A stretch of 64,000 nt of DNA from an uncultured Candidatus Bathyarchaeia archaeon. Its GTDB lineage: Archaea; Thermoproteota; CALKCG01; B24; DRYS01. The notes under the pieces are model-generated. The model was not told the DNA's origin. It saw only the letters and a program-made list of their open reading frames with translations, and searched no databases. The stretch lies in contig CAZBGY010000002.1 in the NCBI GenBank assembly GCA_964491605.1, positions 82,829 through 146,828 of the forward strand. The letters run 5' to 3'. Each line of letters opens with the position of its first letter. The first letter of the stretch is position 1. The translations under genes were made by a program, and so were the position numbers. Of the stretch, positions 1 through 64,000 are shown piece by piece.

Positions 1-672
1 CAGGATCCATTAAGGGAGGGAGCAGACGTAGTTACGGGTAGTACGCATAAAACGTTTTTCGGTCCTCAGGGAGGTATAATACTTTGTAGGAGAGATTATA
101 GTGAAGCTATCGATCATTCAGCATGGCAGCTTGTTAATAATCATCATATAAACCGTGTAGCAGCTCTAGCTGTAGCAACTTGTGAGATGCAGGCCTTCGG
201 TGCTTCTTATGCAGATCAAGTTATAGCGAACGCTAAGAGGCTTGCCGAGATGCTGTATAATGAGGGTATTAGGGTTTTATGCCCAGATAGAGGGTTTACA
301 GAATCCCATCAGGTAATAATCGATGTAGGGAAGGGGAGAGCGAACGGTATAAGTAGTAGGCTTGAGGAGGCGAATATCATAGTTAACCCTATGCCTATGC
401 CTTGGGATGAAGATGAAGAGGATGCTTCAGGTATAAGACTTGGAGTACAGGAAGTCACAAGGCTGGGTATGAAGGAAGACTGCATGGATGAAATAGCTCG
501 CCTTATAGCAGATGTCGTGCTTAATAGGAGGAGTCCCTCTGAGGTAAGGTACTCAACTGAATTACTTACCGAGAATTATCAGAGGATACACTTCTGTTTT
601 GATACAGATGGAGAAGCCTACAGATACTTCCATGTGGAGAATCTAGTAAAGGAGTTGAAGATGCAGGTATAG
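1..672 (+). CDS. Serine hydroxymethyltransferase-like PLP enzyme, archaeal type (C-terminal part; 5' end lies outside the window)
   Basis: Frame 1 is open from nt 1. Translation contains GSTHKTFFGPQGG (the SHMT PLP-lysine motif in its archaeal form) followed by the track ORF 187..672. Confidence 0.7.
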   Translation, partial: QDPLREGADVVTGSTHKTFFGPQGGIILCRRDYSEAIDHSAWQLVNNHHINRVAALAVATCEMQAFGASYADQVIANAKRLAEMLYNEGIRVLCPDRGFTESHQVIIDVGKGRANGISSRLEEANIIVNPMPMPWDEDEEDASGIRLGVQEVTRLGMKEDCMDEIARLIADVVLNRRSPSEVRYSTELLTENYQRIHFCFDTDGEAYRYFHVENLVKELKMQV

Positions 673-695
673 CCTTGGTTTATGGAGGGGATAGG

Positions 696-1616
696 ATGGC
701 TGCGTTGAAGAAAACGAACTGGATATGGATTGATGGAGAATTTAAACCTTGGGATGAAGCTAAGATACATATACTCACGCACGCATTACACTATGGTACA
801 GGTGTATTCGAAGGTATAAGAGCATACGTGTCTGATGGAAAAACGTATGTATTCAGGCTTAGGGAGCATATAGAAAGATTATTCAAATCAGCTAAGATAT
901 ACTTCATGGATATACCATATACCATCGAAGAAATCTGTAGGATCATAATAGAGTTGATCAAAATAAACGATATAAAGGAGGATTGCTATATAAGGCCCAT
1001 AGTATTTCGTGGATATGGATATATAGGTTTAAACCCACTCAATAACCCTATCCAGATGGCTATCGCCGTATTTCCGTTCGGTAAGTATTTATCAAGCGGC
1101 GGTGTGAGGTGCTGCGTATCCTCATGGCGTAGAATACCTGGATACTCCCTACCTCCTCAAGCTAAAGCTTGCGGGAACTATATAAACTCTGTTTTAGCGA
1201 AGATCGAAGCGTTAAAATCAGGGTATGATGAAGCGATACTGCTAGATGACAAGGGATACGTATCTGAGGGGAGCGGGGAAAATCTCTTCATAGTTAAGGA
1301 TGGAAAACTCTATACTCCACCCATATACTCAGATATACTTGAAGGTATAACTAGAGCTTCCATTATAGAGATGGCGTCTGATCTAGGCTATGAAGTTTAC
1401 GAGAGACCTATAGCTAGAGCTGAACTATATACCTGCGATGAAGCATTCTTCACAGGTACAGCCGCGGAGATAACGCCTATACTAGAGATAGATGGAAGGA
1501 AAATTGGAGATGGAAGGGAGGGACCGATAACAAGACGTATAAGATGTATGTTCGAAGAAGCTGTGAGAGGGAGGTTACCCAATTATGTAAAGTGGCTGAC
1601 TGAAGTATCGATCTGA
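696..1616 (+). CDS. ilvE: Branched-chain amino acid aminotransferase
   Basis: Class IV aminotransferase-like sequence (WIWIDGEF..., GTGVFEGIRAY, EGSGENLF). The ATG at 696 is preceded by GGAGGGGA. The track ORF starts at TTG 675. Confidence 0.85.
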   Translation: MAALKKTNWIWIDGEFKPWDEAKIHILTHALHYGTGVFEGIRAYVSDGKTYVFRLREHIERLFKSAKIYFMDIPYTIEEICRIIIELIKINDIKEDCYIRPIVFRGYGYIGLNPLNNPIQMAIAVFPFGKYLSSGGVRCCVSSWRRIPGYSLPPQAKACGNYINSVLAKIEALKSGYDEAILLDDKGYVSEGSGENLFIVKDGKLYTPPIYSDILEGITRASIIEMASDLGYEVYERPIARAELYTCDEAFFTGTAAEITPILEIDGRKIGDGREGPITRRIRCMFEEAVRGRLPNYVKWLTEVSI

Positions 1617-1634
1617 AATAGCATTCCAACTACC

Positions 1635-3269
1635 CTATGATCCGAGAAGCTTTACATACCTCAGTAGGATGCCTTTAACTGGTTTATATCTAGGCTTCCA
1701 TCTCTCCCTTCTTCCATCTAACTCCTTCCTAGATACTTCCAATTCAAGCCTCCTATTTCTTACATCTATACTGATAACATCGCCGTCCTCGACTAAAGCT
1801 ATGGGACCGCCGATAGCAGCTTCAGGCGATACATGACCTATACATAATCCACGTGTCGCTCCGGAAAATCTTCCATCAGTTATTAAGCTTACCCTATCGC
1901 TTAACCCCATTCCGGTAATAGTAGCCGTTATCTGCAACATTTCAGGCATACCAGGTCCACCTATCGGTCCTTCATATCTTACTACCAGTATATCATAATC
2001 CTTCAAAGTATCTTCCATCACTATTTTCAAAGCTTCCTCCTCTGAGTCGCATACTTTAGCATAACCTCTAAAGTTTAACATGGTAGATGGTATACCTGCA
2101 GTCTTTACTACAGCTCCATCTGGTGCTAGTGTTCCTCTAAGTATAGCTATTCCACCTTCAGGATGTAAAGGCGAATCTATAGGGTATATAACTCGCCTAT
2201 CCAATACTTTAGCTCCACGTATATTTTCACCTATCGTTCTACCTGTAACAGTCATCGTATCTAGGTATAGTAGATCTTTAAGTTCTGTGAGGAGTGCTGG
2301 AACACCACCAGCTAAATGGAAATCCAGCATATCATGCCTTCCGCCTAAACCTATGAGATCACATATATGCGGAACTCTACGGCTAATCTGATCAAACGTA
2401 TCTAGCGGTATCTCTACACCACATTCTCTAGCTATAGCGGGTATATGCAGAACTGTATTCGTCGATCCACCTAAAGCCATATCAACTACTATAGCGTTAT
2501 GGAACGATTTCCATGATAGGATATCTAACGGCTTTAAATCCTCACGTACAAGCTCGACTACTCTACGTCCAGCCTCCCTAGCTAAAGCAAGCCTCCTGCT
2601 ATATACTGCCGGTATGGTAGCGGTATAGGGTAAAGCCAATCCTAATGCTTCGGCTAAACAGGCCATAGTATTAGCTGTGAATAAACCGTTACAAGAACCG
2701 CATGTCGGGCATGAATATTCTTCTACCATCCTATACTCTTCTTCCGATATGATTGCACGTTTATACAAACCTACAGCTTCGGCGGCTGACGATATACCTA
2801 GATGGGTTCTACCATAGAAAGATCCTGATAGCATAGGCCCTCCTGTGACAACTATACTTGGAATATTAAGTCTAGCTACAGCCATTAGCATACCCGGCAG
2901 GATTTTATCGCAACTAGCTATAGCTACTAACCCATCAAGCCTATGAGCTTCTACCATCAACTCTAGAGTATCAGCTATCCAATCTCTAGAGGGTAGACTG
3001 AAATGCATACCTACATGACCCATAGCTATGCCATCACAGATGGCTATCGTATTGAATACGAACGGAACGCCACCAGCTTCCCTTACACCCTCTTTAACCG
3101 CTTCAGCCAATCTATTTAGATGCATGTGACCTGGGACTAGATCGGTATAACTGCACGCTATTCCGATGAACGGTTTACCGAAATCCTCTGCTCCTAATCC
3201 TAGGGCTCTCAGTAGAGCACGATGATGAGCTCTCTCCACACCTAGCTTAACGGTATCACTTCTTAACAT
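1635..3269 (-). CDS. ilvD: Dihydroxy-acid dehydratase
   Basis: 544 aa with typical IlvD/Edd motifs ([24 protein letters not shown]). Confidence 0.95.
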
Positions 3270-3391
3270 GACGTAAAGAGTCTTTAGAATGAGAGTATAT
3301 AAGGGTATAAGTAGATGGGTTGAATTATATTGAGGCGGTAAGAAAACTAAAATATTATATCCGTCGTAAACCTATACCTAGATAAATTACC

Positions 3392-3775
3392 ATGTCTAAG
3401 CAGATAAAGATCATATCCAAAAGCATAGGCGAGGCCTACGCCGAACTTAGAGATGATCTAAACCCTAAAACCTGTGAAGCTATATGGAAATCGCTACCAC
3501 TCGAAGGTATAGCTCGAAGATGGGGCGATGAAGTATACTTCGACGTCGGGTTGAATATCGAATTAGAAAACCCGCTACAGGAGGTGGAGATAGGCGATGT
3601 AGCTTTCTGGCCTCCAGGTAGGGCTATATGTATATTCTTCGGGTTAACTCCGGTGAGTAGAGGGAATAAACCTAGAGCCTACAGCCCTGTGAACGTATTC
3701 GCTAGAATCATAGGAGATCCGAGGATATTCCGTAGAGTTGAAGATGGGGAGAGGATACGTATAGAGAAAGCCTAG
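3392..3775 (+). CDS. Cyclophilin-like fold protein of unknown function
   Basis: 127 aa. The pattern WGDEVYF...GDVAFWPPG..ICIFFG resembles the small cyclophilin-like family found in archaea. Confidence 0.5.
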   Translation: MSKQIKIISKSIGEAYAELRDDLNPKTCEAIWKSLPLEGIARRWGDEVYFDVGLNIELENPLQEVEIGDVAFWPPGRAICIFFGLTPVSRGNKPRAYSPVNVFARIIGDPRIFRRVEDGERIRIEKA

Positions 3776-3796
3776 TGATCGAATATCTTAAGCGAG

Positions 3797-4867
3797 TTAC
3801 CTCTCTATCTTTAAACCTACACCCTTGCAGGTTATCCTAGAGGGTTTTCCTTCTCCTCCATCCACCTCGAATTCTACGTTTAACAATTGCTTGGCAAGCT
3901 CTATACATGTGATCGTATGAAGGGTTAGCTCGGTAGTAGCTATGCTAGATTCTCCATCAGCTAGAGCCATCCATATTATGAGCTGATCCGCTAAATGCCT
4001 GTCCACAGGATACCCGACTTCTATCTGTGCTTCTAAATCTCTCACAGCTTCCTTAGCTATCTCTTCTGCGGGTATACCCTTAACCCCTAACCTATCTGAA
4101 GCTATCCTTGCACCGGAAGATAATTCTGCGTAGAGTAGTATACCACATCCAGGACTAACCGCACATCTAGGATGGGGAGGCTGAAGGATCTCCTTCTCCA
4201 ATACGATATCATAGCCTTTCTTCGATAATATACTTTCAACGGTAGATACCATACGATCTACTATATGAGAGGGGAGACGTGAGCTATAAGCTATTCCAGC
4301 TATACGCTTAACATAGCCAAATTCTACGATACGTATGGGTTTTAGTACATCACCTACAGGTGTAGAACTTACTCTAACCATACCTCCACCTAGAGGATAG
4401 AATCCTCTACGTAATAACTCTATACGCGGATCGAAACCCATAATCCTAAGTATAGGCAGTAGTATTCTCTCTAGGTAATCTATCGGAGGAGCCATAGGAT
4501 TATTCGTCCCACCGGTTATGGTAACCTCTACATGATCATACGTAAAAGCCATCAGAGGTAAGAGGGCTTGTAAAACTAGAGTGATGCTTCCAGCCGTACC
4601 TATGTCGAAGTTATACTTCCCGCCTCTAAGCGATCCGGGTATGAATGTTATTTCCTGGGAGCCTAATCTTAACCCCTCCACCTTAGCGTTAGATAGTTTA
4701 GCTACAGACTCCACCGAGATCATATGCTGTCTTCTAAGACCTGGATTAGGTCTTTTAGCTCTTATCTTAACTACCTTGACAGGTGTACCTGTTACGGCTG
4801 CAATCGGTAGAGTAAATCTCAGTATCTGCCCACCACCTTCCAGGATATCGCCATAGATTATCTTCAT
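3797..4867 (-). CDS. rtcA: RNA 3'-terminal phosphate cyclase
   Basis: 356 aa with an EGGGQILR N-terminus and the overall RtcA pattern, including the HLADQL region. Confidence 0.85.
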   Translation of the reverse strand: MKIIYGDILEGGGQILRFTLPIAAVTGTPVKVVKIRAKRPNPGLRRQHMISVESVAKLSNAKVEGLRLGSQEITFIPGSLRGGKYNFDIGTAGSITLVLQALLPLMAFTYDHVEVTITGGTNNPMAPPIDYLERILLPILRIMGFDPRIELLRRGFYPLGGGMVRVSSTPVGDVLKPIRIVEFGYVKRIAGIAYSSRLPSHIVDRMVSTVESILSKKGYDIVLEKEILQPPHPRCAVSPGCGILLYAELSSGARIASDRLGVKGIPAEEIAKEAVRDLEAQIEVGYPVDRHLADQLIIWMALADGESSIATTELTLHTITCIELAKQLLNVEFEVDGGEGKPSRITCKGVGLKIER

Positions 4868-4992
4868 ACCGCTCGACTATATAGAGTGGCTATGTGAGCT
4901 ATAAGCTATAAATCTAAGCTGACGGATTCCTCTTCGAGAAACATTTACCTCAAAGGTATATTCAGTCTATTATTTAGGATAGGGGTTCCTTT

Positions 4993-5931
4993 ATGGAAGG
5001 CAGGATGAATGAGCTTAAAGAATTAGAAGGAATATATTATCGTCAAGGTTATAGGATCGTAGGATCGCATAGACACAGTGCCGTTAAGATCTGTGAATGG
5101 ACTAGAGAAGCGTTAAGATCTAGAAGATACTGCTTTAAGCAGAAGTGGTACGGTATTCAAAGCCATAGATGTCTACAGTGTACTACAGCTCTCTATTGGT
5201 GTCTAAATAGATGCCTTTACTGCTGGAGAAGTTTTAAAGGTATGAAGGTATTACCGGGAGACGATGTTAAATGGGATGAGCCTGAAATACTTCTAGATGA
5301 GATGGTGGAAGCTCAGAGGAGCTTACTCATAGGCTTCAAAGGTAATCCTAGAGTAGATAGATCCATGCTGGAGGAGGCTTTCAATCCTACAAATGTAGCG
5401 ATAAGCCTTATAGGTGAAAGTCTTCTATACCCATATCTATCGGATTTCATAGAACTAACAAAGCATAGGAACATGACGAGCTTCCTTGTAACTAAAGGGA
5501 CGACACCTGACGAACTTCAGCGGTTATCATCGCATCCGACAAACCTTTACATAAGCTTATGCAGTCCAGATGAAGATACGTTTAGAAAACTTGAAACTCC
5601 GTTAGTACCTGATGGATGGAGTAGGGTGCTTAGAAGTTTAGAATTATTCTCAACCTTCGTAAATTCACGAAGGGTTATAAGGATAACTTTGGTTAAAGGA
5701 TGGAATATGGATAATATAGATGGCTATGCGAAGCTTATAGAGAAGGCTAACCCGGATTTCATAGAGCCGAAGGCGTATATGTGGGTCGGGGAATCTACTA
5801 GGAGATTAACTAAAGATGCGATGCCTACGTTAGAAGATGTTACAGGCTTCGCGGATAAGCTAGCTAGAGCAACCGGCTACAGGTTTATAGACGTATTTGA
5901 ACCTAGCCGTGTAGCTTTACTCAGTAGATAA
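4993..5931 (+). CDS. taw1: tRNA 4-demethylwyosine synthase (radical SAM, Taw1/Tyw1)
   Basis: Has the auxiliary Cys cluster region plus the radical SAM CxxxCxxC (CLNRCLYCWR). Length and C-terminal pattern are typical of archaeal Taw1. Confidence 0.8.
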   Translation: MEGRMNELKELEGIYYRQGYRIVGSHRHSAVKICEWTREALRSRRYCFKQKWYGIQSHRCLQCTTALYWCLNRCLYCWRSFKGMKVLPGDDVKWDEPEILLDEMVEAQRSLLIGFKGNPRVDRSMLEEAFNPTNVAISLIGESLLYPYLSDFIELTKHRNMTSFLVTKGTTPDELQRLSSHPTNLYISLCSPDEDTFRKLETPLVPDGWSRVLRSLELFSTFVNSRRVIRITLVKGWNMDNIDGYAKLIEKANPDFIEPKAYMWVGESTRRLTKDAMPTLEDVTGFADKLARATGYRFIDVFEPSRVALLSR

Positions 5932-6003
5932 GTTACTTATGAGGAATAGTTTAAACTTAAGACTTATTATCCGTTATCTGAGAAATTCTCAGCTAGATCT
6001 GAT

Positions 6004-6636
6004 ATGGTATTAAATAGTGATATTCTGACAGAGGTATTCGAGAAAGCAAAGATCGAACTCAACGAAGAGTTAGAGTTGGATGAGAAGATCAGATCACTCT
6101 ATAGAGATGTAGTAAGATATTCCAAGCTATCTATACTTAATTGTCATAGAGGGGAATTAGAGAAAGCCTACATGAATTTACGAGAAGCTGAGAATAAATT
6201 GAATATTCTCAGGAGTTTAGTATCATCGCGTCCTGAAGCAATCGGAGTGGAGTCCTATAAAACAGCTTGTCAAGAATACGTAGAGGCGTACCTTTACTTA
6301 TGCTATGTAGATGGTGTTAAACCTAAACTTCCTAGCGAACTGGGTATAAGTCCATCCACCTATATGCTAGGTCTAGCAGACTTAGTAGGTGAACTTAGAC
6401 GAGGTATACTAGAGTATCTGAGAAGAGGGGATATCACGGTAGCTGAGGATTATCTTAGAACTATGAAGCGTGTATACGAAGAATTGTTTCTAATAGAGGG
6501 GCCACCAGCTCTATCCGGTAGATTGAGACATAAAATCGATATAGCTAGAAGAATAGTGGAAGCCACCGAAAGCGAACTACTATTCGAATCCAGTAAGAAG
6601 AAGTTAATCGAAACCCTTTCGAAGCTGATGGAATGA
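6004..6636 (+). CDS. Translin-family protein
   Basis: 210 aa, helical, with the GLADLVGELRR motif typical of translin/TRAX. Confidence 0.55.
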   Translation: MVLNSDILTEVFEKAKIELNEELELDEKIRSLYRDVVRYSKLSILNCHRGELEKAYMNLREAENKLNILRSLVSSRPEAIGVESYKTACQEYVEAYLYLCYVDGVKPKLPSELGISPSTYMLGLADLVGELRRGILEYLRRGDITVAEDYLRTMKRVYEELFLIEGPPALSGRLRHKIDIARRIVEATESELLFESSKKKLIETLSKLME

Positions 6637-6655
6637 TCTTAAGGGTAGCTTACGT

Positions 6656-7573
6656 CTAAATTTCTTCCCTATGGTACGGTTTACCAAGGGATCGAGGAGC
6701 TCCTATCCTCCGTCTAATCCTCTCGATATTGAGTAATGCTAACGCTATTATCGTGAACACGTATGGTAGGGTGGATAGAAGCGGCGGGGAGAAGCCTAAC
6801 GGTTGTAATCTGAATTGCAATATCCTTATCCCGCCGAATAGATAGGATCCTATCAAAGCGTAGGATGGGTTCCAAGCTGAAAATACTGTAAGAGCGAGGG
6901 CAATCCATCCCTGACCGGCAGTCATGCCTTCTATCCACGTAGGCGTATATGCTACGCTTAAGTATGCTCCGGCTAAACCTGCTAAAGCTCCTCCGAGTAA
7001 AGTACATCCATACCTGGCGAGATATACATTTATACCTAGCGAGTCGGCTGATCTAGGATTATCACCAACCATCCTTATAGCTATACCTATCTTAGTCTTA
7101 AAAAGTATATACCATAGAGTAGCGGTGAGTATATATGAGAAGAATGTTAACGCATTCTGTCTGAAGAATGCTCCTATGATAGGTATGTCGGATAGCACAG
7201 CTATATCTATAGTTCCTAGGGAGCTACGTAGAGGAGTGCCTACGAGGTTTCTACCTATAAGAGAGCTTATACCGAGACCCACCATGGATAGAGCTAAACC
7301 GGATATCACTTGGTTAGATCTCATGGTTATCGAGGAGAATCCATGTATGAAGGATAATAGTATACCGGATACACAAGCTGAGAGTAATCCTATAATGAGG
7401 TTTCCGGTTGATAAGGTTGTATAGAAAGCTACAGCAGCACCCACAGCCATCATACCTTCCACACCTAGGTTCAACACACCTGAACGTTCAGCATATATCT
7501 CACCTAAGGCAGCTAGTAGGATGGGTGTACTAGCGTTTATCATCATGGAGATGAACTCCGTTATATAGTCCAT
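6656..7573 (-). CDS. ABC transporter permease (BMP/nucleoside-type importer)
   Basis: Polytopic membrane protein with the N-terminal GEIYAERSGVLNLGVEGMM motif of the branched-chain/sugar (BPD_transp_2) permease type. Abuts the upstream permease gene. Confidence 0.85.
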   Translation of the reverse strand: MDYITEFISMMINASTPILLAALGEIYAERSGVLNLGVEGMMAVGAAVAFYTTLSTGNLIIGLLSACVSGILLSFIHGFSSITMRSNQVISGLALSMVGLGISSLIGRNLVGTPLRSSLGTIDIAVLSDIPIIGAFFRQNALTFFSYILTATLWYILFKTKIGIAIRMVGDNPRSADSLGINVYLARYGCTLLGGALAGLAGAYLSVAYTPTWIEGMTAGQGWIALALTVFSAWNPSYALIGSYLFGGIRILQFRLQPLGFSPPLLSTLPYVFTIIALALLNIERIRRRIGAPRSLGKPYHREEI

Positions 7574-8647
7574 CTACTCCACCCTGACACGATATCTTCC
7601 TAAAGCTTCGACTACAAGTATCGATAAAAGTATGGATCCGTTGAATATGTTTGAAGTCGCGAACGGGAGGCCTAGGGATACCTGTATTATATCCCTACCG
7701 GTTAATAAGAATGCAAGTAGGAATGTGGATGGAATGGAACCGATAGGATTCAACCCTCCAAGCCACGCTCCTATTATCGCTGTATATCCATACCCAGAGG
7801 ATATCGAGGATGCATACCTTAAACGTCTATGTACACCGCATACCTCCCCTACACCAGCTAAACCCGCCAATCCTCCACTTATAACCATAGCTATTATCAG
7901 TCTGCTACTATATGGTATGCCGAGGTAGTCTGCAACCTTCTTACCTTGACCACATACCCTCATTTCGAAACCTAGGGCGGTCTTAAAGAGTAGTATGTAT
8001 ACCGTTATAGATGAAAGCATACCGAGTAGAAGTGTAGGCCAATGTATCCTTGTACCCGGTATGAGGGGGAGACACGCCGTAGCTGGAAACTTATCTGTAT
8101 ATGGGAATCCCCATTCACGAGCACCTTTCCAAGGCCCGTAAACTAGATAGTCTACTATCCCGCTAGCTATGTAATTCATCATAAGCGTCGAAACTATCTC
8201 GTTTACATTCAACTTAATCTTCAATAGTATGGGGATGAGCGCCCATAAAGCTCCGAATATTATACCTGCTATCAAAGCTATAGGTAGGCGAAGCGGCTCG
8301 TATACATCCACGAATAGAGCGATCCAAGTCGCCCCCACCGCTCCTAAGAGTAACTGCCCTTCGGCACCTATATTCCAGATACCTGTCTTAAATGCTACCG
8401 TAAGACCTACCGTGCAGATTAGTATAGGAATCAGCTTAGTTATTATCTCCGTTAACCCTGTATACGTAAAAGATCTTGTGAATATAAGCGTATAAGCATA
8501 CCATGGATCTATACCGCTAACAGCGAATATTACAGCTGAAAATAGAAATGAAAGAATCACAGCTAAAACTCTAAAAACTATTTTAACCAGTAAGCTCTGC
8601 TCCTCCCGCCTCTCTACCTTTATGCGCGGTATCCCTCTAATCTTCAT
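7574..8647 (-). CDS. ABC transporter permease (BMP/nucleoside-type importer)
   Basis: Polytopic membrane protein, paralogous to the permease type at 6656..7573. Overlaps the ATPase gene by 4 nt. Confidence 0.85.
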   Translation of the reverse strand: MKIRGIPRIKVERREEQSLLVKIVFRVLAVILSFLFSAVIFAVSGIDPWYAYTLIFTRSFTYTGLTEIITKLIPILICTVGLTVAFKTGIWNIGAEGQLLLGAVGATWIALFVDVYEPLRLPIALIAGIIFGALWALIPILLKIKLNVNEIVSTLMMNYIASGIVDYLVYGPWKGAREWGFPYTDKFPATACLPLIPGTRIHWPTLLLGMLSSITVYILLFKTALGFEMRVCGQGKKVADYLGIPYSSRLIIAMVISGGLAGLAGVGEVCGVHRRLRYASSISSGYGYTAIIGAWLGGLNPIGSIPSTFLLAFLLTGRDIIQVSLGLPFATSNIFNGSILLSILVVEALGRYRVRVE

Positions 8648-10125
8648 GATCCTATAACACCACTCATCATCAATCCTATCCTCTCAGGATCTGCTTCGCT
8701 TGCTTCCATGATATCCACAAATCTTCCTCCATACATAACGGCGATCCTATCGCTTAGTTGGAGTATTTCCTCTAAATCTTCAGATACGAGGAGTATAGCT
8801 GATCTCTTTCTAAGTTCCAGTATAAGCTTTCTAATCCGATTGGTCGAAGCAATATCTAAACCAAAGGTTGGATGAACTGCTATAACTAGATCTTTATCAA
8901 GTGAAAGCTCCCTAGCTAAGATTAACCTCGCTATATTACCTCCAGAGAGTTTACCTGCTGGAGCCCTTATATTAGGAACGATAACATTATACTTTTCGAC
9001 GAGGGTTTCAGCATAAGATTTCAATTCATCGATTTTAATGAATCCCTTATTCGAGAAATTCTTATAGAACATTAAGGCGATATTATCCAGAATGGTAAGC
9101 GAAGGAAGTATACCTAACCCGATACGTTCATCCGGTATATGCGATCCATATAGACGGAACCTTCCTGGGGAAGAAATCTCTTCACCCTTGATAAGAACCC
9201 TACCCCTCCTAATATTCCTCAAACCTGTGATAGCTTCTATAAGTTCCTTCTGTCCATTACCGGCAACACCGGCTATACCGAATATTTCACCTCTCTTAAC
9301 ATGAAAACTTACACCCCTCACAGCCTCACCACCCATATCATCTAATACATAGAGATCCTCGACCCTAAGTATCTCCTCTCCCGACTCCAATTTCTCCTTG
9401 ACTACATGCCTATCGATATCCGTACCGATCATAAGTCTAACAAGCTCATGTTCGTCAGCTTCATCCTTCATGATAGAAGCTACACATCTACCCCTTCTCA
9501 ATATGGTGATCCTATCAGCTATCCTTAAAACCTCCGGTATCCTGTGCGATACAAAAATTATACCCCTACCCTCCTCTTTTATCTTCGATATACAGTTGAA
9601 GAGTAGATCGACTTCCCGCGGTGAAAGCATGGTGGTAGGCTCATCTAGTATAAGGATCTTAGACCCTCTCACCAGCCCTTTAATCAATTCGACTTTATGC
9701 TTCTCTCCAAGAGATAGATGATGAACTACAGCGTTAAAGTCTACCGATATACCATATCTTTCAGCGATCTCTCGTATATAGTCTAATCCGCTATCAGCCT
9801 TTAAACCGGGTAATAGCATCGCTAGATTTTCCGCTACAGTTAGACTTTCAACTAATTCCGGAAGTTGAGGAACTCTCCCTATGCCAAGCCTTATGGCATC
9901 CTTAGGCGAATTTATGTAAACCCTCCTCCCTTCAACGTAGATTTCACCCTCATCCGGCTTATACAGTCCGTACAATATATTCATAAGAGTCGATTTACCC
10001 GCACCATTCTCACCGAGTAATCCATGCACTTCGCCTTTATACAATGTGAAATTTATAGAGTCATTAGCTAGTATATTAGAGAATCGTTTCGTTATTTTCA
10101 CCATTCTTAAAAGTTCTTCCTTCAT
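8644..10125 (-). CDS. ABC transporter ATP-binding protein with two fused ABC domains
   Basis: Walker A GENGAGKST, signature LSLGEKHKV/LSGGN, Walker B ILILDEP. Two ABC halves in 493 aa. Confidence 0.9.
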   Translation of the reverse strand: MKEELLRMVKITKRFSNILANDSINFTLYKGEVHGLLGENGAGKSTLMNILYGLYKPDEGEIYVEGRRVYINSPKDAIRLGIGRVPQLPELVESLTVAENLAMLLPGLKADSGLDYIREIAERYGISVDFNAVVHHLSLGEKHKVELIKGLVRGSKILILDEPTTMLSPREVDLLFNCISKIKEEGRGIIFVSHRIPEVLRIADRITILRRGRCVASIMKDEADEHELVRLMIGTDIDRHVVKEKLESGEEILRVEDLYVLDDMGGEAVRGVSFHVKRGEIFGIAGVAGNGQKELIEAITGLRNIRRGRVLIKGEEISSPGRFRLYGSHIPDERIGLGILPSLTILDNIALMFYKNFSNKGFIKIDELKSYAETLVEKYNVIVPNIRAPAGKLSGGNIARLILARELSLDKDLVIAVHPTFGLDIASTNRIRKLILELRKRSAILLVSEDLEEILQLSDRIAVMYGGRFVDIMEASEADPERIGLMMSGVIGS

Positions 10126-10190
10126 AGACGATAAACCTCTTCAACTTTGAAGAAAAGAGTTAGTTGAGGCATTCTGAAAGCTTAAGCAGA

Positions 10191-11495
10191 TCATCTAGGA
10201 ACTTCGGCGACGATGTTATCTACAAACCAGTCTATCGTCCATAGCTCATCGTGAGTCATCCTACGTCCAGGCTCAACTCTAAGAACTCCTTTATTATCGT
10301 AGATTGGACCTGTGAACGGATCGAATACGACGGTATCCTCAGACATCTGCTTCAATCTTTTCATTACTAAATCATAGATGCTTATCTTACCGAACTCTGG
10401 GTGATCGATAAACTTCTCCTTGAGCATAGGTATGAACTTTGGGTTTATAGGAATCCCGTAATCGCATCCAAGCTCCACAGCTCCCTCCCTAAGCATCCAC
10501 CAGTAATCTACATTCTCTAGATTCTTCGAAGTATAGTATCCAGCTCGTATTTTTGAAAGGATATCTGCGTATATGATCTCCCAGTGTACGAGCTGACCGC
10601 TAACACAAGAATTCTCCCCAAATTTAAGCATAGGACTATAGTGAGCAAACGAATATACGGGCTTACCATACTTAGTCGTATATTCCTCGCAAACCTGAAC
10701 TACCGTAGGAGAATCCTCTGTGAATGCTAATACATCCGCACCCCACGCTATAAGCGCTTCAGCAGCCTCTCTAGCTTTCGATGGATCGTACCATGCAAAT
10801 AGCCATCTAACATCTACAATAGCATTAGGATTAACTTCCTTAACACCTAGAGCGAATGCGTTTATATGACGGACAACCTCAGGTATCGGATGCGCCGCGA
10901 CATACCCAACCTTTCCGGTTTTTGTTAAAGCACCAGCTATAAGTCCATTAAGATAGTATAACTGATAGAATTCTGCGAAGTATGTACCTACGTTCACTCT
11001 TCTCTTATAGCCAGAGCAGTGGAAGAATATCTTATCAGGATACTTCTCACCAGCTTCGTATGTCGCATCCATGAAACCGAAGCTTGTAGTAAATACGACA
11101 TCGCACTTCTCTTCCACTATAAGCCTATCGATGACCCTAGGACAATCAGCTTCAGAAACGCTTTCTACAGGCACTGTCTTAATCCATGGGAATATCTGTT
11201 CTAAGTATCTACGAGCGTCATCGTGAGCACGTGTCCATCCGTAATCGAGAACAGGACCTACATATATAAAGCCGACTTTCAACGGCTTCTTAAGCTCGTT
11301 AAGTTCAGCTAAAACTTTGTTATAATCGCTACTCAACCTATTATACGTTTCGCTCATACTCCTATAATCGGCTTGAAGCCTTTCATACTCTGATAATGGA
11401 ACTACGCCAACCCTACTTCCGACGATATAACCTATGGTGGCACCGACTATGAGGCATACCAGAGCGATAGCTACTGCCTTAATACTAATACTCAT
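10191..11495 (-). CDS. BMP-family substrate-binding protein with N-terminal TM anchor and coiled-coil spacer
   Basis: TM helix, then a ~45 aa heptad-like segment (YERLQADYRSMSETYNRLSSDYNKVLAELNELKK), then a BMP/PnrA-like domain (KVGFIYVGPV..DYGW). Confidence 0.8.
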   Translation of the reverse strand: MSISIKAVAIALVCLIVGATIGYIVGSRVGVVPLSEYERLQADYRSMSETYNRLSSDYNKVLAELNELKKPLKVGFIYVGPVLDYGWTRAHDDARRYLEQIFPWIKTVPVESVSEADCPRVIDRLIVEEKCDVVFTTSFGFMDATYEAGEKYPDKIFFHCSGYKRRVNVGTYFAEFYQLYYLNGLIAGALTKTGKVGYVAAHPIPEVVRHINAFALGVKEVNPNAIVDVRWLFAWYDPSKAREAAEALIAWGADVLAFTEDSPTVVQVCEEYTTKYGKPVYSFAHYSPMLKFGENSCVSGQLVHWEIIYADILSKIRAGYYTSKNLENVDYWWMLREGAVELGCDYGIPINPKFIPMLKEKFIDHPEFGKISIYDLVMKRLKQMSEDTVVFDPFTGPIYDNKGVLRVEPGRRMTHDELWTIDWFVDNIVAEVPR

Positions 11496-11593
11496 ACGTC
11501 TACACCGATTATCATCTTCTACAACATCTTCGATATAAATTCTTTTGCATTAGATATGTATATTTGACATATTTAAATCAAATGAGGGAGGGG

Positions 11594-12247
11594 CTACCAT
11601 CTGTAATTCTTAGAATATATATGGGCGAAGTACAGAGGTTTAGGAAGTACATGCGTACCCATACATCTCACGATAATTCTCAGAGAAGAATCAGGAGAAA
11701 CCATATTGCCGGGTGATATGAAAAGATATTTCGAGCCGTGACGGAGAACATATCCGACATGCTTACCCGAATAGAATACAGGTTTAGCTTCCTCTTCTCT
11801 AGAAGGATTCTCGTATTCGAAACATCTCAGAGGATTTAAAGCTACACCTATAGTAGGGATACTCAATACTACGCCTATATGGGATGCTAATCCACAGAAT
11901 CTAGGGTGGGCTATACCGTGACCATTGCAAAGTAGGATATCGAACCATTCCTTCAATCCTTTAATGGATCTTATCGATAACTGAATCTCCCTGAAACCTA
12001 GGAAGCCAGGATAATATGGTATCGGAGCTCTCCCTATAGCGTAACTTACGTCTAGGATTTTCATATCTGAAGCATTCATCACGACTGCTGCGGCGCAACC
12101 TAGCTCGCTTCTAAAACTCACATCTACACCAGCAATTCGTCTTGGAGGATCATGGAATATATCCGTAAGGATAACCCTGGAAGCTAGTATCTTCTGAACT
12201 CTCTCGAACTTATCCAGGTTTAGATTAGGATACTGGAATCTCGACAT
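11594..12247 (-). CDS. nfi: Endonuclease V
   Basis: Motifs IAGVDVSF, YYPGFLGFRE and NGHGIAHPR..GLASHIGV, typical of EndoV. Confidence 0.8.
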   Translation of the reverse strand: MSRFQYPNLNLDKFERVQKILASRVILTDIFHDPPRRIAGVDVSFRSELGCAAAVVMNASDMKILDVSYAIGRAPIPYYPGFLGFREIQLSIRSIKGLKEWFDILLCNGHGIAHPRFCGLASHIGVVLSIPTIGVALNPLRCFEYENPSREEEAKPVFYSGKHVGYVLRHGSKYLFISPGNMVSPDSSLRIIVRCMGTHVLPKPLYFAHIYSKNYRW

Positions 12248-12902
12248 CTACGATATCGCCATCCTTAAGTTTAAGTTTATCGCGGAGGTTCTCAGCGGAG
12301 ATAACCTCTACTACATCTGCTCCGTAATGTGTTCTCTCAGGGAATACTAAGTATACCTCTTCCCCTCTGATGTACGCTTTATAGCATTTAACATCGCCAT
12401 AACTCCTACTATCATTGCTGAATCCTCTAATAGTAATACCTGGAAGCATAAGTATACTTCTAGCGATTTTTATATCATCCAGACTTTTAAGTTTAAGATT
12501 CAACGTACCTGGGTATGGTATAAAACCCATCTTCTCTAAGAAGAACCTAGAATAAATCCTAACGTAGTATGCCCCCTCACCTAGACCAGAGAATACTATG
12601 CCGCGGAATATTAGCACAGTAGGTTTCTCCAGAATATTCTTAAGTATATTGTATAGGTCTATGATTGGGACGAGACCTTCCATAGTTATCCTAACCCTGC
12701 TTTTCTTAAAGCTTCTATCCCTCTCTACTAGCTTCTCCTCCTCCAATGCCTTTAGAAGCCTAGAAGCGGATTGCTGACTCAATCCTAGGAGAGATCCTAG
12801 CTTCCTCGTAGATATTTCTATGAGTTCTCTATGAGCGCCTAACTCTATAAGCTTGATTAGAGCTAGAAGATGCATAGGTTTCATTCTTTTATTGCTTATC
12901 AT
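12225..12902 (-). CDS. ribK: wHTH-fused CTP-dependent riboflavin kinase (RbkR-type regulator/kinase)
   Basis: N-terminal winged-helix region (LGLSQQSASRLLKALEEEKLV) fused to an archaeal riboflavin kinase domain (GEGAYYV...PYPGTLNL). Confidence 0.7.
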   Translation of the reverse strand: MISNKRMKPMHLLALIKLIELGAHRELIEISTRKLGSLLGLSQQSASRLLKALEEEKLVERDRSFKKSRVRITMEGLVPIIDLYNILKNILEKPTVLIFRGIVFSGLGEGAYYVRIYSRFFLEKMGFIPYPGTLNLKLKSLDDIKIARSILMLPGITIRGFSNDSRSYGDVKCYKAYIRGEEVYLVFPERTHYGADVVEVISAENLRDKLKLKDGDIVDVEIPVS

Positions 12903-13350
12903 ATCGCTTACTACCCCCTGTTAATTCAAGTTTTTCCCTAACATCAGTAGAGCTTGATATAGCTGAAGATTTGAATTTTTCTAGTTTAATAATCTCTACT
13001 TTAATATTTAAATCCTTTATAATTTCTCTAACTTCTTTCTCAACTTCATCCTGATCGTATCCTAGTACGATCACATCAGGTTTACACTCTTCGATCACTC
13101 TTCGAATCGAGGGAGGTTCATAGCCTAGGATGGCTCTATCAACCGATTTCAATTCCTCTACTATAGCACGTCTCTCCTCTTCACACATTATCGGCAACCT
13201 ACCGGTCCTAGCTTTCACAGTAGAGTCCCTAGCAACTACTACTATAAGTTCACCATCACCACCCGCAATCTCCTTAGCTTTTCTTAGAAAATATATGTGT
13301 CCCATATGAATTATATCGAAAACCCCAGATGCTATAACTCTCCTACCCAT
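12889..13350 (-). CDS. ribL: FAD synthase / cytidylyltransferase-family nucleotidyltransferase (RibL-like)
   Basis: GVFDIIHMGHIYFLRKAK (HxGH nucleotidyltransferase motif), 153 aa. Overlaps ribK by 14 nt. Confidence 0.7.
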   Translation of the reverse strand: MGRRVIASGVFDIIHMGHIYFLRKAKEIAGGDGELIVVVARDSTVKARTGRLPIMCEEERRAIVEELKSVDRAILGYEPPSIRRVIEECKPDVIVLGYDQDEVEKEVREIIKDLNIKVEIIKLEKFKSSAISSSTDVREKLELTGGSKRYDKQ

Positions 13351-13359
13351 CTATCCTCT

Positions 13360-13650
13360 TCACCACTCAAATTCAGCTAACTTGAGAAGTCTTAAAGCTT
13401 CCATTATACCTTCTGCATAGCATATAGCTACCAAACTCGAAGCAGTATCACCTCTCTCTAGGAATATACTCGAATCCTCTACATAGTTTTTAATCCAATC
13501 GATCAGCATCTCTACTTCTGATGGGGCGATAGTGACAGGGATTTTAGTAAGTTTAACCTCCGACAATACTCTACGCATACCCTGTATATACCTTAAAGCT
13601 CTCACCTTTAACTCTTCTTCAAGAGATCCTGTGGGGCTCCCGCGAGACAT
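13360..13650 (-). CDS. Small helical protein, possibly DUF357 family
   Basis: 96 aa ORF in the operon. The family assignment is from memory and weak. The 5' end overlaps dphB by 43 nt, so the true start may be internal. Confidence 0.35.
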   Translation of the reverse strand: MSRGSPTGSLEEELKVRALRYIQGMRRVLSEVKLTKIPVTIAPSEVEMLIDWIKNYVEDSSIFLERGDTASSLVAICYAEGIMEALRLLKLAEFEW

Positions 13651-14390
13651 AGTAGTGCTTCAACCTCCATGAAGTGTAATCTGCCGGGTACAATTAAGCT
13701 ATGAGGCGGGCCGCCGAAATCATATTGTTTAATTCTAGATAGCTTATCAGCTTTAACGATAGCATCTACCGATCCAACTCTAGCTACACCTAATACTAAC
13801 CTATCACCATCGAAAACAGCTCTTCTCATTTTGTCCTCCATAGATACAAGGATATCTACAGCTTCGCTTATACTCATCCAATACCCTTTCTCGATATCAA
13901 GATCTAAGAGAATCAATGTATGCAAGCCTCTGCTTAGATTATCTTCCACAACATTATAAACTGTTAAGGAGGGGGGAGTACTTCGAGTCAATGTTACAAC
14001 CCTGCCGAAGTTGTATATCTGTAAACCGGTAGCACTTGAGATAGCGGAGATTATCGAAGCGGAGTTAACAATCCTTACAGGTATGCCTTTCTTACGTGCT
14101 TCGATCACTAGGGATATATGTGTAGTAGCTATAAGCGGATCTCCAGGCGTTAATAATGCTATATCGTATCTGCCAGCTTCCCTGATGATGCGCTCACATT
14201 CATCTTCAAGATCTCTACGTTTAAGGAGTATCACTTCCCTACCGATAACATTTTTGAGTATATCTAAAGTTAAACCGGGTATAATGCTTGTATATAATTC
14301 TACGTATACTTTTTCACAGGATCTAACTTCGATTAAACCTTCAAGTGTTATACCGTATACGTTCAATCCTAATCCTATAAGTTTAAGCAT
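13608..14390 (-). CDS. dphB: Diphthine synthase
   Basis: Tetrapyrrole-methylase fold protein of 260 aa with the typical LKLIGLGL start, TPGDPL.ATTH and a GGPPHSLIVPG C-terminus. Confidence 0.85.
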   Translation of the reverse strand: MLKLIGLGLNVYGITLEGLIEVRSCEKVYVELYTSIIPGLTLDILKNVIGREVILLKRRDLEDECERIIREAGRYDIALLTPGDPLIATTHISLVIEARKKGIPVRIVNSASIISAISSATGLQIYNFGRVVTLTRSTPPSLTVYNVVEDNLSRGLHTLILLDLDIEKGYWMSISEAVDILVSMEDKMRRAVFDGDRLVLGVARVGSVDAIVKADKLSRIKQYDFGGPPHSLIVPGRLHFMEVEALLCLAGAPQDLLKKS

Positions 14391-14392
14391 AG

Positions 14393-15076
14393 TTAAAACG
14401 TCCCCTCGATTTCATTCAAGAATCTATCTAGGAAAATTAGGATGAACCTATGTCTATCTTCAGCTATCCTTTTAGCGGTTTCCGTGTTCATATAATCCTT
14501 TAGCTTAAGAAGCTTCTCGTAAAAATGTGTAAGAGTGGATTTAAGCTTAAATGGATCGTATACATCTGGTTTCTCACCTGGAAGGTACATAGGTAATTTT
14601 CTAAAACCACCATAAGAGAATGCTCTAGCTATACCTATAGCTCCTAATGCATCCAACCTATCGGCATCTTGAAGTATACGAGCTTCAATCGTATGAGGAG
14701 TTATATTCGCTCCAAATCTATGAACTTTTATAGCGTAGATAACTTTTTCGATCATATCATCCGGGATTCCTAGATCTTTAAGTATAGATCTAGATATCTT
14801 AGCTCCTTCCTCTGCATGGTCAATCCCCTCGTAGATCTCTTTGAGTATAGCTATATCGTGAAGTAGAGCCGCTAATAGTAATATATCTAGATCCCCACCT
14901 TCATCCAACGCTATCTTAACAGCTAATCTAGAGACTCTTTCGATATGAAGCCATCCATGACCGGCTGTATCGAGGCCGAGCACATTTTTAACATGCGAAG
15001 CTATCTTGAGGTATATATCTGCAGCTATCTTGAGGCGATCTTTAATCTCGTAAATAATCGACTCTAGGCTAGACAT
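14393..15076 (-). CDS. HD-domain metal-dependent phosphohydrolase
   Basis: H...HD motif (LLHDIA) and a downstream D in a 227 aa HD-superfamily pattern. Confidence 0.75.
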   Translation of the reverse strand: MSSLESIIYEIKDRLKIAADIYLKIASHVKNVLGLDTAGHGWLHIERVSRLAVKIALDEGGDLDILLLAALLHDIAILKEIYEGIDHAEEGAKISRSILKDLGIPDDMIEKVIYAIKVHRFGANITPHTIEARILQDADRLDALGAIGIARAFSYGGFRKLPMYLPGEKPDVYDPFKLKSTLTHFYEKLLKLKDYMNTETAKRIAEDRHRFILIFLDRFLNEIEGTF

Positions 15077-15126
15077 AGTATCTATCTAATAGATATGAGC
15101 TTTTTATCCGATTTTAATCGTTTATA

Positions 15127-15420
15127 CTAAACCTTCTCGGCTTTAAGCTCCTCTTCGGTAGCTCTCCTCTTGATAGCTCTATCGAATAATATCCAGTTTC
15201 TATACCATTCCTCATTCTCCTTCTTCAATAGATCTAGAACCATCCTTGTTAACTCTCTAGCTGAAACTTCTGTTACGCCGCTATCAAGTATCCTACCCTC
15301 TACTATCTTAGCTATCCTCCGAGCAGCATCTATAGATGCACCGGATTTTAAGCAGCTGACAACTATCTTCTCGGGTATAAACTCCTCCCTTCTACCATCT
15401 CTCTTAACTACTATCACCAT
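15127..15420 (-). CDS. Stand-alone ATP-cone domain protein
   Basis: 97 aa. VKRDGRREEF.PEKI is the canonical ATP-cone start. Confidence 0.6.
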   Translation of the reverse strand: MVIVVKRDGRREEFIPEKIVVSCLKSGASIDAARRIAKIVEGRILDSGVTEVSARELTRMVLDLLKKENEEWYRNWILFDRAIKRRATEEELKAEKV

Positions 15421-15479
15421 TCCTCCTCAAAATAGTATAGTTAACACTTTATCTTATATATCTTTCCTAGTACTCTAGC

Positions 15480-15878
15480 TCATTTAGTGAACGGTAAGAT
15501 TTCGAGAAGCTTCTTCAATCCTTCTACATCTTTAATTTCTCTTTTCAATAGATTTCTAAGTTTAGACCAGTATGTTAGATTAACTTTAACTCCGACTGAT
15601 TCAAGTCTATTCATAATTTTATATGCTAACTCTATACCTTGAGGATCAAAATCGGTAAGGACAACTACTTCATCTACATCTTCTAATCTTTCAAGCATGC
15701 TTTCGAAGCTATCACCATTTTTAAGAATCATAATATTAATATTTAAGCCTAAAGCTTTAAGAGCTTCACGATCTCTAACACCTTCCACTATCAAGATCTT
15801 ATCGCTACAATAAGATTCCATATCCTTTAGGATTCTATAAGCTTCCTCGTAGCATTCTATCATAGCTCGGTTCAACAA
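15480..15878 (-). CDS. Small Toprim-domain protein
   Basis: 132 aa. IVEG..D..AL followed by LTDFDPQG (Toprim E...DxD pattern). Confidence 0.55.
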   Translation of the reverse strand: MLNRAMIECYEEAYRILKDMESYCSDKILIVEGVRDREALKALGLNINIMILKNGDSFESMLERLEDVDEVVVLTDFDPQGIELAYKIMNRLESVGVKVNLTYWSKLRNLLKREIKDVEGLKKLLEILPFTK

Positions 15879-15881
15879 TCT

Positions 15882-16958
15882 TCACCTCGTTATAGTCGTA
15901 TCCTCTAAGATCTTAAGTAGCCTGTAAGCATTATTATTTCTATTGAAGTAGTCGTTAATAGGTTTAAGTTTTTCTATTAAAGCTTCTGCTACAGCTTCCT
16001 TCAAATCTAACGGGTGGATCTCACCGTTAACGTATAGAGATTCAAGCTCTGCATAGGATTCAAGCTCTAAACTTGGGGCATTCCTCCTCTCCACTTTAAG
16101 TTTACATCTATTCTTAAAGAGTAGTAGCCTACAAATCTCTGTTATAGGATTGCCTCGAACCTCCCTCGGCGGACAATATGCCTTCCTGATCTTGCTCCTT
16201 ATCGCAGCTTCATCGTCATGAATGAATATACAAGTTTCAGGTTTCGATTTACTCATCTTAACGGAAACCCAATCTTCTTCACTCATACTCGCTACATCCA
16301 TCCTTCCTATACCTGATAGACCTATGAGAAGTGGCGTATGCAAAGCTACAGGTTTCTTGAAACCTATCTTCTCAGCAACCTCTATAGCTAACACATGCGC
16401 TCTCCTCTGATCCATACCACCTAGACATAGGTCTAGATCGAGGTAGAATATATCGGCTACCTGCATGCAGGGATATATAAGCTTCGAGAAATCCATGCTA
16501 GCTTCACTGGATCTCCTACCCATTATAGTTATAGCCCTCTTAACCCTAGCTAAGCTTAGATTCTTAGCAACCTTCAGTACTATAGTCCAGTAATCCGGAT
16601 CCTCAACCATCTTATCTGCCCTAATTAACCTAACTTTACTTATATCCACACCTATAGCCCTAAGACAGTGTTCAATATATTCTGCACATACCCGGATGTT
16701 CTCAAGGTTACCTCCAAGCTTATCGTTTATCCATGCATGCCATGTTGCTTCCAGTAGAACCATATCTATACCTAGATCTACTAGCTCCTTAAACTTCTCA
16801 GCCCATATAAGCCATCCAATCGAGAATAAACCTGAAGGCTCTACACCTATATAGCCTCTAAGCTTTCTTCCCTCCTCTAGCATTGATCTAAGCCTAGATT
16901 CCGTTATAACCTCTTCCAACCCAGTAGTAATTATTCGAAGTTTATCTTCTATATCCAC
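15882..16958 (-). CDS. tyrS: Tyrosyl-tRNA synthetase (archaeal type)
   Basis: Class I aaRS with KMSKS. The blocks YPCMQVADI, GGMDQRR.H and KAYCP...GNPI match archaeal TyrRS rather than TrpRS. Confidence 0.8.
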   Translation of the reverse strand: MDIEDKLRIITTGLEEVITESRLRSMLEEGRKLRGYIGVEPSGLFSIGWLIWAEKFKELVDLGIDMVLLEATWHAWINDKLGGNLENIRVCAEYIEHCLRAIGVDISKVRLIRADKMVEDPDYWTIVLKVAKNLSLARVKRAITIMGRRSSEASMDFSKLIYPCMQVADIFYLDLDLCLGGMDQRRAHVLAIEVAEKIGFKKPVALHTPLLIGLSGIGRMDVASMSEEDWVSVKMSKSKPETCIFIHDDEAAIRSKIRKAYCPPREVRGNPITEICRLLLFKNRCKLKVERRNAPSLELESYAELESLYVNGEIHPLDLKEAVAEALIEKLKPINDYFNRNNNAYRLLKILEDTTITR

Positions 16959-17017
16959 CGCAGCTTCCCTCGAGGATAAACCTTAATTTGTAGATGAGAT
17001 TCTAATAACTTTAACTT

Positions 17018-17120
17018 GGGGCGGCGGATTCAAGCCCCATACGAAGAGTACCGGATGGAGCAGGGTGGAGCACCCGGTCGATGATATCTGGCCGTTAGTG
17101 TATGGGGACACAGCCGCCCC
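17018..17120 (+). ncRNA. Structured GC-rich RNA candidate, H/ACA-box guide-like hairpin inside an outer GC clamp
   Basis: Outer stem GGGGCGGC (17018-25) pairs with GCCGCCCC (17113-20). Inner 8-bp stem CCCCAUAC (17035-42) pairs with GUAUGGGG (17100-07) and is followed immediately by ACA (17108-10). There is a symmetric 8+8 nt internal loop, a 6-bp upper stem CCGGAU/AUCUGG, and a possible K-turn (G58A59 opposite G83A84 with a 3-nt bulge). A TTAATTT TATA-like box lies ~30 nt upstream. Confidence 0.4.
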
Positions 17121-17329
17121 ATCCAGCTATATAGTAGATGCGATACCATTGGAATAGATGTAAATTTAAAGAGCATCAAATAATATTTAGAAAATAATCT
17201 GGTATATCGCTAATATTACACTAAACACTATTATGGATGGGAAATTTAATCCTAGTATTTACTATGATCGAAACAAAATATTTTTTAGCAAGACCTCTAT
17301 CCCATATCTATAACGTACCGGTGTGGAGT

Positions 17330-18463
17330 ATGAGCGAACAAAGCATATCTCTCAAGTATGTAGTCTACGCTAAGTTCGAGGTAGATGGGTTGGTAGAGAG
17401 AGCTGATGTTGTAGGAGCTATTTTCGGTCAAACAGAGGGGCTCTTCGGAGCTGAGCTTGATCTTCGAGAACTTCAGAAGAATGGTAGGATTGGAAGAATA
17501 GAGATTAAGCTTTCGAAGAAACAGAATAAGACAACAGGTGAAATAGTGATACCTACATCGCTTGATAGAGTTTCGGTAGCTCTAATAGCAGCTTCACTTG
17601 AAAGCATAGATAGGGTAGGACCATACAAAGCTGAAGTAAAGTTGGATAGAATAGAAGATGTTAGAGAAGAGAAACGTAGATTTATCGTTAAGAGAGCTAA
17701 GGAGATACTGCAGAATTGGAATATAGATTCGGCTACAACCATAGAAAACATACGTAGAGAACTTGAGAAAATCGCATCGGGTAAGACTGAAATTATGCTG
17801 TTCGGCGAGGAAGGTATACCTATGGGTCCTAGAGCTCTCCAAGATGATACGCTTATACTCGTCGAAGGACGTGCCGATGTAATAAACCTGCTTAGAGCTA
17901 ACGTGGAAAATGTTATATCCATCGAAGGGGTTAAAATACCTGAATCTGTAGCCGAATTAACTAAAAGTAAGAGGGAGGTCACCGTTCTCCTCGACGGCGA
18001 TAGAGCAGGCGACCTAATCCTACAGGAATTACTACAGAAGGATATAAAGATAGATTATGTAGCTAGAGCTCCACCGGGTAAAGAAGTTGAAGACCTAACC
18101 CCGAAGGAGGTCTTAGAGGCATTAGAACGTAGAGTACCTATAGAAGTCTATAGAGGTAGGGTTGAGCTTAACATAGATAGTTTAAAGAAGTTAGCTTCCG
18201 ATATAAAAGATACACTTGAAGGATTACTATTGAACGAGAAGGGTGAGGTGGTGGATAGGGTTTCTGTAAGCCAGTTAGCTGAGAAAATCGAATCCAGTGA
18301 AAATATTAAAGCGGTAGTATTCGATGGAGTAATCTCGCAGAGAATATTGGATTTAGCTCTTAAGAAAGGGATTGATGTAGTAGTCGGCAGGAGATTAGCG
18401 GAAGTCGCTAGAAAACCGCAAAATATTAAGATATATATGTTCGAAGAGCTAGGATTGGCATAG
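17330..18463 (+). CDS. dnaG: Archaeal DnaG primase-like protein (Toprim; exosome-associated)
   Basis: N-terminal KF.VDG.VERADVVGAIFGQTEGL block and a Toprim domain (LVEGRADV...LLDGDRAGD). The ATG at 17330 has an upstream GGTGTGGAG. The track ORF starts at 17237. Confidence 0.85.
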   Translation: MSEQSISLKYVVYAKFEVDGLVERADVVGAIFGQTEGLFGAELDLRELQKNGRIGRIEIKLSKKQNKTTGEIVIPTSLDRVSVALIAASLESIDRVGPYKAEVKLDRIEDVREEKRRFIVKRAKEILQNWNIDSATTIENIRRELEKIASGKTEIMLFGEEGIPMGPRALQDDTLILVEGRADVINLLRANVENVISIEGVKIPESVAELTKSKREVTVLLDGDRAGDLILQELLQKDIKIDYVARAPPGKEVEDLTPKEVLEALERRVPIEVYRGRVELNIDSLKKLASDIKDTLEGLLLNEKGEVVDRVSVSQLAEKIESSENIKAVVFDGVISQRILDLALKKGIDVVVGRRLAEVARKPQNIKIYMFEELGLA

Positions 18464-18734
18464 GATAAACCTATTCAACTAGTAGTTAATGTATCAGGCT
18501 TGACAACTATACTGGAGTAATAGGGAGTAATAGTTTACATCACATCTATTCAATCTATCCTTCAAGTAACCTAAGCCTGACAACTATAGTGCAAACTCAA
18601 CGTAACAAACCTTCATCCATACTTTTCTATAGATCTATGATCAGCTACCCAAATGAATACCTTCAGAAATTCTTAGGAATATTTAATGAATACGTTAGTG
18701 TTATCCTATATACACGCCGACTCCGAGCATTCTA

Positions 18735-19925
18735 TCAGACCATTATATAGAGAATCGATGACAGAATAACTGTTAGCATAACATCCGTAAAAGTTGTTTC
18801 TAGAGGTATTACGAAATCATCAGGGTTCAATCCGAATCTAAATGTTGCCGTCGCCATAGCGAACGAAAAGATAATAGTCATAGGTGTGATCAAAGGAAAT
18901 GTTAAGAGGATAGCTAATATTGAATGAAGCCCTCCACCCGTGATATAGGATAGGAATGAGTAAAACGTAAACATTACAAATGCGGCAGATGTTATCTGAA
19001 GTATTTCCCATAGAAGCTTCAGGATATCTCCAATCCTTGATTCGATTAAACCTAGCGCAATCCTCGTAGTGCATATGGAGCCGAAGCTTGCACCTATATC
19101 ACCTATGGTATCTATAAGTGCAGGATAAACAACCATTATACCAGGCTTCTCTTCGATAGTATGTTTAATCCTGGATAGAAATATCCCTCCAATCGTCGAT
19201 ATAAGCGATATGATGCAGATGGTAGGGATAGCTTCACGTAGAATTCTTCCATAATCCTCATCCCCTTTAAACATGAAGATTATACGGATAGTAACCGCTA
19301 TGAATACTACAGTGAGAAAGAATAGTATCCATGCATACCCTTCTACAACGGATAGCAAAGTTAGGATGTACAGGAAAGTAGCTATCACATCCGTGATAGT
19401 AGACGAAACAGGGTAGGTCACTACATCTGGATCTATTCCGCGTCTATAAAGCATGAAAGAGAAGAGTGACGTTAGAGGCTCTGTTATCAAGGTTGTAGCG
19501 TACTGTGACACCATAGCTACAGATACGATGACTAAAAAATATTCTACTTCCAGATTGTAGAGCATGTATGAAAGTAGGAAGATGATGAAGCCTCCTAGAA
19601 TGCTCATAAATAGCGTCATCGTAAATAGAGCAGCTAAGATCGCGTGGAAATACCGTGTATTTCCTCCGAGCTTCGGGTTTACGAGCTTCAAATGGAGGCC
19701 TGTACTTAATCTTCCGCTTAAGATACCGTTGATAGCTCCTCTGACGCTTATAATCATAGGATAAAGCATCACAGTCCAATAGTAAACTGTCAACGTGGAG
19801 ATCCAGTAGGCGGCTATACCGCCAGCGAGGAGGCCGCCTAGATCTGTTTGGAGAGCTAATAGACTTTCCCTGAATATCTCGAACTTTTTATCTTCTGAGC
19901 TTAACCTCCCCATGACTAAGATCAT
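18735..19925 (-). CDS. MgtE/SLC41-like divalent cation transporter (two repeated membrane modules)
   Basis: Two internal repeats each end in a DPD/NPDD..P...T.TDV motif (DPDVVTYPVSSTITDV; NPDDFVIPLETTFTDV), typical of the MgtE membrane domain. Confidence 0.75.
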   Translation of the reverse strand: MILVMGRLSSEDKKFEIFRESLLALQTDLGGLLAGGIAAYWISTLTVYYWTVMLYPMIISVRGAINGILSGRLSTGLHLKLVNPKLGGNTRYFHAILAALFTMTLFMSILGGFIIFLLSYMLYNLEVEYFLVIVSVAMVSQYATTLITEPLTSLFSFMLYRRGIDPDVVTYPVSSTITDVIATFLYILTLLSVVEGYAWILFFLTVVFIAVTIRIIFMFKGDEDYGRILREAIPTICIISLISTIGGIFLSRIKHTIEEKPGIMVVYPALIDTIGDIGASFGSICTTRIALGLIESRIGDILKLLWEILQITSAAFVMFTFYSFLSYITGGGLHSILAILLTFPLITPMTIIFSFAMATATFRFGLNPDDFVIPLETTFTDVMLTVILSSILYIMV

Positions 19926-20034
19926 CTCTGAACTCTCTGCCTAGGATTGCTAAGGCCTGGATGTAATGATACGTACTAACCTAAAAATTTATTTAGAACA
20001 TGAGAACGAAACTTTCTAGTAGGAAAGGAGCAAA

Positions 20035-21258
20035 TTGAAACGTCTTTCAGAATTCGATTCCTTTGATGAAAACGAGGAGAAGATCTCTTATAAGCCTATA
20101 CCCGTTAGAGAGCTTTTAGTAGAGCTTAAGAATACTTCTGAGCTTATGCTAGATCTAGCATACTCATCCATACTCTTCGATGATAAGGAGTTAGCGGAAG
20201 AAGTTTTAGAGCTAGAGGAGAGAACGGATTATTTAGTTCAACTTCTACAGATAGATTGTATGGCGGCGAGTAGAAGTGTAAAGGATGCTGAACGCCTATT
20301 ACCGGTTCTTAGTATAGCATCTGCTACAGATAAGATATCGGATGCAGCCGGGGATTTAGCGGTAATCACTCTAAAAGAGATTAAAGTGCATCCACTAATA
20401 AGGGAGGTATTCGGTCGTGTAAGCGAAAGACTCACATGTATAAAAGTGAAAGCGGATTCAGAATTAGCTGGTACGAGAGTAGGGGATTCGGAATTACTGT
20501 CTGATTTAGGCGTAGATATTATAGCTATAAGGAGGGGGAGAAACCTGATAGTAGATCCAGATGAGGATGATGTTATAGTGGAGGGCGACACCCTCTATGC
20601 TAGGGGAACGGCTAGGGGTATAGAAGAATTTAAGGAGATGGGGGAGGAAATAATCTATAGTTATCCGAGTATCGAGGGGCTTACAGCGAGGGAACTGGAG
20701 GAAGCTGTTAGAAAGCTTGCAGAGCTTAAGGATACTTCTGAGCTTATGCTAGATCTAGCATACTCATCCATATTACTGGGTAGCCGTGAACTTGCTGAGG
20801 AAGTCTTAGCGTTAGAGGAGTATATGGATGAAAAGCATACGGAGTTCGAACTATTCATATTATCTAAGAAGCCTATGTTAGAGGATACGAGAGGCGTTTT
20901 AGGATTAATAAGGATGGCTCTAGTAACCGAGGAGATCGCTGATGCTGCAGCTGAGATAGCGAGTACCCTGCTTATAGGTCGAGAACTTCACCCAGTACTG
21001 AGAAGGAGCTTGGAGGAAGCTGATGAAGTGACTGTTAGAGTTGAAGTCCCTGAGGGTTCACCTATAGCTGGCAAGACTTTGAAGGAGATAGGTATGCAGA
21101 GTAGTGTAGGTATATGGATAGTCGCGGTGAAGAGAGGAGAGAGGTGGATAAGAGCGAAACCTGATACCATAGTAGAAATTGGCGATATACTCGTAGCTTC
21201 AGTCTACTCTGAAGGTGTGGATGATTTCATATCTATGGTTAAAGGCTACGGAGAATAG
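20035..21258 (+). CDS. PhoU-like plus TrkA-C (RCK_C) two-repeat regulatory protein
   Basis: Two tandem modules, each with a helical SELMLDLAYSSIL...LEE segment followed by a TrkA-C-like beta domain (GKTL.E...I.V..I.RG). Divergent from the MgtE-like gene. Confidence 0.65.
   Translation: MKRLSEFDSFDENEEKISYKPIPVRELLVELKNTSELMLDLAYSSILFDDKELAEEVLELEERTDYLVQLLQIDCMAASRSVKDAERLLPVLSIASATDKISDAAGDLAVITLKEIKVHPLIREVFGRVSERLTCIKVKADSELAGTRVGDSELLSDLGVDIIAIRRGRNLIVDPDEDDVIVEGDTLYARGTARGIEEFKEMGEEIIYSYPSIEGLTARELEEAVRKLAELKDTSELMLDLAYSSILLGSRELAEEVLALEEYMDEKHTEFELFILSKKPMLEDTRGVLGLIRMALVTEEIADAAAEIASTLLIGRELHPVLRRSLEEADEVTVRVEVPEGSPIAGKTLKEIGMQSSVGIWIVAVKRGERWIRAKPDTIVEIGDILVASVYSEGVDDFISMVKGYGE
20121..20172 (+). 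repeat. Intragenic direct repeat, copy 1 (52 nt, 51/52 identical to 20721..20772)
   Basis: AGAGCTTAAG[A/G]ATACTTCTGAGCTTATGCTAGATCTAGCATACTCATCCATA occurs twice, exactly 600 nt apart. Confidence 0.9.
20721..20772 (+). repeat. Intragenic direct repeat, copy 2
   Basis: Partner of 20121..20172, with a single mismatch at 20731. Confidence 0.9.
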
Positions 21259-21305
21259 ATCTTAGAGAAATCTTAAAAACTATGTTTATTTATGTAGTTA
21301 ACTTG

Positions 21306-22805
21306 ATGGATCTAATCGATAGGATAACCAATTTCCGTTACACTCCACGTTATGGCCCTGAATGGGGTTCAGGCGGCATATTCGGACTTATATATCATAA
21401 GGGTATACTGTACTTTACGTTAGCTTTCGAAGCTGAAGCCTACTTCATAGGATCTGATCGAAGCGGAATCTATAAGTTTGATCTAGTAGGAGTGAAGCCT
21501 GGTCCACGTTCAGGTGGAGATACATACAACGCGGTTGAAGCTGTAGATGATAACATATACTTCGGGGGATGGGTTCATGCCCCGGCGATATACCTAGGTA
21601 AAACTGATAGGAGGGGAAGAATACTTTTCCATAATAAATTCAGCCATATACACTCCTACGATATACGTGAAGACCGTGTAAAAGTTCTATGGACGGATTC
21701 CATAAACCATGAATCCGAATGGGCTGGTGAGGTATCCGAGATAATCTACAATCCTGTAGACGATGGACTCTTCATAGCTAGAGCTGATGGTCATAGAAAT
21801 CTAGGTATCTACTACATGGATAGAAAGGATGGGAGAGTAACATGCATAAGCGGTCTACCTGGATTGAAGGGCACACGGTATCTTGATCAGGTATGCTTTG
21901 ATGCTACTAGAAGCTGGGTAAGAGGAGTAGAAGCTATACAGACGATAGATCTTACTACGAAGAAGCTGGAGGTAAAGGAGATAGATTATAGGAATGCGGC
22001 GGTGGATGGAGGAGATGTTTGGTGGCCATATTCTGGATGCGCTACTTCAGCCTACTCGCGTATCTTCTTCTTTGTTAGAGGCGGTGTGATAGTAGGCGAT
22101 CCTCTAGGTGATATCGAGGAATTAGCATTCATAAGGCTTTTCGACTTTGGATATACTGGGTATAGTCCTAGTAGAACTATGGCTAAACCGATAGCAGGAG
22201 GGATACTGGTAGCATTCAATAGCTATACTCATGGACTTATCCATCCAAGAAACGATTTCGAGAAGAAGCTTAAGGAAGCTTTTAGCTTCATAGTAGGTCC
22301 ATCGATATTGCTGTATATAACACCTCCGATAGCGCGTATAGTATCGAGTTTTGGAGCTAGGATCACCGGGTTTGAATCCTTAGGTAGAGAACTGATTATC
22401 GCTTCATCTAACGAAGCAAATCTCGCAGCCGATGATGCTACACCGATCGATACAGGGGTAAGAGGGTTCACGTTATTAAGCTATGATAAGATAGTTGCAT
22501 CAGGATCGCAGCCGGTATGCTTTCAGATATTTGGAAGACATATCGAAAATAATGTATGGGGTGGTATACCGTTGTACGGTTATAGAGAACCTAGGATTAC
22601 TGTAACTTCAAAGAAAAGGGTGAGGGATACCAAGCTTACCATATACTCGTACGATTTAAGTCTGCCCGCCTCTAAAGCGGAAGTAGATTCATATGTAGTG
22701 AAGTACGGTGAATTGATAGATTTATCATCGTTTAGAGATAGTATAGTTTCCTTCAAATTCGATGATATAGATTTAGATGCTAAAATTAAAATACATCTAA
22801 GTTAA
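21306..22805 (+). CDS. Hypothetical protein (about 500 aa, beta-rich; possibly the archaeal DUF2139-like family)
   Basis: Long uninterrupted ORF with ordinary codon texture and no motif I can assign with confidence. The ATG at 21306 is preferred over 21282. Confidence 0.55.
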   Translation: MDLIDRITNFRYTPRYGPEWGSGGIFGLIYHKGILYFTLAFEAEAYFIGSDRSGIYKFDLVGVKPGPRSGGDTYNAVEAVDDNIYFGGWVHAPAIYLGKTDRRGRILFHNKFSHIHSYDIREDRVKVLWTDSINHESEWAGEVSEIIYNPVDDGLFIARADGHRNLGIYYMDRKDGRVTCISGLPGLKGTRYLDQVCFDATRSWVRGVEAIQTIDLTTKKLEVKEIDYRNAAVDGGDVWWPYSGCATSAYSRIFFFVRGGVIVGDPLGDIEELAFIRLFDFGYTGYSPSRTMAKPIAGGILVAFNSYTHGLIHPRNDFEKKLKEAFSFIVGPSILLYITPPIARIVSSFGARITGFESLGRELIIASSNEANLAADDATPIDTGVRGFTLLSYDKIVASGSQPVCFQIFGRHIENNVWGGIPLYGYREPRITVTSKKRVRDTKLTIYSYDLSLPASKAEVDSYVVKYGELIDLSSFRDSIVSFKFDDIDLDAKIKIHLS

Positions 22806-22894
22806 GATTTTCTATAATATAAATATTCGATCGATAATATAATCCATATTAGAAACAAGCATAAGATTTAAATAAAACATAGCTCTGTATTAAG

Positions 22895-23986
22895 TTGGAT
22901 TATGAGTTGATTCGTATAGATCGACTAATAGATAATTTTAAAGCATGGTTTGAAGGCGAAGCATACACAGATATCGTTTTAGTAGCTTCAGCACCTAAGC
23001 TTGGATATGAACGTCACTGGGATACTTGGGATTCATGGAATATAGTTAGACAAATTAGAAAAGGAATAGACCCGATTGAAGCATTGGATTTATTCGAAAA
23101 ATGGATGGTTAAGACGGCTTTTATCGGAGATGGGTTTCCGATGTTTTGGATAAATCTAGGACCTGGTGCTCTCTCAGCATTCCTCGGAGCAAAACCGATA
23201 CTTATGGAGAATACTGTATGGTTTAAAGGAGAGTTCGACTGGGATTATCTAGATAAACTTGAAACTAAACCTAAAGGATATTATTGGGAGCTTGCAAATA
23301 GACTCACCATGGAAGCATGCCGACGGGGGATGGGGAAATTTATAGTCGGTATCACCGATATAGGTGGACCTACGGATGTAGCGGGTATACTTAGAGGATT
23401 AGATAGACTGTTTACAGATTGTTTCAAGAAGCCATTGAAAGTGAGAACGCTGCTAGATATCATAGTGGATGCATGGCTTCAAGTATATGATTATCATTCT
23501 AACATTATATTTTCAAGTTTTGATGCTATGTCGTGTTGGATGCATATCCTTTATCCTGGTAGGGGGTATCCTATACAATGCGATCTTTCAGTTTATATGT
23601 CGCCTAGATTATTTGAGGAAATAGGGTTCAAACCTCTAGCTAGGCTATGTGAGAAGCTAGATTACCCTGTATATCATCTTGACGGGCCAGGTGAACTCCC
23701 CCATCTCTATAGGATAGAATCTTTACCCGGGTTAAAAGCTATACAATGGACTCCTGGAGCTGGTAAGCCTGACGTAGATGATCCATACTGGTTCCATCTA
23801 TATGATGATATATTGAGAAGAGGGCTGAACTTGGTACTCCTAGGAGTGAAACCTGAGAATATTGTTAAGATAGCTAGAAGGTTTGATAGAGGTAAACTAT
23901 TTGTTTCTACAGTGTTTCGTAGCATAGCCGAGGCGGAGGCGGTAGCTAAAGCTGTAGGTTATAGGGAGGTATTTTCAGTCCTATGA
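22895..23986 (+). CDS. Hypothetical protein, possibly a URO-D/MtaA-like TIM-barrel family member
   Basis: 363 aa ORF with a TTG start. It has a loose resemblance to uroporphyrinogen-decarboxylase-like proteins (..YHLDGPGE..L..L.GLKAIQW). The assignment is weak. Confidence 0.45.
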   Translation: MDYELIRIDRLIDNFKAWFEGEAYTDIVLVASAPKLGYERHWDTWDSWNIVRQIRKGIDPIEALDLFEKWMVKTAFIGDGFPMFWINLGPGALSAFLGAKPILMENTVWFKGEFDWDYLDKLETKPKGYYWELANRLTMEACRRGMGKFIVGITDIGGPTDVAGILRGLDRLFTDCFKKPLKVRTLLDIIVDAWLQVYDYHSNIIFSSFDAMSCWMHILYPGRGYPIQCDLSVYMSPRLFEEIGFKPLARLCEKLDYPVYHLDGPGELPHLYRIESLPGLKAIQWTPGAGKPDVDDPYWFHLYDDILRRGLNLVLLGVKPENIVKIARRFDRGKLFVSTVFRSIAEAEAVAKAVGYREVFSVL

Positions 23987-24083
23987 CTAATTAGAGTTGG
24001 GTTAGGGATAGCTAAGGAAGCTTATACAGATATACAACCCTTATATCGATCGAGATGATGATTCATCATAATATAGAGGAGAT

Positions 24084-25862
24084 ATGCTGTTTAAGGTATT
24101 AACGGAACATTTCGAAAAGCTTGAAGCTACTACGAGTAGACTTGCTATGATGGATATACTCGTGCATCTATTCAGTAAAACTCCTCCAAATCTTATGGAT
24201 AAGGTCGTCTACCTCACGTTAGGTGAAGTATATCCTCCTTACGTAGGATTAGAGATAGGGTTAGCGGATAAACTTATATTGAGAGCGATATCTCTAGCCA
24301 CCGGTCTTCCTGATGGAAGAGTGGAGCAGGAGTATAAGACGCTAGGCGATTCCGGGCTTGTCGCAGAGAAACTTCTTTCGGCTAAACGTAAAGCTGCTTT
24401 ATTCAGTCAACCGCTTACAGTCGAAAAAGTTTATACGACATTCGAGAAAATGTGTAAAATTTCAGGCGAGGGAGCACAGGATACGAAGATTAAACTTTTC
24501 GCAGGGTTATTGATGAACGCTACCCCTAATGAAGCGAAATATCTTTCACGTATAGCATCAGGTAGACTTAGACTTGGAGTAGCAGAGATGACCATACTGG
24601 ATGCGTTAGCGTTAGCGTATGGAGGGAGCCGAGAGTTGAGAGAAATCATAGAGAGAGCATACAATATGACATCGGATATAGGGCTTGTCGCTAAGACTCT
24701 AGCTGAAGGCGGGATAGAAGCCGTGAAAAATATAAAGATAGCTATCGGGAAACCTATAAAGCCTCAACTAGCTGAAAGACTCTCATCTCTTGATGAAATT
24801 CTAGAGAAGCTTAATGGAAAATGTATAGCTGAATACAAGTATGATGGATTGAGGATCCAAGCCCATATAGCCGGTGAGACAGTAATCCTATTCTCTAGGA
24901 GGCAGGAGAATATAACAGAGCAGTTCCCAGATATAGTCGAAGCTCTTAAAAAGTGTATAAAAGCTGATGAAGCCATACTAGACGGGGAGGCTGTACCGGT
25001 AGATCCTAATACAGGGGAACTACTACCGTTTCAGGTCGTAGCTCAGAGGAGGAGGAAATACGATATAGAGAAATATGTTGAAGAAATACCTGTAACACTA
25101 TTCCTATTCGATATACTCTACCTAAACGGAGAGGATCTAACAGTTAAACCATACCTAGAGAGGAAAAAGCTCTTAGAATCCATAGTAAAGGAGAGCGATA
25201 GGGTGAAGCTTGCACAATATATGATAAGCGGAAATGCTGAAGAGATAGAAAGCTTCTTCCATAAAGCTATAGAGGAGGGTACAGAGGGACTTATATGCAA
25301 ATCGATACTTCCAAATAGCGTCTACGAAGCCGGTAAGAGGGGGTGGCAGTGGATTAAGTGGAAGAGATCTTATAGATCTGAGATGACCGATACCGTAGAT
25401 CTAGTAGCCGTAGGTGCGTTTGCAGGTAGAGGTAAACGTGCGGGAACATATGGAGCACTACTCATGGCTGCGTATGATCCAGACAAGGATAGATTCGAAA
25501 CCGTGTGTAAATTAGGCTCAGGATTTACCGATGAGGATCTCGAGAAACTGCCTGAGATGTTCAAGCCATACCTTATAAATCATAAACATCCACGTGTAGA
25601 ATCTAATATAGAAGCCGATTACTGGTTTATACCCGCAATCGTAGCAGAAGTCATAGGCGATGAAATAACTTTAAGCCCCATGCATACATGCGGGTTCGGA
25701 GCTATAAGGCCTAAGAGCGGTCTAGCTATAAGATTTCCGAGACTTGTAAAGTTCAGAGTGGATAAAAGAGCGGAGGATGCTACTACGACGATAGAGATAA
25801 TAGAGATGTATAGAATGCAGCTTAAAACCATAGAGGAAGCAGCATCCACAGATACAGCTTAA
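24084..25862 (+). CDS. lig: ATP-dependent DNA ligase
   Basis: Adenylation motif EYKYDGLR, with EGLI.K, LDGE and the WIKWKR motif VI region, in 592 aa. Confidence 0.95.
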   Translation: MLFKVLTEHFEKLEATTSRLAMMDILVHLFSKTPPNLMDKVVYLTLGEVYPPYVGLEIGLADKLILRAISLATGLPDGRVEQEYKTLGDSGLVAEKLLSAKRKAALFSQPLTVEKVYTTFEKMCKISGEGAQDTKIKLFAGLLMNATPNEAKYLSRIASGRLRLGVAEMTILDALALAYGGSRELREIIERAYNMTSDIGLVAKTLAEGGIEAVKNIKIAIGKPIKPQLAERLSSLDEILEKLNGKCIAEYKYDGLRIQAHIAGETVILFSRRQENITEQFPDIVEALKKCIKADEAILDGEAVPVDPNTGELLPFQVVAQRRRKYDIEKYVEEIPVTLFLFDILYLNGEDLTVKPYLERKKLLESIVKESDRVKLAQYMISGNAEEIESFFHKAIEEGTEGLICKSILPNSVYEAGKRGWQWIKWKRSYRSEMTDTVDLVAVGAFAGRGKRAGTYGALLMAAYDPDKDRFETVCKLGSGFTDEDLEKLPEMFKPYLINHKHPRVESNIEADYWFIPAIVAEVIGDEITLSPMHTCGFGAIRPKSGLAIRFPRLVKFRVDKRAEDATTTIEIIEMYRMQLKTIEEAASTDTA

Positions 25863-26006
25863 TAACCGAGTATCCACCTCCATGTAGGAGCTTCCCTCGA
25901 GATCGTATGTAAATGGTATCGCCTTATAGATGGTGATTCCACCCAGAATTCGTGAAGGTTTAGCTTAATATGAGCAGCGTAGATATTAGATAAGCGGTAA
26001 TACTTT

Positions 26007-27005
26007 ATGAAGTCTTGGATAAATCCTTACGTGAGGATGATAAGTAGATATATAGCATCCAAGTTCAAGGCGTGGAAGCCCTTAGCAGCATTCTATAATG
26101 TTACTCTAAGATGTAATTTAAGATGTAGCTTCTGTAGTTTATGGAGGCGGAGCGAATATAGAGAAGTCGACCATGAAAATGCAGTTAAGATCATAAGAAG
26201 GATAGGTGAAGCAGGTATACCTGGATTAGGGTTTAGCGGAGGAGAACCTCTCCTAAGAGCAGACCTAGTAGGGCTTGCATTCGAAGCGAAGGATTACGGT
26301 ATGATCACATCCGTGAATACTAACGGTACGCTTATAAGCGAAGGTAATGCTGAGAGATTAAGTAAGGCTTTCGATTATATCATACTATCCCTAGACGATA
26401 TAGGCATACTGCATGATGAAGTGAGAGGTATCCGCGGAGTATATGACAAAGTGTTGGAGGCGGTGGATATACTAAAGAGGTATGGGGCTACAGTAGGCAT
26501 TAATACGGTGGCTACACGGGATAATATCCCTAGAATAACTATGTTGTGGAGGAATCTAAGTGATAGGGTAGATTTCTTCACTATACAACCTGTTAACCCT
26601 CCCCAGATGGTGGATAAAAGACTATCATCAAAGCTAATCGAAGAACTCTATACATTTAGGAAGACGGCTAATGCTTCTATACCACTTCCAAGAAGCTATC
26701 TAGACGGTATGGCTAAGTATATGTCTGGAGACATCTGTAAGATATGCGATGCTGGTAGGCTTTACTTAGCGATACAGCCGAATGGGGATGTGATACCATG
26801 CAGTATTAGAGATGACGCTATTCTAGGAAACATACTAGAAGAAGATCTAGAATCGATAATGGATAGGAATAGGAAGGATATCGTGCATATCGTAGATAAG
26901 TGCGGCGGATGCTGGCTTACCTGTACGACCGGCATATCCCTAACGTTTAGGAAGCCTATGGAGGTTATAGGAAGCTATGTAAAGCTTGGATTGAGGATAT
27001 GCTGA
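26007..27005 (+). CDS. Radical SAM protein with C-terminal SPASM/twitch-like Cys cluster
   Basis: CNLRCSFCS (CxxxCxxC), GGEPLL, and C-terminal CDAG...PCS...CGGCWLTC. Confidence 0.8.
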   Translation: MKSWINPYVRMISRYIASKFKAWKPLAAFYNVTLRCNLRCSFCSLWRRSEYREVDHENAVKIIRRIGEAGIPGLGFSGGEPLLRADLVGLAFEAKDYGMITSVNTNGTLISEGNAERLSKAFDYIILSLDDIGILHDEVRGIRGVYDKVLEAVDILKRYGATVGINTVATRDNIPRITMLWRNLSDRVDFFTIQPVNPPQMVDKRLSSKLIEELYTFRKTANASIPLPRSYLDGMAKYMSGDICKICDAGRLYLAIQPNGDVIPCSIRDDAILGNILEEDLESIMDRNRKDIVHIVDKCGGCWLTCTTGISLTFRKPMEVIGSYVKLGLRIC

Positions 27006-27016
27006 TAGAATTGGAT

Positions 27017-27565
27017 CTAGAACCACCACATCTTAACCCTGGGCATAGCTATAATCTCCCTAATGACAGGCCTCTTCTCACCAGGTCCTCTTACTAAGCT
27101 GGCGGATGGTGCAGCTCTCATCACTATAGCCGTATCCGCACCCCTTTCAGTACCTCCAACCCCCACTACATCTATACCTATCTCCAATAACCCTAAATCT
27201 GTAGCTATCAATACAACTTCAACAGCTGCCTTAAACCCTTGACCCATAAGATACAATGTATCTCTAGCCTGCCTAAGTCTAGGATTACTCAGGGGGGTAC
27301 TACAATTTTCTACGGTAAGTCCGCCTAGTTCTCTTATCTTCTCTATAAAGATTTTGTCCATACCTTTATAGGATACCGCTATAACATTCGCCAACCCCTT
27401 CAGGGATTCGGCGAATTTTAAACCTGTAACCCCACTAGTACTTGCTACGACAACCCACTTCAACCCTAACTCCTTCACCCTATCCCTAACGGCTTCGACC
27501 ACATATGACGTATTCTCAGATCCGAAGCGGTCGAAATAGAAATCTATGCGTTTTATGAGAACCAT
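27017..27565 (-). CDS. Pyruvate kinase C-terminal (alpha/beta) domain-like protein
   Basis: 182 aa. The pattern VVVASTSG.T......L......VIAV resembles stand-alone PK_C-like proteins. Confidence 0.5.
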   Translation of the reverse strand: MVLIKRIDFYFDRFGSENTSYVVEAVRDRVKELGLKWVVVASTSGVTGLKFAESLKGLANVIAVSYKGMDKIFIEKIRELGGLTVENCSTPLSNPRLRQARDTLYLMGQGFKAAVEVVLIATDLGLLEIGIDVVGVGGTERGADTAIVMRAAPSASLVRGPGEKRPVIREIIAMPRVKMWWF

Positions 27566-27713
27566 ACTTTATACTTCCCGTCTGAACGTATCATAAAGGT
27601 TTCGTCGCCTGATATCTATGCTATATCCTTTACACGAATCGAGATCCCTATAACACTGTCGTGCCAGTAATTATATCCTATTGAGTTTGGAAGAACTGAT
27701 AGAATTTTAATTG

Positions 27714-27807
27714 ACATATATGTGTAAAAAATTATTGGTTGAACCTACGGTATATAAAAAGTTTATATAGATATTTCCATCGTGGTTTTCCATATACATG
27801 TGTAAAA
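27714..27807 (+). promoter_or_regulatory. Putative pur-operon promoter with a repeated CATATA(CA)ATGTGTAAAA element flanking a TATA box
   Basis: ACATATATGT palindrome plus ATGTGTAAAA at 27714-27729. TATATAAAAA at 27751-27760. Second ATGTGTAAAA at 27798-27807, 26-53 nt upstream of the purF start candidates. Confidence 0.3.
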
Positions 27808-27859
27808 TCCTAATCAAGGAGATTTGTAACGATTGGAGCTTAAGCTTGGAGGAGGAGAG

Positions 27860-29260
27860 TTGAGACTAAAAGAATGCTGTGGGGTATTCGGAGCTATTTC
27901 TAGTACTTTGCCTAACATTGGTGTAGCTGAGCTGATATTCCATGGATTACTAGCTCTTCAACATAGAGGACAAGAATCCGCAGGGATTAGCGTAGTTAGC
28001 CATGACCGCCTACATACTTATAAGGGGTTAGGCTTAGTTTCGGGGGTATTCAATCCGAGAAGATTAAAGTCTCTCGATGGTATATGTGGGATAGGCCATG
28101 TGAGGTATTCTACTCGCGGTGCGAATAGACTGGAGAATAGTCAGCCTATGGAGTTCGATGGTAGACCAAGATTTTCACTCTGCTTTAACGGTACCATCGC
28201 TAACTATGAGCAACTTAAGAGAGAGTTGGAGAGTGAAGGATACTGCTTCTCCACGACCTCGGATCTAGAGGTTATCGGTTATCTTATATCGAGATATCTT
28301 AGGAAGGGGGGTAGTCTAGTAGATGCTATAGAGTATGCTATGCGAAGACTCATCGGAGCATACTCGGCTGCATTACTTACGGAGGATAAGTTACTATTAG
28401 CTTTCAGAGATCCATACGGAATTAAACCTCTATGTATAGGTGTTGGAGAGGATTCAAGCTACTTTCTCTCATCTGAAAGTTCAGCTTTCGATGCTACAGG
28501 AGCTAGATTTGTGAAGGATGTATCCCCAGGTACTGTTATCCTGATGGATGGGGAGCCTGTAGAGATAGGCTGCATGGAAAGTAGTAGGCATGCACACTGT
28601 ATGTTTGAATGGGTTTACTTTTCACGTCCAGATTCAACGATAGAGGGTGTAAGCGTATATGAGGCTAGGTATAGGCTTGGAAGGAAGCTTGCAGAACTAT
28701 GCAGCATGGATGCGGATATAGTTGTACCAGTACCGGAGACTAGTAGGATAGCTGCGTTAGGATTTTCTGAGAGAAGCGGGATCCCGTTAGCTGAAGGGTT
28801 CAGCGTCAATAGGTATGTATGGAGGACGTTCATAATGCCTGAGGAGAGGGGGGAGTATGTATCCGTGAAATTTAACCCTATAAGGGAGGTTTTAAGGGGG
28901 AGACGCGTTATGGTAATCGATGATAGTATAGTTAGGGGAACAACTTCTAGAACCCTTGTTTCTATCCTCCGCAAAGCTGGTGCTAGAGAAGTTCATCTAG
29001 CGGTTACATGCCCGCCGATAATCTCGCCATGCTATATGGGTATAGATTTCCCGACGTATGACGAGCTTATAGCTTATGGTAGAAGCTTAGAGGATATTAG
29101 GAGGAGTATAGGCGCCGATAGCTTAACCTATATGACGGTAGATGGATTGGTGGAATGTATAGGTATAGGTGAATCGGAGCTTTGTCTAGCTTGCTTAACA
29201 GGTATATACCCGATAGAGGTTGACCCTAAACTTCTAAGCAGGAGGTGGATTAAGGATTGA
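27860..29260 (+). CDS. purF: Amidophosphoribosyltransferase (glutamine-PRPP amidotransferase)
   Basis: Short propeptide followed by CGVFG (Ntn Cys), HVRYST, FNGTI, VIDDSIVRGTT (PRPP loop) and Cys ligands for an Fe-S cluster. The TTG at 27860 follows GGAGGAGGAGAG. The track start is TTG 27833. Confidence 0.9.
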   Translation: MRLKECCGVFGAISSTLPNIGVAELIFHGLLALQHRGQESAGISVVSHDRLHTYKGLGLVSGVFNPRRLKSLDGICGIGHVRYSTRGANRLENSQPMEFDGRPRFSLCFNGTIANYEQLKRELESEGYCFSTTSDLEVIGYLISRYLRKGGSLVDAIEYAMRRLIGAYSAALLTEDKLLLAFRDPYGIKPLCIGVGEDSSYFLSSESSAFDATGARFVKDVSPGTVILMDGEPVEIGCMESSRHAHCMFEWVYFSRPDSTIEGVSVYEARYRLGRKLAELCSMDADIVVPVPETSRIAALGFSERSGIPLAEGFSVNRYVWRTFIMPEERGEYVSVKFNPIREVLRGRRVMVIDDSIVRGTTSRTLVSILRKAGAREVHLAVTCPPIISPCYMGIDFPTYDELIAYGRSLEDIRRSIGADSLTYMTVDGLVECIGIGESELCLACLTGIYPIEVDPKLLSRRWIKD

Positions 29261-30543
29261 GCGGGATTCTAGGTATATACGCTTTCGATGAGCTATGGTC
29301 TATATCTAGATTCCTATACTATGGTTTAATGGGTCTTCAACATAGGGGGCAGGAGTATAGCTCCATAACTACATGGAGGGATGGGGAGATCTATACGAAA
29401 ACATCTAAAGGGTTAGTTGAGGAGGGATTTACAGAATCTAGTATCGGTAGGCTCAAAGGGTATGTAGGATGCGGATGCGTATCCACGAATAGGAGGCTTG
29501 GGCGACCTATCATCATATCTAGGAGTGAGACAACCCTAATCCTATACGCTTCTGGAGGCTTAATCGACGCAGAGTTCCGTGAGTTAGCTGAGTTCCTTAC
29601 AGATGAGATTAAGAAGAGCGATATAGAGCAAGCTGGGTTAGCGGTTTTAGAGAAGTTTAAAGGAGGGTATAGTTTCATATGCATCACTAGCGATGGACGT
29701 ATGCTAGCAGCTAGAGACCCCTTAGGGGTTAAACCTCTATGCGTAGGTGGACTTGGCTTCGATTTAGCCGTATTAGCCTCCGAATCTTCCGCTCTAGATG
29801 TAGTCGGAGCCGATCTATCTAGAGATATAGAGCCTGGAGAAGTATTTGCTATCGAGAAGTTTGATATAAGAAGAGGGGTTATGAATTGTAGGAGAAGAGC
29901 GTACTGTTCATTCGAATACGTGTACTATGCTAGACCAGACTCCATAATCAACGGTATACATGTATACGATGTGAGGAGGAGGATAGGATTTATTCTATCT
30001 GAGATGGATCCTGTAGAAGCGGATATAGTTATAGGAGTCCCGGAGACGGCTGTACCGTTCGCTATGGCTTATTCTCAAGCTACAGGTATACCTGTGGAGG
30101 TAGGCTTCTACAGGACTGGTAGGAGTATGAGAACCGCGATAAGACCTACAGAGATCGAGAGGTTGATAGGCGTTCAGCTTAAATTGAATCCGATTAGAGC
30201 TGCTGTCAAAGGGAAAAGAGTGGTTTTGATAGATGATAGCGTCGTTAGAGGTACGACTCTTAGGAATACTGTATACCTGCTAAGAAAGAGGGGGGCGAAG
30301 GATGTCCATGTAAGGATAGGTAGCCCGGCTATAAGAGCTAGATGCCCCTACGGTACGGCTGTCCCATCTGAAGACGAGCTTATAGGTAGAGCTCTAACAC
30401 CTGAGGAGATAGCTGAAGTTATAGGTGCTGATAGTTTCAGCTATCTACCCGTGGATGGGCTTATCGAAGCTATAGGTCTACCCGGAGATTCACTATGTCT
30501 AGGATGCTTCACTGGAACATATCCTGATATCGAGGTGGTTTAG
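29257..30543 (+). CDS. PurF paralog with degenerate glutaminase domain (Ser replaces the Cys1 nucleophile)
   Basis: Starts MSGILGIY instead of MCGI/CGVFG. HVRYST is replaced by GCVSTN and (H/F)NG(N/T) by ASGG. The PRPP loop LIDDSVVRGTT is retained. The TTGA start overlaps the purF stop. Confidence 0.8.
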   Translation: MSGILGIYAFDELWSISRFLYYGLMGLQHRGQEYSSITTWRDGEIYTKTSKGLVEEGFTESSIGRLKGYVGCGCVSTNRRLGRPIIISRSETTLILYASGGLIDAEFRELAEFLTDEIKKSDIEQAGLAVLEKFKGGYSFICITSDGRMLAARDPLGVKPLCVGGLGFDLAVLASESSALDVVGADLSRDIEPGEVFAIEKFDIRRGVMNCRRRAYCSFEYVYYARPDSIINGIHVYDVRRRIGFILSEMDPVEADIVIGVPETAVPFAMAYSQATGIPVEVGFYRTGRSMRTAIRPTEIERLIGVQLKLNPIRAAVKGKRVVLIDDSVVRGTTLRNTVYLLRKRGAKDVHVRIGSPAIRARCPYGTAVPSEDELIGRALTPEEIAEVIGADSFSYLPVDGLIEAIGLPGDSLCLGCFTGTYPDIEVV

Positions 30544-32013
30544 ATGAAGATTCTACTCGTAGGTGATGGATCTAGGGAGCATGCGATAGCCGAGGCTTTA
30601 GCTAGGAGCGTGAAGGAGCCTAGGATCTATGCTTTAATGCATTTAATTAACCCAGGGATAGCTAGGGTATGCAGACAAAGTGGGGGGGATTATCGTAGAG
30701 GCTCCCCGATAGATCCCATCCAGGTAGCAGACTATGCAGAAGAGTTGAATGTGGATTTCGTATTCGTAGGACCTGAAGAGCCTTTATTCCATGGAGTAGC
30801 CGATGAGGTTGAACGTAGGGGTATAGGATGTATAGGTGCACATAAAGCTGTAGCGGAGATAGAGATGTCTAAAGCCTATATGAGGAGGCTCATGTGGAAG
30901 TATGAGATACCTGGGAGGCTTAGGTTTAAGTCTTTTAGAAGCATCGAAGATGCCATAGCGTACATAAGCGAGTATGCTGAAAGCTTAGCTATAAAACCTG
31001 CTAGGCAAGCTGGTGGTAAGGGTGTTAAGGTTATAGCGGATATGCAGGCATACCTTTCTGGGGAGAAGAGAGAGGTAAAAGCTAAGCATGCCGAAAGAGT
31101 TGTTAAGGAGCACATGAAGGATTACACGGATATAGAGGATAAGATTCTATTAGAGGAGAAGGTTGAGGGCCCTGAGTATACGCTTCAATGCTTCAGCGAT
31201 GGGGAAACGATACTCCCCATGCCTCTAGTCCAAGATAATAAGCATGCCTACGAGGATGATCTAGGGCCTGAAACAGGCGGTATGGGTTCTATATGTGGTA
31301 AAGGGTTAACCCTACCGTTCATAACCATGGAGGAGTATAGTAGATCTGTCGAGATAGTTAAGAGGATGGTTGAAGCTGTACAGAAAGAGACCGGCGAACC
31401 GTATCGCGGTGTAGTCGCGGGGCAGATGATGCTAACCGATAAATGGGGTCCGACGATAATAGAGATGTATAGTAGATTCGGACAGCCTGAAGGAGAGAAT
31501 ATTCTCCCCCTACTCGAAACGGATATGGTGGAGATATGCGAAGCTATACTCGAACGGAAGCTTTCGAAGATTAAGCTTGAATTCCGTGAGAAAGCTTCTG
31601 TTGTTAAGTGTATCGCTCCGCTCGGCTATCCTGAGAGGAGGGATCTAGCTAGAGGTCATCCTATAGCCGCAGATGAAGAAGCTATAGTTAGGAGGGGAGG
31701 GAAGCTTTTCTGGAGTTCTATAGATATGGTGGATGGGATACTGATAACCGGCGGATCGAGAGCATGCGAGATCTATGCTGAAGCAGATAGCATAGAGGAA
31801 GCTTCTGAGATAGCTGAGAGGTGCATACCTTACGTGAAGCTTCTAGATGGGTGGAGGTTATTCTATAGAAGCGATATAGGCACTCCAAGATCCCTGGAGA
31901 AGAGGAAGAGGCTCGCTGATCTCGTACGTGAGATATACCAGTATAGAGAGAGGAAAGGTATACTCGGTCGAACCATAGATTGGATACCTGGCAGGGGGAA
32001 GATAGAACTATAG
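30544..32013 (+). CDS. purD: Phosphoribosylamine-glycine ligase (with ~60 aa C-terminal extension)
   Basis: [14 protein letters not shown] start and ATP-grasp body. At 489 aa it is longer than the usual ~430 aa. Confidence 0.9.
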
Positions 32014-32044
32014 GTGTAGGGGTGATATCATTCTGAAACATGTT

Positions 32045-33289
32045 ATGAAGCTGATAGATGTGGATCCAGAGGTAGCGGAGTTAATAGCGAAAGAGAATGA
32101 AAGGCAGGTATACGGCATAGATCTTATAGCATCGGAGAACTATGTATTCGAACCGATTATAGAAGCTCAAGCAAGCTTGTTGACTAATAAGTATGCGGAG
32201 GGTTATCCTGGGAGGAGGTATTACAGCGGATGCGAATTCTACGATGAGATAGAGAGGATAGCTATAGAGAGAGCGAAACGATTATTCGGTGCGGAGCACG
32301 CTAATGTTCAACCCCATTCCGGTAGCCAAGCTAACCAAGCGGTTTACCTCGCGGCTTTAAAGCCTGGGGATAAAGTCCTAGCTATGGATCTAGCACATGG
32401 AGGGCATCTAACCCATGGAAGCCCTATAAACTTCTCAGGTATCTTCTATAGATTCGCATTTTACGGAGTAGATAGGAATACAGAAGTTATAGACTACGAT
32501 GAGGTGGAGAGGATAGCTAGGGAGTATAAGCCTAAACTCATCATCGCAGGGGCAAGCGCGTATCCTAGGGAGATAGATTTTAAGAGGTTTAAGGAGATCT
32601 GCGATGAAGTCGGAGCATTACTGATGGTTGATATGGCGCATATCGCTGGGCTTGTAGCAGCCGGGATCCATATGAATCCGGTACCGTATGCAGATTTCGT
32701 TACATCTACTACGCAGAAGACGTTGCGTGGACCTAGAGGTGGGTTTATACTTTGTCGTAAAGAGTGGGGGGAGGCTATAGATAGAGCTGTATTCCCAGGT
32801 ACGCAGAGCGGCCCTTTGATGCATATAATCGCAGCTAAAGCTGTATGCTTTAAGCTAGCTGCTACAGAGGAGTTTAAGGAGTATCAACGTCTAGTGGTTG
32901 AGGATGCTAAAGCTTTAGCTTCAAGTCTATCTGATAGGGGTTATAGAATCGTAAGCGGGGGGACGGATAACCATCTACTACTGGTAGATCTTAGAGGTAA
33001 GGGTATAACCGGGCTCAGAGCTCAGAGGATACTCGAGAAAGCACGTATATATGTTAATAGGAATCTAGTACCCTACGATGACAAGCCTCCTTACATTACT
33101 AGCGGTTTAAGGTTAGGGACACCGTGCGTAGCGGCTAGAGGTATGGGTAGATATGAAATGGATGAGATAGCTGAGATGATAGACCGTGTCATAAGGAATA
33201 ACGGTGATCAAGCTACCGTAGAGCAGGTTGGAAGACTCGTAGTCGATATATGCAGGAGGTTCCCGATCTATGATGGATGGATCGAGTAG
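32045..33289 (+). CDS. glyA: Serine hydroxymethyltransferase (bacterial-like sequence type)
   Basis: [16 protein letters not shown] and [14 protein letters not shown] (PLP Lys225). The residue before the Lys is Gln instead of the usual His. Confidence 0.95.
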
Positions 33290-34136
33290 AGCGAAAATTA
33301 TGGATGGTAGATGTATAGCAGATCATATGTGTAGAATACATAGGGAGATTGCAGCTGAACTTTCCCGTAGAGGTGTGAAGCCGAGGTTATCGATAATAAT
33401 GGTTGGGGGAGATCCTGCTTCTGAATTATTCGTGAGGAATAAGGTTAGATACTGCGGAAAAGTCGGTGTAGATACTACAGTTATACGTAAACCTGACTCT
33501 ATTAGCTTAGAATCTCTTCTGGAAATAGTGAAATCGTTGAATGATGATCCGGATGTTCATGGAATACTCGTACAGCTACCTCTACCAGAACATATCGATC
33601 CTTATAGGATACTTTCAGCTTTAGATCCAAGTAAAGATGTAGATGGTCTAACACCTGTTAATTTGGGTAGACTTATGCATTTGGATGAATCTCTAGCTCC
33701 ATGCGGAGCTAGAGCTGTCGTGAAGATACTAGAGTATTACGGAGTTGAACTGGAGGGGGCTGAGGTATGCATAGTGAGTAACAGTGTATTGGTGGGTAAA
33801 CCTCTCTCGATACTTCTAACGAATAGGTTTGCGACAGTATCCATATGCCATGCTAAGACTAGAGATCTATCATCCTACACCTCCGGTTCAGATATAGTTG
33901 TATCAGCTACCGGTGTCCCGTTACTCATAAAAGCTTCGATGATACGCGATGGAGCCATAGTGGTAGATGTAGGCGTATCTAGATTTGAGGGGAGGATAGT
34001 CGGGGACGTTGATTTCGAAGATGTCGCGTCTAAAGCCTCTATGATAACACCTGTACCCGGCGGTGTAGGTCCGGTAACCGTAGCTATGGTTGTAGATAAC
34101 CTCTTCCAAGCTATGAAGCTTCAAGGGGTGGCATGA
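33270..34136 (+). CDS. folD: Bifunctional methylene-THF dehydrogenase / methenyl-THF cyclohydrolase
   Basis: [27 protein letters not shown] and PVPGGVGP.T. Confidence 0.9.
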
Positions 34137-34137
34137 T

Positions 34138-34800
34138 CTGGAATCTAATGTAATATATCCCGTTAAGGGTAGAGCTTTAAGGATAGCTGTCTTAGGATCG
34201 ACTAGAGGGACTGATCTGCAGGCTATAATAGATTCTATAAGAGAGGGGAAGCTCTACGCTGAGATAGTATGCGTTATAAGCAATAAGAGAGATGCGTACA
34301 TACTCGAAAGAGCTAGGATGAACAGTATAGAGGCTATATTCTTAGATCCTAAGGGTCTTTCAAGGGAAGAGTATGACAGGATCGTCATAAGGGAGCTTGA
34401 GAAGAGGGAGCCGATAGATCTAATACTATTGATAGGCTATATGAGGATACTCAGTAAGGTTTTCATAGATAGATTTAGATGGAGAATACTTAATATCCAT
34501 CCATCACTACTACCAGCCTTTGCTGGCGGTATGGATTTAGAAGTGCATAAAGCAGTTTTAGATTACGGTGTTAAGGTAACCGGTTGTACGTTACACTTCG
34601 TAGATGAGGGAGTGGATACCGGGCCGATACTTATACAGAAGGTCGTATATATTAGCGATGATGATACACCTGTAACTCTTAAAGCTAAAGTGCAGGAGAA
34701 GGAGCAGGAAGCGTTGATAGAAGCTATAAGGATCTTCCAAGAGAAGGTTATACGGATTGAGGGGAGACGCGTTAAAATCCTGAACGATAACACGGCTTAA
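34138..34800 (+). CDS. purN: Phosphoribosylglycinamide formyltransferase (start codon unresolved)
   Basis: The in-frame translation upstream of the track ATG (34318) reads ...RALRIAVLGSTRGTDLQAIIDSIREGKLYAEIVCVISNKRDAYILERAR, which is the conserved PurN N-terminus. NIHPSLLP and HFVDEGVDTGPI lie downstream. There is no ATG/GTG/TTG in frame between the upstream stop (34114-16) and 34318. Confidence 0.75.
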   Translation: MESNVIYPVKGRALRIAVLGSTRGTDLQAIIDSIREGKLYAEIVCVISNKRDAYILERARMNSIEAIFLDPKGLSREEYDRIVIRELEKREPIDLILLIGYMRILSKVFIDRFRWRILNIHPSLLPAFAGGMDLEVHKAVLDYGVKVTGCTLHFVDEGVDTGPILIQKVVYISDDDTPVTLKAKVQEKEQEALIEAIRIFQEKVIRIEGRRVKILNDNTA

Positions 34801-34838
34801 CCGTTGAGACCATCTAGATCGTTTTATGGTGGTATACT

Positions 34839-36176
34839 ATGATGAAATATGATGAAATCGTAAACTACATATACAATCTTAGAAGGGATAGGGCTAAATT
34901 CGATCTAAGAAATATAAGGAGGTTGGTTAAACTTATAGGGAATCCCCATGAAGAATTCGATTCTATACTAGTGGGGGGTACGAATGGAAAGGGGTCCACC
35001 GTATCGATGATATCATCGATACTCATGGAAGAGGGCTACCATGTAGGTATGTTCACGAAGCCTCATCTATCAAGCTATACGGAGAGATTCGTCTTAGATG
35101 GGAAGCCTATAAGTGAAGATAGGCTGCTGGAAGTATGCGAGGAGATCCTACCGTATGTGGAGAGGATGAGTAGATGCAAACGTTATGGTAGACCATCATT
35201 CTTCGAAGTTACGGTAGCTATCGCATTCAAACTATTCGCCGAGGAGAAGGTTGATATAGCTGTGGTTGAAGTTGGTCTTGGAGGGCGGCTTGATGCTACT
35301 AACGTTCTAGATCCGTTGGTCTCTGTAGTGACGAACGTGGATTTAGAGCATACACATATACTAGGAGATACGGTAGATAAGATAGCTAGAGAGAAGGGTG
35401 ATATAATTAAGCATGATGGGTTGGCAATCACAGCCGCCGATAAGATTGAAGCTCTTAGGGTGTTAGAGTGGATCGCTAGAAGGAGGAAAGCTAAACTCGT
35501 GGAGGTTGGTAGGGATATAACGTTTAACGTGAAGTATGCAGGGTTGGATGGAGAAATATTCGATCTTAAAGGTTTATCGAGAATATATGAGAGGCTAGCT
35601 TTAGGTATGGTCGGAGTACATCAAGTGGTTAACGCCGCTACGGCTGTAGGTGCCGTAGAACTTCTATCGTTAAGAGGCATCAAGGTGTCTGAGGGATCTA
35701 TTAGGAGGGGATTGAAGAAGGTTTCATGGCCTGGTAGATTCGAGATAATCGCACGTAAACCTATGATTATACTAGATTGCGCTAAGGATCCTAAAGCCGC
35801 TTCAACCCTGAGAAGCGAATTCGAAAGATTGTTTAGAGGTAGAAGAGTGATACTGGTAGTCAGTATATCATCGGATAAGGATTATAAAAGTATGATGAGG
35901 GAGTTCTGTAGTTTTTCAGATATAGTAGTCGCGTGTAGGCATAAGGTTATGGGGAGAGCTATAGATCCAAGGATACTAGCTTCTGAAGCTGAGCTGTACG
36001 GTAGGAAGGCTATGGTGGTAGAGGATGTGAAGGATGCCGTGACGATTGCTAGGATGCTCTCATCAGAAGAGGATATAATACTCGTGACAGGATCTGTTTT
36101 CACGGTAGGTGAGGCTAGAGACATATGGTTCCCTAGGAATACGTTTTTAGGTAGAAGTTTGAATGAAGGGGTGTAG
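34839..36176 (+). CDS. folC: Folylpolyglutamate synthase / dihydrofolate synthase (Mur ligase family)
   Basis: P-loop VGGTNGKGS, and VEVGLGGRLDATNV followed by a ..T....DH-type segment (TNVDLEHT), typical of FolC. Confidence 0.8.
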   Translation: MMKYDEIVNYIYNLRRDRAKFDLRNIRRLVKLIGNPHEEFDSILVGGTNGKGSTVSMISSILMEEGYHVGMFTKPHLSSYTERFVLDGKPISEDRLLEVCEEILPYVERMSRCKRYGRPSFFEVTVAIAFKLFAEEKVDIAVVEVGLGGRLDATNVLDPLVSVVTNVDLEHTHILGDTVDKIAREKGDIIKHDGLAITAADKIEALRVLEWIARRRKAKLVEVGRDITFNVKYAGLDGEIFDLKGLSRIYERLALGMVGVHQVVNAATAVGAVELLSLRGIKVSEGSIRRGLKKVSWPGRFEIIARKPMIILDCAKDPKAASTLRSEFERLFRGRRVILVVSISSDKDYKSMMREFCSFSDIVVACRHKVMGRAIDPRILASEAELYGRKAMVVEDVKDAVTIARMLSSEEDIILVTGSVFTVGEARDIWFPRNTFLGRSLNEGV

Positions 36177-36178
36177 CC

Positions 36179-36667
36179 GTGATGCAGAAATCAGTTAGTG
36201 CTTGGAGGATCTACGTAAGCTATAGTCAAGATACACTAGATCCAGTCAGTAAAAGGGTAAGATGGGAGATAGAGGATATGGGTGTGAAGGGTGTGGATAA
36301 GGTGAAGGTGATTCAAGGCTTCAGATTAATAGGGGATCTCTGCGAGGATCATATCAGACTCTTATGTGAAGAGCTTCTCTACGATCCTATAATCCAGGAG
36401 TATACGTACTTTTTGGAGGGGGAGCGTGATATCCAGCTGGATGGATGGATTATAGAGGTGAAGTATAAACCCGGAGTATTCGATAGCCTTGCTTCAAGCA
36501 TATTGGAGGCTTCGAGGATTATCGGCGTCGACAGCCTGTCATCCGTAGAAACTTTCACATTATACGTCCTCTATGGATGCCTAGATTATGATAGAGTCGA
36601 GCTGATAGCTAGGAGGTGTTTAGCAAATCCCATAATACATGATTATAAGATACTCCCGCCGATGTGA
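36179..36667 (+). CDS. purS: Tandem-fused PurS-PurS (FGAM synthase PurS component, duplicated)
   Basis: 162 aa made of two ~80 aa PurS-like halves (WRIYVSYSQDTLDPVS...; WIIEVKYKPGVFDSLAS...). Confidence 0.7.
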   Translation: MMQKSVSAWRIYVSYSQDTLDPVSKRVRWEIEDMGVKGVDKVKVIQGFRLIGDLCEDHIRLLCEELLYDPIIQEYTYFLEGERDIQLDGWIIEVKYKPGVFDSLASSILEASRIIGVDSLSSVETFTLYVLYGCLDYDRVELIARRCLANPIIHDYKILPPM

Positions 36668-37782
36668 TTTTAGGCTTGAGGATAAGAGCGGTAACTCTAT
36701 TCCTAGATCTAACAGGTAAAGATGCGATAGCTATTAGAAGTTATCTCGAAGATAAAGTTCGATCCTTTCTAGAGGCTATAGATGAGTTTAGATCTAAAGG
36801 TATCATCTGGGGTAGAGGTGTGAGATTATCGGTATCCCATCCGTGTAAGGGGGAGGAGAAGGTAAAGCTGGCTAGGATTGTTAGAGAGGAATGTGAAAGT
36901 ATAGGGGTTAACATGATCTCAGGATTCGTATACGATGCAGCCGTAGATGATCCTAAGATAATCGAAAATCTATCTAGCATAGGCGTATATATATCGGTTA
37001 AACTGAGTTCACCTATATATTATGGTAAAGTCGTAGAATTGTTATCCAAGATCTCGTATAAAGATCCTATATCGCTAACCAGGATAGCCACCCTACTCGG
37101 TGAAGAAGGAGATTTCCTTACTCCATATTTTCCGTTGTCTATGAATACAAGGTATGGTGAGGGGATTGCTTTAGCGTTACTGTACGCTAGAGATCTGATA
37201 GATACTTATAGAGCCGAAGGGTTATCCGGTATGGTAGAGTCAGCTTGTAGAATCCTATCCCAAGCAGAATCTATAGGTAGATATATAGCTTCGAGGATGG
37301 GTGTCGATTACTACGGATTAGACTATTCGCTATCCCCTTGGATGGATGATTCCGTAGCCCTCCTTATAGAGGAGATATCCGAATCTACTCTCCCAAATCC
37401 TGGATCTCTACATACAGTCTCTAGAATCAATAGCCTTATACATGAAGCAGCTACTAGATGTGGAATCCTTCCTACAGGCTTCTGCGAAATCATGCTACCA
37501 GTAGCTGAAGATAATATACTTAAGGAGAGAGTGCGTGAGGATATGCTTAGGTTAAGAGATCTGATAGCTCTCTCGTTATTCTGCGTAGCAGGCGTAGATA
37601 TGGTTGTTATACCAGCTGAGATACCTAAGAAGGTGCTACTAGGTGTGATGCTAGATTTATCAGAGGTGAGTAAGCTTAAAGGTAAGCCTATAGGGTTGAG
37701 GGTTATACTATATCCCGGGGTTAAACCTGGAGATCGAATCGATCTTGGGGTATTCGGAGAGACGCCTGTAATCGAAGTCTAG
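36664..37782 (+). CDS. DUF711 / UPF0210-family protein
   Basis: N-terminal IRAVTLFL, C-terminal MLPVAED, VAGVDMVVIP and R.I..PG.KPGD...LG.FGE..V blocks, as recalled for UPF0210. The GTGA start overlaps the purS stop. The gene ends 2 nt before the purL ORF. Confidence 0.6.
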   Translation: MILGLRIRAVTLFLDLTGKDAIAIRSYLEDKVRSFLEAIDEFRSKGIIWGRGVRLSVSHPCKGEEKVKLARIVREECESIGVNMISGFVYDAAVDDPKIIENLSSIGVYISVKLSSPIYYGKVVELLSKISYKDPISLTRIATLLGEEGDFLTPYFPLSMNTRYGEGIALALLYARDLIDTYRAEGLSGMVESACRILSQAESIGRYIASRMGVDYYGLDYSLSPWMDDSVALLIEEISESTLPNPGSLHTVSRINSLIHEAATRCGILPTGFCEIMLPVAEDNILKERVREDMLRLRDLIALSLFCVAGVDMVVIPAEIPKKVLLGVMLDLSEVSKLKGKPIGLRVILYPGVKPGDRIDLGVFGETPVIEV

Positions 37783-37817
37783 ATTTGACGCTTCATGATG
37801 GCTGCGGTGGGTATCGT

Positions 37818-40178
37818 ATGGCTAGGGTTAGTATAATACCCATAAGGGATGCTGGGGATGAAGAGCTTACGGTTATTAGTAGACGTTATATGCTATCCCT
37901 ATCGTTAGATGAGATGAAAGCGATACAAGCGTACTTTAGAAGCTTAGGTAGAGATCCCACCGATGTGGAGTTGAATACTATCGCTCAGACATGGTCTGAA
38001 CATTGTTACCACAAAACCTTTAAGGGGATCATAGAGACTGAATGTGGAGTTATAGATAGTCTACTGGAAAGCTATATATTCAAGGTTACCAGAGAGCTTG
38101 CTAAACCATGGTGTCTATTGGTTTTCGAGGATAATGCCGGGATAGTAAGTCTTGAAGGTGATTGGGCTATAGCGGTTAAAGTCGAGACGCATAATCATCC
38201 AACAGCTTTAGATCCATATGGTGGAGCTGGAACAGGGACCGGGGGTGTTTTCAGAGATGTCATGGGTGTAGGTGCTAAGCCTATCCTATCCATCGACGTA
38301 TTATTCTTCGGCCCGTTAGATTATCCGTATGAACTACTCCCTCAAGGGGTTATGCATCCTAGGAGGGTTATGAGGGGGGCTGTAGCAGGCATTAGGGATT
38401 ACGGTAATAAAATGGGGGTACCTACAGCTTGCGGTGCTATAGGATTCGATGAAGGATACGTATGTAACCCGCTGGTCTATGCTGGATGCGTAGGTATAAT
38501 GCCGTTTAGTAGGTATACAAGGAAGCCGAAGCCTGGGGATCTGATAGTATTAGCCGGTGGGAGGACCGGAAGGGATGGGCTTAGGGGCGTTACGTTTGCT
38601 AGCACAGAGCTTACACCAGAATCTGAAAAGATATCCGCTATATCTGTGCAGATAGGTAACCCTATAGAGGAGAAGAAGCTTCTAGATGCGATAATGAGAG
38701 CTAGGGATGAATATAGCGAGCCGCTATACTCGGCTATAACCGATTGCGGTGGAGGAGGATTATCGTCAGCCATAGGGGAGATGGCGAAGAAGCTAGGTGC
38801 GGATGTAGAGTTATCTCTTGTACCTTTAAAGTATAAGGGTCTTGAACCGTGGGAGATATGGCTTTCAGAGTCCCAGGAACGTATGGTGTTAGCTGTACCT
38901 GAAGAGAATATAGATAGACTACTGCAGATATTTAGGGAGGAGGATTGTGAAGCTACGGTTATAGGTAGATTCACTTCGACTGGAAGACTCAAGGTATATT
39001 ACGAGGGGGAGATAGTCTGCGATCTAGATTTAGAATTCCTTTTCAAAGGTATACCGAGAGTTAGGAGGAGGGCTTACTGGAAGCCGCCATATGAGGAGGA
39101 TCCCGATTTCCCAATGCCCGCAGACCTTATGGATATACTCAGACGTATACTGAGCGATCCGAACATAGCTAGTAAGGAGTGGGTTATCCGTCAATACGAT
39201 CATGAGGTGCAGGCGAGGATGATAGTTAAACCTATGGTAGGTATTCACGGAGATGGGCCTAGCGATGCATGCGTACTGAAGCCTCTGAGAGATAGTTGGA
39301 TAGGCATCGTCGTTTCATGCGGTGTTAACCCGAAGTATAGTCGACACCCCTATAAGATGGCTTTATCGGTTGTGGATGAAGCTATAAGGAATAATATAGC
39401 TGTAGGCGGACGTAGGATAGCTCTACTAGATAATTTCAGCTGGGGAAATCCTGAAAGAGAGGAAACCCTTGGGGCTCTAGTAGAAGCCGTTAGAGGATGC
39501 TACGATGCTGCTAAGGCATTTGATACACCTTTCGTATCTGGTAAGGATAGCCTCTACAACGAGTATAAGCTTCCAGATGGGAGCTATAGATCGATACCGG
39601 GTACGCTGCTGATAACGGCTATAGGTGTGATACCCGATGTAAGGAATGCCGTAACAATGGATTTCAAGAAGTCTGGAAACCCTATCTACATCGTAGGGTA
39701 TACTAGATGCGAATTAGGGGGATCATACTACTATTCCACTATAGGTGTGAAAGGTGGGATAACCCCGTCGGTAGATCTAGGAACAGCTAAACTTATCATG
39801 GATAGGGTGGTTAAAGCCATAGATTTAGGATACGTAAAATCTTGCCACGACTGCTCTGAGGGAGGGTTAGCCGTAGCTCTAGCAGAATCAAGTTTCTCCG
39901 GAGGTTTAAGTGCAGAGATCTGGCTATCCAACATACCTAGGTTAGATTTAGCTAGAGATGATAAGATACTCTTCTCTGAATCTAATAGTAGGTTTATAAT
40001 CGAAGTTGAGAATGGGAGGGAAGAGGTATTCGAAAAGATATTCGATGGGCTTCCATGTAGAAAGATCGGGTATACTACGAACGAGAGGCATCTCGTGATC
40101 CATGGGTTAAACGGTAGAATCTACGAGGAAGATATATGGAGATTAAAGGAAGCTTGGAAATCTACGTTCAACTGGTGA
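37818..40178 (+). CDS. purL: Phosphoribosylformylglycinamidine synthase subunit PurL
   Basis: EL...AQTWSEHC.HK, VETHNHP and repeated AIR-synthase-like domains. The ATG at 37818 is preferred over TTG 37785. Confidence 0.95.
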   Translation: MARVSIIPIRDAGDEELTVISRRYMLSLSLDEMKAIQAYFRSLGRDPTDVELNTIAQTWSEHCYHKTFKGIIETECGVIDSLLESYIFKVTRELAKPWCLLVFEDNAGIVSLEGDWAIAVKVETHNHPTALDPYGGAGTGTGGVFRDVMGVGAKPILSIDVLFFGPLDYPYELLPQGVMHPRRVMRGAVAGIRDYGNKMGVPTACGAIGFDEGYVCNPLVYAGCVGIMPFSRYTRKPKPGDLIVLAGGRTGRDGLRGVTFASTELTPESEKISAISVQIGNPIEEKKLLDAIMRARDEYSEPLYSAITDCGGGGLSSAIGEMAKKLGADVELSLVPLKYKGLEPWEIWLSESQERMVLAVPEENIDRLLQIFREEDCEATVIGRFTSTGRLKVYYEGEIVCDLDLEFLFKGIPRVRRRAYWKPPYEEDPDFPMPADLMDILRRILSDPNIASKEWVIRQYDHEVQARMIVKPMVGIHGDGPSDACVLKPLRDSWIGIVVSCGVNPKYSRHPYKMALSVVDEAIRNNIAVGGRRIALLDNFSWGNPEREETLGALVEAVRGCYDAAKAFDTPFVSGKDSLYNEYKLPDGSYRSIPGTLLITAIGVIPDVRNAVTMDFKKSGNPIYIVGYTRCELGGSYYYSTIGVKGGITPSVDLGTAKLIMDRVVKAIDLGYVKSCHDCSEGGLAVALAESSFSGGLSAEIWLSNIPRLDLARDDKILFSESNSRFIIEVENGREEVFEKIFDGLPCRKIGYTTNERHLVIHGLNGRIYEEDIWRLKEAWKSTFNW

Positions 40179-40184
40179 GAATCT

Positions 40185-40976
40185 ATGAGGGTGAAGACCC
40201 TTATACTTAGAGTAGCAGGTACAAACTGCGATCAGGAGACTGTAGAAGCATTCGAAGAAGCCGGGTCATACGTAGAGGTTAAGCATATTAATAGCCTTAT
40301 AAAGGGTGATGCCAGCTTGGATGATTACCATATATTATGTATACCTGGAGGATTTAGCTATGGGGATGATCTTGGAGCAGGGAAGATCCTTGCATGCCAG
40401 CTTAAATATAGGCTTAGGAAGCCTATAGAGAGATTCGTATCGGAAGGTAAGATCATAGTAGGGATTTGTAATGGATTTCAAGCTTTAGTTAAAGCAGGAT
40501 TGCTACCTGGTTTGAACGGATTATTCGGTAGGCAAGAGGTAACCTTAGCTATAAACGAAAACGGATTATTCGTAGATAGATGGGTATATATTAGATGCGA
40601 GGAAGAAACATGTTGCAAACCTTTGAAGAATCTAGCGGGAGCAGTATTATATCTACCGATAAATCACGCAGAGGGGAGATTCATAGCTCCACCCGATATA
40701 CTCGGTATACTCGAAAGCGAAGGCTGCATCGTATTCAGATACGTCGATCCTCATGGTAATAGATCTAGGGAGTGGAATCCTAACGGCTCGATGAACGATG
40801 TAGCTGGTATATGTAATAGAGATGGGAATATAATAGGTTTGATGCCTCATCCTGAGAAATATATTCACCCATACACCCATCCGAGCTGGACTAGATTAGA
40901 TGGAAGATTGCTGGAGGATACTTGCTTGAGATTCTTTAGAGTACTCGTAGAGTATGCACAGCTTCACCTGGTATAG
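40185..40976 (+). CDS. purQ: Phosphoribosylformylglycinamidine synthase glutaminase subunit PurQ
   Basis: Class I GATase features: GGFSYGD, GICNGFQ (nucleophile Cys) and MPHPE. Confidence 0.9.
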   Translation: MRVKTLILRVAGTNCDQETVEAFEEAGSYVEVKHINSLIKGDASLDDYHILCIPGGFSYGDDLGAGKILACQLKYRLRKPIERFVSEGKIIVGICNGFQALVKAGLLPGLNGLFGRQEVTLAINENGLFVDRWVYIRCEEETCCKPLKNLAGAVLYLPINHAEGRFIAPPDILGILESEGCIVFRYVDPHGNRSREWNPNGSMNDVAGICNRDGNIIGLMPHPEKYIHPYTHPSWTRLDGRLLEDTCLRFFRVLVEYAQLHLV

Positions 40977-41024
40977 ATAAAGATGAACGTGAGTAAGCCG
41001 GAGCTTCTACGATAACCCTCGATC

Positions 41025-41918
41025 TCATCCAATGTAACGGTACTTCGGAAATACTGTCTTCGAGAACTCCTTTAACATCGATACCGCTCTATCGGGGGGG
41101 ACATTCGTCATAGAGAAGTCTATTACGATGTAATCGGCTCCAGCTTCGATATAATCTCCTATCTTCGAGAGCCATTGAGATGGGGTTTCACCGAGTACAT
41201 CTGGATACGTGAACGAGGGGGCTAAAGATAGCTTCCCCTTACCTCTAGCCGCTTCAGAGACTTTCGATACTATGATTTCGAAATCTTTGAGGGGTAGGTT
41301 GGATGTAAGTAGCAGTCCTTCACCGTATTTTGCAGCAGCTTCAATTATAGCATCAGAGGATCCGCCGAACCATATCGGTGGATGCGGCTTCTGGATAGGT
41401 TTAGGCCAGAACGGTGCGTCGACGACCTTATAGTATCGACCTCTATACGTAACCCTACCCTCCTCTATCCAGAGTTTCAATATTATCTCTAAAGCCTCCA
41501 GCATTCTAGATATTCTCTCCCTATGACTACCCCAATAGACTCCGTAGGAGAGAGCTTCATCTTTAAACCATCCGGCACCAACACCGAAATTGATCCGTCC
41601 ATCAGAAACTATATCTACCGTAGCTACGATCTTCGCTAATCTAGCCGGCTCGTAGAACGGGAGAGGTGAAACCCTAGGCCCCAATCTTATCCTTCTAGTT
41701 TGAGTAGCTAACGCTGAGAGAAGCGTCCAGGCATCAAGCTTATCAGGTTTATCGGGATTTCCTCCAGTCTTCTCGTAGAATTCTCTAGGGAGGAAGAAAT
41801 GATCCCCAATCCATACGGAGTCGAAGCCTAATTCATCCGCAGCCATAGAGACATCCAGTATCTCCCTATAACGGTATGCGCTATGTGTAGGTAGATGGAC
41901 TGCGAATTTTACGTTCAA
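41025..41918 (-). CDS. LLM-class (luciferase-like) flavin/F420-dependent oxidoreductase
   Basis: 297 aa TIM-barrel LLM pattern (GFDSVWIGDHF..., GVGAGW, PPIWFGGSS). Confidence 0.75.
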   Translation of the reverse strand: MNVKFAVHLPTHSAYRYREILDVSMAADELGFDSVWIGDHFFLPREFYEKTGGNPDKPDKLDAWTLLSALATQTRRIRLGPRVSPLPFYEPARLAKIVATVDIVSDGRINFGVGAGWFKDEALSYGVYWGSHRERISRMLEALEIILKLWIEEGRVTYRGRYYKVVDAPFWPKPIQKPHPPIWFGGSSDAIIEAAAKYGEGLLLTSNLPLKDFEIIVSKVSEAARGKGKLSLAPSFTYPDVLGETPSQWLSKIGDYIEAGADYIVIDFSMTNVPPDRAVSMLKEFSKTVFPKYRYIG

Positions 41919-42180
41919 CTATAAACACCTAAGTTAGGTTTAGAGTTACCGGTGATCGAATCTATAAAGCTTTAGGATATATGAGTATGCCGGCTATACG
42001 GTTAAGATGGCGGCATATCATTTAGCCGATAGCAAGCTATCTAATCTGGTTGAGAAGTGGAGGAGGTGAATCGCGATATACTAGCTCTAGACCGAGATTA
42101 GAGCTGATTAAGCTGAAAGCATACCTAATATGTTATGAAGATTTTTTAGACTAGATAGCTATTGTTAGCCTCGATGCCCC

Positions 42181-42684
42181 ATGGGTTTAGCAGGGGTAGA
42201 GGTCCTCGTAGTGCTAGGTAGTATATCTGATAGGGAGTATGGAGAGGCTGTGTGTAGGATATTGAAGGAGCTAGGTATAGGATGCCGGTTGACGGTTGCT
42301 TCAGCTCACCGTTCTCCTGATAGGGTGAGAAAGTTGATCGAGGAGGCAGAAGCAAATGATGTTAAAGTATTTATCGCTATAGCTGGTTTATCGGCGATGC
42401 TTCCAGGATTGATAGCTGCGTACACGGTTAAACCCGTGATATCGCTTCCACTGAGTAGAAGTATGATGGGGTTAGATGCTCTCCTATCTTCCGTTCAATC
42501 TCCTCCAGGTATACCTGTAGCATGCGTAGGTATCGATAATTCTACTAACGCAGCTATACTGGCAGCCGAGATAGTGGGGTTATCTAGGCCCGATGTTAAG
42601 GAGAAGCTTATAGGATATAGGGTTAACCTTAGACGAAAGGTTGAGGAGGATGCTAAAATCTTAGAGAACTATCCAGGTAGGTGA
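42181..42684 (+). CDS. purE: Phosphoribosylaminoimidazole carboxylase catalytic subunit / N5-CAIR mutase
   Basis: VLGS.SD, SAHR.P, AG..A.LPG and GIPVA motifs. Confidence 0.9.
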   Translation: MGLAGVEVLVVLGSISDREYGEAVCRILKELGIGCRLTVASAHRSPDRVRKLIEEAEANDVKVFIAIAGLSAMLPGLIAAYTVKPVISLPLSRSMMGLDALLSSVQSPPGIPVACVGIDNSTNAAILAAEIVGLSRPDVKEKLIGYRVNLRRKVEEDAKILENYPGR

Positions 42685-43550
42685 TAGTTATGAGGTTTGA
42701 TCTCTCTAGGTTGAAGCTGGTGAGGAGGGGTAAGGTTAAGGATATATACCTCTTGGACAGTGAGAAACTATTATTCTACTTCACGGATAGAGTTTCAGCC
42801 TTCGATATCGTATTACCTTCGATCATACCGTTTAAAGGTGAGGTACTCTGCCGGATGACTGCGTTTTGGTTTAGATATCTTGAGGATAGGCTTGGAGTCG
42901 AACATCACATGCTATGGATTGAACCTCCAAACTGTATGATCGTAAGGAAGCTGGAAATGATACCTATAGAGTTTGTAATCCGCGGCTATATTTATGGAAG
43001 CCTCTATGAGAGGATGCTAAGAGGGGAGGTTAATCTACCCGTCGAGCCGATATTAGCGGCGAAACTCCCGGAGCCAATACTGGATCCGACAACCAAGTTT
43101 GAGGAGAAGGATAGACCTATAACTAGGGAAGAAGCTATAGCCAGAAGCTGGGTTACACCATCAGAGTACGATTATCTGGAAGATCTATCGATAAGCATAT
43201 ACAAGGCTATGAGCCGTAGAGCTGAAGAAGCCGGCTTCATACTAGCTGATTTAAAGCTTGAATTCGGAAGATACGGTGGTAGGATTATCCTCGGAGATTC
43301 CATAGGCCCAGATGAGTTTAGGCTATGGGTTAAATCAAACTATAGTCCTAACCGCCCCCAAGATAGCTTCGATAAACAACCAGTTAGAGATTGGCTGGAT
43401 AGGATAGGATATAGAAGCCGCTTGGAGGAGGCTAGAAGGAAGGGTGAAGCTATACCTCAACCTCCAAATCTACCTAGAGAGCTTATAGAAGAGGTTAGTA
43501 GAAGGTATATAGAAGCCTACGAGAAGCTTTCAGGTGAAAGATTCAGGTGA
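42681..43550 (+). CDS. purC: SAICAR synthase
   Basis: GKVKDIY, TDR.SAFD and LAD.KLEFG. The start overlaps the purE stop. Confidence 0.9.
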   Translation: MIVMRFDLSRLKLVRRGKVKDIYLLDSEKLLFYFTDRVSAFDIVLPSIIPFKGEVLCRMTAFWFRYLEDRLGVEHHMLWIEPPNCMIVRKLEMIPIEFVIRGYIYGSLYERMLRGEVNLPVEPILAAKLPEPILDPTTKFEEKDRPITREEAIARSWVTPSEYDYLEDLSISIYKAMSRRAEEAGFILADLKLEFGRYGGRIILGDSIGPDEFRLWVKSNYSPNRPQDSFDKQPVRDWLDRIGYRSRLEEARRKGEAIPQPPNLPRELIEEVSRRYIEAYEKLSGERFR

Positions 43551-43554
43551 GAGT

Positions 43555-44622
43555 ATGAATATACCTAGAAGCTATAAGGATGCAGGTGTAGATGTGGATA
43601 GAGTAGCTGAAGCTCATAAGCGTATAGCGGAGATAGCTAGTAGAACCTTTAGATCAAGGTGTGGAAGATGGGGGGAAGTATTGATCGAAGTAGGGCATTA
43701 TGCAGGTCTCCTAGATATAGGTGGAGGTAAAGCGCTAGCGATGCATGTAGATGGTGTAGGCACTAAGGTTCTCGTAGCTCAGATGATGGAGAAATACGAT
43801 ACCGTGGGTATAGATTGCGTAGCTATGTGCGTGAACGATATCGTATGTATAGGAGCCGAACCTGTAGCTCTAGTAGATTACCTAGTGGTTGAGGAGCCTA
43901 ACGAGGAGCTGATAGTAGCGATCATGGAGGGATTAGCTAGAGGAGCAGAGGAGGCTGGGGTAGCTATAGTAGGCGGGGAGACGGCCATTATGGGAGATGT
44001 CGTAAAAGGCGTTAGGAAGGGATGTGGATTCGATCTAGCTGCTATGTGTACAGGTGTAGTGGATAGGGATAGGATCGTATACGGGGATAGAATCAGTATC
44101 GGAGATTGTATTGTAGGATTAGCTAGTAGCGGTATACATTCAAACGGGTTAACTTTAGCTAGGAAGATACTCATCGATAGATATGGAGTCGATAGATACG
44201 TGGATGAGCTAGGGTGTAGTGTAGGCGAGGAGCTATTGAAGCCGACAAGAATTTACGCGAAGCTTATCCTCGAAGTATTAAGAAGGTATGAGGTACATGG
44301 ATTAGCTCATATAACTGGAGGCGCTTTCACTAAGCTTACGAGGTTGGCTCGTATAGCTAAAGTAGGCTTCCACTTAGATTCCATGCCTGAGCCTCCAGCT
44401 GTCTTCAAACTGATACAGGAGGCAGGGGATATAAGCGATAGAGAGATGTACCGGACTTTCAATATGGGCGTAGGCTTCTGCATAATAGCACCTAAAAGTG
44501 AATCTGAGGAGATAGTGGATTTTTGCGAAAAGAGCGGGTGTAAAGCATGGATAATCGGTAGGGTATGCGAAGAAGCTACCGTAAAAGTTAGGGTTAAAGG
44601 CGAGGATATCAGATTAACTTGA
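43555..44622 (+). CDS. purM: Phosphoribosylformylglycinamidine cyclo-ligase (AIR synthase)
   Basis: YKDAGVDVD, DGVGTK and NDI...GA.P. The ATG at 43555 follows AGGTGAGAG. The track start is GTG 43534. Confidence 0.9.
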   Translation: MNIPRSYKDAGVDVDRVAEAHKRIAEIASRTFRSRCGRWGEVLIEVGHYAGLLDIGGGKALAMHVDGVGTKVLVAQMMEKYDTVGIDCVAMCVNDIVCIGAEPVALVDYLVVEEPNEELIVAIMEGLARGAEEAGVAIVGGETAIMGDVVKGVRKGCGFDLAAMCTGVVDRDRIVYGDRISIGDCIVGLASSGIHSNGLTLARKILIDRYGVDRYVDELGCSVGEELLKPTRIYAKLILEVLRRYEVHGLAHITGGAFTKLTRLARIAKVGFHLDSMPEPPAVFKLIQEAGDISDREMYRTFNMGVGFCIIAPKSESEEIVDFCEKSGCKAWIIGRVCEEATVKVRVKGEDIRLT

Positions 44623-44919
44623 TACCTCGTAGAACGAATAGATCCTAAGCCTGATGTAAGAGTTAAAATCGTAGGGAATTAAAATTTACCTCCTGACTAT
44701 GGAAGATTAGATAGAAGGATCCGACTGCGCTACATTCTGGAAACTTTAATCTTGATCTAGACTCTTCGAAGCCTATCCTATGGTTAAAGAATTTTCGATA
44801 GTTAAAAGAGATTTTTAAGCATCCTCCATGCATCTATGAAAAATCATTTCTTGATTTTTAAGTTAAATTTTGAGAATAGTTTAAATTTATAATACTGCTA
44901 GAATGTTGTAGGGATCAAT

Positions 44920-45429
44920 ATGATCAGAGTAAGCGATGTACATGTTAAGCCTATGGAGCTGGATCATCTTGACGACTTAGTAGAGATATATCTATTATCG
45001 TTTAAGGGTATGCGTAGTAAAGATATCATAAGACGTTGGTTTGAATGCAATATTAGAGCTTATCCTAGGATGCAATACTTCGTAGCATTATCCGGGGGGA
45101 GGGTTATCGGATATATTCTATGGATGGAGAGGGGTGGCTTCAGAGAAGAATCCGTCTGGGAGTTAGAGCAGATAGCTGTAGATCCAAGATTCAGAGGGAT
45201 AGGTATAGGTCGTAGGCTTATAGAGGATTCGATAAACTATCTTAAAGCATATCTAGAGAATCGTCAACCTAAATCTAAGCTTAAACTTATCCTTGTATCT
45301 TCAGCTTCTTCGAATAAGATAGCTCGTAGACTCTACGAGGAGGTTCTAGGAGCAAAAGAGGAGGCTATCATACATAATCTCTATCGTGATGATGAAATCA
45401 TCTATATAGCTAGATACCATACAGGTTGA
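44920..45429 (+). CDS. GNAT-family N-acetyltransferase
   Basis: Acetyl-CoA binding motif Q.AVDP.FRGIGIGRRL. Confidence 0.75.
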   Translation: MIRVSDVHVKPMELDHLDDLVEIYLLSFKGMRSKDIIRRWFECNIRAYPRMQYFVALSGGRVIGYILWMERGGFREESVWELEQIAVDPRFRGIGIGRRLIEDSINYLKAYLENRQPKSKLKLILVSSASSNKIARRLYEEVLGAKEEAIIHNLYRDDEIIYIARYHTG

Positions 45430-45710
45430 AGCGTAGGTGTGTAGGTAAGCTGTATTAACTTACGATCGAATTGAACCCCTCGGACTGGTAGATAACGAGC
45501 AAAAGAGTATTTGCATATCCTTAGCGATCGACGTTTATCTATGCGGATATCGTATTAGGCGAAAGTCTGGATAACTATCAAGAGAGCTAGGTTCGCAGAT
45601 AGATTTTCCTTGAGAGTTAAGCTAGGTATAATTATGGTGAAGCATATCCTCCAGGTTATGGTAAGGTTTATCTTGAGATATAGGCCGATTTAATCTATCT
45701 AGATTCAGTT

Positions 45711-46997
45711 ATGGGGACTATCGTAAGCGAAGCTAAGAGAGGTGTCATACCTGATATCGTAGTCGAAGCAGCTAGGTTGGAAGGTATCGACCCGGATAGG
45801 CTTAGAGGCATGGTTGCTAGAGGAGTGGCTGTTATCCCGTACAATTCGTCTAGAGGCAGGAAGTTGAGTAGGGTTGTAGCTATAGGGGAGAGGTTAACCG
45901 TGAAGGTAAACGTTAACGTCGGCACCTCGACCGATATATCCGATCCAGATCTGGAGCTTGAGAAGGCGAGGATCGGTTTAAGGTATGGAGCAGATACTAT
46001 TATGGATTTATCTACTGGAGGCGATCTAGATTATGTTCGTAGATTACTTATCAAAGAGTTGGATGCACCTATAGGTACGGTACCTATCTATCAAGCCGCT
46101 ATAGAATCTATGAGGAGGCATGGATCCATCATAGATATGAGCGAGGATGACATATTGAATACTATCGAGAAGCATTTTAGGGATGGAGTCGACTTCGTTA
46201 CGCTTCATTGTGGTATCACGTATAACGCTCTAGAATCGTTAAAGAAAATTGGGAGAATCGCGGGTATAGTTAGCCGTGGAGGAGCTTTCGTAGCATCTTG
46301 GATGTTGCACCATGGTAGGGAGAATCCGTTATACGAGAATTATGATTACATACTTGAGTTAGCTAGAGAGTATGATGTATGTATAAGTTTAGGTGATGGA
46401 CTTAGACCTGGATGCATATCGGATGCGAACGATCTAGCTCAGAATATGGAGTTATTAACCGTAGCCGAGCTCGTAGAGAGGAGTAGGAGGATGGATGTTC
46501 AATGTATGGTTGAAGGCCCAGGTCATATGCCTATACATCAGATAGCGGCTAACGTGGCTTTAGAAAAGGCTGTATGTAGAGGCGCTCCATACTACCTCCT
46601 AGGACCTATAGTTACAGATATAGCTACCCCGTACGATCATATAGCGGCTGCGATCGGAAGTGCTATAGCTGGACTCGCCGGTGCAGATTTCCTATGCGTG
46701 GTTACACCATCCGAGCATTTGGGTCTACCGCTACCGGAAGATATAAAGCAGGGGGTTATAGCTTCCAAGATCGCTGCACATGCTGTGGATATATATAGAG
46801 TCGGAGAGAAAGCTATGAGTATCGATAAAGCTATGGGAGAAGCTAGAGCACGCTTAGACTGGATAACGCAATTCAAGCTATCAGTAGACCCAGATAGAGC
46901 TTCAGAAATTCATGGAAGAGTGAAGGCTAGAAGCGGCGCATGCACTATGTGTGGAGATTATTGCGTCTATAGGATACTGAAAAGATTCTATGCATAG
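45711..46997 (+). CDS. thiC: Phosphomethylpyrimidine synthase (radical SAM, ThiC)
   Basis: DTIMDLSTGG, TVPIYQA, VEGPGH and the C-terminal CTMCG..C motif. Confidence 0.95.
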   Translation: MGTIVSEAKRGVIPDIVVEAARLEGIDPDRLRGMVARGVAVIPYNSSRGRKLSRVVAIGERLTVKVNVNVGTSTDISDPDLELEKARIGLRYGADTIMDLSTGGDLDYVRRLLIKELDAPIGTVPIYQAAIESMRRHGSIIDMSEDDILNTIEKHFRDGVDFVTLHCGITYNALESLKKIGRIAGIVSRGGAFVASWMLHHGRENPLYENYDYILELAREYDVCISLGDGLRPGCISDANDLAQNMELLTVAELVERSRRMDVQCMVEGPGHMPIHQIAANVALEKAVCRGAPYYLLGPIVTDIATPYDHIAAAIGSAIAGLAGADFLCVVTPSEHLGLPLPEDIKQGVIASKIAAHAVDIYRVGEKAMSIDKAMGEARARLDWITQFKLSVDPDRASEIHGRVKARSGACTMCGDYCVYRILKRFYA

Positions 46998-47163
46998 CGG
47001 GTGGTTATCTCCCCCTAAAACCATACCTCACGATAATTTTAGGATAATCTGATGGCTACTCCATATATCGATAGTTATCTGAAAGCTTTTTATCTTATCT
47101 ATCCATTAACCGCAGAATAAGGTCGAGGTTCATGAGAAAATCTATCGTTTGGGGGGTGGATTT

Positions 47164-48141
47164 ATGGATAGATTTCGAGTGGTGGTAACAGCTCCGATAC
47201 ATAGTGAAGCGCTCGATCTACTCAGAAAAGAGGCGGATGTGCATATATTCGAAAAACCGCCGACTGAAGATGAGCTTATAGAATCTGTGAGGGGCGCTGA
47301 TGCTATACTCGTAACGCTTAACGTAGAGAGGGTGAGTAGGAGGGTTATAGAGTCTGCATCTAGACTTAGAGTGATAGCTAGGCATGGAGTAGGATACGAT
47401 AACGTAGACGTTGAAGCAGCTACCGAGAGGGGGGTTTGGGTTACGATAACACCGGTTCTCCACGAAACGGTAGCGGATATGGCTTTCTCGCATATATTAT
47501 GTTTAGCTAGGAATATCTGTAAAGCGTCACAGTATGTTAAATCTAGATCTTGGAAGATTAGGGATCCGTTCGTATTCGCAGGTGTGGATGTATGGGGTAA
47601 GGTTATAGGTATCATAGGGCTTGGAAGGATAGGGGCGGCTATAGCTAAACGTGCAAAAGGATTCTCTATGAAGATACTATACTATGATATAGTTAGGAAG
47701 CCTTCACTGGAGATAGAGCTTGAAGCAGAGTATAGATCGTTAATGGATCTGCTTAGAGAATCCGACTTCGTAGTAGTATCATGCCCGTTAACCGAGCATA
47801 CACGTGGTATGATAGGGGAAGATGAGCTTAAACTCATGAAACCTACAGCTATTTTGATCAATATAGCTAGAGGACCTATAGTGGATCACGACGCCCTCGT
47901 GAGAGCTTTGAGGGAGGGATGGATAGCCGGAGCTGGCTTAGACGTATTCTGGCAAGAACCTCTACCCTTAGACGATCCGTTATTAGATCTTGATAACGTA
48001 ATACTAACCCCGCATATAGCCTCTAATACGATAGAATGCAGGAGGAGAATGGCTTTAACAGCCGTCGAGGAGATTCTCAGAGTCTTGCATGGAGAGAAAC
48101 CTAGATACCCTGTAAACGATGTATCGAGAAAACCTAATTAA
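47164..48141 (+). CDS. D-isomer-specific 2-hydroxyacid dehydrogenase (glyoxylate/hydroxypyruvate reductase-like)
   Basis: NAD-binding GIIGLGRIG, INIARG..VD and TPHIAS. The ATG at 47164 follows GGGGGGTGGA. Confidence 0.85.
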   Translation: MDRFRVVVTAPIHSEALDLLRKEADVHIFEKPPTEDELIESVRGADAILVTLNVERVSRRVIESASRLRVIARHGVGYDNVDVEAATERGVWVTITPVLHETVADMAFSHILCLARNICKASQYVKSRSWKIRDPFVFAGVDVWGKVIGIIGLGRIGAAIAKRAKGFSMKILYYDIVRKPSLEIELEAEYRSLMDLLRESDFVVVSCPLTEHTRGMIGEDELKLMKPTAILINIARGPIVDHDALVRALREGWIAGAGLDVFWQEPLPLDDPLLDLDNVILTPHIASNTIECRRRMALTAVEEILRVLHGEKPRYPVNDVSRKPN

Positions 48142-48269
48142 GGATCCCCAGCTCTAAGATATATTCCGGGGTGCGATGGCAGCTCTGGCCCTTGCGACCC
48201 CCTATGAGCGAGATCTTGAGTGTGCTAAGCACCCCGTTTCCACTACTCTATCAAAATCTAGAGAAACCA

Positions 48270-48276
48270 TTTTTTT
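48270..48276 (+). terminator. T7 tract (archaeal terminator-like) after the dehydrogenase gene and GC-rich element
   Basis: TTTTTTT at 48270-48276, preceded by a GTTTC...GAAAC inverted repeat (48236-40 / 48263-67). Confidence 0.35.
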
Positions 48277-48420
48277 AAGCTATAGTTGCATACGAGTGTG
48301 CTTCCATTAACACCCAGATTTTGGGTATCATAGCTAGACCGTGAAACTATGGAGATAAAAGTTTTTAAATTAGCGATGGGGATGCTTTTTTAGCCCCGTT
48401 AAGGGGGAGGGGTTAAAACT

Positions 48421-48528
48421 ATGTTCAGATTCGAGGAAGAGGAAGAAGAGGAAGAATGGGAGGAAGAATGGGAAGAGGAAGAATGGGAGGAAGAGGAGTG
48501 GGAGGAGGAAGAGGAAGAAGAATGGTGA
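48421..48528 (+). CDS. Micro-ORF encoding a 35-aa poly-Glu/Trp peptide (MFRFE8WE3WE4WE4WE7W)
   Basis: The ATG is preceded by GGGGGAGGGG (48403-12) at 8-nt spacing. All five TGG triplets are in one codon phase within a (GAR)n tract. The stop is TGA 48526-28. All three forward frames are open here, so coding status is inferred rather than proven. Confidence 0.4.
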   Translation: MFRFEEEEEEEEWEEEWEEEEWEEEEWEEEEEEEW

Positions 48529-48612
48529 TCTAACTCCCAAACCTCTGTCTACCTATCTCATTTTTCTTTCCTTTACGCTTCGCATTATAGTAAGCGATTT
48601 TAGGTGGTGGTT

Positions 48613-50412
48613 ATGGTTGGTAGGGTAGCTGTGATCGATAGGGATAGCTGTCGCATCGAGGATTGCGGGCTACTATGTAGACGTTTATGCCCGCTTGTTA
48701 GGAATAAGATCGAAGCTGTGAAGGTAGATGATAAGGGTAGGCCCGTGATAGCTGAGGAGCTATGTATCGGGTGTGGTATATGCGTTAATAGATGCCCGTT
48801 TAAAGCTATATCGATAGTCAACCTTCCAGGGGAGCTTGAAGACGAGTGTATCCATAGGTATGGGGTTAACGGGTTTAAGCTATTCAGGCTACCCGTACCG
48901 GCTAAATCTACGGTTTTAGGTCTTGTAGGTAAGAATGGGGTGGGTAAATCCACATCTCTCCGTATACTTGCGGGTAAGCTTAAACCTAATCTAGGTGTAG
49001 TCGAAGGGGATCCACCTGATTGGGATTCAATAATAGAATATTTTAGCGGTACATTTCTCAAGGAATATTTTAGCAAGCTTGCCTCAGGGGAGCTTAGGGT
49101 AGCATATAAGCCTCAGTATGTCGATTTAATACCTAGAGCATTCAGAGGAAAGGCTGGTAAGCTTCTATCTAAGCTGGATGAACGCTGTATACTCGATGAA
49201 CTTAAATCAGTCCTCGAATTAGAGGAGGTCATGGATAGGGAGGTAAACGTACTCAGCGGCGGAGAGCTTCAAAGAGTAGCTGTAGCAGCGGTGGTATGTA
49301 GAGATGCTGATGTATATATATTCGATGAGCCCTCAAGCTATCTAGACGTACGTCAGAGGCTTAGAGTAGCTAGGGTTATTAGAGAATTAGCTAAACAGGA
49401 TGTTATGATCGTTGTAGCTGAACACGACCTGATAGTTCTAGATTATATGTCGGATATGGTATCAGTTTTGTATGGCGATCCTGGAATCTACGGCATCGTA
49501 TCGTATCCTAGAGCTGTTAGAGATGGAATAAACATGTTTTTAGAGGGATATATTCCAAGCGAAAACATGAGGTTTAGAAGTCAACCTATAAGGTTTCAAG
49601 TTAAACCACCTACGCAGACCTTGGAATCTACGAATATAGCATATAGCTGGGGTTATATGGTTAAGAAGCTTGGAGGATTCACTTTAAGAGTGGAGGCTGG
49701 ATTTATACGTACGGGTGAGGTTATAGGTATACTCGGACCGAACGGTATCGGTAAAACTACGTTTGTTAAGCTTCTAGCAGGATTAGAGAAGCCTGATGAA
49801 GGAGATACTCTACCTGGAGGTATAAGGGTGAGCTATAAACCTCAGTATATATCTGGAGATTATGAGGGGACAGTCGAGGTATTCTTGAAGAAGACTATAG
49901 GCGATAGGATAGAGTCGAGCTTCCTTAAAGAGGAACTCTATAGACCCTTTAAGCTGGATAAGATACTAGATAGGAGGGTATCGGATTTAAGCGGTGGAGA
50001 ATTACAGAAGCTAGCTATATCCGTATGCTTAGCTGCGGATGCAGATATATATCTGCTCGACGAGCCTAGTGCGTATCTAGATGTGGAGGAGAGGTTAGCT
50101 ATGGCTAAAGCGGTCCGTAGGATCGTAGAGAATCTTGGTAGAGTTGCTTTCGTCGTAGAGCATGATATACTAGTCCAGGATTTCATAGCAGATAGGCTTA
50201 TGGTGTTTTCAGGTATACCAGGGGTTGAAGGGTATGGATATAAACCTACCGATATGAGGAGCGGTATGAATATGTTCCTTAAAGAGCTTGGGATAACGTT
50301 TAGAAGGGATAGGCAGACCTATAGGCCTAGAGCAAATAAGGAGGGTTCGAGGTTGGATAGGATGCAGAAGGAGCTCGGCGAATACTATTATATGACGATC
50401 GAGGAGGAGTAA
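48613..50412 (+). CDS. abce1: ABCE1 / RNase L inhibitor homolog (ribosome recycling ATPase)
   Basis: N-terminal Fe-S domain (AVIDRDSC...CPL...CIGCGICVNRCP) plus two ABC domains (GKNGVGKST, LSGGELQR, GPNGIGKTT, LSGGELQK). The ATG at 48613 follows AGGTGG. Confidence 0.95.
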   Translation: MVGRVAVIDRDSCRIEDCGLLCRRLCPLVRNKIEAVKVDDKGRPVIAEELCIGCGICVNRCPFKAISIVNLPGELEDECIHRYGVNGFKLFRLPVPAKSTVLGLVGKNGVGKSTSLRILAGKLKPNLGVVEGDPPDWDSIIEYFSGTFLKEYFSKLASGELRVAYKPQYVDLIPRAFRGKAGKLLSKLDERCILDELKSVLELEEVMDREVNVLSGGELQRVAVAAVVCRDADVYIFDEPSSYLDVRQRLRVARVIRELAKQDVMIVVAEHDLIVLDYMSDMVSVLYGDPGIYGIVSYPRAVRDGINMFLEGYIPSENMRFRSQPIRFQVKPPTQTLESTNIAYSWGYMVKKLGGFTLRVEAGFIRTGEVIGILGPNGIGKTTFVKLLAGLEKPDEGDTLPGGIRVSYKPQYISGDYEGTVEVFLKKTIGDRIESSFLKEELYRPFKLDKILDRRVSDLSGGELQKLAISVCLAADADIYLLDEPSAYLDVEERLAMAKAVRRIVENLGRVAFVVEHDILVQDFIADRLMVFSGIPGVEGYGYKPTDMRSGMNMFLKELGITFRRDRQTYRPRANKEGSRLDRMQKELGEYYYMTIEEE

Positions 50413-50465
50413 GTTTTAATTATATGTAGATAGAGTAACAAGAATTCTATTCAGGTGTTGGCGAT

Positions 50466-51587
50466 TTGAAGATATCTCGGAATAGCCTTGCGAAGCTTGA
50501 GACGGAATATAGAGGTTATCTTGAAGGCGAGCTACTAGATAGATTCTTCAAGGATTTCGATATAAAATTCGCAGCTGGACATTGGTCTGCAGGAGATTTC
50601 ATCGATAGATTCGCTACGAAGGGATACTTCCCAGAGTTGGATTCCAGCATAGAAGCTCAGCTTAGAAGGATAGCTGAGGCAGGTATAGAGGGGGTTGAGT
50701 TCCATGATGTACTCTTCCTAGATGAGAACTTGAAGATATCTGAAGATAGGGTTACGAAGATTAGATCTATCCTAGAGGAGCTAGGTATCAGAGTATCCAA
50801 TATGAACGTCAACATGTTTACCGATCCTAGATGGAAGCTTGGATCCGTGACGAACCCTATAAGAGAAGTTAGGGAGAAGGCTTTCGAAGTATTACTGCAA
50901 GCTGCGGATCTAGCTAGAGAGATGGGGAGCCCTAGTCTAAGCTTATGGCCAGGTCAAGATGGGTGGGATTACAATTTTGAATCCAACTACCTACGTAAAT
51001 TTGAATGGTTCCTAGATGCATGCATACAAGCTTCGAAGAGATGTAGGGAGCTAGGTCTTAAATTCGGTGTAGAAGCTAAACTTAAAGAGCCGAAGGAGGG
51101 GAATATGATAGTTCCTACCACCCATCTAGCTGGATGGATAGCATACAAGGTAAACGAGGAGATCGGATCTAAGGTTATGGGTGTAACTATAGATTACGGT
51201 CATGAGCAGATGTATGCCGTCGAACCTGCATTCACGGTATACACATTGCATAGTATGGGTGTACCTATAGTAGGGTTCCACATAAATACGGCTAAGCTGC
51301 ATAGTAACGATGAAGATAGAGTATTCGGGACAGGAGATATATGGCGCTTCATAGATTACCTATATGCAGCTGTAGATATAGGTTACGATGGATGGTTCGG
51401 AGAAGATCAATTCACCTACAGGATGGACCCCGTCAAAGCTATGAAGCTTAGTAAAGAGATATTCGGAAACCTTATGAAGAAAGCTCTACTAATATACGCT
51501 AGAAAGGAGGAGCTGGAGGGAGCTAGGGAGACAGGTGATCAAGCTAAGGTAATTGATATAGTTAAGAAGATAATACTCACCGGTTGA
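50466..51587 (+). CDS. Xylose-isomerase-like TIM-barrel sugar isomerase/epimerase
   Basis: 373 aa with AP-endonuclease 2 / xylose isomerase-like barrel features (FHD, ...E.K.KEP, DYGHE). Substrate unknown. Confidence 0.65.
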   Translation: MKISRNSLAKLETEYRGYLEGELLDRFFKDFDIKFAAGHWSAGDFIDRFATKGYFPELDSSIEAQLRRIAEAGIEGVEFHDVLFLDENLKISEDRVTKIRSILEELGIRVSNMNVNMFTDPRWKLGSVTNPIREVREKAFEVLLQAADLAREMGSPSLSLWPGQDGWDYNFESNYLRKFEWFLDACIQASKRCRELGLKFGVEAKLKEPKEGNMIVPTTHLAGWIAYKVNEEIGSKVMGVTIDYGHEQMYAVEPAFTVYTLHSMGVPIVGFHINTAKLHSNDEDRVFGTGDIWRFIDYLYAAVDIGYDGWFGEDQFTYRMDPVKAMKLSKEIFGNLMKKALLIYARKEELEGARETGDQAKVIDIVKKIILTG

Positions 51588-51789
51588 GGAGAGTTAAAGT
51601 AAGTTCTCAGATTCTCGTCCACTATTTTTATCCTTGCTTCAGTGAGGTTTGCTAACAGTTTCTGAATAGATGGATTTTTACAGCTGTTTATGATAGCTCT
51701 GCTCCCAGAGCAGAATGGATGAAGGACCCTGAAACCGTAAGGCAGTGGAAGGGTAAGGTTGAAATCTATGAACTTCGCGATGGTTCTTA

Positions 51790-52758
51790 TTAACCGTAGA
51801 GCCAGCATGCTACGTATCTATTCTTCTCTACTTCATGGAGTATAGGCTCCTTCTCCCTACATATAGGCATAGCGTACGGACATCTAGGATGAAAACGGCA
51901 GCCGGGAGGCATGTTGACCGGGTTCGGAGGCTCACCAGGGATAACTTTCCTTTCCGTGAATCTATTCTTTGGATCTGGATCCGGTATAGCATCTATCAAA
52001 GCCTTCGTATATGGATGTAACGGATCTGAAACTACCGCTCTTATATAGCCTGATTCGACGAATCTACCCGCATACATTATTCCTATACGATCTGAGAAGT
52101 ATTTCACCGTAGCGATATCATGAGTTATGTATAGGAAGGATATGCCGTACCTATCTTGAAGCTCTTTGAGGAGGTAGAGTATTTCTATCCTAACGGATAC
52201 GTCGAGCATAGAGACCGGTTCATCAGCTACTACGAAACGCGGTTTCAGTATTAATGCTCTAGCTATAGCTACCCTCTGCCTCTGTCCACCGCTTAGCATA
52301 TGAGGATACTTACCTACAAACTCCTCGACCGGTGTAAGCTTAACATCCCCCAAAGCTTTGTAGATAAGCTCCGATCTATCGCCCTCTACCTTATTCACTA
52401 TTAAAGGTTCCTCTAAAGTTTTGTATACGGTGAAGAACGGGTTTAGGCTACTGAATGGATCCTGGTATATTATCTGAGCCTCCCTACGATACCAACCCAA
52501 ATCTTTATTCGATACTCTAGTTATATCCCTTCCATCGTATATTATAGATCCGGATGTCGGTTCGATAAGTTTAAGGCATGTTTTACCTAGGGTGGTCTTA
52601 CCAGATCCAGATTCACCTACAATAGCTAGGGTTTCACCTCTACGTAGATCAAAGCTAACATCATCTACAGCCCTAACGAATAATGCTTCTCTGAGTAATC
52701 TTCTTATAGGAAACCAAACTTTCAGGTTTCGTACTTCTAGGAGGTTGCTCGTGGGCAA
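51790..52758 (-). CDS. Dpp/Opp-type ABC transporter ATP-binding protein (OppF-like)
   Basis: GESGSGKTT, LSGGQRQR, VVADEP and a C-terminal oligopeptide-type extension with CRFHPRCP. Confidence 0.9.
   Translation of the reverse strand: MPTSNLLEVRNLKVWFPIRRLLREALFVRAVDDVSFDLRRGETLAIVGESGSGKTTLGKTCLKLIEPTSGSIIYDGRDITRVSNKDLGWYRREAQIIYQDPFSSLNPFFTVYKTLEEPLIVNKVEGDRSELIYKALGDVKLTPVEEFVGKYPHMLSGGQRQRVAIARALILKPRFVVADEPVSMLDVSVRIEILYLLKELQDRYGISFLYITHDIATVKYFSDRIGIMYAGRFVESGYIRAVVSDPLHPYTKALIDAIPDPDPKNRFTERKVIPGEPPNPVNMPPGCRFHPRCPYAMPICREKEPILHEVEKNRYVACWLYG
51793..51910. repeat. 118-nt segment 100% identical to 52768..52885 (3' ends of the two ATPase genes)
   Basis: Base-by-base comparison of the two stretches. 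Both encode PPGCRFHPRCPYAMPICREKEPILHEVEKNRYVACWLYG. Confidence 0.95.
52605..52677. repeat. 73-nt segment 100% identical to 53589..53661 (5' regions of the two ATPase genes)
   Basis: Base-by-base comparison. Both encode VRAVDDVSFDLRRGETLAIVGESG. Confidence 0.95.
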
Positions 52759-52761
52759 GGA

Positions 52762-53721
52762 TTACTCACCGTAGAGCCAGCATGCTACGTATCTATTCTT
52801 CTCTACTTCATGGAGTATAGGCTCCTTCTCCCTACATATAGGCATAGCGTACGGACATCTAGGATGAAAACGGCAGCCGGGAGGCGGGGATACTAAATCT
52901 GGAGGGGCACCTGGTATGAATTCAAGCTTTTTATCCGTCCTCAGGGTAGGTATACTAGCTAGAAGCTTCTGAGAGTATGGATGTCTAGGATCTAAGTATA
53001 CTTGCTCTGCAGTCCCATACTCCACTATCTTACCTCCATACATAACCACGATCATATCGGCAAGCTCGCTTGCAAGAGCTAAATCATGCGTTATGAAGAT
53101 GTATGAAAGGTTCTCCTCCCTTTTAAGCTTCTTTAGTAAATTCATTATGTTAGCTTGGGTTATAACATCCAATGCGGATGTAGGTTCATCGAGTATAACT
53201 ATCTCTGGGTTCAACGCTAAAGCCATAGCTATAACGACTCTCTGCTTCATACCGCCGCTAAGCTCATGAGGGTATCTATCAGCTACGAATGATGGAAGCC
53301 CGACTAAACCTAGTAGTTCTCTAGCTTTACTGAGAGCTTCGCTCCTACTCAGTTTACCATGAACTATGAGCGGTTCAGCGACTTGGAATCCTACTCTCAT
53401 CACAGGATTTAAAGCATTCATAGCTCCTTGAAAGACCATGGAGATCCTTCTCCAAGCTATTTCTTCCCTAAATCTTCCATCATCAAGCTTCATAACGTCC
53501 ATCCCATCTAATATTATACTCCCTTCGTATGTATCGATATTTCGAGGCAGTATCCTCATTATAGCTGTAGCCGTAGAGGATTTGCCGCATCCAGATTCAC
53601 CTACAATAGCTAGGGTTTCACCTCTACGTAGATCAAAGCTAACATCATCTACAGCCCTAACTATGCCTCTTCTAGTCCTATAGTATAGCTTCAAATCCCT
53701 AACTTTTAGAAGATCTTCCAT
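52762..53721 (-). CDS. Dpp/Opp-type ABC transporter ATP-binding protein (OppD-like)
   Basis: GESGCGKSS, LSGGMKQR, VILDEP and the same C-terminal CRFHPRCP extension. Confidence 0.9.
   Translation of the reverse strand: MEDLLKVRDLKLYYRTRRGIVRAVDDVSFDLRRGETLAIVGESGCGKSSTATAIMRILPRNIDTYEGSIILDGMDVMKLDDGRFREEIAWRRISMVFQGAMNALNPVMRVGFQVAEPLIVHGKLSRSEALSKARELLGLVGLPSFVADRYPHELSGGMKQRVVIAMALALNPEIVILDEPTSALDVITQANIMNLLKKLKREENLSYIFITHDLALASELADMIVVMYGGKIVEYGTAEQVYLDPRHPYSQKLLASIPTLRTDKKLEFIPGAPPDLVSPPPGCRFHPRCPYAMPICREKEPILHEVEKNRYVACWLYGE
52768..52885. repeat. Partner copy of 51793..51910
   Basis: Identical 118 nt. Confidence 0.95.
53589..53661. repeat. Partner copy of 52605..52677
   Basis: Identical 73 nt. 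Confidence 0.95.
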
Positions 53722-53727
53722 CCCATG

Positions 53728-55110
53728 CTACCTCTCCCTCAACCTAGGGTTAACGACTTTATCTAAGGCTAAGCCTATGAACGCGAATGAGATGGCCGTA
53801 AGTATTATCAAAGCAGAGGGGAGCAGGATCCACCACCATAAACCATGTACTACTGCTCCTCCAGAATAGGCATCGCTTATGATCTTACCCCACGTAGGCA
53901 TCATGGGATCGCCTAAACCCAGTACACTTAAAGCGGCCTCTAGGAATACATAACCGGGTACGGATAACACTATATTAGCCATGGTGTAAGGCATTAATCT
54001 GGGTAGTATGTATAGAAATAGGATGCGTCTACGACTAGCACCATAAGATATAGCTGCTTCGATATACTGCTCACTCATGATTTGGAAGGTCATACTCCTA
54101 GCGGTTTTCGTAGCTCCTCCGAATAGGCTTAAACCTACTACTACCATTAGAAGCATCCATATATCTATCCTATATATGACAGATATAGTGATGAGTATAG
54201 GTAGGAACGGTATTATCATGTACACATCCGTGATCCTCTGAATAACCTCATCGATCAACCCTCCATACCATGCGCTTAGCGAGCCTACAAAACTCTGTAT
54301 GAAGTTAGTAGCTATGGCTGCGAGTAAACCGAAAGCTAAAGCTATAGGCGCACCCCAAACTAAACCTACGAAGAGATCGCGTCTCTTATCATCAGTGCCT
54401 GCTAAACCGTAAACCTTACCATACACTATCAGCTCAGCTTCGATATCCGCATACGGATCCGATGATACAGCTTCCACCCTAACCCTATATCTACCATTAA
54501 CCGGTATGGATTCGCTATGGGCTATACTATTATCCATGAATAGGATCACTTCAGGGTTTACTATAGATGGAACAGTTAGATTAAGCCGTTTCAACGAATC
54601 TCTGATATATTCCCGTACATCTATTTGACGCGATATATAAACAGTATTCAAACCTTGCTTAAAGGATCCCTTCCATATAGTTATATCTACACCACTAGGT
54701 TGAATCCATCGTATAGTTACGAAAGCCCCCTCGGTATCCACGTATACTGAGAGACGTAATTCTGACGGAAAGTCCTTATAGGGATATAGGAATTCTGCCT
54801 CAAGTATAAAGTATTTCAAACCCGCAATCTCGAGATAATATGAGTATTTCCGAAAACTATCATTGGAGATTATTATAGTTTCAGGAAGCTTCCCGCCAAG
54901 AAATGTATTCACCCAACTCGGTAATGCGAGTCTAGGATTATACTGCCAGAATGATGGGTTATTCCATTCCCTAGCTACATCGAACGGTACATATACTAGG
55001 GCTAGAGTAGATAGAACTGTTATAGCTATCAGAATCGATAATCCTATTATACCGGTCTTAGAGCGTAATACGGCATCTACTACATCCTGTAATCCTCCAG
55101 GTATACTCAT
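53728..55110 (-). CDS. Dpp/Opp-type ABC transporter permease (OppC-like, with a large extracytoplasmic insert after TM1)
   Basis: N-terminal TM, a ~200 aa soluble segment, then a BPD_transp_1 core with an EAA-like loop (EAAISYGASRRRILF). Confidence 0.85.
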   Translation of the reverse strand: MSIPGGLQDVVDAVLRSKTGIIGLSILIAITVLSTLALVYVPFDVAREWNNPSFWQYNPRLALPSWVNTFLGGKLPETIIISNDSFRKYSYYLEIAGLKYFILEAEFLYPYKDFPSELRLSVYVDTEGAFVTIRWIQPSGVDITIWKGSFKQGLNTVYISRQIDVREYIRDSLKRLNLTVPSIVNPEVILFMDNSIAHSESIPVNGRYRVRVEAVSSDPYADIEAELIVYGKVYGLAGTDDKRRDLFVGLVWGAPIALAFGLLAAIATNFIQSFVGSLSAWYGGLIDEVIQRITDVYMIIPFLPILITISVIYRIDIWMLLMVVVGLSLFGGATKTARSMTFQIMSEQYIEAAISYGASRRRILFLYILPRLMPYTMANIVLSVPGYVFLEAALSVLGLGDPMMPTWGKIISDAYSGGAVVHGLWWWILLPSALIILTAISFAFIGLALDKVVNPRLRER

Positions 55111-55113
55111 AAT

Positions 55114-56199
55114 CTACACTCTCCCAGACCTGATTCTCGGATCAAGTATACTATAGATTAAATCGAGTATGAGTACGGTAGCTACGAGTAGATAGGCGTA
55201 TATAACCGTTAACCCTATGATAACGGGCGCATCCAGTGAGTTTATCGCTTGATAGAATAGCGTACCTAGACCAGGCCAGTTGAATACAGTCTCTGTTATT
55301 ATAGCTCCCTGCCATGAAGCTATGAGCGATAGTGATATAACAGTTATGATGGGGGGTAAACTAGGTCTTAATACATGTCTACGCATAACCATATTCTCAG
55401 GTAGCCCTTTAGCTTTAGCCGTATTCACGAAATCCTCTTCGGCTATCTGAACTATGAGGTTTCTAGCTATATATGCCCAAGCACCGAAAAGGGAGAATAT
55501 CCATGTGAAGAGAGGAAGAGCCATATGGTAGGCTACATCTAATACATAGCCTAAAGGATCTCTCGGTGGAGGTACGCTTACCATACCTCCGAACGGTGTT
55601 ATCCCAAGGTAGTATGCGAACACCATTATGAATAGTATACCGAAAAACCATGGAGGTATAACCTGGGTTACTATAGCGAAGACTGAGAATGCTCTATCGA
55701 AAAATCCACCTGGACGCTTAGCCATATACAACCCCATAAGTAACCCTATAATCGAATAGAGTATAGTACCTGTAGTGAATAACAATACTGTTTGCGGCAG
55801 TCTCTCGATTATTATATCGCTTACCGCTTTGGATCCGCTAGCACTTGTTATAAATAGAGCTCTACCGAGATTTAATGTTAAAGCATCCACCAAGTATCTG
55901 AGCGTACGCTCCAAGAAGGGTCTATCGAGACCTTTAGCTTGTATAGCAGCTTGAAGCCTCTCATCTATGATCTTCCTTTGTTCCTCCTCGGTAAGCTGAG
56001 ACCAACCTGGAGCTCTAGCTAGATTACTTGCGATCTCGTATCTAAGCTGAGCTTTCAGTATATTGTCTATAAGGCCTCCAGCGTTAGCTATAATTATAGT
56101 TAAATACATAGCTACTATTAACGTAACGAGTAGCAGTGCCATACGTTTAGCGAGATGCTTTAACATCGCTAGCGGTATCTGCATACCGGCCTTAACCAA
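55114..56199 (-). CDS. Dpp/Opp-type ABC transporter permease (OppB-like)
   Basis: Polytopic protein with the EAA-like loop region (NTAKAKGL.E..V...HVLR). Confidence 0.85.
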   Translation of the reverse strand: MVKAGMQIPLAMLKHLAKRMALLLVTLIVAMYLTIIIANAGGLIDNILKAQLRYEIASNLARAPGWSQLTEEEQRKIIDERLQAAIQAKGLDRPFLERTLRYLVDALTLNLGRALFITSASGSKAVSDIIIERLPQTVLLFTTGTILYSIIGLLMGLYMAKRPGGFFDRAFSVFAIVTQVIPPWFFGILFIMVFAYYLGITPFGGMVSVPPPRDPLGYVLDVAYHMALPLFTWIFSLFGAWAYIARNLIVQIAEEDFVNTAKAKGLPENMVMRRHVLRPSLPPIITVISLSLIASWQGAIITETVFNWPGLGTLFYQAINSLDAPVIIGLTVIYAYLLVATVLILDLIYSILDPRIRSGRV

Positions 56200-56308
56200 A
56201 GCATAGCTAGCATGGTAACCTATAAACTTTTCCCTACCAATCCTATGGATGGCTGTAGCTAAGATTGGAAAAGAGGGAAAAATAAAAATCGTATAAGAGG
56301 GGGCTAAA

Positions 56309-58891
56309 CTACCTTCTACGTAACGATAACGCTACTGCTACTACGGCTACCAAGATGGCTACTACCGATAGAGCCAGTACAGTGTTAACCGTACTCTGAA
56401 TGCCTGATAGGGAAGCGGATATACTGCTCACATCCCTAGATATAGCGTTCACACGGCTTTCTATAGTCGACGCTCTAGCTTCTAGATCAGCTCTAGTAGC
56501 TCTAACTAGGCGCTCGAAGTATGCGATCGGCGGTGTAACCGTAAATGTGTAGGAAGATACGGATGGGAGAGCAGCTTCCTCTCCGACAGCTATAAGCTGA
56601 AGCGAGTACGTTCCTAGAGCAAGCCTACCGGTTTCTACACTTGTAAGAGTTATATCGAAGGCGCCTCCGCCTTTAGGTTGAGCTACACCCGCAGCAACCA
56701 GGTTACCTAAGCTATCTAGTAGCAGGTATTTCACCGACGCTCTATCATACGGCTTACCCTCTACTTCGACCGCTAAATTGAACGTAGCTTCCAAGCCTGG
56801 AATTACATCTTCTGGAGCTTTAACTACACGTACACTTGGAACTTTCATCGTAATCATTCCATCCCATCTATCAGCCTTGAATGGATACTCCCTAAAAGCT
56901 TCAAGTATCATCTGTAAAGCTGTAGGATCTGCTGAAGCGAACGTGTATGGACCGTTACTAACCCAGAAATGTCCTCGTTCCTCATAGAAGCTTTTTAGAG
57001 CACTCCATCTAGCTTTAGCATCAGCTGGCGATACTATACCTTCAAGTTCAGATGGTATAGAATTCTCTTCGACAAGCTTATCTAGTATATCTTTAAGTAT
57101 GGGTATGGATGGACCCTTAGTTAAATCTAGCTGATCTACACCCCATTCATCAGCCATATCGACCGACCATGCAAGCTTCTTCTCTAGAACAGCTTCGTTC
57201 ATTAATACGAGTACTTCCCATGGTGTATCAACCCACACACTAGCCATACTAGCGATGTAACTACTATCTACATGCCAGTAATCCACATAGACCTCAACTG
57301 TATCATCGGCTATGAATTTTATACCCCTGAAGTTTGTCGTGAATAATATTCTACCTGGAGATGCGGCGACCGGATCGTATAACGGAGACTCCTTCGACGT
57401 AACTTTGAACGTTTCAGCTATACCGTATAGTATATCAGCTTTCGTTATAGGCTGACCGTGATGCCATTTACCAAGGGTAAACTTATAGGTAACTTTACTC
57501 GTAGCTTTAACACCTTCACCGACAGGTACGAATTTTTCTGATGCTAGATCGTAAGTTAGAGTATCAGCTGGGACATCAAGCTTTCCATCAGGTCCTGCTG
57601 TCGTAACGGTGTATTCTGCCCTTATAGGTATGTATATTCCTGTATGCGGATGCGGGAATACACCAGGATCTGCTACCAGGTAATATGCATATACATCGTA
57701 GAGCCATGAGAAGCCAGCTATCGGATTGAAGCCTTCTATAAACATCAATCTATTACCTAGCTTAACATCCCCTCCAGTACCTGTAGCTAGCCTAAGGGTG
57801 CGTAGGAACCAGAAGCTCATACATCCGCCATATAGATCGGTTACGAAACTTCCAAGCCTAGCATTCACAGGATATATTTGAAGCTGATCTATAACCCATA
57901 CGTGGACTCCATCCTCTAAAGCTAATTCGCAAATCCTTTTAACGAGCTCTAATCGCTCTTCCATGGACTTATACTCGGCATTATTAAGTTTATCTATAGC
58001 TTCTCTTAGCAATGGCGGCCCAGGATATTCTTCGAAGAGCGGGGCGTTATCTGGTGAATACCAGAACCATGGATCGCTATCATCGTATGCAGATATAGCC
58101 GTGAAAGCCCATCCAGCCGTGTATATATGCCATTCACCACGTTTAGTAGGTGCGAAGGCACCCCAAAGTAGGAATGCATCCCTGGCAGGTTTATATAGTC
58201 TATTTACGGTGAATCCTAGCTTTTCAAGCTGTGAAGCTACGTAATCTCCTAGATCCTTCCTCTCATCTTCAGGTCTTATCAGGAAGTTTATGGTGATAGG
58301 CTTATCTTGGTAATACCATTTACCCTCCTTATATTCTGCACCTGCCTTAGAGAGAGCTTCGAATATCTGTACTTTAGCCTTCTCGAAGTTGTAACTGTAT
58401 TTGGATTCGAGTATTTTAGCGAAATCTACTATTCTCGAATAATCTGGTGATACTGCTCTGAACATGGTCCACCTCGGAACTCCTCTACCATGGTATATCT
58501 CGCTGACAATATAGTGGCGATCGATAAGCCAGTTTAGAGCTTCTCTAACTTCCCTTATAGAGAATGGGTTGAAGCCTTCGGTGGTTTCCAATGGGTTTAT
58601 GAGAAGCTGAATACCTCCTCCATAGGTACCTACTACGTTTACTGCTGGGGATTCCTCAGCTTTCTTAATATTCTCGGGGAGACGTAGGTAGTATAGCCAT
58701 GCATCCATTTCCCCCTTCTCCATCATCGGTACGACCGTAGATTCATCTGCATGCCTGAATATTATGATTTTATCAGGGAATGGACCGTACGGTACTTGCT
58801 CTGCTGAAACCGGTATCGTATATACAAGGGCTATAGGCAGGATAAGGATCGCTATGTAGATTAATGTTAGAGAGATTTTCCTTAGATTCAT
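56309..58891 (-). CDS. Family-5 (Dpp/Opp-type) substrate-binding protein with C-terminal coiled-coil and TM anchor
   Basis: 860 aa. It has a signal/anchor N-terminus, an SBP_bac_5-like body, a C-terminal Ser/Ala-rich heptad segment and a hydrophobic tail ending in RRR. Confidence 0.8.
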   Translation of the reverse strand: MNLRKISLTLIYIAILILPIALVYTIPVSAEQVPYGPFPDKIIIFRHADESTVVPMMEKGEMDAWLYYLRLPENIKKAEESPAVNVVGTYGGGIQLLINPLETTEGFNPFSIREVREALNWLIDRHYIVSEIYHGRGVPRWTMFRAVSPDYSRIVDFAKILESKYSYNFEKAKVQIFEALSKAGAEYKEGKWYYQDKPITINFLIRPEDERKDLGDYVASQLEKLGFTVNRLYKPARDAFLLWGAFAPTKRGEWHIYTAGWAFTAISAYDDSDPWFWYSPDNAPLFEEYPGPPLLREAIDKLNNAEYKSMEERLELVKRICELALEDGVHVWVIDQLQIYPVNARLGSFVTDLYGGCMSFWFLRTLRLATGTGGDVKLGNRLMFIEGFNPIAGFSWLYDVYAYYLVADPGVFPHPHTGIYIPIRAEYTVTTAGPDGKLDVPADTLTYDLASEKFVPVGEGVKATSKVTYKFTLGKWHHGQPITKADILYGIAETFKVTSKESPLYDPVAASPGRILFTTNFRGIKFIADDTVEVYVDYWHVDSSYIASMASVWVDTPWEVLVLMNEAVLEKKLAWSVDMADEWGVDQLDLTKGPSIPILKDILDKLVEENSIPSELEGIVSPADAKARWSALKSFYEERGHFWVSNGPYTFASADPTALQMILEAFREYPFKADRWDGMITMKVPSVRVVKAPEDVIPGLEATFNLAVEVEGKPYDRASVKYLLLDSLGNLVAAGVAQPKGGGAFDITLTSVETGRLALGTYSLQLIAVGEEAALPSVSSYTFTVTPPIAYFERLVRATRADLEARASTIESRVNAISRDVSSISASLSGIQSTVNTVLALSVVAILVAVVAVALSLRRR

Positions 58892-58966
58892 GCCTGCCTA
58901 GAAGGTATGATGGATCTATCTAAAAAATCTTTCTATCGATAGATTCATGGAAGTAGGATCGGTAAG

Positions 58967-59635
58967 CTATCTTAGGAGGCGTTTGGATATATATCTACCC
59001 CTAGCCTTTATCTCTCTCATACGCCTCTCAACCTCACTATATTCTTCGCCTAGAATCCTCCTATACTCTTCGATGAAGGCCTTCATACAATACTCGTATA
59101 TCTTATAGTGTACGCTTAATAATGCTCTCTCGAATAGTATGAGATCTACGGCTCTATCTTCAGCTCTAACCGTATACTGTGATAATCCGTAGTCTACAAG
59201 GAATATCCTACCATCACTCACCAGTATCATGTTGGATGTTGTAGGATCTCCATGCTGTATACCTGCTCTATGTAATTTAGCTATGGAGTAGCCTATCCTC
59301 CTTGAAAGCGTTACCGCTTCATCTATAGGGATGGAGCCGATATACTCCTTAAGTCTAGATCCAGGTATATAGCTCATGACTAATAGAGCTTCAGATGGAT
59401 CGATATAGTACACGGTAGGTGATGGGATACCGGCATTCTTAGCATCTCTTAGAATCCTAGCTTCCTGGATAGTCCTCCTACTCCTTATATAATCATCTAT
59501 CTCTTTTATCCGGTAACCTTTAGGTTTACGATACTTGAATATAGCTCTCCTTCCATACCATAAACCTAAATAGACTTCAGCTTCAGCCCCCCTATATATG
59601 AGGCGTAAGTTTCCATCCTCTAAAATAGATGCCAA
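58967..59635 (-). CDS. bud32: Bud32/PRPK-type small kinase (KEOPS subunit)
   Basis: 222 aa atypical kinase: G.EA.VY, ..K.R..K.YR, HGD.T.SN and DYGL. Confidence 0.8.
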   Translation of the reverse strand: MASILEDGNLRLIYRGAEAEVYLGLWYGRRAIFKYRKPKGYRIKEIDDYIRSRRTIQEARILRDAKNAGIPSPTVYYIDPSEALLVMSYIPGSRLKEYIGSIPIDEAVTLSRRIGYSIAKLHRAGIQHGDPTTSNMILVSDGRIFLVDYGLSQYTVRAEDRAVDLILFERALLSVHYKIYEYCMKAFIEEYRRILGEEYSEVERRMREIKARGRYISKRLLR

Positions 59636-60150
59636 CCCCTCTCTCTAGCTTTAAGCGATTGATCCTTATAGCTATCAGGTACTACGTATAGGTATATTAC
59701 GTGGCCTTGGAATCTATCTATCTTCACAGGAGTCCATCCTGGTATAGTGAAATCGTGGCTTACTATACGGACTCCAGGTTTAAGCTCAGATTCGAATTTA
59801 GGTTTAAGCTTCTCATTACCGAGAGTCGTAAGATATAATGTTACTACAGTAGCTTCTGAAAGATCTGCTTTCATAGCGTCGCCATTATATACTTTAATCC
59901 TATTCTCTATACCTGGCATCACTGTTTTAAGCTCCTCTAGGGTTGAGAGGATCTTAAGGTATAGATCGCTCCTTATCTCGTATCCGATAGCTTTCCTAGC
60001 GTTAAACTCTGTAACCGCCGTCGTGAGTATACGTCCATCACCGCATCCTAGATCGTAGACTACATCTTTAGAGTTAACCTCAGCTAGGGAGAGCATACGT
60101 CGAACTACTTCTATAGGGGATGGAACGAAGGGAGCTAAGCTATCCGCCAT
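59620..60150 (-). CDS. Small class I SAM-dependent methyltransferase, crenarchaeal aKMT-like (protein lysine methyltransferase)
   Basis: FVPSP.EVVRRML....V...D.VYDLGCGDGRI, SEATVV.LYL and VSHDF..PGW. The resemblance to Sulfolobus aKMT is recalled, not computed. Confidence 0.55.
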   Translation of the reverse strand: MADSLAPFVPSPIEVVRRMLSLAEVNSKDVVYDLGCGDGRILTTAVTEFNARKAIGYEIRSDLYLKILSTLEELKTVMPGIENRIKVYNGDAMKADLSEATVVTLYLTTLGNEKLKPKFESELKPGVRIVSHDFTIPGWTPVKIDRFQGHVIYLYVVPDSYKDQSLKARERGWHLF

Positions 60151-60220
60151 ACAAACACCAGAAAAGAAAAACTACGTTTATCTTCCCTTTAAACTTTAAT
60201 ATCGACTCACCTAGATAGCT

Positions 60221-60868
60221 ATGTGGCTGATGCCTAACGCTAGAGTATTGAGAGTATGGAATGATGTAGAGGGAGCAGTAGAATTAGCCGTATCTACACT
60301 CGAGCGTGGAGGATTAGTCGTATATCCTACGGAGACATGCTATGGGCTTGCAGCGGATATAACCAACGTAGATGCCGTGATTAAAGTTTATAAGGCTAAG
60401 AGGAGGCCGATGGATAGATCCCTCACAGCGATAGTATCCGATCTAGGTATGTGGATGGATTACGCATACCTCGATGCGAAGGCTTTGAAGCTTATAAGGA
60501 GGTTCAACCCGGGACCGTTAACTATAGCTACATGGAAGAAGCCTACGGTTCCAGATATAGTTAACCCTAGAGCTTTCGCCGCTAGGATATCAAGCCATAA
60601 AGTAGCTACGATGATAGTGAAGAAGCTTGGGAGACCTATAACTGCTACGAGCGCGAACATCCATGGAGAAGCGAACCCGTATAGTGTAGATGATGTATCA
60701 AGACAGATGGGGGGTAGCGTAGATCTAATACTCGATTGCGGGATACTCCCTCTTAGACCGGTATCAACTATAGTAGATCTCACATACAATCCACCTAGGA
60801 TAGAGAGAGTATATCCTCATGGGTCCTTCAGGTTGGAGGAGATACTGGAAGTATTATCAAATTGCTAG
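60221..60868 (+). CDS. tsaC: L-threonylcarbamoyladenylate synthase, YrdC-domain only (TsaC/Sua5)
   Basis: GG.VVYPTETCYGLA.D, KRRP and SAN..GE. At 215 aa it has no C-terminal Sua5 domain. Confidence 0.85.
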   Translation: MWLMPNARVLRVWNDVEGAVELAVSTLERGGLVVYPTETCYGLAADITNVDAVIKVYKAKRRPMDRSLTAIVSDLGMWMDYAYLDAKALKLIRRFNPGPLTIATWKKPTVPDIVNPRAFAARISSHKVATMIVKKLGRPITATSANIHGEANPYSVDDVSRQMGGSVDLILDCGILPLRPVSTIVDLTYNPPRIERVYPHGSFRLEEILEVLSNC

Positions 60869-61164
60869 AATTTTGGAAGCTTACGTCTAACTATATAGGA
60901 GATAGTAGAGGCTAATAGCAATGCTAGTGTAAAGTTGTAAAGTTCGATACCCCCTGATGCTACGATAGCAAAGATTTGATTCTTGTTCAAAGCTCTCTGA
61001 TCTTCCATAATGGTGCCTCTATTAAGCTGAGATGTGGATGGCTTTAGATCGGAGGAGCTTGCATCTTTAGAGGTGGGTATATTTATTATGGATAGGGGTA
61101 GGTATGCTACGGTTAAACCTAGTATGGAAGCTATAAGGATGGACGCTATTATCTCGCCTCTCAA
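60865..61164 (-). CDS. Small membrane protein, hypothetical
   Basis: 99 aa with hydrophobic helices at both ends. No recognisable motif. Confidence 0.4.
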   Translation of the reverse strand: MRGEIIASILIASILGLTVAYLPLSIINIPTSKDASSSDLKPSTSQLNRGTIMEDQRALNKNQIFAIVASGGIELYNFTLALLLASTISYIVRRKLPKF

Positions 61165-61220
61165 CTTGAGAGGATATTATAGATCTCCAGCCCGTTATAA
61201 CTCTAACTATTTGAAATATC

Positions 61221-61649
61221 TTAGAAGGGTCTATACCTCCAAGCTCTCAGGGTTTCATACCAAAAGATAGCTGCAGCTATCATAGCGATTATAACCGTAT
61301 AGATGTTTATGTTACTCCATAAGAGGATGACATAGGATATTAAGAAGCTTGTGAAGAATACAGCGTAGAATACTAGTCTCGGGATAAGCTTACCTCCGAA
61401 TACTATGTAGGGTTTAAGTATCGATAATTCCCCTCTCCTAGAAACTTTATACAATCCATCTTCATCCTCCTCCACTAAACCTAGCTTCATAAGCTTCTCG
61501 ACATGATAATATGCTAAGCTAGGCGTAGAGAACCCTAAGCCCCTCTGTATATCCCTCATCCTTACAGGACCGTTAGAGAGTATATAGAGGTATACTCTAA
61601 GCGTAGTACCTCTAACCTCCTTCTCTAAATCGATCGAGGTGGGTGGCAA
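61221..61649 (-). CDS. Winged-helix DNA-binding protein with two C-terminal TM helices
   Basis: The wHTH segment (RVYLYIL...MRDIQRGLGFSTPSLAYYHVEKLMKLGLV) is followed by two hydrophobic helices. Confidence 0.55.
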   Translation of the reverse strand: MPPTSIDLEKEVRGTTLRVYLYILSNGPVRMRDIQRGLGFSTPSLAYYHVEKLMKLGLVEEDEDGLYKVSRRGELSILKPYIVFGGKLIPRLVFYAVFFTSFLISYVILLWSNINIYTVIIAMIAAAIFWYETLRAWRYRPF

Positions 61650-61872
61650 GATAGCTTCAAGAATAGAAGTTATATGGAAGGGAAATAAATTTGATGATCG
61701 ACGGATTTTAGACGTAAAATACCTGGTTATACCTCCCCTCAGGTTTCCCGTAGCATTTCTCTATAATCTCGTTCACAATATGCGATTCCTACATAGCATA
61801 TTATGGTTTTATACCTTGCTAGATCCTACAGAGATGCGAGTGATGAGGTTAATCCTAAAGTTAGACCTCACG

Positions 61873-62925
61873 ATGCTAAGTATAGTTGGAGGTAGCGATA
61901 GGGTGAAGGGAGACTATGAAGTATGTTTAGGGATAGAAGGAACAGCCCATACGTTTGGTGTGGGTTTAGCCGATAGTGGCGGTAAGATACTAGCTAACGT
62001 TAGAAGCTCGTATAAACCTCCACCAGGTATGGGTATACATCCTAGGGATGCAGCTCAACATCATAGTATAGTTGCAGGTGAGACTATACGTAAAGCTTTA
62101 GATATAGCCGGATTGAAGCTTAAGGATGTAGATGTAGTAGCTTTCTCGCAGGGACCTGGTCTCGGTCCATGTCTAAGAGTAACGGCAACCGTTGCTAGAG
62201 CTCTCTCCCTTGCTATACGGAAACCTCTAGTCGGTGTAAATCATCTTATAGCCCATATAGAGATAGGTAGGATTACTACAGGTGCTCAGGATCCACTTAT
62301 ACTATTAGTTACAGGTGGTAATACACAGCTCCTAGGCTATGAGGATGGAAGGTATAGGGTATTCGGTGAAACCTTAGATATAACGATAGCCAACTGCTTC
62401 GATGTATTCGCTAGGGAGGTTGGGTTGTACGATCCCTTAAACCCGTGGCTTGGACCGGTATTCGATGAGGTAGCCGATAGAGGATCTACGTACATACGTC
62501 TACCCTACACCGTTAAGGGTATGGATCTACAGTTCTCAGGGCTTCTAACAGCAGCTCTCAAAGCTTATAGAAACGGGAAGTATAAGCTCGAAGATATAGC
62601 GTATAGTCTAAGAGAGACAGCTCTATCGATGCTTATAGAGGTTACGGAGAGAGCTTTAGCTCACACTGGTAAATCTGAGGTACTCGTTATAGGAGGATTC
62701 GCGCGTAATAGGAGGATGCAGAAGATGTTATCTGAGATGACCGAGGCTCATGAAGCTAAACTCTACGTAGTCCATGATGAATATGCAACCGATAACGGTG
62801 CTATGATAGCTTGGACCGGCCTCCTACACTACAAGGTAGGGGATACTATAAGTGTAGAGGAAAGCGTGGTTAAACCTAGATGGAGGATTGAAGATATCGA
62901 GGTTAAATGGATGGATAGATCCTAG
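61873..62925 (+). CDS. kae1: tRNA N6-adenosine threonylcarbamoyltransferase Kae1
   Basis: CLGIEGTAH.FGVG, GPGLGPCLRV and HIE..R. Start is ATG 61873 or GTG 61903 (after GGAGGT). The track ORF start at 61639 adds an implausible 78-aa extension. Confidence 0.9.
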   Translation: MLSIVGGSDRVKGDYEVCLGIEGTAHTFGVGLADSGGKILANVRSSYKPPPGMGIHPRDAAQHHSIVAGETIRKALDIAGLKLKDVDVVAFSQGPGLGPCLRVTATVARALSLAIRKPLVGVNHLIAHIEIGRITTGAQDPLILLVTGGNTQLLGYEDGRYRVFGETLDITIANCFDVFAREVGLYDPLNPWLGPVFDEVADRGSTYIRLPYTVKGMDLQFSGLLTAALKAYRNGKYKLEDIAYSLRETALSMLIEVTERALAHTGKSEVLVIGGFARNRRMQKMLSEMTEAHEAKLYVVHDEYATDNGAMIAWTGLLHYKVGDTISVEESVVKPRWRIEDIEVKWMDRS

Positions 62926-62926
62926 C

Positions 62927-63445
62927 CTATCTAGCTAACAATAACCCGAAGTATTTCGGAATCTCTTCACGAGATTTGAGAGGTTTTATGTTAAAGCCAG
63001 CTTTCCTAGCTGTAGCGTAGACATCTATACCGCATGCTTCCATCGATGGTCTAGCTATCTCCGGATATCTGCAATCTTTAAGCGTACACTCATCGCATAA
63101 TTCGCATGGACCTGCAGGCATAGCGAAGGCAGAATAGTATCCGGCTAGGAAAGCTTCTCTCTCCAGTTCAGCCATAATCCTATGCGTATCAGCTTCAGGT
63201 GGAAATTCGACTAGTATACAGTATTCGTATGATCTAAGCACCCTCCTCATTTCCTCTGACGTCGGTGAGTATGGTGGACATGTAAGACTCTTACCGTAGC
63301 CGTCACATCCATACATACACTTAAGTCTAACCCAATCTGCTACGAAGACATCTTCTGATCTTAAAATCTTGGCATTCTTACCGCCTAGTTTTACGGCTAG
63401 AATACAGAGGTCTTCTAGGGATAGTGAATAGTATCCTCCGCTCAA
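62927..63445 (-). CDS. DUF2284-like predicted metal-binding protein
   Basis: Cys-rich pattern C.YGCDGYGKSLTCPPYSP ... C.LC..C, as recalled for DUF2284. Confidence 0.55.
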   Translation of the reverse strand: MSGGYYSLSLEDLCILAVKLGGKNAKILRSEDVFVADWVRLKCMYGCDGYGKSLTCPPYSPTSEEMRRVLRSYEYCILVEFPPEADTHRIMAELEREAFLAGYYSAFAMPAGPCELCDECTLKDCRYPEIARPSMEACGIDVYATARKAGFNIKPLKSREEIPKYFGLLLAR

Positions 63446-63466
63446 TGGTAACCACCTAGATGAAGG

Positions 63467-64000
63467 TTAATCGATCCAGCCGCATAGCTTTTTAAGTAGT
63501 TCTAGGAAGTAGCTGAAATTCTCGAAGGATACATCCGGTGGGACTGCATGATCTACACCCGGAAAGTATCCTCTACTCTTGATAAGCGGCGGAACTCTCC
63601 TGTAAACTTCTCTATCTATATCTGGTTTAGATGATGCCAGCATCCTCTTATCTATACCCCCCATCATAACTAGTTTCGGGTATTTCCTTCTAAGCTCGAC
63701 TACATCCATACCTGCCGCTACTTCGCATGGGGATATACCATCCACCCCTACGGATAGAAGCTCGGGTATAAGCGGTTCGACGCATCCATCGCTATCTACT
63801 ATAACTACCTTAACACCATGATTTCTAAGGAAGTTTATAAGCTCACGGTAAACTGGTGAGAGATATTCTCTAAACATTCGAGGAGAGATCATAGGTCCAC
63901 GTTTATACGCCATATCCTCGTTAAGTGTAACATAATCTACTTGTACTTCTTCTACGGCTCTCCTTAAAGCTTCGATATGGAAATCTAGATATAGATCTAG
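63467..64000 (-). CDS. Uroporphyrinogen decarboxylase (URO-D)/MtaA-like family protein (N-terminus outside the window)
   Basis: The minus-strand frame stays open to nt 64000 (..LDLYLDFHIEALRRAVEEVQVDYVTLNEDMAYKRGPMISP..). DSDG....L...L...GVDG..P.E is URO-D-like. Confidence 0.6.
   Translation of the reverse strand, partial: LDLYLDFHIEALRRAVEEVQVDYVTLNEDMAYKRGPMISPRMFREYLSPVYRELINFLRNHGVKVVIVDSDGCVEPLIPELLSVGVDGISPCEVAAGMDVVELRRKYPKLVMMGGIDKRMLASSKPDIDREVYRRVPPLIKSRGYFPGVDHAVPPDVSFENFSYFLELLKKLCGWID

Follow-up and report, generated by a model that had tools for sequence, protein, structure and literature searches.

The stretch of DNA analyzed here (64,000 nucleotides, hereafter the window) originates from a Bathyarchaeia archaeon and carries purine biosynthesis genes in the order purF-purF'-purD-glyA-folD-purN-folC-purS-DUF711-purL-purQ. 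A canonical purF and a second purF-like gene, purF', thus reside together among the pur genes, and a genome-wide search of the host detected these two PurF-like genes only. The features at the start of the operon are as follows:

27833-29260, + strand: purF, 475 aa, canonical glutamine PRPP amidotransferase with a 15-residue propeptide ahead of Cys16
29241-29247, + strand: GGAGGTG, a Shine-Dalgarno-like sequence (putative role) within the 3' end of purF, 9 nt ahead of the purF' TTG
29257-30543, + strand: purF', 428 aa, TTG start, glutaminase-dead paralog of PurF
30544-32013, + strand: purD, long type, 489 aa

The TTG of purF' (29257-29259) overlaps the TGA of purF (29258-29260), giving an overlap of 4 nt, and the purF' stop codon directly abuts the ATG of purD without a gap. 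The PurF protein possesses the motifs LKEC-CGVFG (Cys16), GHVRYST (residue 89), FNGT (residue 118) and TSDLE (residue 142), together with IDDSIVRGTT and four Fe-S cysteines, and its score against the TIGR01134 purF profile (454 bits) was above the cut-off of 350. The two products are 38% identical (E 2e-89). A preliminary description of this DNA had called the first copy canonical and had reported the motifs of the second copy and the TTGA overlap at 29257; all of these statements agreed with the sequence. It had also seen no upstream start that would give back a Cys to the second copy, and such a start was excluded, because the purF' frame is closed by an in-frame TAA (29251-29253) two codons 5' of the TTG.

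The N-terminus of the purF' product reads MSGILGIY. Alignment of this product with B. subtilis PurF (1ao0; E 1.9e-83) showed the following changes in the glutaminase site:

29260-29262, + strand: codon of Ser2, which the alignment to 1ao0 places opposite the Ntn nucleophile Cys1
29473-29490, + strand: GCVSTN (residues 73-78) in place of GHVRY(S/A)T, without the glutamine-carboxylate Arg or the coupling Tyr
29545-29559, + strand: YASGG (residues 97-101) in place of the (H/F)NG(N/T) oxyanion segment; Asn is replaced by Ser and Gly is retained

In the B. subtilis numbering, Ser2, Cys74, Ser76 and Thr77 of PurF' correspond to Cys1, His70, Arg72 and Tyr73, respectively, Ser99-Gly100 lies opposite Asn102-Gly103, and Asp127 falls within a deletion. 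The combination of Ntn Cys1, Arg, Asn-Gly and Asp that forms the glutamine site of PurF (EC 2.4.2.14) is therefore broken in PurF'. The preliminary description had expected an alignment to confirm the loss of Cys1, Arg, Asn and Gly; the first three are lost, but the Gly is kept in YASGG. Further, none of the 120 closest homologs had Arg at the GCVSTN column. Position 2 was A, P, S, T, G, V, K or C in the 118 homologs having the N-terminus, with Cys kept in a minority of the family, and Ser was limited to one Bathyarchaeia subclade, in which it was conserved to approximately 50% identity. Because position 2 varies across the family, Ser2 is no conserved nucleophile, and PurF' lacks the family-wide N-terminal nucleophile expected of a Ser/Thr Ntn hydrolase. 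The emphasis on 'Ser-start' paralogs in the preliminary description was accordingly too strong, although Ser2 does align with Cys1 here. The residue-by-residue loss of the site supports its proposal that the product of purF' would be unable to use glutamine in the normal way.

In contrast to the glutaminase site, the phosphoribosyltransferase (PRTase) half of PurF' is preserved, with the following features:

29902-29943, + strand: YCSFEYVYYARPDS, which carries Cys217 (first Fe-S ligand) and the conserved Y..RPDS segment
30103-30195, + strand: PRTase flexible loop (residues 283-313), hyper-conserved in PurF' (GF.RTGR..RTAI.PT..ER..GVQLKLNPI)
30226-30258, + strand: PRPP-binding loop LIDDSVVRGTT (residues 324-334; Pfam Pribosyltran, 40 bits)
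30340-30507, + strand: C-terminal Fe-S ligands Cys363 (RCPYG), Cys414 and Cys417 (CLGC), invariant in 78 PurF' sequences

Among the same 78 sequences, C217, E220, Y223, R226, D228 and S229 were invariant, as were D326, D327, S328, R331, G332 and T334 of the PRPP loop. YCSFEY is also present, and the Y..RPDS segment is common to PurF' and PurF. C217, C363, C414 and C417 lie opposite the B. subtilis Fe-S ligands 236, 382, 437 and 440, which bears out the earlier observation that copy 2 keeps LIDDSVVRGTT and the Fe-S Cys pattern. PurF' therefore shares with the [4Fe-4S] PurF of B. subtilis (1ao0/1gph; TIGR01134) the PRPP loop, flexible loop, Y..RPDS segment, all four Fe-S cysteines and the two-domain fold (AF2 model, pLDDT 91.2, TM 0.86 to 1ao0). 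It differs in the absence of Cys1, Arg72, Tyr73, Asn102 and Asp127 and in a glutaminase domain that is approximately 20 residues shorter. It also scored below the TIGR01134 equivalog cut-off (307.6 bits in two separate stretches; cut-off 350), but many genuine archaeal PurFs scored 340-355 bits, so that this cut-off is unfit to separate PurF from PurF' and was rejected as a classifier.

To compare constraint in the two proteins, we examined columns conserved in 29 PurFs and the 78 PurF' sequences. Seven columns were conserved in at least 90% of PurFs yet lost in PurF', and all seven were in the glutaminase site and none in the PRTase half. Conservation was common to both proteins in 42 columns, among them those of the DDS..RG loop and of the four Cys, and was confined to PurF' in 28, eight of them in the flexible loop, where NRYxGRTF of PurF is changed to RTGRxxRTA. 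This loop was the most strongly conserved stretch of PurF'; its pLDDT in the AF2 model was low, as expected of a mobile loop. In total, 54 columns were invariant in PurF', and W14, F19 and Y22 of the N-terminal domain were invariant specifically in PurF'. The dN/dS of PurF' was approximately 0.11 overall (0.10-0.15 in the N-terminal domain and 0.08-0.12 in the PRTase half), equal to that of PurF. Thus, relaxed constraint in PurF' relative to PurF is limited to the glutaminase site, and the N-terminal Ntn domain is still folded and under purifying selection despite its dead glutamine site. Several partner PurFs show odd flexible loops. Complementary degeneration, whereby the PRTase loop of PurF would decay where PurF' is present, was considered and rejected, because PurFs of genomes that lack PurF' (L090 and L091) have loops of these types as well.

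The paralog is a member of a family that already has a name, PurF', and is not new (Brown et al., 2011; PMC3261824). Brown, Hoopes, White and Sarisky (2011, Biol Direct 6:63) named PurF' of Crenarchaeota and suggested that it uses ammonia (PMC3261824), and our literature search found no PurF' biochemistry later than that study. In our tree the paralog fell inside a 37-member clade of downstream paralogs (SH-aLRT 99); a Sulfolobaceae protein is among them, and the clade matches the PurF' cluster of PMC3261824, whereas the partner PurFs formed their own clade (support 96). The product of purF' was 48-93% identical to clade members compared with 38% to the neighboring PurF. As in PurF' defined by Brown et al. 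(2011), it clusters separately, has no N-terminal Cys and is co-resident with a canonical purF. The survey of phylogeny and synteny that the preliminary description had proposed thus recovered an archaeal paralog clade with a shared gene order, but not one defined by Ser. The preliminary description had overlooked both the naming of PurF' by Brown et al. (2011) and the link to purD.

As with PurF' of Crenarchaeota (PMC3261824), the Bathyarchaeia gene shares a pur cluster with purF as an additional PurF-like gene next to it, and its product groups separately from the host's own Cys-bearing PurF and has a small residue in place of Cys. It differs in that this residue is Ser and in that the oxyanion segment contains Ser-Gly rather than the Asp-Gly common in the family. 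We detected PurF' in Thermoproteota, in some Asgard archaea and among proteins labeled Methanofastidiosa by their sources; PMC3261824 reported neither this broader range nor the Asgard members that keep the Cys, nor did it connect PurF' with a particular type of PurD (see below). PurF' was called across genomes by a PurF' profile (A1) and inspection of loci; calls in families f12, f18, f22, f23 and f38 were based on inspected examples, covering a subset of genomes, and a two-match criterion. No PurF' without PurF was found among adequately assembled genomes, whereas PurF alone was common. Two other PurF duplicates are distinct from this family: Mlab_0150 of Methanocorpusculum labreanum, which has Ser at the nucleophile position, is a recent lineage-specific duplication (PMC3261824), and a Cys-less duplicate of the bacterial Omnitrophota (L067) falls outside the PurF' clade in our tree. 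PurF' itself is an ancient paralog of the glutamine PRPP amidotransferase of the Fe-S type.

The order purF-purF'-purD was present in all ten named loci having enough flank. The purF-purF' gap ranged from -22 to +24 nt and the purF'-purD gap from -4 to +3 nt. Further, purF' adjoins purD even in genomes with purF elsewhere; in family f29, the three genes are mutually unlinked. The adjacent PurD is of a long type that exceeds standard PurD by a B-domain insertion (approximately residues 169-190) and a conserved C-terminal helix-hairpin (residues 448-488, nt 31885-32010). Across 301 Thermoproteota genomes PurD was bimodal, with approximately 119 long (E <= 1e-106, 44-91% identity, alignment reaching residues 485-488) versus 90 standard (<= 36% identity, alignment ending near 447-465). 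In Thermoproteota, long PurD occurred in families with two PurF-family genes, whereas each standard-PurD genome had exactly one, and contrasts of this kind were also present within families f3 and f5. The pattern was replicated in 101 Asgard genomes, in which long PurD was present in 16 of 17 PurF' genomes and in none of the 48 others. No confirmed mixed genome was seen in the Thermoproteota and Asgard sets. These counts are of genomes and not of independent gains and losses, and because neighboring genes are co-inherited, part of the co-occurrence reflects linkage. The co-occurrence of PurF' with a distinct long PurD type is new in this analysis, and the link to purD is the strongest contextual signal for PurF'.

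Apparent exceptions to this pairing were dismissed on inspection. G055 contains only a PurF' fragment at a contig end; G005, G185, G245, G299 and G333 are fragmented assemblies, in four of which PurF' is located close to the low-coordinate contig end; and G295 has purF-purD without PurF', and its PurD is tail-less and of the euryarchaeal type (40-42% identity). A search of longer proteins, which is a weak search, found no PurF'-PurD or PurF-PurF' fusion and only fusions of canonical PurF (PurF-PurM and PurC-PurF-PurD). Open frames of 943-994 aa that resembled Rosetta-stone fusions proved to be separate purF, purF' and purD genes.

The preliminary description had offered three roles for copy 2, namely an ammonia-dependent phosphoribosylamine synthase, a partner of PurF or a phosphoribosyltransferase for another substrate, and these are the right candidates. 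Our tentative preference is for PurF' as a glutaminase-dead, PRTase-competent partner that makes phosphoribosylamine from ammonia and works with long PurD; we infer its catalysis, its nitrogen source and any complex that it forms. PurF' would bind PRPP and form phosphoribosylamine from ammonia made elsewhere, either free or supplied by PurF. It would associate, physically or kinetically, with long PurD and perhaps PurF, and the very labile phosphoribosylamine would then be handed straight to the ligase. The model for such an enzyme is provided by Cys1 mutants of E. coli PurF, which lost glutamine-dependent activity, as expected also of PurF', and kept the use of ammonia (Mei and Zalkin, 1989, cited in PMC3261824). 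These mutants are single substitutions made in the laboratory, whereas in PurF' the whole glutamine pocket is remodeled in an ancient, naturally selected lineage. Counting against this preferred reading, no PurF' fusion was found among longer proteins and the f29 genes are unlinked. Further, the finding that PurF' was never seen without PurF in adequately assembled genomes is contrary to the prediction for a self-sufficient ammonia-dependent enzyme.

That same finding, with PurF alone being common, is consistent with a second possibility, which we consider somewhat unlikely: PurF' may be a non-catalytic pseudoenzyme subunit that forms hetero-oligomers with PurF, docks long PurD, or both, and makes no phosphoribosylamine. 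Its retained nucleotide/PRPP site would then serve feedback regulation or as a scaffold. The PRPP site of PurF doubles as a nucleotide inhibitor site, and 1ao0 is itself an ADP/GMP complex; conservation of this site in PurF' could therefore reflect regulation and not catalysis. The tight translational coupling of purF' on both sides and the purifying selection on a dead N-terminal domain with its own invariant W14, F19 and Y22 also fit a subunit role. However, the most conserved stretch of PurF' is the flexible loop, whose only role known to us in PurF is closure over PRPP in catalysis, no PurF-conserved column of the PRTase half is relaxed, and no fusion backs a fixed complex.

It is improbable that PurF' is a phosphoribosyltransferase recruited to another nucleophile or pathway and not forming phosphoribosylamine. 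The 28 PurF'-specific conserved columns, including the altered flexible loop, and the low TIGR01134 score would suit such a change, but purF' lies between purF and purD, or beside purD, within pur operons in almost all loci examined, co-varies with the PurD type and is not consistently near genes of another pathway. Still less probable is that Ser2, exposed on removal of Met, is an Ntn serine nucleophile and that copy 2 is still an amidotransferase acting on glutamine or another amide. Other Ntn hydrolases employ Ser and Thr nucleophiles, and Ser2 is conserved within its subclade. Clade-wide, however, A, P, G or V is as frequent as S or T, none of the 120 homologs has the glutamine-binding Arg, copy 2 itself has Ser for the oxyanion Asn and lacks the Asp127 segment, and a Cys1-to-Ser mutant of E. 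coli PurF has no glutaminase activity (PMC3261824). A decaying, functionless duplicate, suggested by the loss of catalytic residues from one domain, is effectively refuted by conservation, since the frame is intact, dN/dS is as low as that of PurF in both domains, and the clade extends over at least two phyla.

How phosphoribosylamine reaches PurD from PurF has been a matter of debate since the 1990s. PurF' and long PurD may even act together as a dedicated unit that makes phosphoribosylamine and passes it on, which we regard as conceivable but rather unlikely. In such a unit, the C-terminal helix-hairpin of long PurD, or its B-domain insert, would be docked by PurF' through its inactive glutaminase domain and its hyper-conserved flexible loop, and the pair would be the 'missing factor' for transfer of this seconds-lived intermediate from PurF to PurD, a solution handed down from thermophilic archaeal ancestors. 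Coupling of Aquifex PurF and PurD appeared to require another factor, and the view has been relayed that an additional component is possibly needed for this transfer in thermophiles (PMC3261824). A smaller consequence concerns annotation: PurF' is routinely labeled 'amidophosphoribosyltransferase' despite its predicted inability to use glutamine. Of greater weight is the place of the gene: across much of the archaea, purF' belongs to the first committed step of purine synthesis.

The window carried two tandem, full-length PurF-like genes on the + strand, followed by a purD of a distinct long type:

27833-29260, + strand: canonical purF (copy 1), 475 aa; 454 bits on the curated purF profile TIGR01134 (cut-off 350)
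29257-30543, + strand: purF' (copy 2), 428 aa; TTG start
30544-32013: purD, distinct long type, 489 aa

Copy 1 possessed a 15-residue propeptide followed by CGVFG, the motifs GHVRYST, FNGT, TSDLE and IDDSIVRGTT, and four cysteines in its C-terminal half. At the propeptide junction (27833-27880), two cysteines were adjacent (KEC-CGVFG), and the alignment set the second (Cys16) on the nucleophile position. The TTG of copy 2 overlapped the TGA of purF by 4 nt and was preceded by GGAGGTG at a spacing of 9 nt, and its stop adjoined the purD ATG at 30544. The two copies were 38% identical (E 2e-89), and no third PurF-like gene was found in the source genome (1.53 Mb, 49 contigs). The frame of copy 2 was closed upstream by a TAA two codons before the TTG, so that no alternative start could restore a cysteine, as the preliminary description had held.

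Copy 2 was aligned residue by residue with the [4Fe-4S]-type PurF of B. subtilis (1ao0; E 1.9e-83; B. subtilis numbering). Ser2 aligned with Cys1, Cys74 with His70, Ser76 with Arg72, Thr77 with Tyr73 and Ser99-Gly100 with Asn102-Gly103, and the Asp127 segment was deleted; Arg26-Gly27 was kept as Arg30-Gly31. Further, C217, C363, C414 and C417 fell on the [4Fe-4S] ligands 236, 382, 437 and 440, and D326-D327 on the PRPP-loop aspartates. Together with a reading of the window, this alignment confirmed every sequence statement of the preliminary description, which had reported a tandem purF paralog lacking the Ntn cysteine and keeping the PRPP loop. Of the four residues whose loss was to be checked, Cys1, the Arg and the Asn were indeed lost, but the Gly was still present. 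The AF2 model of copy 2 was confident overall (pLDDT 91.2), with the N-domain well ordered and only the flexible loop scoring low; it superposed on 1ao0 with a TM of 0.86.

We compared alignment columns between 78 PurF' and 29 PurF sequences. Seven columns conserved in at least 90% of PurF were relaxed in PurF', all seven in the glutaminase site and none in the transferase half. Forty-two columns were conserved and identical in both, including the DDS..RG loop, the four cysteines and the Y..R.D segment. Another 28 were conserved in PurF' only, eight of them in the flexible loop, which was nearly invariant (GF.RTGR..RTAI.PT..ER..GVQLKLNPI). Against two congeneric genomes, dN/dS was 0.11 for PurF' (N-domain, 0.10-0.15; PRTase half, 0.08-0.12) and 0.12-0.13 for PurF, all approximate values with dS near 1. 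Column conservation, the AF2 model and dN/dS together indicate that PurF' is selected as a whole, with one site predicted dead and the other intact; a decaying duplicate is a minor reading.

Two PurF-like proteins per crenarchaeon, in two clusters, have been described, and the Cys-less cluster was named PurF' (Brown et al., 2011; PMC3261824). These genes lie near purF and other pur genes, and an ammonia-dependent enzyme was suggested as an unassayed idea (PMC3261824). Our literature search found no later biochemical work on PurF'. In a quick IQ-TREE tree of 68 rows, copy 2 fell within a clade of 37 downstream paralogs that included a Sulfolobaceae member (SH-aLRT 99), and the Cys-bearing upstream partner PurFs formed a separate clade (support 96). 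Because of this placement and the match to the described PurF', we regard copy 2 as a new member of the known family; the finding is PurF' rediscovered, in a new lineage. The nearest database proteins carried a Bathyarchaeia label, and those with ~50% identity were labelled Nezhaarchaeales, Thermoprotei, Nitrososphaeria, Methanofastidiosa and Freyarchaeota. A bacterial purF, in a Candidatus Omnitrophota bacterium, had a PurF paralog behind it (L067:5025-6446); this copy was independent and very divergent (~29% identity, starting MSGIFGT), and its very long branch lay outside the archaeal PurF' clade.

Position 2 of the 120 nearest homologs held A, P, S, T, G or V, with a single K. Judged from these sequences, Ser2 is not a conserved nucleophile across PurF', and a Ser-nucleophile amidotransferase is likewise a minor reading. 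The position-2 residues are small, permitting Met removal, which would fit a buried free N-terminus. The Arg column lacked Arg in all 120; the Asn102 column was mostly Asp, but the Bathyarchaeia subclade had Ser there, and Asn occurred in the Cys-retaining members and a few more. Ten of the 120 retained the propeptide and Cys. Such members, including one of Candidatus Jordarchaeum (L004:5872-7329) and a protein labelled Freyarchaeota, nested inside the PurF' clade; thus, loss of the Arg-Tyr pair appears to have preceded repeated losses of Cys1. Cys-retaining members at L004 and among the database proteins (P0016, P0021, P0023, P0065 and P0112) kept the propeptide, Cys1, Asn-Gly and Asp, with GHVSP replacing GHVRY and hence no glutamine-carboxylate Arg. 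They may represent a half-way stage or use another amide donor.

A PurF'-level profile match was detected in ~85 of 301 Thermoproteota genomes, and PurF was also present in all but four of these. The four were fragmented assemblies, in three of which PurF' lay near the low-coordinate end of a contig. Many Thermoproteota families possessed PurF only, and no adequately assembled genome among the 301 possessed PurF' alone. Thus, PurF' appears not to be a replacement for PurF.

The operon in the window was purF-purF'-purD-glyA-folD-purN-folC-purS(fused)-DUF711-purL-purQ, with purE-purC-purM and thiC close by. Between the fused purS and purL lay a gene of 372 aa (36664-37782) that matched NF003700 (PRK05313, hypothetical protein; 101.6 bits, cut-off 440) only in part and below threshold. 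All 10 named loci whose flanks were long enough (Jordarchaeum, Nezhaarchaeales, Nitrososphaeria, Methanomethylicia, Bathyarchaeia, Conexivisphaera and Sulfolobaceae) had the order purF-purF'-purD; purF and purF' were spaced by -22 to +24 nt, and purF' and purD by -4 to +3 nt. Where the triad was broken, purF' kept company with purD, not purF: genome G053 had purC-purF'-purD with purF 6 kb off, G289 had purF divergent from purF'-purD, and family f12 had overlapping purD-purF' with purF 14 kb off. All three genes were unlinked only in family f29.

The long PurD differed from the standard type by an insert of some 15 residues in the B domain (about residues 169-190) and a conserved C-terminal tail (residues 448-488; ...Y.YR...G.LG....W(I/V)PG.G...), modelled as a helix (448-470) and a hairpin (478-488). 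Across Thermoproteota and Asgard, long PurDs shared 44-91% identity; the tail-less standard PurDs of related genomes reached at most 36-44%. A search of the same 301 genomes with the window PurD gave two well-separated groups and one intermediate: 119 genomes had the long type (complete genes at E <= 1e-106, 44-91% identity, alignment reaching residue 485-488) and 90 the standard type (at most 36% identity, match ending near residue 447-465). The intermediate PurD (L098, G295:C18:43500-49500) was 40-42% identical to the query and tail-less, like euryarchaeal PurDs; its locus, purC-purM-purF-purD-folD-purN without purF', may reflect the ancestral state or a module replacement. Long PurD was found in families with PurF', and every standard-PurD genome had a single PurF-family match at E <= 1e-60. 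In the inspected families with both states, f3 (G064 versus G072 and G088) and f5 (G002 and G113 versus G028), purF-purF'-purD(long) contrasted with purF-purD(standard) or purF alone; the sole apparent exception, G055, had a PurF' fragment at a contig end.

As an independent replication, we surveyed 101 Asgard genomes, 17 of which had PurF'. Sixteen of the 17 had long PurD (59-69% identity), which began 5-37 nt past the end of purF', and the other had no PurD match at all; long PurD occurred in none of the 48 remaining PurD-bearing Asgard genomes. The Asgard long PurD was 66% identical to the Bathyarchaeia one, whereas a standard PurD of the same order reached only E 1e-22 with the same query. 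Co-occurrence of PurF' and long PurD is partly plain linkage of adjacent genes. However, the pairing survives gene-order changes and complete unlinking in f29 and spans phyla, which argues for functional co-dependence.

These comparisons support a PurF' that would be glutaminase-dead and PRPP-competent, acting where phosphoribosylamine is made and consumed. The reading that we rank first, with slightly less than even confidence, is an ammonia-using phosphoribosylamine synthase coupled to long PurD. A non-catalytic regulatory or scaffold subunit ranks second and is rather doubtful, and action on a different substrate is a minor reading. Apart from the coupling to long PurD, the preliminary description had proposed these three roles for copy 2, an interpretation that found partial support. 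Among canonical PurFs, Pfam content indicated fusions with PurM (P0121 and P0123, ~800 aa) and a protein with PurC, PurF and PurD domains (P0122, 1144 aa). The natural PurF-PurD fusion bears on phosphoribosylamine hand-off, and the pairing of PurF' with long PurD gives a long-standing question a new lead that can be tested.

What the first reader, a model, noticed from the sequence alone, without database searches (positions are those of the whole stretch)
48403..48612. Poly-Glu/Trp micro-ORF with a strong SD directly upstream of the ribosome-recycling ATPase ABCE1: candidate leader-peptide sensor or stalk-tail mimic
Seen in sequence: the ATG at 48421, 8 nt after GGGGGAGGGG (48403-48412), opens a 35-codon ORF, MFRFEEEEEEEEWEEEWEEEEWEEEEWEEEEEEEW, with stop TGA at 48526-28. 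It is too short for the supplied track. The DNA is a ~95-nt (GAR)n purine tract interrupted only by five TGG triplets. All five sit in the same codon phase (spacings 4, 5, 5 and 8 codons). GAA and GAG alternate irregularly, so variation sits at the synonymous position of the Glu frame. A TATA-like TTTTTAAATTA (48363-73) lies ~50 nt upstream. The ORF ends 84 nt before the ABCE1 ATG (48613), and the spacer carries a pyrimidine tract (TTTTTCTTTCCTTT, 48561-74) that could partly pair with the purine tract. Established knowledge: ABCE1 splits archaeal and eukaryotic ribosomes during recycling and rescue. In bacteria, acidic runs and Trp-containing arrest peptides destabilise or stall ribosomes, and such leader ORFs regulate downstream genes (mgtL, tnaC, secM). 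The acidic/hydrophobic C-terminal tail of the archaeal P-stalk has been reported to contact ABCE1. Inference, hypothesis a: the micro-ORF is a hard-to-translate leader whose stalling or abortive termination reports ribosome-rescue capacity and tunes ABCE1 expression. Hypothesis b: the peptide itself is an acidic-aromatic mimic of the stalk tail or of nucleic acid. Caveat: all three forward frames are open across the tract (the others read RK-rich and RG-rich), so the signal could instead act at the RNA or DNA level, for example as a polypurine H-DNA or an SD-like sponge.
Basis: partly seen in the sequence, partly recalled or inferred. Interest (0 to 1): 0.8.

Follow-up and report, generated by a model that had tools for sequence, protein, structure and literature searches.

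The report
Conserved acidic Trp-repeat microprotein beside ABCE1
The 35-codon Glu/Trp reading frame is a real, previously undescribed tiny protein gene that archaea of several phyla, including the lab model Sulfolobus acidocaldarius, keep next to the ribosome-splitting ATPase ABCE1, so it probably encodes an unknown helper of protein synthesis rather than a chance ORF or a simple leader peptide.

Summary
In detail: ATG 48421 to TGA 48526-28 encodes MFRFE8WE3WE4WE4WE7W, preceded by a TATA-like box and an SD, 84 nt upstream of a bona fide ABCE1 gene (NF009945). It is not chance. The same kind of ORF, M-hydrophobic-(E/D 3-5, W)n ending in W-stop and 22-36 aa long, lies upstream of ABCE1 in 45 of 80 related genomes. 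A motif-first metagenome scan found ABCE1 just downstream at 70 of 88 such short ORFs. Carriers include Bathyarchaeia, Sulfolobus acidocaldarius, Sulfurisphaera, Acidianus, Metallosphaera and Hyperthermus. A 48-aa relative in Nanoarchaeota sits in an aIF2beta-NMD3-aIF1A cluster. Substitutions keep acidity (53 Asp codons against 4 purine-only non-Glu codons) and Trp, which points to selection on the peptide, not the purine tract. Most loci have their own TATA and SD, an oligo-T tract after the stop, and a separate conserved TATA for ABCE1. In some genomes other genes intervene or the ORF has moved. The leader-peptide model is therefore disfavoured, though not excluded for the window's clade. 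The most likely reading is a trans-acting acidic/aromatic microprotein working with ABCE1 or the 30S initiation machinery. Its function is inferred only. No Pfam, NCBIfam, PDB or literature match was found.

The parts
48362..48372 (+). TATA-like box (TTTTTAAATTA) of the microprotein gene, preceded by GGAGATAAAAG
   Evidence: The block GGAGATAAAAGTTTTTAAA is identical in the two closest relatives, L011 and L067, while the surrounding intergenic DNA is only 65-69% identical. A TTTAAA-type box lies about 50-60 nt before the start in most orthologous loci (78/104). Its promoter function is inferred from motif and position and is not measured.
48394..48420 (+). Predicted short 5' UTR with a small hairpin (CCCCGTTAAGGGG, 48394-48406) and the Shine-Dalgarno-like GGGGGAGGGG (48403-48412), 8 nt before the ATG
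   Evidence: In 97 of 104 distinct orthologous loci an SD-like motif, usually the perfect GGAGGTGA, precedes an ATG/GTG/TTG just before the acidic run.
48421..48528 (+). Microprotein gene, 35 codons plus TGA: MFRFEEEEEEEEWEEEWEEEEWEEEEWEEEEEEEW
   Evidence: The peptide is identical in L011 and L067 despite 12-15 nucleotide differences in 108 nt. All are silent: they are third-position GAA/GAG changes plus a TGA/TAA stop change. No antisense frame has a conserved ORF or SD.
48529..48580 (+). Pyrimidine-rich 3' region containing the T5-led tract TTTTTCTTTCCTTT (48561-48574); a likely oligo-T transcription terminator that can also pair with the purine tract
   Evidence: A run of at least five T occurs in 90/104 orthologous spacers, at a median of 29 nt after the stop, against 10/104 length-matched ABCE1 coding controls. 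The window's predicted fold pairs part of the purine tract with this region (MFE -65.4 kcal/mol, z = -1.97). The duplex energy is -53.8 kcal/mol in the window but weak in other clades. Terminator function is inferred.
48584..48590 (+). Weak TATA-like ATTATAG, 29 nt before the ABCE1 ATG; a possible ABCE1 promoter in this clade
   Evidence: Most Bathyarchaeia have a much clearer conserved box, GGTTCATATTTATAAC, 33-42 nt before the ABCE1 ATG. In the window clade the element is poorly conserved, so this part is uncertain.
48602..48610 (+). SD-like AGGTGGTGG just upstream of the ABCE1 start, conserved in L011 and nearly so in L067
   Evidence: Its presence means the ABCE1 mRNA of this clade may carry a leader, which keeps co-transcription with the microprotein gene possible.
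48613..50412 (+). ABCE1 / RLI ribosome-recycling ATPase (599 aa)
   Evidence: NF009945 equivalog, 871.8 bits. Fer4 plus two ABC_tran domains. 88% identical to L011/L067 and 45-64% to the other loci. The ATG at 48613 fits the M-x-(x)-R-V/I-A-V N-terminus of the orthologues; the ORF listing starts the ORF at GTG 48604.

Best explanation
The ORF at 48421-48528 is a genuine, translated gene for a very acidic microprotein. The family has the form Met, one to five mostly hydrophobic residues (often Phe), then repeats of 3-5 Glu/Asp followed by Trp, ending in a C-terminal Trp, for a total of 22-36 aa. It is an ancient genomic partner of ABCE1 in Thermoproteota (Bathyarchaeia, Sulfolobales, Desulfurococcales), and a longer relative occurs in Nanoarchaeota next to initiation-factor genes. 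In most carriers it looks like its own small transcription unit. It has a TATA box and a strong SD (or a leaderless start), a short oligo-T/CU-rich terminator-like tract, and is followed by a separate ABCE1 promoter.

The most likely mode of action is in trans. The disordered polyanionic peptide would dock its regularly spaced Trp side chains and its free C-terminal Trp into hydrophobic pockets flanked by basic residues. The target would be ABCE1 and/or the 30S-bound recycling-to-initiation machinery (ABCE1, aIF1A, aIF2). There it would modulate factor binding or ABCE1 ATPase and release. This is how the acidic Trp-containing N-terminus of eukaryotic eIF3j and the acidic/hydrophobic tail of stalk protein aP1 contact ABCE1 NBD1.

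What is shown: the existence of the ORF, its conservation, peptide-level selection, the gene neighbourhoods and the promoter/terminator motifs. What is inferred: translation, separate transcription, the trans action and the identity of the partner.
For: 1. Conservation. An equivalent ORF lies on the same strand upstream of ABCE1 in 42 of 80 ABCE1 loci from named genomes, with three more variants.
2. Unbiased linkage. A metagenome scan for the DNA motif W-x-W-[DE]4-W-stop returned 120 loci. Of the 88 short ORFs with downstream sequence, 70 have an ABCE1 start within 700 nt. The ABCE1 copies are only 45-64% identical to the window's.
3. Cultivated species. The ORF is present in S. acidocaldarius (upstream of saci_0672), Sulfurisphaera ohwakuensis, Acidianus manzaensis, Metallosphaera javensis and Hyperthermus butylicus.
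4. Peptide-level selection. The last 18 codons of 41 distinct orthologues contain 524 Glu, 53 Asp (pyrimidine-ending), 136 Trp and only 4 purine-only non-Glu codons. Entropy at codon positions 1/2/3 is 0.36/0.41/1.14. In the window clade there are 12-15 silent differences and no replacements. An SD plus start codon is found in 97/104 loci. No antisense frame is conserved.
5. Independence from position. The upstream neighbour changes (Asparaginase_2, 2-hydroxyacid dehydrogenase, AdoHcy hydrolase and others) while the ORF-ABCE1 pair persists. An EamA-like membrane ORF, a Zn-ribbon ORF or a probable antisense C/D sRNA can lie between them. In L172/L181 the order is ABCE1-FBPase-TIM-ORF followed by a convergent gene, and in L124 it is TFB-Ogg-ORF followed by a convergent gene, so there the ORF is a leader of nothing.
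6. A second translation-linked context. In Nanoarchaeota (Nst1_021 and relatives) a 42-49 aa protein ending in WEEE(E)W sits in an aIF2beta-DUF424-NMD3-[ORF]-aIF1A cluster.
7. Own expression signals. T>=5 runs occur in 90/104 spacers against 10/104 controls. A strict TATA lies 20-70 nt before ABCE1 in 61/104 against 3/104 controls. A BRE/TATA block is conserved in 23 Bathyarchaeia, and no conserved RNA structure is found.
8. Precedent. The eIF3j N-terminus reaches the NBD1/NBD2 cleft of ABCE1 at a site similar to that of the aP1 C-terminal peptide (PMC7780240). The eIF3j acidic motif is centred on a Trp next to EEEE (PMC2824034). The aP1 tail EEEVSEEEALAGLSALFG binds ABCE1 NBD1 with a Kd of 3.9 uM (PMC6125642).
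Against: There is no direct evidence that the peptide is made or that it binds anything.

- No ABCE1 alignment column co-varies with presence or absence of the ORF.
- The ORF is missing within about 4 kb of ABCE1 in one Bathyarchaeia subclade and in Tiamatella, and within 1.5 kb of it in Saccharolobus shibatae. It is therefore either dispensable or relocated there; whole genomes could not be scanned.
- An N-terminal run of acidic residues is the kind of sequence reported to destabilise translating ribosomes in bacteria and yeast (10.1101/2021.02.02.429294, PMC9718836). Efficient synthesis is therefore not guaranteed.
- In the window's own clade the ABCE1 TATA is weak, an SD-like motif precedes the ABCE1 ATG and the spacer is only 84 nt, so a bicistronic transcript is possible.
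- Homology between the Thermoproteota and Nanoarchaeota forms rests on a low-complexity tail and could be convergence.
Confidence: 0.5

Rival explanations
1. Cis-acting regulatory upstream ORF. The poly-acidic, Trp-punctuated nascent chain is hard to translate, through intrinsic ribosome destabilisation or arrest. The fate of ribosomes on it (completion, abortive splitting or stalling) would set transcription read-through past the T-tract, or translation of ABCE1 on a shared mRNA. ABCE1 supply would thereby be coupled to ribosome-rescue capacity.
For: - The position is immediately upstream and on the same strand in about 80% of carriers.
- The acidic run starts at residue 2-6, which is the configuration reported to cause intrinsic ribosome destabilisation. 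Bacterial twin-ABC ABCF proteins and eukaryotic recycling factors deal with such sequences (PMC11162784, PMC9718836, PMC12673854).
- In the window clade the spacer is short and there is an SD-like AGGTGGTGG before the ABCE1 ATG. The purine tract can pair with the CU-rich terminator region (duplex -53.8 kcal/mol, fold z = -1.97).
- In some Thermoprotei the spacer is only 45-60 nt.
Against: - A conserved BRE/TATA for ABCE1 and an oligo-T tract lie between the two genes in most loci.
- In S. acidocaldarius a T6 run follows the stop by 10 nt, and an ATAAATA box sits about 28 nt before the ABCE1 GTG, the geometry of a leaderless mRNA.
- There is no conserved spacer RNA structure, and purine:pyrimidine pairing is weak outside the window clade.
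- Spacer length ranges from 29 to 495 nt.
- The ORF survives intact where other genes intervene, where it lies downstream of ABCE1, or where it is unlinked or next to aIF1A.
Confidence: 0.2
2. A trans-acting polyanionic peptide whose partner is not ABCE1 or the translation apparatus. It could be a generic buffer or chaperone for polyamines, metal ions or basic nucleic-acid-binding proteins, or a nucleic-acid mimic. On this view the ABCE1 linkage is historical synteny.
For: Extreme charge and low complexity. No co-variation with ABCE1. The adjacent copy has been lost in some lineages. Some unlinked contexts are unrelated to translation: TFB-Ogg in L124 and DUF433/UPF0175 neighbours in L191.
Against: Linkage to ABCE1 survives across lineages whose ABCE1 proteins are only 45-60% identical and whose other neighbours differ. 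The independent Nanoarchaeota context is again translation-related: aIF2beta, NMD3 and aIF1A. The strict C-terminal Trp and the Trp periodicity argue for a specific docking interaction.
Confidence: 0.12
3. Fe-S maturation adaptor signal. The free acidic-Trp C-terminus would act like the C-terminal Trp of eukaryotic Lto1 or the [LIM]-[DES]-[WF]-COO- client tripeptide. It would recruit an Fe-S delivery machine to the two [4Fe-4S] clusters of ABCE1.
For: Eukaryotic Rli1/ABCE1 specifically needs the Yae1-Lto1 adaptor, whose conserved C-terminal Trp binds the CIA targeting complex (PMC4523923). CIA clients carry [LIM]-[DES]-[WF]-COO- (PMC10245660). The microprotein ends in [DE]-W-COO- in nearly all members.
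Against: Position -3 is Glu/Asp, not Leu/Ile/Met. Some members end in M, K or T (L034, L036, L038, P0001). The peptide has no deca-GX3 or other client-binding module. The CIA targeting complex is eukaryotic, and no archaeal counterpart was examined here. The Nanoarchaeota context (aIF2beta, NMD3, aIF1A) has no Fe-S client.
Confidence: 0.06
4. A nucleic-acid-level element, such as polypurine H-DNA, an SD-like ribosome sponge or a structured RNA, with an incidental ORF.
For: The tract is 95% purine, all three sense frames are open, and it is GGAG/GAGG-rich.
Against: Acidic character is kept at the expense of purine content: 53 GAT/GAC codons against 4 purine-only non-Glu codons, and Gly is mostly GGC. 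TGG is always in one phase, and the start, SD and stop are conserved. Rfam gave no family at gathering score and only sub-threshold plant miRNA hairpin matches. No conserved structure was found.
Confidence: 0.03

Closest known systems
eIF3j / Hcr1 N-terminal acidic motif (eukaryotic ABCE1-associated recycling and initiation accessory factor)
   Same: It is an acidic stretch built around conserved Trp residues; the yeast motif includes W37, D38 and EEEE40-43 (PMC2824034). The eIF3j N-terminus reaches the NBD1/NBD2 cleft of 40S-bound ABCE1 and was proposed to modulate its ATPase. eIF3j sits between ABCE1 and eIF1A on the small subunit (PMC7780240). The archaeal peptide is genomically tied to ABCE1 and, in Nanoarchaeota, to aIF1A and aIF2beta.
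   Different: eIF3j is a protein of roughly 30 kDa with a dimeric six-helix bundle and a C-terminus that enters the mRNA channel, and it binds the eIF3b RRM. Archaea have no eIF3. The archaeal product is only 22-36 aa and consists of nothing but the acidic/Trp repeats. Alignment to the Hcr1 N-terminus (sequence from memory) is not better than composition (z <= 2.2). This is an analogy, not a membership claim.
C-terminal tail of archaeal ribosomal stalk protein aP1 (P1/P2 in eukaryotes)
   Same: It is an acidic run followed by hydrophobic anchor residues at the extreme C-terminus, and it is intrinsically disordered. It binds a surface cavity on ABCE1 NBD1 (Kd 3.9 uM), and stalk-dependent ABCE1 ATPase activity on the ribosome drops sharply when the aP1 tails are deleted. 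The same tail also binds the translational GTPase factors (PMC6125642).
   Different: The stalk anchors are Leu/Phe in an L/GxxLF motif that forms a helix. Here the anchors are Trp every four to six residues and the very last residue is Trp. The stalk tail is tethered to the ribosome, whereas this peptide is free and would more likely compete or pre-load than recruit.
DSS1/Sem1 and CSNAP (small acidic disordered proteins with aromatic anchors that tether PCI complexes)
   Same: They are free-standing, very small, highly acidic and intrinsically disordered, with conserved Trp/Phe anchors. They act as stoichiometric glue or mimics in large complexes (PMC8442969).
   Different: They are eukaryote-only, and no PCI partners are known in these archaea. 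The similarity is compositional. Only the S. acidocaldarius peptide aligns to human DSS1 above shuffled controls (z about 3.5); its close relatives do not (z 0.1-1.2). HMMER finds no PDB match.
Bacterial regulatory leader or arrest peptides (MgtL, TnaC, SecM) and intrinsic ribosome destabilisation sequences
   Same: It is a tiny ORF directly upstream of a gene. An N-terminal acidic run of this kind aborts translation in bacteria and yeast. The peptide sequence is conserved at the amino-acid level.
   Different: Terminator- and promoter-like elements lie between the ORF and ABCE1 in most carriers. There is no conserved alternative RNA structure. The ORF is retained when separated from ABCE1.
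Lto1 C-terminal Trp / CIA client tripeptide [LIM]-[DES]-[WF]-COO-
   Same: An acidic residue followed by a C-terminal Trp, in a factor dedicated to ABCE1/Rli1 (PMC4523923, PMC10245660).
   Different: Position -3 does not fit the motif. There is no deca-GX3 domain. The receptor complex is eukaryotic.

Membership tests
ABCE1 / RLI (the downstream gene) | N-terminal 2x[4Fe-4S] domain plus twin ABC ATPase domains; match to the curated equivalog model | tested here: met
   NF009945, 871.8 bits against a cut-off of 469, covering residues 4-595. Fer4 and two ABC_tran stretches.
Regulatory leader / arrest peptide (TnaC, SecM, MgtL type) | The ORF lies within the 5' leader of the regulated gene's own transcript, with no terminator or promoter in between | tested here: inconclusive
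   Motifs only. T>=5 runs occur in 90/104 spacers and a strict TATA lies 20-70 nt before ABCE1 in 61/104, with a conserved BRE/TATA block in Bathyarchaeia. This argues against a shared leader in most carriers. The window clade has a weak TATA and an SD-like motif before ABCE1. TSS mapping is needed.
Regulatory leader / arrest peptide (TnaC, SecM, MgtL type) | Obligatory position immediately upstream of the regulated gene wherever the ORF exists | tested here: not met
   The ORF is retained with other genes in between (L018/L030/L040, L114, L192), downstream of ABCE1 and followed by a convergent gene (L172/L181), unlinked (L124), or next to aIF1A/NMD3 (L084, L107, L118, L206).
Regulatory leader / arrest peptide (TnaC, SecM, MgtL type) | Conserved alternative RNA structures or overlap linking ORF translation to downstream expression | tested here: not met
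   RNAalifold on 23 spacers predicts 0 pairs. Purine:pyrimidine duplex potential is strong only in the window clade.
Regulatory leader / arrest peptide (TnaC, SecM, MgtL type) | Ribosome stalling or abortive termination on the peptide | not testable with these tools
   This needs Ribo-seq, toeprinting or in vitro translation.
Ribosomal stalk P1 C-terminal tail | Acidic linker ending in the hydrophobic L/GxxLF(G) motif, attached to a P0-binding dimerisation domain | tested here: not met
   Read directly from the sequences. No Leu/Phe terminal motif is present, members end in E4-W, and there is no N-terminal domain (22-36 aa in all). The motif is as defined in PMC6125642.
eIF3j / Hcr1 | Six-helix-bundle dimerisation core and a basic C-terminus entering the mRNA channel | tested here: not met
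   The peptide is 35 aa and entirely acidic/Trp. There is no Pfam or NCBIfam hit.
eIF3j / Hcr1 | N-terminal acidic motif centred on a conserved Trp | tested here: inconclusive
   The pattern is present by eye (W flanked by E/D), but alignment to the Hcr1 N-terminus is no better than shuffled controls (z -0.5 to 2.2).
DSS1 / Sem1 / CSNAP | Sequence similarity beyond composition to the conserved DSS1 acidic/aromatic sites | tested here: not met
   Only S. acidocaldarius scores z about 3.5. Sulfurisphaera, L110, L158, Bathyarchaeia and the window score z 0-1.5. There are no PDB hits at E <= 10. The DSS1 sequence was verified against the PDB.
CIA client / Lto1 C-terminal signal | [LIM]-[DES]-[WF]-COO- tripeptide | tested here: not met
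   Positions -1 (W) and -2 (E/D) fit, but -3 is E/D rather than L/I/M. A few members end in M, K, T or V. The motif is from PMC10245660.
LysW / ArgW amino-group carrier proteins | Zn-ribbon globular domain with a C-terminal acidic tail ending in Glu (EDWGE-type); this definition is from my own knowledge | tested here: not met
   No Cys/His residues and no globular part; the terminal residue is Trp. There is no Pfam or NCBIfam hit.

The most novel reading that the evidence does not exclude
The microprotein is a missing archaeal co-factor of ABCE1. It would be a free-standing acidic/Trp peptide that binds the NBD1 surface used by the stalk tail (and, in eukaryotes, approached by the eIF3j N-terminus), or the neighbouring 30S/aIF1A/aIF2 surface. 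It would control ABCE1's ATPase cycle and its release from the post-splitting 30S subunit, coupling ribosome recycling to initiation. On this view it is the archaeal functional counterpart, and possibly the evolutionary forerunner, of the acidic-aromatic tails of eukaryotic factors such as eIF3j and eIF1A. A further twist is that its own hard-to-translate poly-acidic sequence could make its abundance report ribosome stability.
Probability: 0.2. Interest if true: 0.9.

Novelty: new variant of a known kind. Interest (0 to 1): 0.78.

Why it matters
ABCE1 is universal and essential in archaea and eukaryotes. How its ATPase cycle is tuned on the ribosome, and what releases it from the small subunit before initiation in archaea, remain open as far as I know. 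This gene is conserved across Thermoproteota with a probable relative in Nanoarchaeota, is almost entirely unannotated, and is welded to ABCE1 and to initiation-factor genes. That makes it a concrete new candidate player in these steps.

The gene is present in Sulfolobus acidocaldarius, just upstream of saci_0672. Knock-out, tagging, Ribo-seq and biochemistry with an easily synthesised, intrinsically fluorescent peptide are therefore immediately feasible.

It is also a clear example of a deeply conserved microprotein that protein databases miss. It is absent by exact match from a 15-billion-sequence collection and invisible to HMMER because of composition filters. It is also a natural test case for how archaeal ribosomes translate an N-terminal poly-acidic sequence.

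Tried and rejected
- **Protein-database searches for the peptide.**
  - A profile search of 5.8 billion clusters gave only 4 tiny unnamed hypotheticals, because poly-E words saturate the candidate list. The first attempt failed on the 40-aa minimum.
  - phmmer against 1.84 billion representatives gave 0 hits.
  - Exact look-up of 7 family members found none in the collection.
  - Pfam, NCBIfam and PDB gave nothing.
- **Literature.** Five searches, including literal strings such as WEEEEW, found no description.
- **Rfam.** No family at gathering score over the window. Near the ORF there were only sub-threshold plant-miRNA hairpin matches, which are chance consequences of the purine:pyrimidine hairpin.
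- **Co-variation between ABCE1 residues and ORF presence.** None found.
- **Homology to DSS1/Sem1.** An eye-catching S. acidocaldarius alignment (z 3.5-4.3) is not reproduced by relatives, so it is rejected as compositional.
- **Antisense hydrophobic ORF (48370..48540, F/L/P-rich).** Its codon substitutions would also be conservative. However, no antisense frame has a conserved start, length or SD, so it is rejected.
- **Read-through or fusion with ABCE1.** The two ORFs are in the same frame in the window, but two stops intervene and the spacing is not frame-conserved in relatives, so this is rejected.
- **Conserved attenuator-like RNA structure in the spacer.** None found.
- **Complex structure prediction.** Not attempted, because the structure tool takes single chains and only window-derived sequences.
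Full report
**1. Observation**

The sequence is as described. GGGGGAGGGG lies at 48403-48412 and the ATG at 48421. The ORF has 35 codons, MFRFEEEEEEEEWEEEWEEEEWEEEEWEEEEEEEW, with TGA at 48526-48528. The tract 48433-48525 is 93 nt with 88 purines. Its only pyrimidines are the T of five in-phase TGG codons. TTTTTCTTTCCTTT is at 48561-48574 and the next gene starts at 48613. The TATA-like TTTTTAAATTA is at 48362-48372, one base left of the stated position.

The next gene is ABCE1. It matches NCBIfam equivalog NF009945 at 871.8 bits against a cut-off of 469, with an N-terminal Fer4 domain and two ABC_tran domains. The next most purine-rich 93-nt stretch on the + strand of the window has 70 purines. 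Rfam and tRNA scans of the window found nothing.

**2. Origin of the window and recurrence of the ORF**

ABCE1 relatives fetched from one genome per species show that the window is from a hot-spring Bathyarchaeia lineage. The closest loci are L011 and L067 (88% ABCE1 identity); the rest are about 50-61% identical.

A six-frame scan found a short Glu/Asp+Trp ORF on the same strand upstream of ABCE1 in 42 of the 80 loci. Three further variants exist: L002 is 15 aa, L017 lies 1.6 kb upstream, and L046 lacks the terminal W. Carriers include nearly all sampled Bathyarchaeia orders and Metallosphaera javensis. The typical form is M-x(1-5)-(E/D)3-5-W repeated three to five times and ending WEEEEW-stop, 22-36 aa long.

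A search that started from the motif rather than from ABCE1 gave 120 metagenome loci (DNA pattern for W-x-W-[DE]4-W-stop). Of the 88 short ORFs with enough downstream sequence, 70 have an ABCE1 start within 700 nt. These ABCE1 proteins are only 45-64% identical to the window's.

An NJ tree of 124 ABCE1 sequences places carriers in two deep clades. One is Bathyarchaeia and the other is Thermoprotei-like and contains Metallosphaera. The Hadarchaeota, Methanomassiliicoccales and Thorarchaeota loci lack the ORF within the fetched flanks (about 4 kb). So do Tiamatella and one Bathyarchaeia subclade.

Fetching ABCE1 loci of cultivated species showed the ORF in four more genomes:
- Sulfolobus acidocaldarius: (M)VFEEDWEEEFEEFEEEEDWEEEEDWEEEW, 49 nt before ABCE1 = saci_0672
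- Sulfurisphaera ohwakuensis
- Acidianus manzaensis
- Hyperthermus butylicus: MKWILLEEEEEWWEEEEEEEWWEEEEEEEEWEEEEW

It is absent at that position in Saccharolobus shibatae.

**3. It is a coding gene selected at the peptide level**

- In the last 18 codons of 41 distinct orthologues there are 524 Glu, 53 Asp, 136 Trp and 15 Gly (11 of them GGC). Only 4 codons are purine-only but not Glu.
- Entropy at codon positions 1/2/3 is 0.36/0.41/1.14. Acidity is kept even where that breaks the purine tract, which argues against an H-DNA, SD-sponge or RNA-only element.
- Within the window's clade the 35-aa peptide is identical in three genomes. They differ at 12-15 of the 108 nt (all silent) while flanking DNA is 60-69% identical.
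- 97 of 104 distinct loci have an SD-like motif, usually the perfect GGAGGTGA, at the right distance from an ATG/GTG/TTG.
- The N-terminus is conserved as M-(hydrophobic)-F in many lineages.
- The reverse-complement frame would also show conservative changes (F/L/I/V/P). However, no antisense frame has a conserved start, length or SD.

**4. Anatomy of the locus**

Upstream of nearly every copy is a TTTAAA/TTTATA-type box about 50-60 nt before the start. In the window clade the block GGAGATAAAAGTTTTTAAA is identical in all three genomes.

After the stop, 90 of 104 spacers contain a run of at least five T, at a median of 29 nt downstream. Only 10 of 104 length-matched coding controls do. Oligo-T is the usual archaeal termination signal (established knowledge).

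A strict TATA hexamer lies 20-70 nt before the ABCE1 start in 61 of 104 spacers against 3 controls, peaking at 33-42 nt. An alignment of 23 Bathyarchaeia spacers conserves only two features: the T-tract and a BRE/TATA-like block GGTTCATATTTATAAC. RNAalifold finds no conserved pairs.

In S. acidocaldarius a T6 run follows the stop by 10 nt. An ATAAATA box sits about 28 nt before the ABCE1 GTG, the geometry of a leaderless mRNA. Spacer length ranges from 29 to 495 nt.

These are motif-level inferences. They indicate two adjacent transcription units in most carriers.

The window clade is the least clear case. It has only a weak ATTATAG 29 nt before the ATG, an SD-like AGGTGGTGG at 48602-48610 and an 84-nt CU-rich spacer. 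That spacer can pair extensively with the purine tract (MFE -65.4 kcal/mol, z = -1.97; duplex -53.8 kcal/mol). In other clades the pairing is weak and explained by composition.

**5. The ORF does not depend on its position relative to ABCE1**

The gene upstream of the pair varies. It is Asparaginase_2 in 28 Bathyarchaeia, a 2-hydroxyacid dehydrogenase in the window clade, AdoHcy hydrolase in Metallosphaera, tRNA-Arg in Sulfolobaceae, and at least nine others.

Other genes can also sit between the ORF and ABCE1:
- an 85-aa EamA-like membrane ORF in L018/L030/L040
- a Zn-ribbon ORF in L114
- a conserved block that looks like an antisense C/D-box sRNA in seven loci

In L172/L181 the order is ABCE1-FBPase-TIM-ORF, followed by a convergent gene. 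In L124 it is TFB-Ogg-ORF, again followed by a convergent gene. In those genomes the ORF cannot be a leader of anything, yet it is intact.

**6. A second, independent translation context**

In L084, L107 and L118 (and, by their near-identical peptides, probably L174 and L194) a 43-49-aa ORF lies between an NMD3-family gene and aIF1A. An example is MDWEDLKRRLGELRMESEEDEDEDWDEDFGEEDWGESEDWEEDWEEEEW.

Searching with it found nine small unnamed or 'uncharacterized' proteins, including Nst1_021 of Candidatus Nanobsidianus stetteri. Its locus reads MCM, a 201-aa ORF with no Pfam hit, aIF2beta, DUF424, NMD3 and then the microprotein. ArgRS and uS10 follow further downstream.

Whether this form is homologous or convergent cannot be settled from a low-complexity tail. 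Either way, the neighbourhood again points to the small-subunit initiation and recycling machinery.

**7. Mechanism**

Shown: a conserved, peptide-selected micro-ORF with its own expression signals, tied to ABCE1 and to initiation-factor genes.

Inferred: the product is a disordered polyanion with Trp anchors and a free C-terminal Trp. It would act in trans on ABCE1 and/or 30S-bound factors. Three precedents support this reading:
- The aP1 stalk tail EEEVSEEEALAGLSALFG binds a cavity on ABCE1 NBD1 (Kd 3.9 uM), and stalk-dependent ABCE1 ATPase activity on the ribosome drops sharply when the aP1 tails are deleted (PMC6125642).
- The N-terminus of eIF3j/Hcr1 contains an acidic motif centred on Trp next to EEEE (PMC2824034). 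It reaches the NBD1/NBD2 cleft of 40S-bound ABCE1 at a similar site and lies near eIF1A (PMC7780240).
- DSS1/CSNAP show that free acidic/aromatic microproteins can be stoichiometric parts of large complexes (PMC8442969).

None of these is a family to which the peptide belongs (see the membership tests). No ABCE1 residue co-varies with ORF presence.

**8. Rivals**

The cis-leader model keeps some weight, about 0.2. N-terminal acidic runs destabilise translating ribosomes in bacteria and yeast, and ABC-type and recycling factors deal with them. The window clade's architecture also allows co-transcription. The evidence in sections 4 and 5 goes against it as the general explanation.

A generic polyanion role, an Lto1-like Fe-S targeting role and a nucleic-acid-level element are less likely.

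**9. Novelty**

- No Pfam, NCBIfam or PDB match was found.
- phmmer over 1.84 billion proteins gave no hit.
- None of seven members is present by exact sequence in the 15-billion-protein collection.
- Only a handful of 'hypothetical' or 'uncharacterized' entries exist.
- No paper was found.

I rate it a new variant of a known kind: a free-standing archaeal version of the acidic/aromatic ligands known as tails of translation factors and as DSS1-type microproteins. Interest is high because it is deeply conserved, attached to an essential and much-studied factor, and testable in a genetic model.

Noticed in passing
L132, L135, L137, L153, L160, L164, L173 (spacer between micro-ORF and ABCE1); similar block in L203 about 1400-1420: There is a conserved ~18-nt block GCCGTCACCAYTCATCAT. 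Its reverse complement begins ATGATGA (a C box), and in L132 it is followed by ATGAGTGA and CTGA. This is probably a C/D-box sRNA gene of about 55 nt on the opposite strand, between the micro-ORF and ABCE1. Rfam reports nothing there at gathering score.
   Followed up: partly
L084 9303-10342, L107 4953-5994, L118 184-1199, L206 1138-3147: A Nanoarchaeota cluster reads aIF2beta-DUF424-NMD3-like-[acidic/Trp 42-49 aa protein, Nst1_021 family]-aIF1A. The small protein has a conserved non-repetitive N-terminus, MDWEDLKRRLGELRM.
   Followed up: partly
L201-L205 (Sulfolobales ABCE1 loci): In all four Sulfolobales loci (L201, L202, L204, L205) the gene order ABCE1-class V FBPase (PF01950)-eS17 is conserved, and a Urm1/ThiS-like gene follows in three of them. 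L201 and L202 also have tRNA-Arg(CCG) upstream on the opposite strand. In L172/L181 the micro-ORF sits after FBPase and TIM instead of before ABCE1.
   Followed up: no
L082/L122/L169, L098/L140/L182, L091/L196, L094, L099, L126, L131, L189, L190, L200: The motif scan also picked up ORFs unrelated to the micro-ORF family, mostly longer ones (about 100-350 aa), whose C-termini end in acidic/Trp repeats (for example ...WDDDDWDDDDW-stop and ...WEEQHRWEEDDW-stop). These may reflect a more general 'acidic tail ending in Trp' signal in other organisms. Their identity and taxonomy were not examined.
   Followed up: no
L018 3718-3972, with equivalents in L030 and L040: An 85-aa membrane ORF with a weak EamA-like match is inserted between the micro-ORF and ABCE1 in one Bathyarchaeia subclade.
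   Followed up: partly
window 48370-48540 (- strand): A 56-aa F/L/P-rich antisense ORF overlaps the micro-ORF. All six frames are open across the tract because of its composition. The antisense ORF is not conserved in relatives and is judged an artefact.
   Followed up: yes
window 48394-48406: A small hairpin, CCCC-GUUAAG-GGGG, lies in the predicted 5' UTR and overlaps the first four G of the SD-like GGGGGAGGGG. It is nearly conserved in L011 and L067 and could modulate initiation.
   Followed up: no
window 48604 vs 48613: The mechanical ORF list starts ABCE1 at GTG 48604, but the orthologues' N-termini (M-x-(x)-R-V/I-A-V) support ATG 48613.
   Followed up: yes
window 45711-48141 and 50466-51587: The flanking genes are ThiC (PF01964), a D-2-hydroxyacid dehydrogenase (PF02826/PF00389) and a xylose-isomerase-like TIM-barrel protein (PF01261). 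None is conserved next to the pair in other lineages.
   Followed up: yes
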